Positions 1-64,000 of a stretch of 64,000 nt of DNA are shown one piece after another (the first letter of the stretch is position 1; each line of letters begins with the position of its first letter). A program made the position numbers and the translations under genes. Origin of the DNA: Eledone cirrhosa. Its lineage: Eukaryota. The notes beneath the pieces were generated by a model, which was given only the letters and a program-made list of their open reading frames with translations, did not search any database and had not been told where the DNA came from. The DNA is taken from positions 41,354,001-41,418,000 of the forward strand of contig OZ024742.1 of the NCBI GenBank assembly GCA_964016885.1. The letters are read 5' to 3'.

Positions 1-724
1 AGTAAATATAGAGCAATGTAAATAATGCTAAAGAGTTAAGCAGGGAAATTGGCCTTAAAATGCTTGTCATTAACACTTCCATTTACCACATTTTTCCCTG
101 TTAGCAAGGGTTGGTCTAATTATTTATTAGGTTTTCCTAACCATATAAGTTCTGATTACTACAGGTCAATATTGATGGTTGCATCTTAAAACTGAAAATA
201 ATAAGGAAAAAAAAAAAAGAAAGGAAAGGAGCTGATTGTTAGATCAGAGCAAAGAAACCATGCTTTCATTGGTCTTTCCATTGCTGCCAGTTGTAATTCC
301 TGGCAGAAGGAAACAAGATTGGAAATGAGAATCTACAGAGCAGGAACAGACACTTTAACAACTCCACCAATTCACCACTCTTGCTGAACTGGTACTTTAT
401 TTATAGATTCCAAAAAGATGAAAGGCAAAGTTAATCATGGCAGGATTTGAATTCAGTGCACAGAAAGCCAGAACAAATGCTGAGGAATTTTATCCAATGC
501 TCTAAAGACTTAGCCAATCACTGCCTTGCAGATGTCAGAAAGAAAGAAACAAACAATATCAATTCAAAAACAGAGATATTGTGCTAAAGCAGGAAAGAGG
601 AACTGAGGATATAACATTAAAACTATTTCCCTGGAGTGTGATTTAAGTTGGTTGGTTGTTGTGTACCTTTAAGTGCAAACATATTCTGAGATTTCATAAG
701 TAAATAAGTTATGACTGTGGCTAA

Positions 725-1055
725 TCATCATCATCATTTTACGCCCACTTTTCCCTGCTTGCAAGGGTGGGACGGGAACTGATTCTGGCTTCATTTCTAC
801 AGCTGGATGCCCTTCCTAACACCAACCTCATTTAAAGTGAGTGCTGGGTGCTTTTTTGCCGTGGCACCTCCACGACTACTCTGCAGTGGAATGATAGGGA
901 CCCCAGTCCCTATCATCTCATTTCTACAGCTGAGTAAACTGGAGCAATGTAAAATAAAGTGTCTTGCTCAAGGAAACAACACATCACCCGGTCTGAGAAT
1001 TGAACTCAACCTTTCGATTGCAAGGCCAATGCTCTAACCAAAGCCATGTGCCTCC
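725..1055 (-). mobile_element. tRNA-derived SINE (family A) with RTE-type 3' tail
   Basis: Near-identical to the copy at 11447. tRNA head with A/B boxes and (ATG)n tail. Confidence 0.88.
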
Positions 1056-1360
1056 AGCTAAGTAATTATTATTTTCCCTATACTCGAATAAGCTGACCCC
1101 TATTTTATGCCTGAGAAATGGACAAAAATTAAAACTCTGTTTAAAAGCCAAGTCAGCTAATCAACACAATGTTTAGATGCTGCAGTTTTGAATTCTCATG
1201 AATAGAGAATTTATACAGTTTTAATATTTTGATAATAAAAATGTTTTAAGTGTTGTTTATATGGTTTTTGTTTCAGAACTCCCTTACCAATTTCTGACTG
1301 TTTTGAAGGCCATATTTATTCAAAACATCAAAAACAACAAGGAAAACGAATTTCACATTG

Positions 1361-2697
1361 AAAGTGAAATTGGTGTAATATTCACCTCCAAAGTGAAACT
1401 GGTGTAATATTCACCTCAAAAATGAAACCAGTGTAATATTCACCTCCAAAGTGAAACTGGTGTAATTTTCACCTCCAAAATGAAACCAGTGTAATATTCA
1501 CCTCCAAAGTGAAACTGGTGTAATATTCACCTCCAAAGTGAAACCAGTGTAATATTCACCTCTAAAATGAAACCAGTGTAATATTCACCTCTAAAATGAA
1601 ACCAGTGTAATATTCACCTCTAAAATGAAACCAGTGTAATATTCACCTCCAAAGTGAAACCAGTGTAATATTCACCTCCAAAATGAAACCAGTGTAATAT
1701 TCACCTCCAAAATGAAACCAGTGTAATATTCACCTCCAAAATGAAACCAGTGTAATATTCACCTCCAAAATGAAACCAGTGTAATATTCACCTCTAAAAT
1801 GAAACCAGTGTAATATTCACCTCTAAAATGAAACCAGTGTAATATTCACCTCTAAAATGAAACCAGTGTAATATTCACCTCTAAAATGAAACCAGTGTAA
1901 TATTCACCTCCAAAATGAAACCAGTGTAATATTCACATCTAAAATGAAACCAGTGTAATATTCACCTCCAAAGTGAAACCAGTGTAATATTCACCTCCAA
2001 AATGAAACCAGTGTAATATTCACCTCCAAAATGAAACCAGTGTAATATTCACCTCCAAAATAAAACCAGTGTAATATTCACCTCCAAAATAAAACCAGTG
2101 TAATATTCACCTCTAAAATAAAACCAGTGTAATATTCACCTCCAAAATAAAACCAGTGTAATATTCACCTCCAAAATAAAACCAGTGTAATATTCACCTC
2201 TAAAATAAAACCAGTGTAATATTCACCTCTAAAATAAAACCAGTGTAATATTCACCTCTAAAATGAAACCAGTGTAATATTCACCTCTAAAATGAAACCA
2301 GTGTAATATTCACCTCCAAAATAAAACCAGTGTAATATTCACCTCCAAAATAAAACCAGTGTAATATTCACCTCTAAAATAAAACCAGTGTAATATTCAC
2401 CTCTAAAATAAAACCAGTGTAATATTCACCTCTAAAATAAAACCAGTGTAATATTCACCTCTAAAATGAAACCAGTGTAATATTCACCTCTAAAATAAAA
2501 CCAGTGTAATATTCACCTCTAAAATGAAACCAGTGTAATATTCACCTCTAAAATGAAACCAGTGTAATATTCACCTCCAAAATAAAACCAGTGTAATATT
2601 CACCTCTAAAATAAAACCAGTGTAATATTCACCTCTAAAATAAAACCAGTGTAATATTCACCTCTAAAATAAAACCAGTGTAATATTCACCTCCAAA
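1361..2697. repeat. 29-bp minisatellite (AAAATGAAACCAGTGTAATATTCACCTCY), about 46 units
   Basis: Direct head-to-tail repetition with no spacers. Confidence 0.97.
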
Positions 2698-2835
2698 GCA
2701 AAAATTATTTTAACATCTCATGTATGACAGTGAAAATAGGCAAAATATTGGACCTCAAATATAAGCTAAACTGCCTTTTTACCATCAATTTTTTAGTCAC
2801 ATATTTCTCGGCTTATATATAAGTATATACAGTAC

Positions 2836-3085
2836 TTATTTTACTTGTTTCAGTCAGTAGACTGTGGCCATGCTGGGGCACACTTTAATTCAGTCAATCA
2901 CATTGATCCACTGTAAATTTAAAAAAAAATCTAGTACTTATTTTATCTATATCTTTTTTTTTTGTCAAACTGCTAAGTTAGGGTTAACAGACAGAAATGT
3001 AAACATGGATATATATACACAGACAAACACACACACGTATCTATCTATATATGATGGGCTTTTTCTGCCTACCAAATTCCATTCA
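2836..3085 (-). mobile_element. SINE (family B) 3' part with CR1-type tail
   Basis: TGCCCCAGCATGGCCACAGTC...GAAACAAGTAAAA end resembles the 3' end of the LINE at 55837. Related copies lie at ~15815-16120 (-) and ~29680-30110 (+). Confidence 0.65.
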
Positions 3086-4290
3086 CAATGCATTTTTGTT
3101 TACTCATTTTTATGTAAATTCCCAGTTCTTTTTAATTGTATTCCCTTTAATGTTTTTAGTCCCAGTGACCAATATAGAAATCATTATTATTATTCAGATC
3201 ATGGCAGTAGATTGGCAACATCAATAGTGTTGAACATGCCTTGTGACATAGTTACATCCCTTTACTTTCTGAGTTCAACTCCTGCTGAGGTTAGCTTTGC
3301 TTTTTATCCAATGCACTGGGGTTGATTTAATTGACTTTCCCTTTCCCTTCAAATTGCTGGCCTTGTGCCAAAAGTAGAAACAATTACAAACATGTAAAAA
3401 CAAGCTGAAACTAGTTCCTCACTCACCTATATTCATGCATATGTGCATACACACCATCATATACATACTTTATGTAGATACAGTACATACATTACAGACA
3501 TTGGTGTGTTGGACCTCTGTTGATTTTGGCAATGAGTGTTACACTTGTTTCATCAATATGATAGCCTACATATGAGATTAATATGCAAGTGGCTGAGCAT
3601 TCCACAGACACATGTACCTTTCATGTAATTATCAAGGCGATTCACCATGATACCATGTGTAACAAGGACACAAAACATCACTGGGAATCATACATATACA
3701 TATATACACACACACATAAACAGCATGCATTACTTAGTGAATGGACTTCAACTTGAATCTGAGCAAAACCATTTTCTTATCACAGTCATCAGTCTTGTTT
3801 TTCTGTAGTGAGTTCTTAGATGACTACCGAGATCTGACTTTGACACATGTAGCATGAAACATGGGCAGATACACTGCATTCTTGAGCATTAGACTAACAT
3901 GGATTATCAAGCCAGTGGTAGACATATGTAACTTCAGATATGTATGACAGTGCTCAAGCATGGCTGATGTAATTACATGCAGCTGAAGGTCTCGTCTTGT
4001 AATCAACTTGTATTTTCTCATGGTTAATAAGACCAGCTTTTGAAAGCGGGGTTTGGTCACATAGGGTGCATGTGAGATCATCTTGGGTCGCTTTGTCACA
4101 TGGAAATTTAACCTGTTGACTGCCATGTATTTTTTACACAGTTGCTGTGCCAGTTTTTTCCCCAGTAAAATTACTTTTTTTAAACAAACATTTATTAACA
4201 ACACATATCTGAATGATTGACAAACATCACATCAATAAACTAGTAACCCCAGCTAGCTTTGAAGTTATGAACTGTTGGAAACGAGTTCAA

Positions 4291-4410
4291 ACATGTTAGG
4301 ACGAGTTATCTCATGTGGCACTGGAATGTATACATGTTAGGACGAGTTATCTCATCCATGGCACTGGAATGTATACATGTTAGGACGAGTTATCTCATCT
4401 GTGGCACTGA
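4291..4410. repeat. Short tandem repeat, ~43-47 bp x ~2.7 (CATGTTAGGACGAGTTATCTCAT..TGGCACTG)
   Basis: Three visible copies. Confidence 0.85.
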
Positions 4411-5067
4411 AGAGGTTAACAGCTTGCAGCTTTCAAGTATTTTGCTTCATCATTTGGCGAGCAATCCTATTTTTTTTCATAAATATACATATGTAGGGCA
4501 ACAAATTGGCAATTATTAAAGTTGTTGGATTAAAAATTTCTTGCTATTTGTTCCAGTTCAAATATTGCTGAGTCAATAAAGTACTAGTACAGTAGTAAGG
4601 CCTATTATTCCTCTATCTCTCTGTCAATTATTTTCTGGAAAAGAGGGATGGGATCTGCCAGGTTTAACCATTTACCATTTACATTACTCTATATCTACTA
4701 TTGTATTTTCTTGGTAAAGGCTTACCTCATATAATTATCTCACATAATATCGAATCTATGAGATTTATTTTGAGAACAATATCTTAACATCAATATGAGC
4801 AGCCAGTTATAGCCAGAGGTGAGAGAATTCTGGCCTGATACAGTCGGTTTAAATTCTGAAGGGTTAAAATGCCCAAGACATGCCATATGTTAGGATGGTG
4901 CCCTTACAACTCATGCACAGGTTAAGATCAACATGCCATGTCAATTTTTCCACAGGTGACTTGGTTATTTCTAATGGAATTACCACTGCTCCTTCCTCCT
5001 CATTAGCATAAGGTTGACTAGGGGACTTGAGGGACTAGGGACCAGTTAATTTGATTTGGCTAAAGTG

Positions 5068-5370
5068 GGATGAAAGATTGAAGTGCCAGGCGAAGCTCCA
5101 AAATACTTGAAAGCCTAAGTTAATAAGGCCTCTGAAGTCAGTTGTAGTGAGGTGAAAGATTGAAGTGCCAGTATGGGGCCTGATATACTTGAAAGCCAAG
5201 AGGCCCAGCTATGAGTTAATAAGGCCTTTGATGTTAGTTGTGGTGAGGTGAAAGATTGAAGTGCCGGTAGGGGCTTCAGATACTTGAAAGCCTAGGGGCC
5301 CAAGATAATAACTGGAGTGAAGTGAAAGATTCAAGCAAGAGAGGGGTACCCTGAAATAGCTGAAGCCCAG
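5068..5370. repeat. Degenerate ~80-97 bp tandem repeat x ~4 (TGAAAGATTGAAGTGCC...ATACTTGAAAGCC)
   Basis: The motif recurs at ~5071, 5153, 5249 and 5323. Confidence 0.75.
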
Positions 5371-5608
5371 GGGATCTGGCTGCAGGTTAATACAGCTTTG
5401 GTCATTAGCAACAAAAACAGCAACAATGGGTAGAGAAAATAAATAACTCCTGTTTATAATTAAATTACAAAAAAAATTACAACAAATTTTGAATGAGAAA
5501 AAAAATATGGAAGAAATTAAATTAGTCCCTTAATTATATACCAACCTCATCAAGATGAGATCACCACATAGTGATTATACATAAGATATATAGGGTGTCT
5601 CTCTCTCT

Positions 5609-5645
<37 letters not shown>

Positions 5646-6327
5646 AACACACATATATATACATACCTATATGTAGTCATATATGTATATACACACACCT
5701 CCACACATATATACGTACATACATTCATAAATATATATATATATATACATATATATGTATATCATCATTTAATCATTCAACGTCCACATGTATATATATT
5801 ATATATATATAAACATATACCTTTATATGTATATCATCATTTAATTATTCAACGTTCACATGTATATATATATATAAAAACATATACATATATATGTATA
5901 TCATCATTTAATCATTCAACGCCCACATGTATATATATATATATACATAGATATATATCACTTAAAATACATGGCGACCATGCACATGTATTCATTTTTT
6001 CTCAGAGTTTTAAGATGGTATCCGATTAATCGGAGCAAATGTGTACCATCAATTTCAAATTGTCTGGTGCACGCTAGATTTATCTGCTACGATTAATCGG
6101 ATACCATCAGGAAACTGAGTACTGACAAATACAAACATGTAATCACGATATATTTGAGGTAATATAATATATGTCATATATTGAGGGCTCATCACTCTTT
6201 CATAATTACAATTCACACTCAGACAATGATATATATATATATAAATAATAGTCATTCTATATATATACTTATGAGCTCACTTCTAATATAAATACATATA
6301 GGAATACACATACCTTAAATCTCCATA

Positions 6328-7436
<1,109 letters not shown>

Positions 7437-7468
7437 AATGTGTCTATTCATCTTGCATAGTAACAAAG

Positions 7469-7798
7469 TTAAACTGTTCTTTCATTGGAATCAGTCTGGC
7501 TGCATCTTTCGTTTTCAGAGTCTGTCGGGGAATCCATGTTAGTAGTCAACTGTGAGTGAGTTTCATCTTTGTTGCTGTCATAGGCCACAACCAATTTTCT
7601 GGGGTCAACACCCTGCTCTGTGCTATTGGCTAAGTCTGACAGGCTCCTGTTGGTAGGGATTTGTTGTTCATATTCCGCTTCATTTTGATTCAGTGATGAG
7701 ACTGAATGGTGTGCTGTAGGACAACAGGTATCTGGGTAACATTTCTTATCTGGCCCACATTCCAGAGCACAGTCTCGGCCAGGGATGATCTCTTCAAA
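7469..7798 (-). CDS. SLC30A1: ZnT1-like last coding exon ([27 protein letters not shown]...SNERTV*), absent from the ORF track
   Basis: CTATAG acceptor, then 109 open codons to TAA at 7469-7471. Cys-rich CxLxC...C...CC tail typical of ZnT1. Total CDS 1326 nt = 441 aa. Confidence 0.9.
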
Positions 7799-8309
7799 CT
7801 ATAGAAGGAAAAAAAAATGTTTTTTTCAAATTTAGATACAAGGCCAGCAATTTTGGGGGAGAGGAGAGAGGAAAGTTGATTAAATCAATTCCAGTACTTG
7901 ACTGGTACTTTATTTTATAGGCTCTTGAAGGATGAAAAGGAAACGTTGCAAAATTGTCCTTGGTAGGATTTAAAATCAGAAGGGCCATAATGAAATGCTG
8001 TAATGTACTTTCAGTTGATGTACTAACGTTTCTGCCTTAAAATATTGGTACCTAATTCAGGCCTAAGGCCAGTAATTGTGAAGAAGAGAAAGCCGATCAA
8101 AACAACCCCAATACTTGACTGGTACTTAATTTTATTGAGCCCAGAAGGACAAAAAGAAAAGTTGTCCTCAGCAAAATTTGAACTCAATATGTAAAGAGCT
8201 GGAGAAAATACCACGAAGCATTTTGTCTGATACTCTAATGATTCTGAGCCACCACCCTCTAATAATAATTGTTTCTACTTTTAGCACAAGGCCAGCAATT
8301 ACCCAGTGC

Positions 8310-8450
8310 ATTACTGGTACTTTATTTTATCGACCCCGTAAGGATGAGAGGCAAAATTAACCTCGGCGGGATTTGAACTCAGAATGGCAAGGGCCGTAAC
8401 TCTATGCGTCAAAGCATGGTGTCTGACCCTCTACCGATACTGTCAATCCA
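8310..8450 (-). mobile_element. SINE fragment (family C, Nin/Deu-like central domain); further fragments at ~380-520, 3220-3385, 7880-7990, 8100-8240, 16195-16325, 22225-22330, 23450-23560, 38840-38990
   Basis: Recurrent GTTCAAATCCCGCCGAGGT..TTTGCCT.TCATCC...ATAAA..AAGTACCAGT with a B-box. The domain name is assigned from memory. Confidence 0.7.
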
Positions 8451-8479
8451 CCAGAAGCAGACAAGAGGTGATACAGGTA

Positions 8480-8665
8480 TACATGAGAAAGGATGTCAGG
8501 GAATAACAAAGCCACCATACCCTGGAATGTACCAATACCCACAGCAGAGAAATCAAAGCTAATTGATCAAGATATTGTAGTCAAAGATAAAAAAGGACTC
8601 CCTTAGCACGAGGCCCACAAAGCTAAACTACAGATTAGCGGGAAAATGGCCTTAAAATACTTGTT
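8480..8665 (+). mobile_element. Degraded R4/Dong-type non-LTR fragment (restriction-like endonuclease region)
   Basis: With frameshifts it reads NKATIPWNVPIPT/REIKAN/QDIVVKDKK, matching the W-D/N-x-P-I-x-T-D-R-x-I-x-A-N-R-P-D-I-V RLE motif. Confidence 0.6.
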
Positions 8666-9141
8666 GCTGAGAGAGGGGTGAGGAGAGAAGTAAATTGAAA
8701 ATATACAAGTGAAAAATCTTGACATTCCACTCAACGCTAATTATGAAATAGTGATATTTATACACCTGAACAATAAGTTGCATCTGAAATCCTAAATAAC
8801 ACTAAATATACACTGTTAAATACTAATACATTTACATCACAAATGTCATAAAACAAACTGGAACATATTAAATCACACAAACAATAACACTTAAACACAG
8901 TAAAACCACACACATTTGAACACACTAAATATAAACAATATTAAAATCACAAACTACTCTTATTCAAAAACACACACACACACACGTATACATTGAAACA
9001 CACAACTTCACTAAGAAGTCACAAAGTTGAAAACACAAACAGCACTGCTACAACCACCATCACTACCACAATAAATACAGTTATAATTACTATCACCACC
9101 ACAATCATCTCTGCAATAATCACAACTGCTACAATAACTAT

Positions 9142-9410
9142 CGCTTCTTGAGAGGATCGTGGGGGCAGAGTCCTCGAACACCCCCTCCAGCGAGTCCTGT
9201 CAGAAGCAACTGTCTCCAACTGATCACATCCATGAGCGTGACCAGTCAAACTCATGGATGTTATCCAACAATCTTGCTTGGAGTCTACCCCTGGGTCTCT
9301 TGCCAGTTGGTTTTTCCAGTAAAATATATCCTTTCTTGAGACATTCTAACCACATGCCCATAGTATCGGAGCTGTGATCTCTCAATTCAGGGGGTCTTTG
9401 GAGCAACGTT
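9142..9410 (-). mobile_element. Degraded RTE 3' fragment
   Basis: GKRPRGR...DNI and A-x-DR-xxWR C-terminal RTE motifs in shifted frames. Confidence 0.65.
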
Positions 9411-9493
9411 GGTCAATAACTATCACTACTGTTTAAAATCACTAGCAACAACAGGGGAAAAACAACTAAAAAAGAAATACACCAAAAACTTAC

Positions 9494-9676
9494 TTCAACA
9501 AACTCTGGCTGAATGGTCGTCGAGTGGATCCCTTCATTATGAAAAAGTTCTTTGATTTTAACGGCGACATGCATATATTCTTCAATGTTCTGGCAACGGA
9601 CGTGAGCAGAGGCAATAATTCTGTTGCCTGCCAGTTGCCAAATATGGAATTCATGAACAGCAAGCACACCACTGAT
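9494..9676 (-). CDS. SLC30A1: ZnT1-like coding exon 7, C-terminal dimerisation domain (ISGVLAVHEFHIWQLAGNRIIASAHV...GIHSTTIQPEFVE)
   Basis: VHEFHIWQL and GIHSTTIQPEF ZnT1 motifs. TTTCTAG acceptor, GTAAGT donor, 183 nt. Confidence 0.95.
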
Positions 9677-10209
9677 CTAGAAACATTGGAAGATAGTGCA
9701 AGAGAATAATTAGCAGAAAGAGAAAAAAAAAACATACAAACATATTTTCAGCCCATATCCTTGATTCACCTCCTCTGTTCAACCCATGTCAGTATAGAAA
9801 TCTGGGCACACCCCGACAATATACTGCCAGATGCAACTCCACAACTTGATGCTTCTCTCTCAATATGAGATTGCTCTCTCCACCATCATCTTATACTCTG
9901 ACTCCCATCATTGCCTCCCCAACCTGGCCAAGGGCACAACAAGCAACCTAGTTTTGTAATGAAGTAGTGTTGGTGCCATAATAAAATGCACCCAGCCCAC
10001 TCTGCGAAGAGATAGTGCCGGCACCACAATAAAATGCATCCAATGCCCACTAGAAAGTGGTCGGCATTAGATAAGACAACCAGCTGCAGAAACCATGCTA
10101 AACTGGACCGTTGACTAGGACATAGTCATCTTATCTATCTACTCCCAGAATGTGACAACCCATCCAGCTCATGCCAGCATTGTAAAAGGACATAAAATGG
10201 TGACGATCA

Positions 10210-10566
10210 TCATTTCATCATTTCAATTTACGTCCACTTTTCCCTGTTTGCAAGGGTGGGACGGGAACTGATTCTGGCTTGATTTCTACAGCTGGATTCC
10301 CTTCCTAACACCAACCTCATTTACAGTGAGTGCTGGGTGCTTTTTTTTCGTGGCACCTACATGTCCACTTTACGGTGTGGGCTGGGTGTTTTTTTGCCGT
10401 GGCACCTCCACGACCACTTTGCAGTGGAATGATAGGAACCCCAGTCCCTATCATCTCATTTCTATAGCTGAGTAAACTGGAACAATGTGAAATAAAGTGT
10501 CTTGCTCAAGGAAACAACACATCACCCGGTCTGAGAATTGAACTCACAACCTTTCGATTGCAAGGC

Positions 10567-10568
<2 letters not shown>
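10210..10568 (-). mobile_element. tRNA-derived SINE (family A), slightly 5'-truncated
   Basis: Same sequence as the copy at 11447. Confidence 0.88.
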
Positions 10569-10608
<40 letters not shown>

Positions 10609-10735
10609 GACGATATATATATATATTTTTTTTTTTCTGGTATGCTTACTTAACATATTTGAAATGTGAATATTTTTACACACATTGGTGCAGTCTCAGT
10701 TACCCACTCTATATATATATATATATATATATACA

Positions 10736-11092
10736 TTTCGTTTCTGAATTTGTTTAGCAAGATTCTTTATCTGAAATCGTGTGTTGAAACCGATATTGTT
10801 ATACTTTGGGAGGGTCATGTTGCCAGAAAATGGCGTAGGATAGAAGAAAGGAAAGGCACAGAAACGAAGAAAGGAATCCCCAGTCACTGAAGAGGTCACA
10901 GAGTGTGTGACGAAAGGACTATGACTATATATAAACAACTATCTGGTTGTGGAACCAACCAACCAACCAGAAATTTATAAGTTTGTAGATTTGTAAATTT
11001 ATAAATTTATAAATATATAATAAATTGAAGTGAAAGCAACTGGTGCGTGTGTTTCTTATTGGCAACATGACCCTCCCAAAGTATAACAATAT
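10736..11092 (+). mobile_element. Non-coding hammerhead mini-element with a 33-bp inverted repeat, inside (TA)n
   Basis: ATATTGTTATACTTTGGGAGGGTCATGTTGCCA at 10793-10825 and its complement at 11060-11092. Homologous to 35188-35636. Confidence 0.8.
10882..10926 (+). ncRNA. Minimal type I hammerhead ribozyme
   Basis: AGTCA-CTGAAGA-g-GTCACA-gagtg-TGTGAC-GAAA-GGAC-TA^-TGACT. Perfect 5-bp stem I, 6-bp stem II, minimal stem III. Confidence 0.8.
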
Positions 11093-11268
11093 ATATATAC
11101 AGATATAGTTATATCGTAATTTCAGCTACTTAGTGCACTTCTTAATTTATATCTTAATTAACTACCAACATCAGCGTTAATTATATGTAAATTAGTACGT
11201 CCGTTTCAGAATACTATTAAGAGCAAAAAGGTATATAAGCCCATCGTCCTTGTAGTTTAGATATACAC

Positions 11269-11303
11269 ACTTTCTGATGAAGACCCAACTAGGTCTGAAA
11301 ATC
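11269..11303 (+). ncRNA. Minimal type I hammerhead ribozyme in a ~270-bp pLTR-like insert (11100-11370)
   Basis: ACTTT-CTGATGA-AGACC-caacta-GGTCT-GAAA-ATCAAT-TA^-AAGGT, with TATATAA ~40 nt upstream. Confidence 0.7.
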
Positions 11304-11369
11304 AATTAAAGGTATTTAGCAACTTTTGCAATTTACAGGGAAATTTGTATTTTCTGGCATATTTACATG

Positions 11370-11446
<77 letters not shown>

Positions 11447-11783
11447 GGAGGCACATGGCTTAGTGGTTAGAGCATTGGCCTTGCAATCGAAAGGTTGTGA
11501 GTTCAATTCTCAGACCGGGTGATGTGTTGTTTCCTTGAGCAAGACACTTTATTTCACATTGCTCCAGTTTACTCAGCTGTAGAAATGAGATGATAGGGAC
11601 TGGGGTCCCTATCATTCCACTGTAAAGTGGTCGTGGAGGTGCCACGACAAAAAAGCACCCACCACTCACTGTAAATGAGGTTGGTGTTAGGAAGGGCATC
11701 CAGCTGTAGAAATGAAGCCAGAATCAGTTCCCGTCCCACCCTTGCAAGCAGGGAAAAAGCGGACGTAAAATGAAATGAAATGA
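11447..11783 (+). mobile_element. Full-length tRNA-derived SINE (family A)
   Basis: A box TGGCTTAGTGG and B box GTTCAATTC. The 3' end CCCGTCCCACCCTTGCAAGCAGGGAAAA(A)GCGGACGTAAAATGA matches the RTE end at 21177-21220. Confidence 0.92.
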
Positions 11784-12939
11784 TATATATGTGTGTGTGT
11801 GTGTGTGTATATCAATCATCATCATAGTCTGAGACAAAAATGGTTTGAGAGCTACATCCTGCTTATATGTTCCATTTTGGGATGGTTTCTAGAGCTGGAT
11901 GACATTTCTAGTATCAACCTCTTTAGAAAGTGTATTAATTGCATCTCAACATGACGCCATCACTACTACTTTACAGAGTGTACTAGGCACATTTTATTAT
12001 GGTGTTAGCACTGGTGAGTTTATCTTGGGACCTTGTGAGAGAGGAGGAGGAGGACTCATTCCATGTGGCCTCTCCTCATCTATAGAATGTGGGCTAGGGA
12101 GTGAATATTAGAGATAGTTTGACAGAGGTAGTAGGGTGAGTAGGCAAGTGTGAAAATATAGTGAGGGAGGGAGAGGGGGACTGTGTTAGGGGGATTATTA
12201 GAGGAAAAGGAATGAAAGTATGATAAAAAATGTAGCATTAGAGGGAGTAGGGTACATGTTTGCTTGTGAGTGGGCAAGTAGTGGGTGGTAGGAGAGTGTG
12301 CGGATGTCAATGAGAAATGGTTTTAAGGATGGGAAGTGATGATTGACAGCATAAAGAGGAAGTTGGTAGGTTGCCTGTGGTGCAACCCTCACATTGGAAT
12401 CAGTGGGACAGGGGAGGGGAATTGACTGATAAGAAGGTTAGTCCATCTATCTAAAAAATACTGCAGCCATAGTTTTATGTAAGGACCTTTAAGTTAAAGG
12501 CCAGATAATAATGAAAAAGTTATATTACCAAATCACTAAATTCTTTATGAAAAGAACAAAACTATTTTTTTTTTACTTGTATTGGTGCCACAATAAAATA
12601 CAGCCAATACTCCGTATAAAGTAGTTTCTTTTAGGAAGGGCTTCCAGCTCTAGAAATCATACCAGAAAGGGTTGAGAGGAATCTTACGTTGCATCAAGGG
12701 TACAACAACCCCCCCTTATGTTGGTGACATGATAAAATGCACTAATTACACTCTATAAAATGATCAGTGATAGGAAAGGCTTCCAGCTATAAAAAAACTT
12801 GCCAAACAAAGAGTCAAATGACTCTTCAATTGTGTCAAAGATGCCACCTCTCTAGTGCTGGTGCTACTATAAAATGCACATGATACCCTCAGTAGACTTC
12901 AGGAGTGTAGATGAGATGTGAACTTAAAAAATATCTCAC

Positions 12940-13019
12940 CTTTTCTAATTTTTCTTTGATATCTTTCACCTGTATATGAGTTGGTACTGTCTGCAGAAGA
13001 ATTAACCCAGATTCCCTCA
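12940..13019 (-). CDS. SLC30A1: ZnT1-like coding exon 6 (LRESGLILLQTVPTHIQVKDIKEKLEK)
   Basis: ESxLILLQTVP ZnT1 motif. TTTCAG acceptor, GTGAG donor, 80 nt. Confidence 0.93.
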
Positions 13020-13129
13020 CTGAAATTACAAAGAATACCATGCAAAATGAAATAATGAAAAAAGGTAGCTGCATTCTGAAAAGAAAGTTATTTAAAAATA
13101 TTTATTTAAATTTAATTTTCAGTCTATGA

Positions 13130-13440
13130 AAACTAAAGAGAGATGAAGTGAGCTGAGAGAAACTGGTATAAGAGAAATCAAATGTAGTATGCAAGGGAGA
13201 AGATTGCATTTGTATAGTCATATGATGCATATGGATGATGATTGTTTGGTGAAGAAGTGCCAAGAATTCTCAATGGAAAGAAGCTACAGTAGAGGAAGGC
13301 CTGAATAGAGGTGGTGAGAGTGGATCTCAAAACACTGAACCTCACAGAATGACAAAGGAACACAAGCAGAGGAAGAGTGTGTTAGAAAAGACACGTTCCA
13401 TGTAAGCATGGAAGAATTTATGTAAAGATGATGATGATGC
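13130..13440 (+). mobile_element. Degraded RTE 3' fragment
   Basis: Nucleotide similarity to 20920-21230, with an (ATG)n tail. Confidence 0.65.
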
Positions 13441-14280
13441 ATATATATGAGGATGGAGTTGGATTTGGGAGTTGGCCACTGCTGGTTTGAGAGAAACTGT
13501 ACAGACATAGAAGTGCTGTAAGGCTGGCCTGCCCAAGATGTACACAAAGCAATTAAACTGTTCTGCATGCACATTCCCAATGTCCATGCATTGCTTGTGG
13601 AGTTTTGTCAAATAGCTGTTGTTGTGTGTAGGATGGATCCAGCTATTGGCCGACTCCACTGGTTAAAACAGGCAGTTTTCCTCTGGTGGCTCTGTTGAAA
13701 GAGGTTGTGAGGTGGATGAGGCTGAAAGGACTGAAGACAGACATATTTCTCTTCGGCCAAGCCCTCATCGATTTGTTTTTCAAGTTTTACCCAGAAAAGA
13801 AAGTGAGAGTGAAGAAAGTGCTGCTGTCAAGCCAGCCTCCCACCCAGGTATATTTGTGAAAAGGTGGATGAATGTCGCGAGAATGGCTTGAATGAATGGA
13901 TCTACTCTAAGCATGCACCCATAGGCTGAAAGGAATAGAGAGAGGGTCACTTGCCTATAGTACCATTTAATAAGACAGGGATTTACTTGCTACATCTAGT
14001 ATTTAGTCATAGATAGTTATATGTTACATTTCCAGGGCTAGGAAATTAACTGAGGTTTTTGTTAGAGTAGTTAATACCAATAGGCAAAGGGATCAAAGAG
14101 AAAAATCTATCACTAAAACCATTGTATATAAAGAACTATTAAATTAATGGTCTAATGATTCAAATGATAAAATGAAATATATATATATATAATGCAGAAG
14201 TTATATTTAGGGATTCAACAAGCTTAAAAGTTTTATAACTGATATAAAGCACTCAACAGATACTGGAGTAAATATTCAAC

Positions 14281-14616
14281 ATATTAATAAATGGAAACTA
14301 TATTTATAAAACCATAATTATTTTATTATATATATTTCAAGGGCAACCAAGGCAGTTTTGGTGCGCTTTCATCAGATAAATACCAAATTTGTTTTATAAA
14401 TGTTGACATACCCTTAGAAAAACAACCTTGACGGTTGAAGGTTCGCTGGATAGTCAAGCGAATCTTCAACCGCCAAGGTTGTTTTTCTAAGGGTATGTCA
14501 ACATTTATAAAACAAATTTGGTATTTATCTGATGAAAGCGCACCAAAACTGCCTTGGTTGCCCTTGAAATATATATAATAAAATAATTATGGTTTTATAA
14601 ATATAGTTTCCATTTA

Positions 14617-14623
<7 letters not shown>
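14281..14623. mobile_element. ~340-bp near-perfect palindrome with a hammerhead in each arm, in ZnT1 intron 5
   Basis: Arms 14281-14447 and 14457-14623 are complementary with few mismatches. Flanked by (TA)n. Confidence 0.88.
14524..14582 (+). ncRNA. Type I hammerhead ribozyme; mirror copy on the - strand at ~14322-14380
   Basis: TTTAT-CTGATGA-AAGCGCACCAA-aactgcc-TTGGTTGCCCTT-GAAA-TATATA-TA^-ATAAA. Confidence 0.72.
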
Positions 14624-14695
<72 letters not shown>

Positions 14696-14769
14696 AATTG
14701 TTGTATCTTAGTAACCATCTAGTCAATAATTTAGTGAAATGAAATTTAAAAAATATATGCAATACTTAC

Positions 14770-14813
14770 ATAATGGTATTGTTGTACTCAAAATAAGAAA
14801 TACCATAGCTATA
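14770..14813 (-). CDS. SLC30A1: ZnT1-like coding exon 5, 44-nt exon (SIAMVFLILSTTIPL), absent from the ORF track
   Basis: TTTTCAG acceptor and GTAAGT donor. Phases 2->1 exactly bridge exons 4 and 6 and supply TM6. Confidence 0.88.
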
Positions 14814-15555
14814 CTGAAAATAGATATCAGGATTCATTAAGTAATTGCACTACTATAGTATTACATAAACATAAATCACATGAAATTCTGATACACACAC
14901 ACTAAAGTTGTAAGGTAGTAAAAACCACCCAGTACACCCTGCAAGGTGCTGGCACATTGATTAAATGTTGCTAGCCATAGAAACCATGCCCAAAGTGGAA
15001 TATATGCGCTAGATGAAGTCATGGGACAACCTGTCTAACCCTTGCTAGTATAAAAAATAGACATTAAGTCTTTCTTTACCATACACTGCTTATATGTTTC
15101 AATTGATTTTGTAAATAATATAAAATTTGGAAGAATGCAATGAAATAACTCTTTCATTAGTAAGCTTATATTTAGAATATTACTTAAGAAACATTTCTAA
15201 AATAAAATTATGATGGAAGGATTTAATATAAAGATAAACATTTAAAAATAAGCAGTTGGGTATCATAAATCCAGGGTGGTTTCAGGTGGTTTAAATGGTG
15301 ATCAAATGGGTTAAATGGTGATGATGAAAGCAAGACATGATTATCTGACCTGTCTTGGACTGTGACAACCCATGCCAGAGTAGAAAACACTCATTGAATA
15401 ATGATGATGATGATAATGATACACTTCCCTTACTTTGTATTTTTTATTTGGTTAGCTAACATCTATTTTCAATCATCATCATCCTCATAATATTTACAAT
15501 TAAAAAATAATAGACATTTAAGTATTAAAACTTTGAAAAGTAAACTGCAGCTTAC

Positions 15556-15697
15556 CTCATTGCTGGGTCGACATAAAACCTCCAGTCACCTTCTGCAAAC
15601 CATATTATTAAAGCACTGATAATAACTATTACTGAACCTAAAGCATCACCAAGGACATGTAGAAAGACACCACGCATGTTCAACTGAGAACTGGATT
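15556..15697 (-). CDS. SLC30A1: ZnT1-like coding exon 4 (ESSSQLNMRGVFLHVLGDALGSVIVIISAL...YVDPAM)
   Basis: LNMRGVFLHVLGDALGS TM5 motif. CTACAG acceptor, GTAAG donor, ends in phase 2. Confidence 0.95.
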
Positions 15698-17389
15698 CTG
15701 TAGAAAATGAATGCAAAGACGCACATGAGAAAATAATTATCATCAAAACAAGATGACACCACCACCATCACCACTACTTCTACCATATTTCTCATGAAAG
15801 ATACTGTCTATGATTCTTTCTGTTTGCTGGTTTCAGGCACCAGACTGCAGCCATGCTGAGATACTGCCTTGATTTAGTTGATCATGTTGACTGTAGTACT
15901 TATTTTATTAATATCTTTTTTGTTGAACCACTAAGTTACAGGACATAAACACACACAAAGATATATACATATATATGATAGGTTTCTGCAGTTTCCATCT
16001 ACAAAATTCCACTCACAAGGCACTCAACACAACACTATAGTAGAAGACATTTTCTCAAGGTGCCGTGTAGTAGGAGTGAGCCCAGAACATTTGCAAAGCT
16101 CCTTAACCACACAGCTATGTTCAATTAATTTTGAAAATAATCAAAAATTTGCAGAGGTTTAGTAATATAACCATTATTATTAAGTTGATGTTACATTCTG
16201 AGTTCAAATCCTGTTAAGGTTAGCTTTGCCTTTCATCCCTACAGGTTGTACCAGCAACTCACTGGGTCAATGTAATTGACTATCCTCATTACCTTCAAAT
16301 TGTGCCAAAAGTAGAAACAATTATTAAGTCAATGTTTGGAACATAACTTAAAGGTTCTTGCATAAAATTATGTTGTGAGGTTTAAATTTAAATATCATCA
16401 CTTTAAAACAAACATCTCTGTATCATAAAACCAGGGGCATTTTCAAACAATTTGTTATTAAAAGGGTTAATGTACAAATAAATTACCGAGCATTCAATTC
16501 TCACTGAGGCTAATTTTGTCTTTCCTCATTTGACAATAAAAAAGTACCAGTCCAGAAGTAGGGTGGATATTTCTTACTTCCTCTTTTTTTTTTCTGGAAG
16601 AAATTGGCTGTGTTCAGACCTGGAGACAGATGGGCTCCACCAGTTTTAAATGCTTCAGGCATGTCTATATCATTATAAACCCCTACAACTCAGGAGTTAT
16701 GGGCATGAATAACACAGTTCTACACACAAAGACCAAATGGTCATATCAGAAAATGCCTTTGATCATAGATCTATTCCTTTAGAATTTACCTGGGTCTAAA
16801 CCAGAAAAATTATGAGACCAATAGAGATATGTACATTTATATTTATATCTAAATATTGCTATTATCATTTACAGTCCCTCTGTGTTTAATGTATGTTCAT
16901 TAGTATATGTGTTGTTATTTCTGCTTACATTTTACATATATACATATATATATCTATATATATGCTTGCGTGGACCCCTCTCAAAAATTCGTTGGATTTT
17001 CTAATTGGATACCCCGAAACTGGATACCAACACTGAATACACCTGAACTTCTACCAGGAAATCTTTCGTATCAGTGAAATTTTCTTTTCTTTTCTTCATA
17101 TATATATATTATATATACTTGTCCGCCATTGCAAAAGGCCATAAATTAAAAAAAAAAAAAATTTGAAGAGAGAGGAAAAGAGAGAAGTGATCTATGAACT
17201 TGTACATCTCACTGACCCACCACAATAACAATAACGCCTACACTCGCTCCCCACCATCACCACATTACTCTATCTAAGGTGGCTGACCTGTTCCCTGTTC
17301 CCTGTTGATATACTGCTGACTCTCTTTTGATGTATGTATGTGTATATACATATATATATGTGTGTATAGGTATATCTCAGTGGATGCGA

Positions 17390-17715
17390 CCAGATTTCAA
17401 CACAGCAACAACTACAACAACAACAACAGCAACAACACCATCGTCTGTGTTGAATGTGTGTGTATGTATGTATTTGTATATATGCGACAGCAATAACAGC
17501 ATCAACACCATTGTCTGCAGCAACAGCAGCAGTGAAATGAAGAACAACAACAACAGCAACAACGACAACAACTACAATAACAACTACAATAACAACTACA
17601 GCACCAACAACTGCCACCACCATCACTGACCATCCACCACCACCACCACACTGACACCATCCACCACCACCATTACCAGCGTAAAGCAAACAATTATTAT
17701 TATTATTATTATTAT
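17390..17715. repeat. Mixed (CAA)n/(CAC)n/(TAT)n trinucleotide microsatellites
   Basis: Visible sequence. Confidence 0.9.
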
Positions 17716-17969
17716 ATACAAGCTGAACTGGACTGGGAAAGGTCAACAGTTGACATGATATTGATTTGATGATTTTGATTTTGATTTTGTATCAGTACTG
17801 TCGGTAATATATGTATATATATGTGTTTGTGAGTGGTGTGTGTGATTGTATGCATGAATGAGTGTTGGTATGTATGGCGTGTGTGTGGTTGTGGTTTGTA
17901 TGCATGAGTGTTGGTGTGTGAGTGTTTGTGTGTGCGTCGTGTCAATAAGTTTTTTTTTTTAATGACCAT

Positions 17970-20900
17970 GCTGTAAAATGGAGGGGTAGAGAGGGCCCTT
18001 GAGTCTAGTAAGACATCCTCTCTAGTGCTGGTGGCACAAATAAAAGCACCCAGTCCATGCTGTAAAGTGGCGCTGGTGTTAGGAAGGGCATCCAACCAGT
18101 GTATCAATGCCAAAACGCTTATCAGCACAGCAACAAATAGGAACAACAACAAAATATGAAGACGTCGCATCTCAGAGTTGCAACACTTAATGTTGGCACT
18201 CTCAGAGGTAGATCTGCTGAAATAGCGGAGATGCTGGAGAGAAGGCAGGTGGATGTGTGCTGCGTGCAAGAGGTGAGATGGAGAGGTGCCTCTGTGAGAC
18301 TAGTCGTAGGCAAGCGTCTTAGCTATAAGCTACTCTGGGTAGGTAAGGATGATGGGCTAGGGGGAGTAGGCATTTTCCTGGCTGAGAAATGGATCAATAA
18401 GACAATAGAGTTAGTAATCGAATAATTAAGCTTAGATTAGTTGTAGGTAGGAGACTACTGACAATCATCTCGGTCTATGCTCCCCAAGCAGGCCTAGGCA
18501 AAGATGAGAAAGACTGCTTTTACGAGCAACTTTTGCAAACAACCACAATGACAGAGGACGGAGACATCGTTATGCTAGCAGGAGACTTCAATGGTCATGT
18601 TGGACAGCTCCAGGATGGTTACACTGGGGTACATGGTGGGCACGGTTACGGTTCAAGAAGTGAAGAAGGAGTGAGACTTCTTGAATTTTGTGATGCGAGT
18701 ACATTGACTATTTGCAACACAAACTTCCAGAAACCTGCCAATCACCTAATAACCTACAAATCTGGCGAGCACATAAGCCAGATTGACTTCTTGCTAGTTA
18801 GGCAGCGGGACAGGTAGATAGTGTCTAATACCAAGGCATACCCTGGGGAAGAATGTACCCCACAGCATAGGTTAGTTGTTAGTGATATCTCAGTAAGCAA
18901 GAGATGGAATGAGACATATAGGAAGGTGTGGAGAAGAAAGGTCTGGAAGCTAAAAGGCCTTTCACTAAAATACAAATTTAGGAAAGCCCTTCAAGATGTA
19001 TATGACGAAAAAGAAGACGATTTAGAGACGTATGACATAGATAATAACTGGAATTTCTTACGTGACAACTTGCTGCAGGCTACTGATGAAATCTGTGGCT
19101 GGAGCAGAGCTCCAACCAGACAGAGAGTGACCTGGTGGTGGAACAGCACAGTAGATAAGGCTATTAGAGACAAAAGACTAGCATGGAAGGCTTGGAAAAA
19201 GGGTGGGAGTAGGGAAGAATATACAGCCACTAAGAGAGAAGCTAGACGTCAGGTGTACTTAGCACGCAGGGAGGCAGAGAGTAGGAGGTTTGCCAATGTT
19301 CTGCGACGGGAAGATCAGAGGCGTGCGGTGTTCCACATTGCAAGGCAGTGTGTCAATGCAAATCAGGATGTTGTTGGAGATAAATGTGTCCGGGATGATG
19401 CCGGTGTACTTAGTGTCACGAATGATCAGAAAAAGGAGGCCTGGAAATGTCATTATGAGAGACTGATGAATGTGGAGAACGAATGGGAGAGAGAGAAATT
19501 ACCCTTGGTAGATCCGACAGAGGGACCAGCTATTGAGATTGACGAATATAGGGTCCAAGAGGCGATTAGGGAAATGAAAAATGGTAAGGCGGCCGGACCA
19601 TCGGGAATAGTTGCTGAGATGCTGAAGGCATCAGGGGACGTAGGCACTAAACTGGTTGCACGCATCATCAATCAGGCTATATATGGTGGTGTCATACCCA
19701 AAGACTGGTGCAGCAGTATTCTCATAAATTGCTACAAAGGTAAAGGGGATGCTTTGGAGAGGAGCAATTATAGGGGTATAAAACTGATAGATCAGGTTAT
19801 GAAAGTGGCAGAGAGAATATTAGTGCAACTAATTAGAGAAAGGGTCAAACTAGATGAGATGCAGTTTGGTTTTGTGCCTGGGAAGAGTACAACAGATGCC
19901 CTCTTCTTGGTGAGACAAATGCAAGAGAGGTTCTTAGAGAAGAATAAGCCACTATACTTAGCCTTTGTTGACCTAGAGAAGGCCTTTGATAGGGTACCCC
20001 GATCTGTCATCTGGTGGTCCCTAAGGAAGCTAGGTGTTGAGGAATGGCTTGTGAGGACAGTGCAAACTTTGTACAGAGGTACTCTCAGTAAAGTCAGGGT
20101 AGGAATGGAGTTTAGTGAGGAATTCCAGATACAAGTAGGAGTACATCAGGGCTCGGTCCTCAGCCCGCTCTTGTTCATTATAGTCCTCCAAGCCATAACA
20201 GAGGAGTTTAAGACTGGCTGTCCATGGGAACTTCTCTATGCTGACGATCTGGTTCTTATAGCAGAATCAGTAGAGGAGCTAGAGAATAAATTCTGGCTAT
20301 GGAAACAGCAGTTGGAAGCAAGAGGACTGAGAGTGAATCTAGCTAAGACAAAAGTGTTGATGAGTAGAAAAGAGGACAAAACCCTGATTCCGTCGGGGAA
20401 ATGGTCATGTTCGATATGCAGAAAAGGAACTGGCATAAATTCTATAAAATGCACACAATGCAGATCCTGGGTACACAAGAGATGTAGTGGGATAGCAGGC
20501 AAACTAACAGGTAGGGAGAAATATGTATGCAGTAGATGTACAGGGAAATTAGACAGTAGAAGTTGCACTGATAGACACATTTTTCAAATGCAAGAGGGCG
20601 CTATAGAAGTGGTAGATAGCTTCTGGTACCTAGGAGATCAGATTAGCATGGGAGGAGGGTGTTCCGAGGCCATAGTATCTAGAATAAGGACGGGTTGGAA
20701 GAAGTTTAGGGAGCTGCTTCCTCTGTTGACGAAGAAGGGTTTCTCCCTGCGTACGAAAGGCCGGTTGTATAATGCCTGTGTGAGGAGCGCGATGCTGCAT
20801 GGTAGTGAGACATGGGCAGCAACTGCAGAGGATATGCGACGGCTGGAGAGAAATGAGGCAAGCATGCTCCGTTGGATGTGCAGTGTAAATGTGCATGAAC

Positions 20901-21232
20901 GACCCAGCATAAATGTGTTGAGAGAGAAACTGTGTCTGAGCGGCATAGAATGTAGTGTACGGGAGAGGAGACTGAGGTGGTATGGACATGTGATGCGCAT
21001 GGAGGATGACCGATGGGTGAAGAAGTGCCAGGAAATGCCAGTTGAAGGAAGACGTGGTAGAGGTAGGCCACGAAAAACATGGGTGGAGGTGGTGAGAACA
21101 GACCTCAGATCATTGAAGCTCACGGTGGAGATGACGAGGGACCGTGACGAGTGGAGAGATGCTGTGCTGAATAAGACCCGTCCCACCCTTGCAAGCAGGG
21201 AAAAGCGGACGTAAAATGATGATGATGATGAT
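17970..21232 (+). mobile_element. Near-full-length RTE-clade LINE (APE endonuclease-RT-PHD finger), disrupted, antisense within ZnT1 intron 3
   Basis: ATLNVGTL, QEVR, GDFNGH and IDF endonuclease motifs. QFGF, FVDLEKAFD, QGSVLSP and YADD RT motifs. (ATG)n tail. Frameshift at ~18420 and TAG at 18815-18817. The 5' boundary is approximate. Confidence 0.95.
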
Positions 21233-21278
21233 AAACAAGATAGACAGACATACAAAAGAAAAAAGAGCAAAATCTTAC

Positions 21279-21413
21279 CTATTTTGACAGGAACCTCTTC
21301 TGTAGCTTCTTCTGTATGGCTGATAACGACATCATCACTGTTACCTCCAATCTTATTCTCCACTAATGCAACATTTTCAGATTTATCACCATTACTGCTG
21401 CCGTGGGAATGAG
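21279..21413 (-). CDS. SLC30A1: ZnT1-like coding exon 3, His-containing cytosolic loop (THSHGSSNGDKSENV...VPVKI)
   Basis: TTTGCAG acceptor, GTAAGA donor, 135 nt, phase 1/1. Completes GHTHSHG at the expected TM4-TM5 loop position. Confidence 0.85.
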
Positions 21414-22489
21414 CTGCAAACAGAAGCAATTTATTTTAAAGCAATTTTAGAAAATGGGTTAGTTCGAAAAAGAGAGGCATTATCCATAATCCTTTCAATC
21501 ATCTAAAATTATAATTGTTTAATTCATATAGCTGATGTTCATTTTAAACTTTTGGTTGATGTTTGTGTGTATGTGATGTTGGGTGGGTAAAATGCACTAG
21601 AGAGTGGAGGTTGTAGGAAGAAGAAATGATGGACAATTTATTTTAAGAGAATTTTAGAAGTGTACAAATCTTTGCAGCAGGTTTCATGGCGCAGTGTTTC
21701 ATATTTTCAGAGTTTGAAAAGAATTTGTAATGGCTATTTTTAACATTTTATGAGCATTTTAAGTCTTTTAACAATTTACCACGTAAAAGCATGTGGTATA
21801 TCACACAAAATATATAAACTTATTGCATGAAATTATATTTAGAACTATACAAGGGGTCTGCTGCATGTTAAAATAATCACTGAATAGAAGTAACAAAGAA
21901 AAACTATTAGAATTTCTTATATAGTCGCCTGTAAAATCTGTAGAAATCATGCCAAACAAAAGGTTGAAAAGACTCTTCAAATGTGCTAAGGACATGACTA
22001 CTATTCTAATGGTGGTGCTATGATAAAATGCATCCATACACTCTGCTGATGATAACATTTATTGACTTTTGCTCATGTGAGGCTGTGATTTAAGGTTTAT
22101 CAACCAATAAACAGCACAATAATTCCCCGTTAGTTCAGCACCCTACAAAAAGTTGTTCCCTTTCCTTACCAGCTCTATTATCAGGAAGACAGTAAATTGT
22201 TAGGGTATCAGATTAAAAAAGCCTTGGTATTTGTTCAGGTTCACTGTGCTGATTTCAAATCACACAGAGGTCAACTTTGCCTTTCGTCCTTTTGAGGTCG
22301 TTAAATAAAGTACCTGTCCAGTGCTGGCGGTAGTACCAATCCAGGAGTGGTGGATCAGTAGAATTGTTAAAAATTCGGTCAGGGTGTTTTGAGGTATCTG
22401 TTAAGGTGTGATGCATTCTGAGTTCAAATCTCATTTCTTGTTACCAGAAAACCAATGATGTTTCTGCCAGAAGTTATGACTGGCTAATA

Positions 22490-22915
22490 ATATACCCCTT
22501 CACCTGCAGGATGGCCTCTCTTGGGAAGTAATTGGTCTTAAAAAACCAGTAGATAGTATACCCCTTCTCCAGCAGGCTGGTCTCTTGAGAAGTAGTTGGT
22601 CCTAAAAGACCAGCAGATAATATTCCCCTTCTCCAGCTGGTCTCTCATTGGAGATATTAGGCCTAAAAGATTAGTAGATATTATACCCCTTCCCTAGCAG
22701 CAGTGCCAGATTTACCATTGTGTTTAGGTGTGCTTGGCCAGGGTGGCTCATCTTTCTGCCAACATTTTTTTTTACCCCCTTCTGGGCCCAAGTAAGGGGC
22801 CCCATAACTTAACTAGCACAGGACCTCATTTGTCCTAAATCTGGTACTGCCTAGCAGGCTGGCCCTAAATGACCAGCAGATAGTATACCCCTTCCCCAGC
22901 AACTGGCTTCTCATG
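22490..22915. repeat. Degenerate ~60-bp tandem repeat (ATA.TATACCCCTT..CCAGCAGGCTGG...)
   Basis: About 5 recurring units, interrupted by a MITE. Confidence 0.75.
22701..22849. mobile_element. hAT-type MITE
   Basis: TIRs CAGTGCCAGATTTA/TAAATCTGGTACTG, with an exact 8-bp TSD CCTAGCAG on both sides. Confidence 0.9.
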
Positions 22916-24384
22916 GCAAGTAAGTAGCTAAAAATACAGATCATGAACATTCTCAAATGTGTTCATGGTGTTTTATATTTTGCTGTAAGCGGATATAATA
23001 ATTAAAAGACACCTTGTTTCAGAACTCCACTTTGTGGTGTTACCGTGACAATAGTTACACAACTGAATTACATTCCTAAACTGAGTAATGTTAAATAAGC
23101 AGTTTACTTCTGAGACATAATGACGCTTAAGTACATTGTTAATGAAACAAGGTCACATTCTAGACAAAGAGGGGGGGGGGGATAGAGGAGAAGGGGAGAG
23201 AAAGAGAACAATAGAATCCATCAAATAACACTACAATGTTAACAGTTTCTAATATTCAGGTCGGTCAAATGTCTAATTATTTTATTTTATATTTTATTAT
23301 AACTTATATTTTTTAAATGTTTGTACATTTAAACAGTTCTAAATATTACTAATGCCTTTTTTTTCACCTTGATTTTTTAAAAATTCTTTTGTTAGTTATC
23401 TGATATATGAAAGTGTCACCATTGTACATATTTATTAAAAGGTATTGTATTGGCAGAATTGTTAAAGCGTCAGATAAAATGCTTTGTATTAGTTATGGCT
23501 CTTTAAATTCAACCAAAGTCAACTTTGCCATTCATCCTTCTGGAGTCAATAAAATATATAACCACTATAGGGTGGTGGATGGGAAGAATCATTAGAATAA
23601 CAGATGAGATACCTAGTGGTATTTGTTTTGGCTCTTTGCATTCTGATTTCAAATACTGCCATGGCCTACTTTGGTGGTTGACTTAATCTGCTGCCCAATT
23701 GAACACCACCATCTAGCACTCAAGGGCTTTTAGAAGTCCATTCTGTTTTAAGCATTCAGACTGTCTGCACCCACTCTCACTAGTCTTGGAAGCTCTGAAA
23801 AGGATTATGAGTACTGCCCTTCTTTCCTTGACTAAGCATCATCATCACCATTTAATGTCTATTTTCTATACTTGCTTGGATTAGATAGGTTATCACATTC
23901 TGAGACTAGATGGGTCAGATGGCCACGTATTGCCCATAAGTTCCATTCTAGCATGATTTCTACAAGAGGATGCCTTTCCTAATGCCAACTACTTCATAGA
24001 ATGTACTGAGTACGACTTATCATGACACCAACATGGTGGACTGAGTGCATTTTATTGTGGCATCAGCACCACAACTTTATAACAAAGAGTGCTTGTGAAG
24101 AGAATGTAGGAGTCTGGCAGAAAAATTATGGTGTGCACCTGTCTTTCCACAGTGGCATGGTTGAACAAAGAGGGAGAGACATGGATGTGAGTGCATGTGG
24201 ATGGAATAAGTGTTGGGTCATAGAGGTGGTCTTGAAGAGAGTGAGTGACATCTAGCAGAAAAAATTGTTACCATAGAAAAAACCCATGTAAAGGCAGTCA
24301 ATAAACAATAAAAAAAAATCTACACTAAATTCATCATTTAATGCCCGCTTTTCCTGCTAAATAAATAAACACAAAAATACTCAC

Positions 24385-24613
24385 TATGGCCTCGAAACAA
24401 GCAAAGTCCAATGAAGTTAACAACTAAACCAAGCACACCAACTATAACCAGCATTTGAGGGTTGTGAATTTCCTCCCTCTCAACAAGGCGTTTCAGAGAT
24501 TCCACAAAAATTGAAAAACACAGGGCAATGAGGAACACAGCATTGACAAGGGCCCCTAGCACTTCAGCCCGAGCCCAGCCAAATGTGTTCTTTTGGGTTC
24601 TCCATTTTGATAT
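24385..24613 (-). CDS. SLC30A1: ZnT1-like coding exon 2 (ISKWRTQKNTFGWARAEVLGALVNAVFL...GLCLFRGH)
   Basis: TFGWxRAEVLGALVN CDF signature. TTACAG acceptor, GTGAGT donor, 229 nt, ends in phase 1. Confidence 0.95.
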
Positions 24614-25398
24614 CTGTAAAGAAAAAGACCTGCATTTTAACACTTTTGAAACCACTCCTGCTAACTTAAGAGATTTCTAAGGAAATTACTAAATAAAGAA
24701 TCAAAGTACAAGAAAATGATTGAATATGGAACAAATTATTTTCAAAACTGTCTTTCATTAGAAACATCAGGTAAATAACGAGGAAGTTATATTATTAAAA
24801 CCTTTCAAATTATTTTCAAAGTAATTTGAAAATACATAATGTCTTCCATAAGGTAATGAAAAGGTTGAATATATTTTTGCTGAGAGTTCTACAGAATTTC
24901 TTTAAATAGGATACACTTGCCTCCTCTAGAACAATGGTTGGATACAAGTCAACTCACTCATTATCATCATTAACTTGTGTCCACTTTCCATGCTGCAAAG
25001 GTTGGATGGGTTATCATAGTCTATGACAAAACATGGTCAAATAATCATGTCTTGTTTTTATATGCTCCATATTTTGGCATGATTTCTATGGCTGGATGTT
25101 CTTTCGATTTATCAGCCAGTTTGCAGAAAGGGCTAGAACCATTTTATTGTGGCCCCAGCTTTATCACATTACAGAGTGTACTGGGTACATTTTTTCTGAG
25201 AAACCAGTAGCAACAACCATCCAACTCTTGCTAGCATGGAGAATGGATGTTAAATGATGATGATGAAGACCGTTGGTGGCCTGTGTTTGCAAGAACCAGT
25301 ACATTAAAAAGATTCAAGAAAACATTAAGTATATTAGGTAGGCTGCAATGTGTAAAGGAATATATAATAACATTTTAAATGAAGCCCTTCATACTCAC

Positions 25399-25581
25399 TC
25401 GGACAGAAGCAAACCCAATAAATAAAGCAACAACATCTGACAACATGTGGAAAGCATCAGCAACCAGAGCCATGGAATTGGTGAAATATCCTACAATGAT
25501 TTCTACAAGGAAGAAAGCTGATGTCATCGATAACATTGAAAGTAAACGACATGTCTTTCCTGAGTATTTCTTTTTGTCCAT
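25399..25581 (-). CDS. SLC30A1: ZnT1/SLC30A1-like zinc transporter, coding exon 1 (MDKKKYSGKTCRLL...DAFHMLSDVVALFIGFASVR)
   Basis: ATG at 25581. CDF TM1-TM2 with HxxxD (HMLSD). GTGAGT donor follows (phase 0). A TTTTCAG acceptor 15 nt upstream of the ATG implies a further 5'-UTR exon. Confidence 0.93.
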
Positions 25582-25659
25582 ATTGATGAGAACTTTCTGA
25601 AAAATATAGAGAAGAGAAATTATCAATTTTTAATTGATTCATTTGTGTTGTTACCATTT

Positions 25660-26140
25660 TTTTCTATTGTCTGAACTTGCCTTCACCAACCCCCTGACTT
25701 CCATTATTAACTCCTCCATCATGTTTTAGCTATGTTTTTCTTGGTCTTCAATTTCCTCTACTTCCTACACATTCATTTTATCACTCCTCTCACCCAGTCA
25801 CATTCATCCTTCCTTAACACATGGCCCAACCATTCTATTCCATTTTTTTTCACATTCATCACATTATTGTGTCTGCCTGTGTCTCGGTGATACTCCACTC
25901 ATCCACCAGACCATTCTCATTTCCATTCTTTTCAGTATTCTCTATTGCTCCATGTTCATCATCTATGTCTTGCTCCCATAAATTATAGCCCTTATTATAC
26001 ATGCAGCTTTCAGTTTCAACAAAACTCTTCTCCTCATTAACACACAATTGAGTTCCTAGAACTTCTAGATACTCTTGCAGAGTCTGATCCACCTTTTCCA
26101 ATCAACATATCTCCAAGATAACAAAACGTCTTCACACCAT
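25660..26140 (-). mobile_element. Degraded RTE 3' fragment
   Basis: Remnants such as LKRMEMRM.WWMSG and WLGHVLR in shifted frames. Confidence 0.55.
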
Positions 26141-26189
26141 TCCCAAGATCTAGCTCAACATCCTTTCCCTATGTAGCTCATATAGAGCA

Positions 26190-26790
26190 AAGAGAAAAAA
26201 GATTTATGAAATGCAGTTTGTGCTGAAAAAAAGAAACCCTTGATGCAATTTTTATTGTGAGATAGTTACAGGAAAAGTATGGGGACAAGAGGAATTGGGT
26301 TTGTTGATCTAGAGAACGCTTTCAACAGGGTTCCATGTAAAGTAGTGATATGGACATTGAGAAAGTTTGAAGTGGAGGAATGGTTGGTTATTGATGTCAA
26401 TGAATGAGAAAGTCATAAAAGTGAAGGGGAGCAACAGTGACGAATTTTAAGTGATGAGTGGAGTGCCTTAGGGATCAGTATTAAGCCCACTATTATTTAT
26501 AGTTGTGATGGAGGTACTGGCCAGAAGTGTAAAGGAGGGTTTACCATGGGAGTTGCTGTCAGTGGATGACCTGGTGTTAATGGCAGAGAGTAGGGATGAA
26601 TTGGTCATTTGCAGTGTGCAAAAAGGGTGTTGGAGTAAATTCCATTTAATGTATGATGTGCATTTGATGGTACATCAAATTTAGTGGTGTGAAGGGATTA
26701 ATAAATAATGTGACAGCTACATTTAAGTATAAAGTGTGTATGGAGGGAGCTACACAGGGAAAGGATGTTGAGCTAGATGTTGGGAATGGT
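26190..26790 (+). mobile_element. Degraded RTE reverse transcriptase fragment
   Basis: MQF, FVDLENAFNRVP, GSVLSPLLFI and PWELLSVDDLVL remnants. Confidence 0.75.
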
Positions 26791-27142
26791 CGCCAATAAA
26801 GTATCAGATCAGTGCAACTCTCTCTCTCCTTCCAGCTATCACATGAAGGATGTTCTACTGGATCACAGAGGGAGAGTCAAAAGGTTGTCTGTAACCTAAA
26901 ACACTTTGCGAAAGCATGGTACATCAAACTGATTTGCAAGTGACAGCCATAGTAGTTGTTTTATGTTTAAAACTAAACTGGTGACATCAATGTGACTGAC
27001 ATTCAACCATAATAGTTGACCTTTCCTTCAACACCTCTGATGTCATAAAAACAAATTATATATTAAATATTTGAAATCCAGATGTAAATCATGTTAATGT
27101 CAACGTTTTACAACTATAAATTAAGAAGATAATACTCATTTT

Positions 27143-27377
27143 TAACCCCTTTCATACCAGACTGCCTGCAACCACCTCCTGGCTCTATGATACAAAACTG
27201 ATTGTTTTAAAATGTATATACTTATTTAAAATTATTTCATCATAATTTTATGTTAAGTTATGGTCCAAACAAAAGATAGATAGTGAAAAAGTTAGTTATA
27301 CAGCTAGATATGCCCAAATTCTTGATTTTGAAAATTATACGCAGTTTTCATTAGAAATATGGTAATGAAAGAGTTAA
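27143..27377. mobile_element. TTAA-flanked MITE (piggyBac-like ends); relatives at ~4663-4867, 31131-31640, 32185 and 40332-40519
   Basis: TTAA-CCCCTTTCATACCA ... TGGTAATGAAAGAG-TTAA termini. Confidence 0.65.
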
Positions 27378-27472
27378 CTGTGTGCATGTGATTTAGATTA
27401 AGTAAACTATATCCTTGTGTGTCGTAAGAAGTGACTAAAAAGGCATCCAGTTGTAAAATATTGCCTCAAAAA

Positions 27473-28114
27473 TCTATATAAAAGAGAGATGTCAATTGGT
27501 TGGTTGAATCACACGAAAACTACACACACACACACACATCTAAAGAGAGAGAGATACAGAGGGAGAGGCAGAAAGAGAGAGATAGGCCGTTATACAGAGA
27601 GAGAGAGAGAGTGATGTCTCACAAAAGTTTAAAATCTACTTAAAATATAGATCCTTTAATCTATAGGAAGGTTTAACAACATTGCATTTATAAAGTTATT
27701 TTACAGTCTTTGATTTTACAGAACAAAGAAAAATTTATACTATTTGAAATTAATCTACCCTCCAGCTTTTATCCATATACTACTTACAGTCCATACTAAT
27801 GAAGCTAAACACTTCAGAAGCAATGTTATGCAGTATATTGCTGCGTTTCAGATGACGTGCTTTGGAGCTGAAAAAGTTCATACTGACTATGGTTATTTCA
27901 CATTTAAAATCCAAGGCCAATGCTACCATTTAATCAGCAGTTTACTCCTCCAGCCTAATAAGGAAGTTTTTTATTGTTTTTTTTTTTATGTCTCGCTCAC
28001 ACACGCACATTACGGTCTCACCTCATATCAGACAACACATCCAATACAGTCGTTTTATCTTTTATCCGTCTTCTCTTAACTATTCTCCCGGGTGAAGCCG
28101 GGTATCTAAGCTAG
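27473..28114 (+). mobile_element. Non-autonomous Helitron carrying a RepHel N-terminal fragment
   Basis: 5' A|TC start, 3' hairpin CCCGG-gtgaag-CCGGG followed by CTAG|T. Internal HFRSNVMQYIAAFQMTCFG...TFKIQGQCYHLISSLL motif. Confidence 0.85.
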
Positions 28115-29023
28115 TGTATGTATATTTATGTAAAAAAACCTTCCATCATAATTTATGTAGAATCTTTGTTATTTTCCAAACACCATTTTAATGAGAAAGT
28201 TATATTACTAAATACCTCTAAATTCTTGATTATTTTCCAAATTATTAAAACATCATAGGCAGTGCTTTTCTTTCATTGAAATATGGTAATAAAAGGTTTA
28301 AAAATCCACCATGTTTTTTTACACATCCAATCAAGTGATTTTGAAACATTTTCTAGTGTTCCAAGGTCTGAATAAGAAGTGAAGTTTTCAGCTTCCAATA
28401 AATACACTAAATAATTTTATTTTTACTATATGTGTATATATATATATAAAAGAAATAATAGAAAACCTATCTCTTATTTTCTTATCACAAAAAAAGTACT
28501 GTTGATTACAAAAATCACCATGTCATGTTAGATAAATATATATAATTATATAATTTCTTTTACAGACAAAATACAATGTGTAGGTTAAAGAATTAGAGAA
28601 AAACTCCCTTTTCACTGCTTAGCATCCAGTAATGATTCAGCAAAAAATATCTAAAAATGGGCTTGCAAATTGAAATGTTTATAGTATTCTTATCGGTAGA
28701 CGGATCATTGTGAAAAATTGCAATATTAACATAAGGACTTTAATTTTTAAATTAATGCAGTCTTAGTGCTGTTTTGTACTTTTCAAGGAAGGTTTGCTAG
28801 TGAAATTTCAATTTCATGTGGTACAAGATGTTTTAAGTGAATTCAAATCTTTATAGCATCTTTACTAGTGGATAGATCATCATCATTTAATGTCTATTTC
28901 CCATCACATTCTGATGCTAGAATGCCCTTCCTAATGCCAACCACTTCACAGCATGTATCATGTGCATTTTATTGTGACACCCAACACTTCTGCTTTACAG
29001 AATGGGTTGGGTGTATTTTAGAG

Positions 29024-29366
29024 CAGTGCTTCTCAAACTATCTGATGTGGCAGACTGGCATTTTTTTTTTCAATGTGCCATGTACCGCTAATATTTCGTA
29101 GTAATATTAATTTATACCGGAAACGATATATATATAATGAATATAATAAAAGTTGATCATTTTTTATCTTCTATTTATTTTGTAAACAAATAATACAATA
29201 TCAAAACATATAAAAAAGTAATAAAAAAAATAACAAGCAGTTTATTTTATTAACACAAAAATAAAAATTATATAAACTTAATCTTTACTAGTGTGAAAGG
29301 CCGCGTACCGGTAGCTGATGGCTCGCATACCGGCACCGGTCCACGGACCACCACTTTGTGTAGCAG
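29024..29366. mobile_element. hAT (Charlie-like) non-autonomous element
   Basis: CAGTGCTTCTCAAA left end, degenerate TTTGTGTAGCAG right end, 8-bp TSD TTTTAGAG. Confidence 0.75.
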
Positions 29367-31222
29367 TTTTAGAGCACCAGCACCACCACTTTACAGAATG
29401 TGTAGACATGGTGGACTGGGTGCTTTTTATCATGGTACCAGCACTACCACTTTTCATTACTATGGCACTCATTGCATCCTTGGTCATGTTTTGAAGGCAA
29501 TCTATGAAAATTTGCAGTATTAAACTAAAGATTTCAATTTTGCATGTGATGCATTCATAGTGCTGTTTCATACGAGTTCATTTCTAAAAGTGGGAGGAAG
29601 ACTAAAATATCTATAACTACTAGTATACTTTAAATCATCCTCATTGTCGTTGTCCTTTAATGTCCACCTTTCATGCTATATTCTGATTAAGAAGTTTGCA
29701 TCACAACCACATGCTTTCAAGTTCAACCCCACAGCACATCATCAAGGGCAAGTGTCTTCTACTATATAGTCTCCGGTTGACCAAAAATTTGTGAAGAGAA
29801 TTTGGTATACAAAAACTGTTCAGAAGCCTGTCTGTTGTATGTGTATAAGTGTGTGTGTGTGTTTATGGTTTAAAAACTGGAGTAGTTTGTTAGTGCTCCT
29901 TAATGTCCTGTAACCTAGTGGATCAACGAATAGAGATCAATAAAATAAGTACTGGAGGGGGAAGGGGTGTGATATGATCACCTAAACTCTTGAAGACAGT
30001 GTGCCAGTATGGTGGGCCCTGGAAACTGAGCTCTGTTTTCTGATCTTGATGAGACCAACTCATATGCAAGAAGAGAAGACTGTAATGACTGAACCCAGTA
30101 AAAGAACAAAAGAATATACAAATTATTAAATGAATGAATTCCTGTGGTTCAGTATCAGCATAAGTTTTGTCATCTTGTTCATGGGGCGCGACCCTATTAC
30201 AGCCGCACTCTAGGCCCAGAGCCCAACCACCCCACCCACCCCCTTCTTCAGTGACACTAGAGCCCTTGACTTCCTTTTCGTTTTTTTTTTAAATATTTTA
30301 TTTTACATTCCATTCTTTCTTCTCAATCTAAATTTCTTTTTTCTCTTTCTATTAAATTGTATTTACATTTCAGTAATGCTAAATGGGTGAAATGTTAACT
30401 ATTAACACCCAGTACTACATAAAAACACATTAGCAAGACATTCTTGAAAAGTATAAAACATTCACTGCACCATATCAAAAATTAAAGTCGTTAGTTTACT
30501 GCAGATTTTCATATGTTCACTAGTAAAGATACTATAAATATTTGAATCATGAAACCCTTCTTTGAAAATTTTCTTCTAAATCATTATAAGATGATAACCA
30601 CTCTACCTAGTGTTTCATATGTAATTTCATGAGACATATATTGTGTTGTCACCCCCGTGGATATAGTTTATATTTATAGTAAAATTTCTGTCTAGAGACC
30701 CCACCCCTTCAAAAAAAAAAAAAACAAAAGAAAAATAAAAGTAATGTTTCATTGCTACCAATATTTGTTTGACATACAGGAGTGCATAATAACAATTCAT
30801 GAAACTACGTCAGAATGAAAAATATATTTAGGATTTTTAACTCATAACGTCCTGTTCCATATAAAACTGCATTGATAAGATATTGTTGAAAAGTATAGAA
30901 CATCACTACGACTGCACCACAAAAACATTCAAGTCTTTTAGGCTTTAGAATTATTATAGATACTGTATCATGCCTCTGATATTATGTGGAAAGGTGATGA
31001 AAGGTCTTTGGTAATGAAATGTTTTTCTATTGATAAGATTAATTAGTGCAGTGTTGATATAGCTAAGGTATTGATGGCGGGTGTCTTGACTATGCTGTTT
31101 TATTTGTTACTGTAGATGTCGTATAATGTTGAACCCTTTAGCATTTACATTACTATTATATTTTCATGGTAAAGGATTTATTTCACATATGGAATCTACG
31201 AGATTTTGATGATGTTATTTAT

Positions 31223-31600
31223 TTATACCATAATGCCAGTATGAGTGGCCAGTTATGGCTGGTTTGAACAGAAAGAGAATACCATAATGCCAGTATGAGT
31301 GGCCAGTTATGGCTGGTTTGAACAGAAAGAGAATACCATAATGCCAGTATGAGTGGCCAGTTATGGCTGGTTTGAACAGAAAGAGAATACCATAATGCCA
31401 GTATGAGTGGCCAGTTATGGCTGGTTTGAACAGAAAGAGAATACCATAATGCCAGTATGAGTGGCCAGTTATGGCCGGTTTGAACAGAAAGAGAATACCA
31501 TAATGCCAGTATGAGTGGCCGGTTATGGCCGGTTTGAACAGAAAGAGAATACCATAATGCCTGTATGAGTGGCTGGTTGTGACAGGTTTCAACAGAAAGA
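31223..31600. repeat. 54-bp minisatellite x7 inside a TTAA MITE
   Basis: Unit ATACCATAATGCCAGTATGAGTGGCCAGTTATGGCTGGTTTGAACAGAAAGAGA. Confidence 0.95.
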
Positions 31601-32524
31601 GGTAAGAGAATTCTGGCTGGATTAAGGGTTAACGGGTTTAATTTTAGAATTATTTTGAAGTTAATATGATTAAACAATATAGAGTACATATTACAAATTT
31701 ATCGGCTAGTCACAATCTAACAGAAAACAGATATTAAGGTTGACTTTAAAGTTTGTCCTCTTTGTATCAGTATAGCGAGTTAGTTTTAATTTTAATGTGT
31801 TTTGTTGTTGAATGCATCAGAAAAAAAAAATTGTTTATAGTACAAATTTCTGTCTGGGTGAAAGCAAAAAGCAGTGTTTCATTGCTACTTATGTTAATAG
31901 CATATATTTATTTGGCATATGTGGAAGGTGTGCATATATAATATATATTCATGAAACTATGTTAGAATGAAATAAATATTTATGAATTAATAAAGATTTT
32001 TATCAAAAATGCATTCACAATATCCACATAATGGTTTCATGAGTCAATAATCATTGTCAACTTGTTGCTGTTAACAATATCAGTGGATAAAAGAGAACTA
32101 CTTGCATTTGCTTAACATATATATTTATGAATTAATTTTAATGATGATCACCAGCTGGCCGAAGGCAACTTCGTTTTCCGTCTTTTAACCCTTTAGCATT
32201 TAAACTGGCCATGTCCAGCCGGAATTCTCTCTCATTTCTGTTCTAACTGGCCCCAACCGGCCCCTCATACCGACGTTAAGGTATTGTTCTCAAAATAAAT
32301 GACATCAAAATCTCAGATTTGTGAAATAATTATGAAAGATAAAGCCTTTTCTGTGAAACTATAATAGTATATATATAGAGTAATGTAAATGTTATGAAAG
32401 AAAGTCTTTACTGTGAAAATACAATAGTATATATAGAGTAATGTAAAGGTCTTCACCCTATTTTATAAGCTATCTTTATAGCATTTCTCTGCTTGAGCAC
32501 TTTCTACATACTTATAATCATATA

Positions 32525-32813
32525 TCATCATTTCATTTCCGCTTTTCCCTGCTTGCAAGGGTGGGACGGGAACTGATTCTGGCTTGATTTCTACAGCTGG
32601 ATGCCCTTCCTAACACCAACCTCATTTACAGTGAGTGCTGGGTGCTTTTTGCCGTGGTACCTCCACGACCACCTCATTTCTACAGCTGAGTAAACTGGAG
32701 CAATGTGAAATAAAGTGTCTTGCTCAAGGAAACAACACATCACCCGATCTGAGAATTGAACTCACAACCTTTCAATTGCAAGGCCAATGCTCTAACCACT
32801 GAGCCATGTGCCC
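32525..32813 (-). mobile_element. tRNA-derived SINE (family A) with internal deletion
   Basis: Same family as the copy at 11447. Confidence 0.88.
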
Positions 32814-32814
32814 C

Positions 32815-33273
32815 TATATATATATATATATATACACAAAGCTGATGGCCATATGTATGTAACAAACCTTTTGCCAAACGGCTGGGCCAAACAGCACCAT
32901 AGATATAACTTTTTCCAAGTAAGACAGTGGGGGTAGTTTTGTCTTCTAAATTTCGTTAAAAATTAAAGATATTTTATTGTTTATTTAAATATTCACTTCT
33001 TTAAAATTTTCAAATGTCAACACTTCCGGTTATATGACATTCCCCTCTCTGTCTTAGTCTGTCTTTTTAGATAGATACATAGCTATAACGTCGCATGCTT
33101 ATAATATCTGTCTGTCTTCACAAACCAAAGAATCGTCTTCCTGTTTTCCTTCGGTTGCAACGTTTTTCGAAATATTTACTTCTGCGTTCACAGATTGATT
33201 TCTTTTAGTTTCAAAAGATCCCATTAAGGGTGAAAGCAGCGATTCTGTGTTTAAACTTTAATCTGTTATTTTG

Positions 33274-33308
<35 letters not shown>

Positions 33309-33925
33309 TATTCATGTACAGATATTTTTGCATACACAAAAACAAAATATAAACAAACGTATTTATTTCACGAAAGCTCAGACGGCTTATCGTCATTGTT
33401 ACTGCTGATATGCCACCTAAAAAGTCCCAGCGTGGGATTACAAGATCAGATTTTCCAGAAGAAAAAATGTTACTAGAGCAACAGAGAGACTAAGCTTTGT
33501 GATTACCATCAACAAAGCACAGGGTCAATTGTATGTAGGATGCTCTAGGGTGAGTTCGCCAAACAATCTCTTCATCTTTGCTCCTGAAGGCCGAACAAAA
33601 AATATTGTATACTCTGAGACTAACAATGTAATTTATGTATTTTCTGTTACTTGGAATTTCCATTATGGTTGTACCAATTATTGTAAAGTTTTTAAAAAAA
33701 TTTGTTCTCTGTTCAACCTTTATTGTTGTAATTATCAATTTTCTTTACCATACTGGCTGCTGAATTGGGGAATCTTAAAAACTATTCAAACCCAACATCA
33801 GAGCATGTTAACCCCCACCCCCCACCCTCGCTGACTTGAGAGAGCGTGCGGTATCTTTGCACTGGAGTGGAGGAGGGCATCCTGAAAAGATAAAATGCTG
33901 GTATACCTAGCTGGGTACCAGCTAG
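32815..33925 (+). mobile_element. Non-autonomous Helitron with a Pif1 helicase C-terminal fragment
   Basis: ITINKAQGQ/LYVGCSRV...GRTKNIVY.E (helicase motifs V-VI, internally deleted). 3' hairpin and CTAG at 33922-33925. Confidence 0.85.
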
Positions 33926-34260
33926 TTTATATTATAAAGCTGACGGCCGTATGTATGTAACAAACTTTTCGCCAAACGGCTGGACCAAACCGCACCATAG
34001 ATGTAACTTTTTCCAAGAAAGTGAGAGTATTTTTGTCTACTGAATTTTGTTAAAAGATAAAAGACATTATTTAAATATTCACTTCTTCAAAATTTCAAAT
34101 GTCAACACTTCCGGTTATACAACATTCCTCTCTCTTTCTTAGTCTATCTATTTAGATTGATACATAGCTATAATGTCGCACCCTTATAATATGTCTCTGT
34201 ATGTCTGGCTGTTTGCATTAGATACATAGCTATAACGTTGCACGCTTATATCTGTCTGTC
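33926..34260 (+). mobile_element. Second head-to-tail copy (5' part) of the same Helitron
   Basis: AAAGCTGACGGCCGTATGTATGTAACAAAC... repeats the sequence from ~32838 onward. Confidence 0.8.
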
Positions 34261-34346
34261 TGGCTGCCTGTCTGCATTGACTTCGCTTCTAATCAACTTT
34301 TAATTAATTCAGTGCAAAGATACTGCACACCCTCTCAATAAATATA

Positions 34347-35164
34347 TCTATATATCTAAAACAGAGAATGTCTGTCTGTTCCCCTAAAACTCGAGAACCA
34401 CCCAACGATTTTTTTCAAACTTTACACATGTAATACTTATGGGCGTCTAAGTGTTTTGAGCAAAGAATATTTCAATTTTTCAATGCCCTAAAGGCTTTTT
34501 TGAGGCATAACGGAACAATAATCCAGGCGATTTCTTCAAAATTTGCATTACTTATGTCGTTTAAAGTATTTTGAGCAAAAAAGATTTTCTCAGTTTTTTG
34601 CCCCAGGGACCACATTAGGTGAAAAACCGATTGTTTGAAGCATTTTGGTTGCGTTAGGGCCTGTAATTCGAGAAGTACCCAACCGATTTTTTAAAACTTT
34701 GCATATGCATTACTTATGTTTCACAAATTTTCTTGACTGAAAAAGATTTCAAATTTTTGTCCGGGGACCGCATTGTTTAGCATTTTGGTTGTGTTAGGTC
34801 CTGTAACCTTAAAAGTATCCAACTAAATTCCTTCATGCTCTCCACTACTGCAGCCCCACACGCTTACTGCTCTGTAACTATTGCTTTCATTGTACCATAG
34901 CACAACAAATACATGTTTGGTTTGTCGAACGCCTTTTTACTTAACCCTATAGTCTTGACTTTCGTGGGTTGAACATTTTACTCTCAGGCACCCAATTAAG
35001 TTAAACCCCTGGTAATCTACGACAAATTTTTTTTTATAAGCACAAAATGTAGACACCATCACCAGGCCGAGGTATTCCGTACTTCTCTGTACTGTTTCAG
35101 AAAGGAGGGATAAACATGCCAATCTATGTTTAGAATCCAGAGCAACGCCGAGCCATTCTGCTAG
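34347..35164 (+). mobile_element. Non-autonomous Helitron, second family; a 5' fragment also lies at 39028-39162
   Basis: A|TCTATATATCTAAAACAGAGAATGTC start, degenerate CCAGAGCAACGCCGAG hairpin and CTAG|T end. Confidence 0.75.
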
Positions 35165-35187
35165 TATATATACATATATATATATAT

Positions 35188-35636
35188 ATATTGTTATACT
35201 TTGGGAGGGTCATGTTGCCAATAAGAAACACACGCACCAGTTGCTTTCACTTCAATTTATTATAAATTAAATTTATAAATTTAGGAATTTACAAATTTCC
35301 GGTTGGTTGGTTGGTTCCACAACCAGACGATTGTTCATATATTGTCAAAGTTCTTTCGTCACACATTCAGTGACCTCTTCAAGAAAAGAATCCCCAGTCA
35401 CTGAAGAGGTCACAGAATGTGTGAAGAAAGAACTTTGACAATATATGAACAATCGTCTGGTTGTGGAACCAACCAACCAACGGAAATTTATAAATTCCTA
35501 AATTTATAATAAATTGAAGTGAAAGCAACTGGTGCGTGTGTTTCTTATTGGCAACATGACCCTCCCAAAGTATAACAATATCGGTTTTAACACACGTTTT
35601 CAGATAAAGAATCTTGCTAAACAAATTCAGAAACAA
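35188..35636 (+). mobile_element. Fold-back hammerhead mini-element (~190-bp arms), same family as 10736-11092
   Basis: Arms 35188-35381 and 35402-35581. Hammerhead at 35396-35440 (AGTCA-CTGAAGA-gGTCACA..TGTGAa-GAAAGAACTT^TGAC). Confidence 0.85.
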
Positions 35637-36151
35637 AATATATATATATATATATAACAAAGGAATTGTGGTAAGGAACCAGATGGACCATAACGCACCA
35701 GAGTACTCAATACTTAGGGTAGTAGAGTGGGAAATAGGAAAAAGTATGACCCTGACAGCAGAGCTCAAGCCGTTTCGACGGCTATTTCTGGAGTCCAGAA
35801 ATTTTAGTTTCCTATATATATATCATGATCATCATCGTTTAACGTCTATCGTCCACACTAACATAGGTTAGATGGGTTTGTCCCATTTGAGGCAAATTGG
35901 GTCATGTGACCATGTCTCGCTCATATAAGATTGTTTCTGGCTGGATGCCCTTTCTATTGCCAACCACATTTACAGTGTGTGCTGGGTGCTTTTTACCATG
36001 TCTCCTACATGACCACTTTAGAGTGTGGACTGGGTGCTTTTTATCGTGACACCTACACGACCACTTTACAGTGTAGGCTGGATGTTTTGTGGTACTAACA
36101 TAACTTTACAGAGTAAAGATGATGTAGGCGGAATGGAAGGGAGGTGTAGAG

Positions 36152-36490
36152 CACAGGTTCTCAACCCATTTAGACCAAACGCCCCCTTTTGTCCCTTGAA
36201 ATCACGAAACTCTTTACGTTGAGTCAATAATTTCAGACATGAAATACATTGTTATCGGTGAAGGAAAGATAAGATTCTAACTGGCTGCGTTCAAAGTGTC
36301 TTTGACCCAGTTGACTGTGGCTTTTTCCATTTTTAGGATCTCAATTACCGGTTAACGTCTCAATTACTGGACATGCCTGCACACAGCTGCGATCAGACTA
36401 TAGTTATGCTGTCTGCAAGCTCATTCAAACCGCAGCTGTGAGCAGGTGTGCAGGCATGTCCAGTAATTGAGATCCTAAAAATAGAAATTT
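36152..36490 (+). mobile_element. hAT-like left end plus an internal hairpin
   Basis: CACAGGTTCTCAAC terminus after TAGAG. Inverted repeat TCTCAATTACTGGACATGCCTGCACAC / GTGTGCAGGCATGTCCAGTAATTGAGA at ~36358-36472. Confidence 0.5.
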
Positions 36491-39280
36491 ATACAGCTGT
36501 CGTCCTTCATATACATCACATGACCATACCAACGTAATCTCCTCCCTAGTAAACTGCATCTGATCTCTCTTATGCCTAATTTCTCAGTTTGTTTATACTT
36601 TGCTGTTTGTGTGTGTATATATATATATAATCACACACACATATATATAATAATGAAGTCAGTATATTTGAATCTTACATAATTTTATTGATTACTTTGT
36701 TTCTGTTATATATTTCAGTGGTATCTATTATATAATAAATATGTTAACACCAACTTAACTACTACATAATGGAAACTTATTTTTCTTTAACCCCAGTCCA
36801 ACTCCTTTCAAAATGACGTATGATCAAAATATTCCAACTGTAAACCCCCTTTCTTTTAATTAGAGATGGTATAACTAGGATTGTGCCATGACAAAATGCA
36901 CCCAATACACACCTTAATATACAATGTAAGAGCATTTGGTTATCTAATTTGTCTTCTCTCAGCCCATGATGATCTGCCGAACCCATGCCAGCATGGGAAA
37001 CGAATGTGAAGTGATGATTCAAATAACCACAAATTGTTGGTCAGCCATGAGCATCCCATTTTTAAAGTTAGAAATTATGTATCCAAATGTGTCCTTTCCT
37101 TTTTTAAGATGGCAGAATGTGATGTGAGAGATCTAGCTGCTATTTCTAGCATGTCAACCAACCACAGAGACTCTCTTGGGTTGATGTAAGACCAATGAAT
37201 GGGTATATTTAGAATGCAGTATTAACTCTTACTGTCCTGTACCACATCTAACAGCATTCGTAAGACATTCTTGAAAAGTACAAAACAAGAACTATGACTG
37301 CATCACATTAAAAATAAAACCTTTACTCTAATATTGCAGATGTTCACAACAATCTGTCCATTAGTAAATATAGGATAAACATTTGAATAAAGAGACCCGT
37401 TTTACAAAAGAAAATTTTGTTCAATTACATTTCAAACACCAGCTTAACTCTTGTTGCTTTGTACTGTATAAAACCACATTAACAAGACATTTTAAAAAAG
37501 TAACGAAACTGTACCACATAAAAAATTGAAGTCTTTACTGAAAATTTTCACGATCTGTCTACTAAAAATACTATAAACCTTTTCTGCTAAATCATTAGAG
37601 GATGTTAAGAGTTAACTAGATAAGAGATAAATTCACAATTGCTCTTCTATCACAGCTAAAAAAAGAAAAACAACTTTTAAACTCCACTTCCCTTGCACAC
37701 ACACGCACACACACAGTAAGACAAACTGAGTCATGTTCAGCCCAGATACACACAACTGAATATTTGCCATTAAACCATTTAAGATATAGCTTTGTAGTCA
37801 TATTTCAGAGCAAAAATGTATGGGATATCAACAACTAATTACCACAATTCATCTCATAATTACATACCCTTATTATTATTAACCATTTTATCAGTAAAGA
37901 AAATCATTGAAAACTTGTTAGGCTGTTGATTCCACAATCATGGGTTGTATTCTTGAGTAAGACAGCTTCATTTTATGTTGCTTTTTATTAAAACATTCAA
38001 GAAACCTCCTAAGTGATGCAACCTCATATAAGACCTGCTAAACCTTCATAGGTGTGACCTGTAATAATATGATTGGACTGTGGACCTTACCATTAAAACT
38101 CATAGGAGGCCAGTTAAACCTGCATAAATGTGAATTGTAACAATATGATAGGAATGGCTCTTGTCATTAAAACATCCAAGAATGATATGCAACCTTAAAG
38201 GAAACCAGCTAAACCTGAATAGGTGTGAGCTGTAAATTTAATTTAATTTAATTTCAAGGCGATCTGACAAATATTTTCTTGTTAGTTGAATCACATAAGC
38301 TTGTATAAATGTTATGCCTCTGTAGAAAATATTTTCTTTTTCTTTTCTTTTTTTTGTTGTTGTTGGGAATGACAGAAGCTGATAAAGAACTAGTATAATT
38401 AACTGATTTATTGTATCTAGTTTGGTACTTATTTTACCTTTTTCATATCAAACCACCTGAAACTACCCCTGGTTTTCTGATAAAAAAAACTGTTGGTTTT
38501 AAAGTGTTTATATTAATCTAAAAATTTGCTGTGATAATTTTATGAAAGAACTTTTTTTAAGCTATGCTTTAAACATCAGATTATTTGAAAATCCCTCCAA
38601 ATTGGTAGTTTTGTCCCTTTTGAAACCAAACCACTTGAAACTACACCTTATGATGCATGCATGGTCCCATAACTCCTGAGGGTGTTGTAGGGGCACCGTA
38701 TTGACATACAGTGTTTCTAAGGTATTTTAAAAAACCTGGCAGAGCCCATCTCCTCTCCAAGTCTGAATACAGTAGATTTCCTCCAAAGAAGGATTAAGAG
38801 TGAGAGAGAAAGGAAGTGAGAAAGAGATATAGAAAAGGAATCGACCCCAGTACTAGACTGGTATGTTTTTTTTATCGACCTAGAATGAATGAAAGGCAAA
38901 GTTGACCTCGGTGGGATTTGAACTGTGTGCAGAGAGCCAAAATGAATACAAAAAATCCGACATTCTAATGATTCTGCCAATTTGCTGCCTATAACCAATG
39001 ATACAAAACTTAATATGAAAATGATTATCTATATATCTAAAACAGAGAATGTCTGTCCGTCTGTCTGACTCCCTAAAACTCGAGAACCACCCAACCGATT
39101 GTTTTCAAACTTTACACATGTAATACTTATGGTCCTGTGAGTGTTTTGAGCAAAAAATATTTTATCACCATATTTCTAATGAAAGACATTACTTATAATT
39201 TTCAAATCATTCTTAAAATAATAAAATATATGAAGAGATTTCATAATATAACTTTCAGATTATTCAGTTAGTATTTAGAG

Positions 39281-39474
39281 CAGAGGTTCTCAAACGTTTT
39301 GGGCCACCGTCCCCCTTACAGCCACGTAATACCCTCAGTGCCCCAACCCTATTTCCAGAGAGGCCTGCCTACACACAAATTGTAAATAATATATAATAAA
39401 TAAAATTGTTAATTTATATATAATAAATAATAAATTCATAGTATTGGCGGTAATGCTCACTTTGAGAACCTCTG
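39281..39474. mobile_element. hAT (Charlie-like) MITE
   Basis: TIRs CAGAGGTTCTCAAA/TTTGAGAACCTCTG, with an exact 8-bp TSD ATTTAGAG. Confidence 0.92.
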
Positions 39475-42230
39475 ATTTAGAGCATAACTTAACAAAGGTG
39501 CTTACATAAAATTATTAGCGAAGGATTTTAGATGAAAGGAAATGCTTTACAACAAACAGTTTTATGTTGTAGAAGGGGTGGTTTGATATCAAGAAGGTAA
39601 TCACATTCTTGTTAACCCATCCTACAAAGATATCCTGATCATAGTGAATGGGTTTATTCACGGATGACTGAAACTTGTTTTACTTGAAATTCAATGCAAG
39701 GTTTTGATTGCCTGCTTGAAAAACTATCTGAGAAGAAATATGATCTTACAGTTAACAATGGACAATAACTAGTTAATTGCAGTTGGCACCAAGAAGGGTA
39801 CACAAGCATAAAAGTCTAAAGCAGATGTAAAAATAATAAAAATCATAGATAATGAACAAGATTGGTAAAAGTATTTAACACTTTAATACAATTTCGTCAT
39901 CATCATTTAACATCCATTTTCCATAACAAGGGTTGGATGGAGCTACTGACCAATCACATGAGCCAGGGGCTGCATCTCGCTTACATACAATCCCAGACTT
40001 TACAGGGTGCACTGGGCAAATTTTATCATGGCACTAGCACAAAGAAGGTTGTGCTATCTTTGACATAACTGAAGAGTACCCTTATCCCATTTTTGGCTTG
40101 GTTTCTACAGTTGGGTGCTCACTAACTACCTTACAAGGTGTACTGGGTGCATTTTTCGTGGCACCAGCACTAGAGAGGTTGTCATGCTGTGACTAAGGGG
40201 TCCTCTTCATCTTTTGGAATGGTTTCTATGACTGGAAGCCTTTCCTATCATTGACTCAACTGCCCCACGGAGAAATGGAAAGTATAAAAAAATGATTGAT
40301 AATGAAGGCTGGTAAAAATGCTTTTCACTGTTAACCCTTTTTGTATCAAACCACCCAAACTGTCCCTGGGTCCCTGCAAAAACCTTGTTAATTTGTTCAA
40401 AACATCAACTTAATAACGAGAAAGCTAGTGACATTACAAAATGAATTCTTGAATATTTCCCAAATGATTTGAAAATTTCAAGCAGTCTTTCATTAGATAC
40501 ATAATAATGAAAGGGTTAATTCCAATTCATAATTTAAATTAATTGTCCTCATTCCACTTTGTTCTGATATTGGTGTGCGGGAACTGGAATAATATGTGTT
40601 TATCAGGTAAGACAACACACCATCTGTTTCTATCACACCTCATTATGCTTATCTATTATTCTTATCCCATAAAATTATGTATATTGATATTCCTTCTAAT
40701 CATCTGAGCTACTATCTCCCAGTATTAAACTTATGATCAAAACAGAGTTTCAGTCCACTGGAGGGTGTCATTGCATTTGTAGATTTATTGAGGTTGATCC
40801 AAGTTAAATTTGAAATGTCACAGGTGAGTCCCTGTCATATTATAACTCCTAAATTTAACATTTACCTCGTGTATATATCATTTAACTCTTAATGCCCTGC
40901 ACCACATGATTTCACATTAGCATGACATTCTTGAAAAGTAGAAAACAGTACAATGACTGCATCACACAAAAAAATTTTAAAATTTTTAGTCAAATATTGT
41001 GAATTTTTTACAATGGTCTGTCTACAAGCAAAACTACTATCATCATCATCATTTTAGTCCACTTTTCCCTGCTTGCAAGGGTGGGACAGGAACAATTGAA
41101 TTAACAAACCATTATGGCTACATCACATAAAGATCTGTCAACTAGTTAAGACATTATTAACATTTGAATTAACAAACAACATTAACAAGACATACTTGAA
41201 CGATACCAAAATGTGTCATTCTCCGTTTCCTTTTATCAAAACGCTCTGCTTCATGAACGTGCCATTTATTACTTCGTCCCCAAACCATTCTTCTTGTCTC
41301 TTTTCCCAACCTATACCATGTCCCGACTCAACTCCTCGGACAATTGGTTCTATCATCAGTGGTTATTTTAATGTGCAATTAATTAAACCACTGCTTGTGT
41401 AGTTCTAAATATAATTTTGCGTAGTAAGTTTAAAATTAATGTCAAATATTACATGCGCTTGCATGATTAGAAAACTTTAATGCTTCTCTGACACCAAGAA
41501 TATCAAACATTGTATCGTGGCACCTGCCTGAAAGATTTGTGAAATTCTAAAATTTTCTTAAGATAAATCCTGTCTATCAGTTCTTACTAGAGCCACCACA
41601 TTCTTGTACTCTTTATCCACAAAACATAGACCAACAGAAGTTTAAGATGAACATCAACTATATGAACTGAATAATTTTGGGTGTCTGACCAATAAAAATG
41701 TATTGTTTGGAGAAGAAAAAGATTCGGAGGTTTGGAAAAAGGACATGTCTATGAAGTACGTAAATAAATATATAACTGTTGTGAAACTACTTCTACCAAA
41801 CTCATCCCATTACTAAGTGCTCTACTACTACAGATATAACCCTCCAGTGTTCTATTATTATATATATTGTCATTAACAGAGATAAGTTGTGCGTGCGTGT
41901 GTTTACATATATCATCATCATCAACGTTTAACGTCTATCTTCCACGCTAGCATGGGTTTAGAAAGGAATTGTCCTACTTGAGGCAAGATTGGTCAGGTGA
42001 CCATGTCTCGCTCGTATAGGTCTGTCTGGCAGGTTTTCTACAGCTGGATGCCCTTCCTAACACCAACCACACATATATATATATTCATATATATAGACAT
42101 ATATATTCATATATATACATATATATACATATATATTCATATATATATACATATACATTCATATATATACATACATATATATACATATATTCATATATAT
42201 ACATACATATATATACATATATTCATATAT

Positions 42231-42511
42231 GGAGGCACATGGCTTAGTGGTTAGAGCATTGGCCTTGCAATCGAAAGGTTGTGAGTTCAATTCTCAGTCC
42301 GGGTGATGTGTTGTTTCCTTGAGCAAGACACTTTATTTCACATTGCTCCAGTTTACTCAGCTGTAGAAATGAGATGATAGGGACTGGGGTCCCTATCATT
42401 CCACTGTTAAGAAGGGCATCCAGCTGTAGAAATCAAGCCAGAATCAGTTCCCGTCCCACCCTTGCAAGCAGGGAAAAGTGGACGTAAAATGAAATGATGA
42501 ATGATGATGAT
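42231..42511 (+). mobile_element. tRNA-derived SINE (family A) with internal deletion
   Basis: Same head and tail as the copy at 11447. Confidence 0.9.
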
Positions 42512-42632
42512 ACATATATATTCATATATATATACATATATATAAGCAAATTATAAATGTAAACATGTAAGAATGTTTTTGAAACGGTGCGCGAGTTTGA
42601 AAATTAGAAATTAAAAATTATAAGCTTTCACC

Positions 42633-42924
42633 GTATTTTAGACTAAAGACATTTCTAGCCTGATAGTGGGGTTTATAACCCTCGGAGAAATGGAAAAAGA
42701 TGAGTGTTGCCGTACATGGGAGTCAAATCCTCATCTTTGGTTATCCAGACCAATGTGCTACCATTACACCAATACACATCCCATGGATGGTGTAATGGTA
42801 GCACATTGGTCTGGATAACCAAAGATGAGGGTTTGACTCCCATGTACGGCAACACTCATTTTTTCCATTTCTCCGAGGGTTATAAACTCCACTATCAGGC
42901 TAGAAATTTCTTTAGTCTAAATAC
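42633..42924. repeat. ~290-bp palindrome made of two divergent tRNA-like heads
   Basis: Arms 42633-42771 and 42788-42924. Each has TGGTGTAATGGT (A box) and G(G/A)TTTGACTCC (B box). Confidence 0.85.
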
Positions 42925-43144
42925 ATTTCTAATACATATATATGAATATATATATACATATATATGAATATATATATACATATATATGAATATATATATA
43001 CATATATATGAATATATATATACATATATATGAATATATATATACATATATATGAATATATATACATATATATGAATATATATACACATATATATATATA
43101 TACAGATATATACATACATATATACAGATATATACATATATATA

Positions 43145-43986
43145 GAGTACTGTAGCTAGAGTCCGAACGGGATGGAAAAAGTTCAGAGGGCTTATATCAC
43201 TATTGGTCGCTAAAGGTTTCTCTCTAAAAATAAAAGGCAGGCTGTATGAAGCCTGCATACGAACAGCGATGTTACATGGCAGTGAGACATGGGCATTGTG
43301 TGCAGAGGATCTACGCAGACTGGAGAGGAACGAAGCTTGCATGCTCCGTTGGATGTGTAATAGTAATATATGCGAATGGCAAAGGATAAATGAACTAAGT
43401 CAGAAATTAGGAATAAGAGGAATCAGATGTTGTTTACTCGAGAGAAGACTACGTTGGTACGGTCACGTGATGCGCATGAAAGAGGACAGCTGTATAAAAA
43501 AGTGCAGGGCAATCAAAATAGACGGCAACTACGGAGTAAGCAGACCCAGAAAAACCTGGAACGACTTGATAAATTCTGACCTCACACACTTACACCTCTC
43601 CAAGACAATGTCACTGGACCAAGATCTTTGGCGCTACGTAGTAATACAGAAGACCTGCCTTGCCTAAGTACAAAGTGACCTACAGTCAGTAGGCACCTCT
43701 TAACCAAAATACACCCCCGTTCCACTAACCCCACCCCCACCGCCATCTACACCACCCCTTTTGATGTAAAGCTATGTTGGTACCACAATATCCAGCCCTG
43801 TAGGTAACATGGTAAAAACCTCCCAGTCCACACTGTAAACGTGGTTCGTGTTAGGAAGGGCATCCAGTCGTAGAAAACCCGCCAGACAGTCCTGAGCAAG
43901 ACAACCAATTTTGCCTCAAGTGGGACAATACCCGTCCAGACCCATGCTAGCGTGGAAAATGGACGTTAAATAATGATGATGATGAT
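43145..43986 (+). mobile_element. 5'-truncated RTE LINE (3' end)
   Basis: ORF 43203-43667 ([20 protein letters not shown]) and (ATG)n tail. Confidence 0.9.
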
Positions 43987-44154
43987 GGTACATACATATA
44001 TATGCATATATACACACATATATATATACATACATATATACACATATATACATACATATATACATATATATACATACATATATACATATATATACATACA
44101 TATATACATATACATATATATATATACAGACATATACATCATCATCATCATCAC

Positions 44155-44700
44155 CGTTTTAATACATATTAACATTTTCTTTCCATCGCACATATTATTA
44201 AACCCTTAAATATTATTCTTAATACATATTAACATTTTCTTTTCATCGCACGTATTATTAAACCCTTAAATATACAAACCTTAACTTTACATTATTTTTC
44301 CCTTCGTTAATTTTCAAATTCTTTTAATTTATACATTATCTTCCAACGGTTTTTCAACCTCTCTATGTAAAACAATATATTTTCTCAGTTATAAAAGCTA
44401 TCTCTCTCTCTCTATCACCCATCTCTCCTCCTATCTCCTCCTTCCTCATTATACTCCTCCCCCTTCACTTTTTACTCTCATCTCCTCCTCTTTTTCACCC
44501 CCCAATATCACACATCAATCTAAAACTACTTTTCATATGTTGATTTAAAACTGCACTATCCACAAGTGTTTTTTAACCTTCATATCATGTCTTCCTATTT
44601 TATATGATGAAAACACAAATGTTATTGCATGATGATATTTGTTTTTGAAATGCGCATAATAAAATACATGGAACTCTTTTAACCATCTTTTGATTTTATA
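44155..44700 (+). mobile_element. pLTR-like mini-element with a mutated hammerhead (44597-44666)
   Basis: Reverse-orientation homologue of 51199-51605. Core reads ATGATGA instead of CTGATGA. Confidence 0.8.
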
Positions 44701-44735
44701 TATTATATATACATATATATACATATATACATATA

Positions 44736-46752
44736 GAGGAGAATGCATGGGAAGAAGAGACCCTACCCCACGTAGACCCTATAGAGGGACCAGCAGTACA
44801 AGTCAGCGGCAGCGTAGTAAGTAAGGCAATCAGAGATATGAAGATAGGGAAGGCAACCGGTCCATCGGGTATAGCTGCCGAGATGCTGAAGGCATCTGGG
44901 TCTGTAGGTCACACTATAACCACACGTATCGTTAACCAGGTAATACTAGAGGGGGCCATACCAAAAGATTGGTGCAGTAGCATCATTGTCAACTGCTACA
45001 AAGGTAAAGGCGATGCACTAGATAGAGGAAACTATAGAGGTATAAAGTTGATGGACCAGGTCATGAAAGTAACAGAAAGAGTTATAGCACAGCTGATTAG
45101 GGACCGGGTGAATATAGACGAGATGCAATTTGGGTTTGTACCAGGGAAAGGCACCACTGATGCCCTCTTCCTTGTGAGGCAATTACAGGAAAAGTACCTA
45201 GCTAAAAGTAAGCCACTCTACTTGGCATTTGTCGACCTTGAGAAAGCCTTTGACAGAGTTCCACGTGCAGTAATCTGGTGGGCTCTTAGAAAACTAGGAG
45301 TAGATGAATGGCTTGTGAAAGCGGTACAAGCCATGTATAGGGGAGCAGTCAGCAAAGTTAGGATTGGCAATGAGTATAGCGAGGAATTTAGCGTACAGGT
45401 TGGGGTCCACCAGGGCTCTGTTCTTAGCCCTCTCCTGTTCATCATAGTCCTGCAGGCAATAACGGAGGAGTTTAAGACCGGATGCCCATGGGAACTCCTG
45501 TATGCTGATGACCTCGCACTCATAGCTGAATCTATGGTAGAACTAGAGAATAAATTCCAAACCTGGAAGCAGGGACTAGAGAGAAAGGGCCTCAAAGTCA
45601 ACATGACAAAGACTAAGGTCCTTGTAAGTAGACGAGAAAACAGAACCCAGATCCCCTCAGGGAAATGGCCTTGCTCAGTATGTAGGAAAGGTGTAGGTAG
45701 GAACTCCATTCTCTGCCCCAAATGCAAACAATGGGTACACAAGAGATGTAGCGGGATCTCAGGAAGCTTAATTAAGAATGTAGGATTCACATGCAGCAGC
45801 TGTGCTGAAACAGCAAGCAAACAGCCACAGGAAACAAGTACCACCAATCTCTGGGAGGGCCCTGTAGAAACAGTAGACAGCTTCTGCTACCTAGGTGACC
45901 GAATTAGCAACGGAGGTGGGTGCTCAGAAAGTACAATAACTAGGGTAAGAACGGGATGGAAGAAGTTTAGGGAACTACTACCACTGCTAGCTGCAAAAGG
46001 CTTCTCCCTCAGAATGAAAGGCAGACTGTATGATGCGTGTATCCGAACAGCGATGTTGCATGGTAGTGAGACCTGGGCGCTGAAGGTGGAAGACTTACGT
46101 AGATTAGAGAGAAACGAAGCCTGCATGCTCCGATGGATGTGTAACAGTAATATACGTGAACGACAAAGCATAAAGGAATTGAGAGAGAGACTGAGCATAA
46201 GAGGAATCAAATGCTGCGTGCAGGAGAGGCGGTTACGCTGGTATGGACATGTGATGCGTATGAAGGATGACAGCTGCATAAAAAGGTGCAGAGCACTAGA
46301 AGTTGATGGAAACCGCGGAGTGGGGAGACCCAAGATGACTTGGGATGAGGTGATAAAAGCCGACCTTACCCAACTACACCTCTCAAAGTCAATGACACAC
46401 GACCGTGACTTCTGGCGTCACGCAGTAATACAGGGTACCCGACCTCCCATGGGTACATGCTGAAGCATATAAACAATATGCCCCCCCCCCCACCGCAAGG
46501 TGGCCGTGGAGGTGCCACGGCAAAAAAGCACCCAGCCCACACTGTAAAGTGGACGTGTAGGCGCCACGAAAAAGCACCCAGCACTCACTGTAAATGAGGT
46601 TGGTGTTAGGAAGGGCATCCAGCTGTAGAAATCAAGCCAGATCAGTTCCTGTATGAGCAAGGCATGGTCAGCCGACCAGACACTGCCCACAACAGGACAA
46701 CCCGTCTAACCCATGCTAGCGTGGAAGAACGGACGTAAAACGGTGATGATGA
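44736..46752 (+). mobile_element. 5'-truncated RTE LINE with an intact RT-PHD ORF (44838-46463)
   Basis: Uninterrupted 541-aa RT ORF with YADD, followed by a 3' UTR and (GAT)n tail. Confidence 0.95.
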
Positions 46753-48037
46753 TGCCCATGGGAACTCCTGTATGCTGATGACCTCGCACTCATAGCTGAA
46801 TCTATGGTAGAACTAGAGAATAAATTCCAAACCTGGAAGCAGGGACTAGAGAGAAAGGGCCTCAAAGTCAACATGACAAAGACTAAGGTCCTTATAAGTA
46901 GACGAGAAAACAGAACCCAGATCCCCTCAGGGAAATGGCCTTGCTCAGTATGTAGGAAAGGTGTAGGTAGGAACTCCATTCTCTGCCCCAAATGCAAACA
47001 ATGGGTACACAAGAGATGTAGCGGGATCTCAGGAAGCTTAATTAAGAATGTAGGATTCACATGCAGCAGCTGTGCTGAAACAGCAAGCAAACAGCCACAG
47101 GAAACAAGTACCACCAATCTCTGGGAGGGCCCTGTAGAAACAGTAGACAGCTTCTGCTACCTAGGTGACCGAATTAGCAACGGAGGTGGGTGCTCAGAAA
47201 GTACAATAACTAGGGTAAGAACGGGATGGAAGAAGTTTAGGGAACTACTACCACTGCTAGCTGCAAAAGGCTTCTCCTTCAGAATGAAAGGCAGACTGTA
47301 TGATGCGTGTATCCGAACAGTGATGTTGCATGGTAGTGAGACCTGGGCGCTGAAGGTGGAAGACTTACGTAGATTAGAGAGAAACGAAGCCTGCATGCTC
47401 CGATGGATGTGTAACAGTAATATACGTGAACGACAAAGCATAATTGAATTGAGAGAGAGACTGAGCATAAGAGGAATCAAATGCTGCGTGCAGGAGAGGC
47501 GGTTACACTGGTATGGACATGTGATGCGTATGAAGGATGACAGCTGCATAAAAAGGTGCAGAGCACTAGAAGTTGATGGAAACCGTGGAGTGGGGAGACC
47601 CAAGATGACTTGGGATGAGGTGATAAAAGCCGACCTTACCCAACTACACCTCTCAAAGTCAATGACACACGACCGTGACTTCTGGCGTCACGCAGTAATA
47701 CAGGGTACCCGACCTCCCATGGGTACATGCTGAAGCATATAAACAATATGCCCCCACTCCCCCCACCGCAAGGTGGTCGTGGAGGTGCCACGGCAAAAAA
47801 GCACCCAGCCCACACTGTAAAGTGGACGTGTAGGCGCCACGAAAAAGCACCCAGCACTCACTGTAAATGAGGTTGGTGTTAGGAAGGGCATCCAGCTGTA
47901 GAAATCAAGCCAGATCAGTTCCTGTATGAGCAAGGCATAGTCAGCCGACCAGACACTGCCCACAACAGGACAACCCGTCTAACCCATGCTAGCGTGGAAG
48001 AACGGACGTAAAACGGTGATGATGATGATGATGATGA
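46751..48037 (+). mobile_element. Tandem duplicate of the last ~1.27 kb of the preceding RTE
   Basis: Nearly identical to 45481-46750. Confidence 0.93.
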
Positions 48038-48092
48038 TATATATATACACACATATATATATATATATATATACACATATATATATATATAT

Positions 48093-48612
48093 ACATAACT
48101 TTGAATAACTTTGAAATGTTTTGGCCAGTATTGGCCCAGGCCATGTCTAACTTAATAGCACCACCTGGCGAAGTCTTTCAATTCAGGATTTGGGCACCAT
48201 GGCCCATTCGAGAAGAGAATTACTGTTTGCGGAGACATATCCAGGTGTGGGTGGTTTGTCCGGGATTACTTGGAGGAATTTGTCCAAAGACTTCTTGAAT
48301 TTTGTGTGGTCAGTTTCTGTTTTGACGTGTCCTGGGCCGATTGAGGTGAAATAATTGTGCCGTATTGTTGTTATGAGTTGCGATTTAGATTTTTGTATGG
48401 GACGGATAGCACGGGGTCCAAGCCTTGGGTGTATCTTGAAGGTGATGCCAACATCATTTGGGCAGTGATGATGGAACATTTTCCACATCATGCAGATAAT
48501 ATAACGCTCACGGCGACGTTGGAGTGAGTAAAGTTTCAGCTTTTCTAGTCGACCCCAGTAGTCAAGGTCTGACATGCCATCTATCTTTATCGTGATTGCC
48601 CTTTGAGGAGCT
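48093..48612 (-). mobile_element. CR1-type LINE 3' fragment
   Basis: QRAIT...[20 protein letters not shown]...FKKSLDKFL...PDKP, with a (TTCAAAGTTA)2 tail. Confidence 0.88.
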
Positions 48613-48615
48613 TCA

Positions 48616-50641
<2,026 letters not shown>

Positions 50642-50841
50642 NNNNNNNNNNNNNNNNNNNNNNNNNNNNNNNNNNNNNNNNNNNNNNNNNNNNNNNNNNN
50701 NNNNNNNNNNNNNNNNNNNNNNNNNNNNNNNNNNNNNNNNNNNNNNNNNNNNNNNNNNNNNNNNNNNNNNNNNNNNNNNNNNNNNNNNNNNNNNNNNNNN
50801 NNNNNNNNNNNNNNNNNNNNNNNNNNNNNNNNNNNNNNNNN
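50642..50841. other. Assembly gap (200 N)
   Basis: Run of N. Confidence 0.99.
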
Positions 50842-51098
50842 TGCAGTTTTAAATCAACATATGAAAAGTAGTTTTAGATTGATGTGTGATATTGGGAAAA
50901 AATATTTTATTTAGAGAGGGGGGGGGTGGAAAGGATGAAAAAAGGGGAGGAGATGAGAGTGAAGGTGGAGAGGGAGAGATGGGTGATAGAGAGAAAGAGA
51001 TATTATTGCATGATGATGTTTGTTTTTGAAATGCGCATAATAAAATACATGGAACTCCTTTAACCATCTTTTGATCTTAATATATATATATATATATA

Positions 51099-51180
<82 letters not shown>

Positions 51181-51198
51181 TATATATATATATATATA

Positions 51199-51796
51199 TA
51201 AGATCAAAAGATGGTTAAAGGAGTTCCATGTATTTTATTATGCGCATTTCAAAAACAAACATCATCATGCAATAATATTTGTGTTTTCATCAGATAAAAC
51301 AGGAGAACATGATATGAAGGCTAAAAAACACTTGTGGATAGTGCAGTTTTAAATCAACATATGAAAAGTAGTTTTAGATTGATGTGTGATATTGGGAAAA
51401 AATACTTTATTTAGAGAGGGGGGGGGGAAAGGATGAAAAAAGGGGAGGAGATGAGAGTGAAGGTGGAGAGGGAGAGATGGGTGATAGAGAGAAAGAGATA
51501 GTTTTTATAACTGAGAGAAGATATATTGTTTTACATAGAGAGGTTGAAAACCGTTGGAAGATAATGTATAAATTAAAAGAATTTGAAAATTAACGAAGGG
51601 AAAAATATGTACGAGGAAAAAATATTTTATTTAGAGAGGGGGGGGGGGAGGATGAAAAAAGGGGAGGAGATGGGAGTGAAGGTGGAGAGGGAGAGATGGG
51701 TGATAGAGAGAAAGAGATATTATTGCATGATGATGTTTGTTTTTGAAATGCGCATAATAAAATACATGGAACTCCTTTAACCATCTTTTGATCTTA
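51199..51796 (-). mobile_element. ~600-bp hammerhead mini-element with ~80-bp terminal inverted repeats; partial copies at 50842-51079 and 54392-54478
   Basis: TAAGATCAAAAGATGGTTAAAGG...CAATAATA at 51199-51278, with its complement at ~51720-51796. (TA)n on both sides. Confidence 0.85.
51232..51300 (-). ncRNA. Type I hammerhead ribozyme with palindromic stem III
   Basis: GTTTTAT-CTGATGA-AAACACAAATATTATTGCATGATGATGTTTGTTTTT-GAAA-TGCGCA-TA^-ATAAAAT. 7-bp stem I, long stem II, fully canonical core. Confidence 0.88.
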
Positions 51797-51812
51797 TATA
51801 TATATATATATA

Positions 51813-52024
<212 letters not shown>

Positions 52025-52026
52025 TA

Positions 52027-52085
<59 letters not shown>

Positions 52086-52086
<1 letters not shown>

Positions 52087-53286
52087 CGGCGATGAATTAG
52101 TTTTGCGAGGTTTTTTATATGAAATCGTGTGTCGAAACAGATATTGTTATATTTGGGGAGGGTCATATTTGCGTAATATTGCCAGAATTAATAACAGAAC
52201 ACACTCACTGTTTGGTTGGTTTTCGCTTCTCGCTGTCTTTTATATATATATATATCTGCGATCTAACTTACTCGGTCCTCAATGTTGCCATTGACTGACC
52301 GGCGGTCAAAAATAATACAGATACAATATAGACACAAACACATATATATAGTTTACATAATTTACATAAATCTTTCGTTGCACATCTGCAACATCGTCAG
52401 TGGTGTTATATTCATTGTTCCTCCTGTTGTGTTGTATGTCTACGCCATTTTTTTTGTTCAGTCTGTCTATATATTTATTTATTTATTTGCTTGTTTGTTT
52501 ATCTTATTTTGTCTTCTTTGCGCATGCGTTTGCGTGTGTGTATAGTGTTATGTGTGATGTGTGACTAGTGTGTATAGTGTTGTGTCTGCTGGGTGACTAG
52601 TGTGTGTTTATGTGCTTGTGTATGTATTTATTTATCTTATTTTATTTAATTTTATTTACTTATTTATACTTCTCTTAGGTCAGTGTTGTTTGTTTGGGTG
52701 TTGTTGTTGTTCCACTCATTCTTTCTGTTTAGCTTTGGTCTTCTAATTTATATTTCACTGGCCTCTCTGATTTGCCTATCTGCTGGGTCATTCCTATGTT
52801 TAGATATTATTCTAATTTCTATGTTGTCTATGTTACCGTCATGTTGTTGTCTAGCATGTTCGTATAGTACTGACCCGTTTTTTCGTCCTTTTAGTTCCCC
52901 CCAGTGTTGGTCTATCCTTTCACCTATGCTACGAGCTGTCTCACCTATGTATGTTGTTGTCATGTTTCTGAACAAAAAAAATGGCGTAGACATACAACAC
53001 AACAGGAGGAACAATGAATATAACACCACTGACGATGTTGCAGATGTGCAACGAAAGATTTATGTAAATTATGTAAACTATATATATGTGTTTGTGTCTA
53101 TATTGTATCTGTATTATTTTTGAACGCCGGTCAGTCAATGGCAACATTGAGGACCGAGTAAGTTAGATCGCAGATATATATATATAAAAGACAGCGAGAA
53201 GCGAAAACCAACCAAACAGTGAGTGTGTTCTGTTATTAATTCTGGCAATATTACGCAAATATGACCCTTCCCAAATATAACAATAT
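52086..53286 (-). mobile_element. 5'-truncated Penelope-like element: GIY-YIG fragment between inverted ~320-bp pLTRs
   Basis: YIGETARSIGERIDQH...LYEH...RQIREASEI (52748-52965). Arms 52141-52461 and 52968-53286. Confidence 0.88.
53024..53066 (+). ncRNA. Hammerhead motif in the pLTR; element-sense copy on the - strand at ~52363-52405
   Basis: CTGACGA-t-GTTGCA-gatg-TGCAAC-GAAA-GATT-TA. Core and stem II are clear, stem I is weak. Confidence 0.65.
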
Positions 53287-55833
<2,547 letters not shown>

Positions 55834-56157
55834 ATCTCTTTTACTCTTTTACTCTTTTACCTGTTTCAGCCATCCGGCTGAGGCCATGCTGGGGCACCGC
55901 CCTTGTTGCTACACATTTTATCTCCAGTCCAGCCTGTATAGGTTGGCCACTGGTGTAGGAGGGAGTTTGTTGCTGCTGCCCTTCGGTTTCCCTCGTGTCT
56001 TGCTGTGGGCTCATCCGGGATCCTGGATAACAAGGTGTCGAGATGTTTCTTAAAGACATCCACCTCCACGTCATGCAAGTCTCGCAGATGCCTCGGCAGC
56101 CTGTTGAAGAGTTGAGGGCCCTTGAATCCCAGGCTATTGCAATACCTGCTCCTTATT

Positions 56158-58968
56158 CTAGATGTGGAAGACGGGACCTTTGGCACCACACAGTGACGTC
56201 CTGTTCGACGGTTGGTCCAGCTCCCAATGCCAAAGTTTGGTGCTAGTGCCTCCAGGATTTTCCACATGTAGATCACTGCGTATCTCTCCCGTCTTCGCTC
56301 CAAGGAAGGAGTAGAGGTTCAGTTCCTTCAGCCTCTCCCAGTAGCTTGTCTCCCTCATCTTGGCAATCCTCTTGGTGTAGCTTCGCTGGATTGCCTCAAG
56401 CTCCGTGGTTAGTTTGACACTATGGGGTGACCACAGCTGGGAGCAGTAGTCCAGGCGGCTTAGGACAAAAGTCCTCCACAGTGTCAACATGGTGTCTCGA
56501 TCTCTTGTAAGGAAAGTCCTCAAGATCCAGCCAGCGAATCGTCTACATGCTGTCGCCACCTTCATGATGTGTGAAGAAAAAGATGCATCATCGCTCATGT
56601 CTCTGCCCAGGTCTCGTATCGATTTTGACACGGGGATATCGGTCCCTCCTGGTCCTGTGTAGCTGTGTTCCGCTATATTTGTGTTTGTGTTTGCAGGTTT
56701 GTATTGTAGGGCTTGGAATTTGCCAGCATTAAACTGCATGTTGTTTTCTTCTGCCCATCTGTATATGGCATCCAGATCCTGCTGTAAAAGGGCAGCGTCA
56801 GCCGGGTTTTTGATTGCCTGTGCTACCTTAGTGTCATCAGCATAGCTAGTGAGGGATGTTGTTGCATGCACCACAGAGGGCATGTCCGAGAGAGCCACCA
56901 AAAACAGTAGTGGTCCCAGGACTGTCCCCTGAGGCACCCCACTTGTTATCGGTGTTTCCCTCGAGAGGGCCCCATTTGCTGCGACTGCCTGGCTTCTGTC
57001 CCTTAGGAAGCCATGCAGCCACTCACCTACTTTTCCAGTTATGCCGAGTCCGTGTAGTTTGTGACATATCATTCCGTGGTCGACCTTGTCAAAGGCCTTC
57101 GCAAAGTCAAGATATATCACGTCTACATGTGAGCTGTCTAGTAGTTGTCTCAGTACCCAGTCGTAGTGATGTAGCAGCTGTGTAAGGCAGCTTCTTCCTG
57201 GGCGGAAGCCATGTTGCGTGCTAGTCAGGCGGTCATTTTCTTCGAGGAAAGTGATTAGTTTCTTTCTGACGACTCGCTCCATGACCTTACTGATATGCGA
57301 CGTCAGGGAGACTGGCCTATAGTTCTTGGCCTCCGCTCTACTACCTCCTTTATGGATAGGGCATATTGTGCCTTCTTTCAGCTCCCTGGGTAGTACACCG
57401 CTAGCCAAGGAGCTTCTGAAGAGCATCTTCAGTGGAGTTGCTAAGGCCCGCTTACATATTTTTAGGAGAACTGCTGGGAATCCATCAGGTCCAGCAGCCG
57501 AGTCTGTTCTAATTTCATCAATGGCGTACACCACATCCTCCTCCATTATGTCTATGTGGTTGATGGTTGCCATTTCTTGATGTAGTGTTGTGGCATCAAA
57601 GAACTCCTCTGGCTTCGTTATTTGCATGTGCCTCAGTGGACATGTGAAGATACTTTTGTACTGTTCGTTCAGTATTTCACATATCTCTTGGGGATTTTCG
57701 GTTAATGAACCGTCCGTGTGGAAGAGTGGTCCAATCTTGCAGTGTACTGAGGCAGTTTCTTTTGCAAATTTAAAGAAGGCCTTAGGGTTTGTTTTAATGT
57801 TTTCTATGGCCTTGTTCTCTTTCCTTGCCCTCTCATTCTCATGTGAAAGCTTGAGTGCAATCTCGGTGTCAAGTAGTGCACGTTTCAAATAGGATTCCTT
57901 CTTGTTTTGGTTTTGTTGACTATTCAACTGGTTTGAGAGTTTAGTTCTACGTCTCATAAGGATTTTCCTATCTCTGGGAATAAGATTTTTGTGTCTGTTT
58001 GCCTCTTTCTCCGGGACACACTTTTTGCATATGGTGTGTATCGTTGTCATGAAGTGTTGAAATTGTGTGTTAGTGTCTTGTGTGGCGATGTTTGCACTCC
58101 ATGTTTGCTTCCGGATTTCACTCTTAATCTTCTTCCAGTAAGCCCCGTAGAAGTTAAGGCTGGATAGCGTCCCGGAGCTTCTTGGTGGTTTTGTCTCTGT
58201 TGGTTCTCTTGGACCACATATCATTAGCTCTACCAAGTTATGATCCGAGAGAATTGTTGGTGTCACCTTTACATTGTGGATGAGCACTTCGTTGTTTGTA
58301 AAACAGAGGTCCAGGACATTTTCGCCTCTTGTTGGGAGGAGTATTGCTTGCTCCATGAACAGCCTGTGTGTGAGGGCCAGCAGGGATTCCGTCTGTCTCT
58401 GTTCTATTGACGTCATTCCAGGGAGGAGGTTGCCCTCAGGCCATTTGACCTTTGGTAGGTTGAAGTCTCCCAGCAGTAGGATGTTGAGACCCTGGTCCAG
58501 TTTGTCAAGGACCTCTTCTATCCTACTTAGGCTATCCTCAAATTTACCCTCATGACTGGGGGCATCGGGCGGCCGATATGTGATACATATTACCGTCTGT
58601 AGTTGCTTCATATGTATTATCAGTGTGTCACAGACTGAGTTTGAATGTGTCAACAGTACAATTGGTGTGACATCTTCACGGATATACAGAGCAACCCCAC
58701 CATGAGTTCTCTCCTTCCTGTCCGAACGAAATACAATATATTTCGGTATATGTATTTCTGCATCTGCTATACTGCTTGTCAGGTGCGTTTCGGTTAGTGC
58801 CATGCATAGTGCTTGATTGCTTATGGCTAAGTCTCCCAGGTAGGAAATTTTACTCATGTTGCTGAGTTTCACCAGGCCCCTGACATTCAGCAGCAGCACT
58901 GGTGTGACTTTTGGGGTACCAGTAATGGCTGTCGGTATGACACCTGGTCTGGTGTCAGCGGCGGCCAC
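56158..58968 (-). CDS. LINE ORF2 (APE endonuclease + RT), with a frameshift near 56305 continuing into the 55866-56303 frame
   Basis: LLNVRGL, LTETHL, YRPP, GDFN, SDH, QHGF, YLDFAKAFDKVDH, SGVPQGTVLGP, YADD, YWERLKELNLYS/ERRRERY. Confidence 0.92.
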   Translation of the reverse strand: MAAADTRPGVIPTAITGTPKVTPVLLLNVRGLVKLSNMSKISYLGDLAISNQALCMALTETHLTSSIADAEIHIPKYIVFRSDRKERTHGGVALYIREDVTPIVLLTHSNSVCDTLIIHMKQLQTVICITYRPPDAPSHEGKFEDSLSRIEEVLDKLDQGLNILLLGDFNLPKVKWPEGNLLPGMTSIEQRQTESLLALTHRLFMEQAILLPTRGENVLDLCFTNNEVLIHNVKVTPTILSDHNLVELMICGPREPTETKPPRSSGTLSSLNFYGAYWKKIKSEIRKQTWSANIATQDTNTQFQHFMTTIHTICKKCVPEKEANRHKNLIPRDRKILMRRRTKLSNQLNSQQNQNKKESYLKRALLDTEIALKLSHENERARKENKAIENIKTNPKAFFKFAKETASVHCKIGPLFHTDGSLTENPQEICEILNEQYKSIFTCPLRHMQITKPEEFFDATTLHQEMATINHIDIMEEDVVYAIDEIRTDSAAGPDGFPAVLLKICKRALATPLKMLFRSSLASGVLPRELKEGTICPIHKGGSRAEAKNYRPVSLTSHISKVMERVVRKKLITFLEENDRLTSTQHGFRPGRSCLTQLLHHYDWVLRQLLDSSHVDVIYLDFAKAFDKVDHGMICHKLHGLGITGKVGEWLHGFLRDRSQAVAANGALSRETPITSGVPQGTVLGPLLFLVALSDMPSVVHATTSLTSYADDTKVAQAIKNPADAALLQQDLDAIYRWAEENNMQFNAGKFQALQYKPANTNTNIAEHSYTGPGGTDIPVSKSIRDLGRDMSDDASFSSHIMKVATACRRFAGWILRTFLTRDRDTMLTLWRTFVLSRLDYCSQLWSPHSVKLTTELEAIQRSYTKRIAKMRETSYWERLKELNLYSFLGAKTGEIRSDLHVENPGGTSTKLWHWELDQPSNRTSLCGAKGPVFHI

Positions 58969-59834
58969 TCTGGGTCCCTTAACTGCGGTGGTCTCGAGTG
59001 CTGGTGTGGATGACCCTGGCTCTGGAGACGATGCAGCCAGGTCAGCTGTCCCACAATCTTCTCTGCCATCACTAAAAAATTTTTCTGATCTGCTGCTGCC
59101 ATCTGTATCTCGTCGGCATGTGCGTGCCTTCTCCTTGTTGGTGCAGCACGCGCGACATCAGCATACTTCTGGAGCGGCTTATTTCGGCTTAGGCTGGGGC
59201 ATGTTGCGCGAGTATGATGGGCATAGTTCGTTTGAGACCTAGGGTGGGCGAATCTGCATCCCATCCCTGTCTCTCCATGCCAGCATGTCCCGTTCTTGAA
59301 AAACTTGCACATTACTTGGGGTTTTTTGCTCCCAGTGTCTCGGTGCTTTCTGTTCTTTCTTTGAACAGTTGTCCACTGGTCCCTCTGCGCTTGGTTCTCC
59401 TTCGGAAGGTGATTTCGCTTTTCACCTTTGCCCTTAGCTTGTTGGTTGCCCGGCCTGCCCTCCCTGCCTGTAGCGGAGGGTATATCATTTTCTTTCAGGT
59501 CCGTGCTTGTGCTCTCCTCCTTTTCTTTTTCCCTTTCCTCTTCCTTTTCCCTCTCCTTCTCCTCATCCCTCCCTTCGGTTTTCTCCTCCCTGAGGACACG
59601 GCTTAGCATCGCCATATGAGGCGCTATGAGGACATACGCCTTCTCAATTTCTTTTCTCTTTCTCTCTATCTGTGCCAGGGTCCTCAGAAACCCATGGCTC
59701 TTCAGGTTCTCCGCCATCTTTTTGCTTGGTGGAGACCCATCAGCCATAGTCCACCCCTTGATCAAAACCGCTAGTTCCATCTTCGACCAGTTTCGCTGAC
59801 TCCTGATTTCACATTTTTCCTGCATGCAGTCCAT
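58887..59834 (-). CDS. LINE ORF1 with a CCCH zinc finger
   Basis: 315-aa ORF overlapping the start of ORF2. Charged coiled region and CKFFKNGTCWHGETGMGCRFAH. Confidence 0.8.
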   Translation of the reverse strand: MDCMQEKCEIRSQRNWSKMELAVLIKGWTMADGSPPSKKMAENLKSHGFLRTLAQIERKRKEIEKAYVLIAPHMAMLSRVLREEKTEGRDEEKEREKEEEREKEKEESTSTDLKENDIPSATGREGRPGNQQAKGKGEKRNHLPKENQAQRDQWTTVQRKNRKHRDTGSKKPQVMCKFFKNGTCWHGETGMGCRFAHPRSQTNYAHHTRATCPSLSRNKPLQKYADVARAAPTRRRHAHADEIQMAAADQKNFLVMAEKIVGQLTWLHRLQSQGHPHQHSRPPQLRDPEWPPLTPDQVSYRQPLLVPQKSHQCCC

Positions 59835-60042
59835 TTCGCTGTGGAGGGGAGAAAGAGAGACAGTGGGAAGTGTAGGGTAGAGGTTAGAGAGGGACAGAGT
59901 GAGGGAGGGAGATAGAGATATAACTCCAGCGAGAGAAAAAGAAAGAGAAACAGAAGAAAAGAAAAGAAAAGGGGGGAGACAGAAGAGGGAGCGAGAGAGA
60001 TAGCGGGAAGAGTGGGGGGGGGGGAGGTCAGAGGGAGAGAGA

Positions 60043-60078
<36 letters not shown>

Positions 60079-60730
60079 GGAGGGAGGGAGGGAGGGAGAG
60101 AGAGAGAGACAGAGAGAGAGACAGAGAGAGAGAGAGAGGAAGGAAGGAGAGAGATAGAGACAGCGTGAGCAACAGCAGTTCATAAATATAAAAATAAATT
60201 TTTAAATTTAAATTAATGAATGGAAGAAACCGGAAACAGAGATATAGAAACACGATGTAAGTTGTATATATAAGCTGAACGTAAATGTTTGTTTACAAAT
60301 ATACGAAGTTATTGTAATATCAGCATATCATACAAGAAACAACGAAATCGGGTCAAATACAGATAAGATTATACCAAATCAAACAAGATTATATCAAATT
60401 AAATTATGTTACTCAGAAAAATCAAAATTAATACAAGATCTGCTGAAGTTAAACCAAAATGCTCTGTATGGTAGACAAACAAAAATAGAAAGCACGTGTG
60501 TGTGTTGTCTCCTATGAAGGAATCATACAGTGAAAATAAACATGTTCAAAACGGTAATATATGTAAAATATACTTCAAAATAATTGCGTCAAAGCACAAA
60601 AACTTATCTTTTTTGTATGTTTTCCTTGTCCTCTGAAGAATTAAAACCATACATAAATCCGATTACTGTCGATTTAAAATATTAAAATTTCAAATCTGGA
60701 GAGACGACAATATATATATATATATATATA

Positions 60731-60796
<66 letters not shown>

Positions 60797-60820
60797 TATA
60801 TATATATATATATATATATA

Positions 60821-60866
<46 letters not shown>

Positions 60867-60876
60867 TATATATATA

Positions 60877-60952
<76 letters not shown>

Positions 60953-60962
60953 TATATATATA

Positions 60963-61086
<124 letters not shown>

Positions 61087-61096
61087 TATATATATA

Positions 61097-61191
<95 letters not shown>

Positions 61192-61202
61192 TATATATAT
61201 GC

Positions 61203-61234
<32 letters not shown>

Positions 61235-61264
61235 TATATATGCATATATATATATATATATATA

Positions 61265-61301
<37 letters not shown>

Positions 61302-61479
61302 GCATATATATGCATATATATATATATATGCATATATATATATATATGCATATATATATATATATATGCATATATATATATATATGCATATATATATATG
61401 CATATATATATATATATATATATATATGCATATATATATATACATATACATGCATATATATATATATACATATACATGC

Positions 61480-61512
<33 letters not shown>

Positions 61513-62934
61513 CGTAGTTAAGAAAGCCACAACAATGCAGAGGGAAATCTCGAGGTAGGAAGTGAAAGATAGATAGGAAAAACAGGTGAAAGTGAAAATT
61601 GAGAGAGACAAAGATGAAAACAAAACAAAGGTAGAAGGGTTTCACCCCGTAGTGGAGATTTAATCCCAATATTTCGGGCTCACGCCCATCAACGGGGGAA
61701 AGTTCCAAAAGGGGGGGAACAGGCCAAGCGGAGAAAGTTGTGATGTCGTTAAGACAGGAATGCCGTTATGGGGAAAAAATTATTTAAAATTTAAACGAGG
61801 GAAAGAATGCGCGTGCGCGTGATAGGCTGTGGCAAAAGCTACTGACCAAATGGGTTAAATCAAGAGGGTGCGCTAGCGTGTGAAAGCCGTAAGATATGAG
61901 TGTGTAAATATATATGTGTGTGTAACTGTGTGTATAAGTGTAAGTGTGTATATGTGTGAGTGTGTGTGAAAGATAGTGGGCTGTAGAAGCTGGAAATCAA
62001 AGGGTGTGAAAGGTGGTAGGTTGTAAAACATGTGTGCGTGTATAAATATAGATGTGTGTGTGTAAGCGTATGGGTATACATGTGTGTGTAACTGTGTGTG
62101 TATATGTGTGAGTGCGTTTGTGTGTGAAAGATAGTGGGCTGTAGAAGCTGGAAATCAAAGGGTGTGAAAGGTGGTAGGTTGTAAAAACATGTGTGCGTGT
62201 ATAAATATAGATGTGTGTGTGTATGCGTATGGGTATGCATATACGTGCGTGTGTGTGAAGATAGCAGGCCGTAGGCTGTGAATGGTCACTATGGTTAAGT
62301 TAGCCATGTCAGCTCATTTCTCTCAGCCCGGTTGTTAAGTGGGGGTCTGAGGTTCTTAATAACAAGTGCTTCCTTTATCCTTAAGGATCCGATGCTGCGT
62401 TCAGTCGCTAGGACTGTGACCAAGGGTCTACCCTGTGGGTTTCCGCATTTAAGGATGTGTTTGCGGAAGGAAGATGCGTTGGTGTTGATATGTTCCTTGA
62501 TACGAACATGTAGGGGTCGGATGGTGCTACCTATGTAAAACTTGTTACATTTATCGCATTGAATCTTATATACGACATAGGTGCGTAGGCAATCTGCCCC
62601 CTGTATCGGGCAGTTGCTGAGGGAACACGTCCCATCTGACTCGTCGGGTTTGTTGGAGAGGCATCTTCGCAGCGAAGGTCCTGTGTGGGCCAAATGTATG
62701 TTAAGTCCCTCCGTCCGTATGGCCCAGCGGATGGCGTTCGTGGTATATTCACTCAGGTGGGGGATTTTAAAGAAGCACCCTGCTATTAATTAATTTTCTA
62801 GTGGGTGTCTGTCTAGTGGGTCTGGGGTCTCTAATTCCGTTAATCAGTCGCTTTAAAATCCCCCACCTGAGTGAATATACCACGAACGCCATCCGCAGGG
62901 CCATACGGACGGAGGGACTTGACATACATTTGGC
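61513..62934 (-). mobile_element. 5'-truncated Penelope-like element with a short inverted 5' end and degenerate hammerhead
   Basis: GIY-YIG ORF. Inverted repeat 62689-62772 / 62851-62934. TCCCCCGTTGAT-GGGC-gtga-GCCC-GAAA-TATT-GGGA at 61664-61699 (-). Internal ~165-bp duplication. Confidence 0.85.
62295..62770 (-). pseudogene. Penelope linker + GIY-YIG endonuclease fragment
   Basis: FKIPHLSE...C.LSNCP...C...VVYKIQCDKCNKFYIGST.R....RIKEH...KEAL.I....P.LN. Confidence 0.9.
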
Positions 62935-62975
62935 ATATATAAACATGCATATATATATATGCATATATATATATA

Positions 62976-63059
<84 letters not shown>

Positions 63060-63141
63060 TATATATATATATGCATATATATATATATATATGCATATAT
63101 ATATATATATATATATGCATATATATATGCATATATATATA

Positions 63142-63221
<80 letters not shown>

Positions 63222-63240
63222 TATATATATATATATGCAC

Positions 63241-63311
<71 letters not shown>

Positions 63312-63398
63312 TATATATATATATAGGCATATATATATATATATATATGCATATATATATATATATATATAAGCATATATATATATATATATATAAGC

Positions 63399-63473
<75 letters not shown>

Positions 63474-63857
63474 TATATATATATATATATATGCATATAT
63501 ATATATATATGCATATATATATATATATGCATATATATATATGCATATGCATATATATATATATATATATGCATATATATATATATATATGCATATATAT
63601 ATATATATATGCATATATATATATATATGCATATATATATATATATATATGCATATATATATATATATATGCATATATATATATATATATATATGCATAT
63701 ATATATATATATATATGCATATATATATATATATATATGCATATATATATATACATATATATATATATATGCATATATATATATATATATATAGATATAT
63801 ATATATATATATATATGCATATATATATATATATATATATGCATATATATATATATA

Positions 63858-63963
<106 letters not shown>

Positions 63964-64000
63964 CATATATATATATATATGCATATATATATATGCATAT

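What the first reader, a model, noticed from the sequence alone, without database searches (positions are those of the whole stretch)
51199..51796. Best hammerhead: canonical core, palindromic stem III, and an inverted terminus made from the ribozyme's own 3' half
The minus-strand motif at 51232-51300 has a 7-bp stem I, a long stem II and ATGCGCAT as stem III. Palindromic stem III loops are known to permit dimeric hammerhead cleavage. The element's other end is an inverted copy that starts inside stem II, so the ~80-bp 'TIR' is a half-ribozyme. Further copies sit at 50842-51079 and 54392-54478, separated by (TA)nTGCA. Inference: fold-back priming or template switching at the ribozyme hairpin produced a MITE-looking element that amplified locally.
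Basis: partly seen in the sequence, partly recalled or inferred. Interest (0 to 1): 0.75.

Follow-up and report, generated by a model that had tools for sequence, protein, structure and literature searches.

The report
Penelope retrotransposon stub, not ribozyme MITE
This mirror-ended repeat is two broken end-pieces of a very abundant, known kind of animal jumping gene joined head to head, and its join inside the predicted self-cutting RNA is a one-off, whereas thousands of sister copies break at another spot that likely marks where the element's RNA begins.

Summary
The anatomy is real: a type I hammerhead motif (51232-51300, minus strand) and a perfect 80-bp inverted repeat that starts in stem II. 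The interpretation mostly fails. The element is two 5'-truncated 3' ends (521 and 80 nt) of a Hydra-clade Penelope-like retroelement (821-codon RT/GIY-YIG frame in sister copies). The hammerhead 32-mer occurs 8,281 times genome-wide. This exact junction occurs twice, both in this window. Stem II is no hot spot (8 of 144 sampled arms, p=0.70). The real hot spot lies 62 nt upstream of the ribozyme (47 of 144 arms; at least 4,262 copies), likely the RNA's 5' end. In 81 of 84 head-to-head pairs exactly one arm has an ~85-nt tail, more often the shorter arm (35 vs 10), which argues for priming from both cut ends, not fold-back. This copy is an outlier with no tail at either end, so a later DNA-level rearrangement, fold-back or assembly artefact remains open. 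Its own inverted repeat is predicted to block the ribozyme. The scan noted the same twin-primed architecture before in other families (this and other genomes). New family of a known kind.

The parts
51199..51796 (.). Head-to-head stub of a Hydra-clade Penelope-like element (two 5'-truncated 3' ends), in a (TA)n array
51199..51719 (-). Long arm: last ~521 nt of the element's 3' UTR/pLTR, no tail
   Evidence: native continuation seen as loose ends at 51719
51717..51796 (+). Short arm: last 80 nt of the pLTR, starting in stem II, no tail
51717..51719 (.). 3-nt microhomology (ATA) at the private junction
   Evidence: the junction 26-mer occurs 2 times genome-wide
51232..51300 (-). Type I hammerhead motif; predicted cut between 51239 and 51238
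   Evidence: cleavage not tested
51251..51286 (-). Stem II region: 12-bp hairpin plus 3 basal pairs, A-U at 10.1-11.1
51240..51247 (-). Palindromic stem III (8-bp self-duplex, -10.5 kcal/mol)
51355..51362 (-). Family-wide 5'-truncation hot spot (begins at 51362, 164 nt from the element end); inferred RNA start; not used by this copy
51395..51500 (.). 3' UTR direct repeat, copy 1 (copy 2 at 51615-51719, 96% identical)
50842..51079 (.). Local duplicate with the same private junction, one UTR repeat unit shorter; its outer 143 nt would lie in the gap
54392..54477 (-). Solo 86-nt end of the same element, no tail, TA on both sides
44288..44698 (+). Older subfamily copy (87%), ribozyme core mutated at C3
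50642..50841 (.). Assembly gap (200 N)
50842..64000 (.). Nest of (TA)n arrays with TGCA interruptions, continuing to about 81 kb beyond the window start

Best explanation
The 598-bp unit is two 5'-truncated 3' ends of a Hydra-clade Penelope-like retrotransposon joined head to head through a 3-nt microhomology, likely made when both cut ends of a (TA)n target each primed a DNA copy of the element's RNA, and then likely reshaped and duplicated at the DNA level. Shown: the family identity, genome-wide abundance, the private junction, the truncation profile and the one-tail rule in sister pairs. Inferred steps: (1) the GIY-YIG endonuclease cuts both strands of (TA)n; (2) each end primes reverse transcription, one at the element end and one ~85 nt further 3' (the tail); (3) copying usually runs off at a fixed point 164 nt from the end (likely the RNA start) and otherwise stops at scattered points, here 521 and 80; (4) the two copies anneal by microhomology; (5) in this copy the tail was lost or overwritten and the unit duplicated inside an unstable palindromic TA array, or the assembly did so. 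The hammerhead is a passenger of the pLTR. It is predicted to be weak as a monomer, able to fold as a dimer, and blocked in this copy by the 80-bp inverted repeat.
For: Sister copies carry an 821-codon frame with DKT, YRDD, CxCx5C, GIY-YIG-like, CxxC and CxH motifs, matching the Hydra description in PMC8557442 section 11. The family has 8,281 exact hammerhead 32-mers and 10,679 terminal 31-mers; the junction occurs twice. Of 144 arms, 47 end at 160-168 nt and 8 end in stem II (0.22 per nt vs 0.28-0.43 in the next two intervals; 8 of 31 arms in 40-159, p=0.70). Genome-wide, at least 4,262 arms have a non-native base before position 164 (30 of 30 checked were junctions) plus 716 perfect palindromes, against about 52 at position 80 (104 x 15/30), about 64 at the ribozyme cut (175 x 11/30) and about 24 at a control position (103 x 7/30). 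Public-run contigs show a depth drop and clustered joints at 51359-51362. Exactly one tail in 41 of 44 and 81 of 84 pairs; tail on the shorter arm 35 vs 10 (p=0.0002), and 14 vs 4 where the short arm ends in stem II. A copy made by fold-back cannot carry a tail its template lacks. A purified PLE protein cuts and extends both strands and starts at two sites bracketing the tail (PMC11167929). Stems I-III have pairing probability 0.000 in the whole element.
Against: This copy has no tail at either end: 0 of 84 and 1 of 44 sister pairs look like that, and the one case (L036) is a 3.4-kb DNA-level inverted duplication. Three tail-less ends here share the flank spacing 17-19 then 42-44 nt, as expected if arm plus flank were copied as DNA. 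In the less selected sample the short-arm tail bias is only 19 vs 10 (p=0.14). Arms of one insertion are closer to each other than to a typical other insertion (mean 2.3 vs 5.4 differences, but equal to the nearest other), which does not separate the models. Short fold-backs do occur at the 164 site (9 of 30). No RNA data support the start site. Pfam, NCBIfam and PDB searches did not recognise the protein, so clade assignment rests on motifs and a by-eye comparison.
Confidence: 0.72

Rival explanations
1. This particular copy is a fold-back: one tail-less cDNA, or the integrated DNA end, self-primed through the ATA match at position 80 and was copied back through the element end into the flank. 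The position in stem II is incidental, set by the short AT-rich match.
For: No tail at either end; similar outward flank spacing at three ends; L036 shows a tail-less DNA-level inversion in this family; self-priming was proposed for PLE inverted junctions in PMC3846280 (passages).
Against: The flank array is nearly palindromic, so its spacing fits a direct duplication equally well. All 18 sister pairs with a short arm in stem II have one tail.
Confidence: 0.2
2. The local copies and the TGCA-interrupted arrays are partly assembly or consensus artefacts of palindromic AT repeats beside a gap.
For: The duplicate abuts a 200-N gap and lacks exactly one UTR repeat unit. TGCA interruptions number 147 in window 50842-64000 against 6 in 33.5 kb of TA arrays in 80 other loci, where TGTA/TACA dominates (426).
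Against: The TGCA trait runs for about 30 kb across several unrelated insertions and fades at about 81 kb, as a real expanded array could. The family itself is present in public-run contigs.
Confidence: 0.25
3. One reading: the ribozyme's stem II hairpin directs fold-back or template switching and creates a MITE-like family with a fixed half-ribozyme terminus.
For: The junction does lie in stem II; about 52 arms genome-wide end at the same base.
Against: No enrichment in stem II; the exact junction is private; the other position-80 junctions have different partners; tail geometry excludes fold-back in 14 of 18 stem II cases.
Confidence: 0.04
4. The 164 hot spot is not an RNA start but a strong pause or a join favoured by the self-complementary ATAT/CATATG there, or an amplified non-autonomous mini-element.
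For: Both arms can anneal through this palindrome (716 perfect cases). None of the tandem upstream copies inspected (L045, L046, L058, L060, L097) begins at 164. Part of the G excess can come from the partner arm's native next base.
Against: Arms also stop there when joined to plain TA, to tails or to other positions. Junctions are heterogeneous, so they arose many times independently. G precedes the site in 45 of 100 vs 6 of 31 control junctions (p=0.012).
Confidence: 0.25

Closest known systems
Hydra clade of C-terminal EN+ Penelope-like elements (Craig et al. 2021, PMC8557442), e.g. Hydra-1_Obim
   Same: Single ORF with RT then GIY-YIG, DKT, CxCx5C linker, CxxC and CxH, no GxKF/Y, no CCHH, hammerhead in the 3' UTR, (TA)n targets, inverted 5'-truncated copy, tail at one end.
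   Different: RWT rather than RWK; unit of 3.3-3.9 kb rather than under 3 kb (repeated UTR, Asn-rich linker); tail ~85 nt rather than 30-40; hammerhead sequence and 12+3-bp stem II unlike Hydra-1_oBim's; an 18-nt motif of this family has 0 hits in the supplement.
PLE hammerheads with small palindromic helix III (Cervera and de la Pena 2014, PMC4209133)
   Same: Type I, in the pLTR, palindromic stem III, predicted to work as a dimer; pairs on opposite strands 100-700 bp apart are described there.
   Different: Longer stems I and II, and A-U instead of G10.1-C11.1; activity untested here.
PAc Poseidon element in vitro (Frangieh et al. 2024, PMC11167929)
   Same: Both strands cut and extended; two RT start sites bracket the tail; ribozyme cleavage not needed for insertion, matching the scarcity of arms ending at the cut site here.
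   Different: Another clade; the passages read do not describe a 5' run-off hot spot or which arm bears the tail.
Non-LTR retrozymes (bioRxiv 10.64898/2026.07.22.740005; PMC7229834, listing only)
   Same: Type I hammerhead, non-coding, PLE-derived.
   Different: Retrozymes are head-to-tail tandem units each with a full ribozyme; this is a head-to-head stub with one full ribozyme.
MITEs (recalled)
   Same: Short, non-coding, terminal inverted repeats, AT-rich site.
   Different: No fixed-length family with this junction; the inverted repeats are retroelement 3' ends of variable length.

Membership tests
Hydra-clade PLE | Single ORF, RT followed by C-terminal GIY-YIG | tested here: met
   821-codon frame in sister copy L031 with FDIASYY, YRDD and LIYE...YFG motifs; Pfam gave no hit, so this is a motif-level test
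Hydra-clade PLE | DKT in place of DKG; GxKF/Y not conserved | tested here: met
   DKT at 144, no GxKF/Y
Hydra-clade PLE | RWK motif | tested here: inconclusive
   RLRWT at 56: RW kept, K replaced
Hydra-clade PLE | CxCx5C linker; CxxC and CxH late in EN; no CCHH | tested here: met
   CNCRIKNKC at 680, CNLC at 780, CLH at 808; no cysteine pair between GIY and YIG
Hydra-clade PLE | Insertion into (TA)n; hammerhead in the 3' UTR | tested here: met
Hydra-clade PLE | Length generally under 3 kb | tested here: not met
   tandem units of 3.3-3.9 kb; the paper gives this as a general tendency, not a diagnostic
Hydra-clade PLE | Phylogenetic placement | not tested
   no tree built; by-eye likeness to Hydra-1_Obim in the supplement
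Type I hammerhead ribozyme | Core C3-A9, G12-A14, A15.1-U16.1, H17 with three stems | tested here: met
Type I hammerhead ribozyme | G10.1-C11.1 pair | tested here: not met
   A-U in 39 and G-U in 10 of 50 variants
Type I hammerhead ribozyme | Structure kept across variants | tested here: inconclusive
   97.5% of cells paired and subfamily changes are G-U/Watson-Crick swaps, but 0 two-sided changes and no excess over shuffles
Type I hammerhead ribozyme | Self-cleavage | not testable with these tools
   no assay; only ~64 arms end at the predicted cut vs ~24 at a control
MITE | Many dispersed copies with the same ends and interior | tested here: not met
   junction occurs twice, both local
Non-LTR retrozyme | Head-to-tail tandem units each with a complete hammerhead | tested here: not met
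   one complete motif of this family at 50.8-54.5 kb; a second could lie in the gap

The most novel reading that the evidence does not exclude
Thousands of insertions of this family are fossil run-off products of a capped RNA that starts 62 nt upstream of its hammerhead: both target ends prime, the reverse transcriptase copies the cap as an extra G, and in about 3% of cases it realigns on the template's first bases and adds 8-nt repeats in a telomerase-like way (167 genomic cases; 3 of 30 inspected have 3-4 units).
Probability: 0.25. Interest if true: 0.65.

Novelty: new member of a known kind. Interest (0 to 1): 0.3.

Why it matters
The finding as written is ordinary: inverted, truncated Penelope ends with hammerheads are a described layout. 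The value lies in the family statistics. How PLE inverted ends and tails form is an open question, and self-priming is the published suggestion (PMC3846280). The one-tail rule and the tail on the shorter arm argue for two priming events. The sharp stop at 164 gives a testable RNA start. The near absence of stops at the ribozyme cut suggests uncleaved RNA is the template in vivo, as found in vitro. If the cap copy and 8-nt reiteration are made by the element's enzyme, they would link PLE reverse transcriptases to telomerase-like repeat addition.

Tried and rejected
DNA search of the own genome gave nothing because common words are skipped; exact patterns were used instead. Rfam found no hammerhead at gathering or E<=10. 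Pfam, NCBIfam and PDB did not recognise the ORF. No RNA holder listed among public runs. No listed contig of runs X1-X4 bridged the private junction; a hole proves nothing. The bacterial promoter scan is irrelevant to an animal and was ignored. The repeat finder was swamped by TA arrays. The 10 arms at 501-530 nt are likely an older subfamily diverging from my references, not a second hot spot. Idea that TGCA arrays are made by this element: rejected, since only 10 ends genome-wide match the end-plus-TGCA pattern (2 here) and the arrays also flank unrelated elements. Ribozyme cut as a major truncation point: rejected (about 64 vs about 24 control vs over 4,000). Covariation test: no two-sided changes. 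Within-element arm identity did not separate the models. Four of 54 hammerhead variants with indels were left out of alignment A1.

Full report
Observation. On the minus strand 51300-51232 reads stem I (7 bp, terminal G-U), CUGAUGA, a 36-nt stem II region, GAAA, ATGCGCAT, A, stem I'. The terminal inverted repeat is 80 bp and perfect, and its inner end lies in stem II. Rfam does not call it. Below, positions 'd' count from the element's 3' end (d = window position - 51198).

What it is. The window lies in a 3.0-Gb animal genome; earlier scan notes call it octopus-type, which I did not test. The exact hammerhead 32-mer occurs 8,281 times and a terminal 31-mer 10,679 times, reversed controls 0. 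Of 20 fetched clusters of hits, most enclose pieces of one reading frame. The longest, 821 codons in L031, has RLRWT, DKT, FDIASYY, YRDD, CxCx5C, a GIY-YIG-like stretch, CxxC and CxH and no GxKF/Y. These are the features given for the Hydra clade of Penelope-like elements (PMC8557442 section 11). By eye it resembles Hydra-1_Obim in that paper's supplement, but the hammerhead differs. Profile searches did not recognise the protein. The 598-bp unit is the last ~521 nt of this element in antisense joined to its last 80 nt in sense, sharing ATA at 51717-51719. Inverted 5'-truncated copies with a tail at one end are the described PLE layout (PMC8557442 passages; PMC3846280 passages), and hammerhead pairs on opposite strands were reported as truncated PLEs (PMC4209133 parts 1-2 of 4).

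Is the inversion point fixed in stem II? No. The junction 26-mer occurs twice in the genome, both in this window. I mapped 144 distinct arms in 87 loci of contig C1, chosen from the first 100 hits (not all hits were fetched, and long pairs were picked on purpose). Eight end in stem II (0.22 per nt), against 0.43 and 0.28 per nt in the next two intervals and 0.08 in the 13 nt before it; 8 of 31 arms between d40 and d159 is what length predicts (p=0.70). Forty-seven of 144 end at d160-168. Genome-wide, 4,262 matches have a non-native base before d164 and 30 of 30 inspected are true junctions; 716 more sites are perfect palindromes there. The same test gives about 52 at d80 (104 x 15/30), about 64 at the predicted cut, d40 (175 x 11/30), and about 24 at control d42 (103 x 7/30). 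The patterns differ in subfamily coverage, so these figures are rough. Contigs of four public runs (one study, possibly the assembly's source) show depth falling and joints clustering at 51359-51362.

What d164 likely is. The native context is pyrimidines then A, like an animal start site (recalled), and the Penelope promoter lies in the pLTR (PMC2377424 passages). G precedes the site in 45 of 100 listed non-native cases against 6 of 31 control junctions (p=0.012). An extra G from the cap is known at full-length L1 junctions (PMC11702581 passages). Against this, the partner arm's native next base is also G, so only about half of the G cases are clearly untemplated; the site is self-complementary; tandem upstream copies do not start there; and I have no RNA data.

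Fold-back or two primings? An ~85-nt tail follows the end in one arm and not the other in 41 of 44 abutting pairs (2 have two tails, 1 has none) and in 81 of 84 pairs under 1.4 kb (3 have two, 0 have none; this set overlaps the first and includes loci picked for junction position). In tandem copies the tail runs on into the ORF start. A fold-back copy cannot reach further out than its template, so the tail should sit on the longer arm. It sits on the shorter arm in 35 pairs and the longer in 10 (36 about equal), and in 14 vs 4 of pairs whose short arm ends in stem II. In the first set the ratio is 19 vs 10 (p=0.14). This fits two priming events at two sites, as a purified PLE protein extends both strands and starts at two sites bracketing the tail (PMC11167929 parts 1-2 of 4). 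The published suggestion is self-priming, and short self-primed hairpins may explain 9 of 30 cases.

This copy is an outlier. Neither end has a tail, nor do the ends at 51079 and 54392. The only tail-less sister pair, L036, is a 3.4-kb, 99%-identical inversion that includes flank. Three ends here share outward GC spacing of 17-19 then 42-44 nt, but the array is nearly palindromic, so direct and inverted copying cannot be told apart. The duplicate at 50842-51079 lacks one UTR repeat and abuts the gap. TGCA interruptions are local: 147 in 50842-64000, 1 in the first 50.6 kb, 6 in 80 other loci, continuing to about 81 kb. I therefore favour an ordinary insertion later reshaped in an unstable array, with DNA-level fold-back and assembly artefact as live rivals.

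The ribozyme. Across 50 variants 97.5% of pair cells are paired, and the common changes are G-U/Watson-Crick swaps, N7 or loop changes. There is no two-sided change and no excess over shuffles, and 10.1-11.1 is not G-C. The monomer fold has probability about 1e-5 in one register. The double hammerhead is -30.7 kcal/mol against -10.8 for two monomers and -34.1 for the two-strand optimum. In the whole 598-nt transcript, and in one from d164 to the gap, the inverted repeat removes stems I-III altogether. Calling it the best hammerhead is fair for the sequence but not for this locus.

Novelty. It is a new family of a known clade in a known layout. Searches for a description of a 5' run-off hot spot, cap copying or twin priming in PLEs listed nothing that reports them, but the library lacks most subscription papers, bioRxiv supplements were closed, and of the retrozyme preprint I read part 1 of 5 and of PMC13282606 only passages. 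My reading was recorded before the look-up. The scan's earlier notes describe twin-primed stubs and RNA-start pile-ups in other families of this and other genomes; none matched this sequence or place. The boldest open reading concerns 167 copies with a direct repeat of the first 8 nt at d164: 21 of 30 are not of the simple fold-back type, 3 have 3-4 units and 1 is an internal duplication in native context. This could be telomerase-like realignment, or templated insertion by host end-joining (recalled). Interest 0.3.

Noticed in passing
G000-wide; e.g. L248-L277: 167 copies carry a direct repeat of the first 8 nt at the d164 hot spot, 3 of 30 inspected with 3-4 units, often preceded by G; either RT realignment or host templated insertion.
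   Followed up: partly
window 14322-14582: Another head-to-head pair of complete hammerhead motifs (different family, ATATATAT stem III) beside a TA run.
   Followed up: no
window 52085-53285: A second inverted element between TA arrays with hammerhead-like cores at 52400 (-) and 53029 (+), weak stem I, and by eye a ~55-nt extension at one end.
   Followed up: partly
window 62298-62930: GIY-YIG endonuclease fragment (Pfam PF01541, E 4e-5) of another PLE with a short inverted arm.
   Followed up: partly
window 50842 to about 81 kb (L233, L234): About 30 kb of (TA)n arrays with TGCA instead of the usual TGTA/TACA interruptions, holding several inverted structures and a distantly related RT fragment at 68.2-69.2 kb (65%).
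   Followed up: partly
L036, L236, L237: 3.4-kb, 99%-identical inverted duplication including flank, centred on a tail-less copy of this family.
   Followed up: partly
L198/L199, L211/L212, L223/L224: Both arms of one insertion share the same rare substitution: same template molecule or conversion between arms.
   Followed up: no
L045 tail region: The ~85-nt tail folds into small hairpins, candidates for marking the two start sites.
   Followed up: partly
window 18401-21214, 44694-47733, 56158-60179: Long LINE-type RT frames (RTE-like and CR1/L2-like by recalled motifs, untested); 45481-48027 is a 1.27-kb tandem duplication at 99%.
   Followed up: no
window 42239-42843: Three tRNA-like matches just above the Rfam cut-off, two of them inverted near-copies; likely SINE heads.
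   Followed up: no
window 11269-11313: Small plus-strand hammerhead-like motif with 5-bp stems I and II.
   Followed up: no
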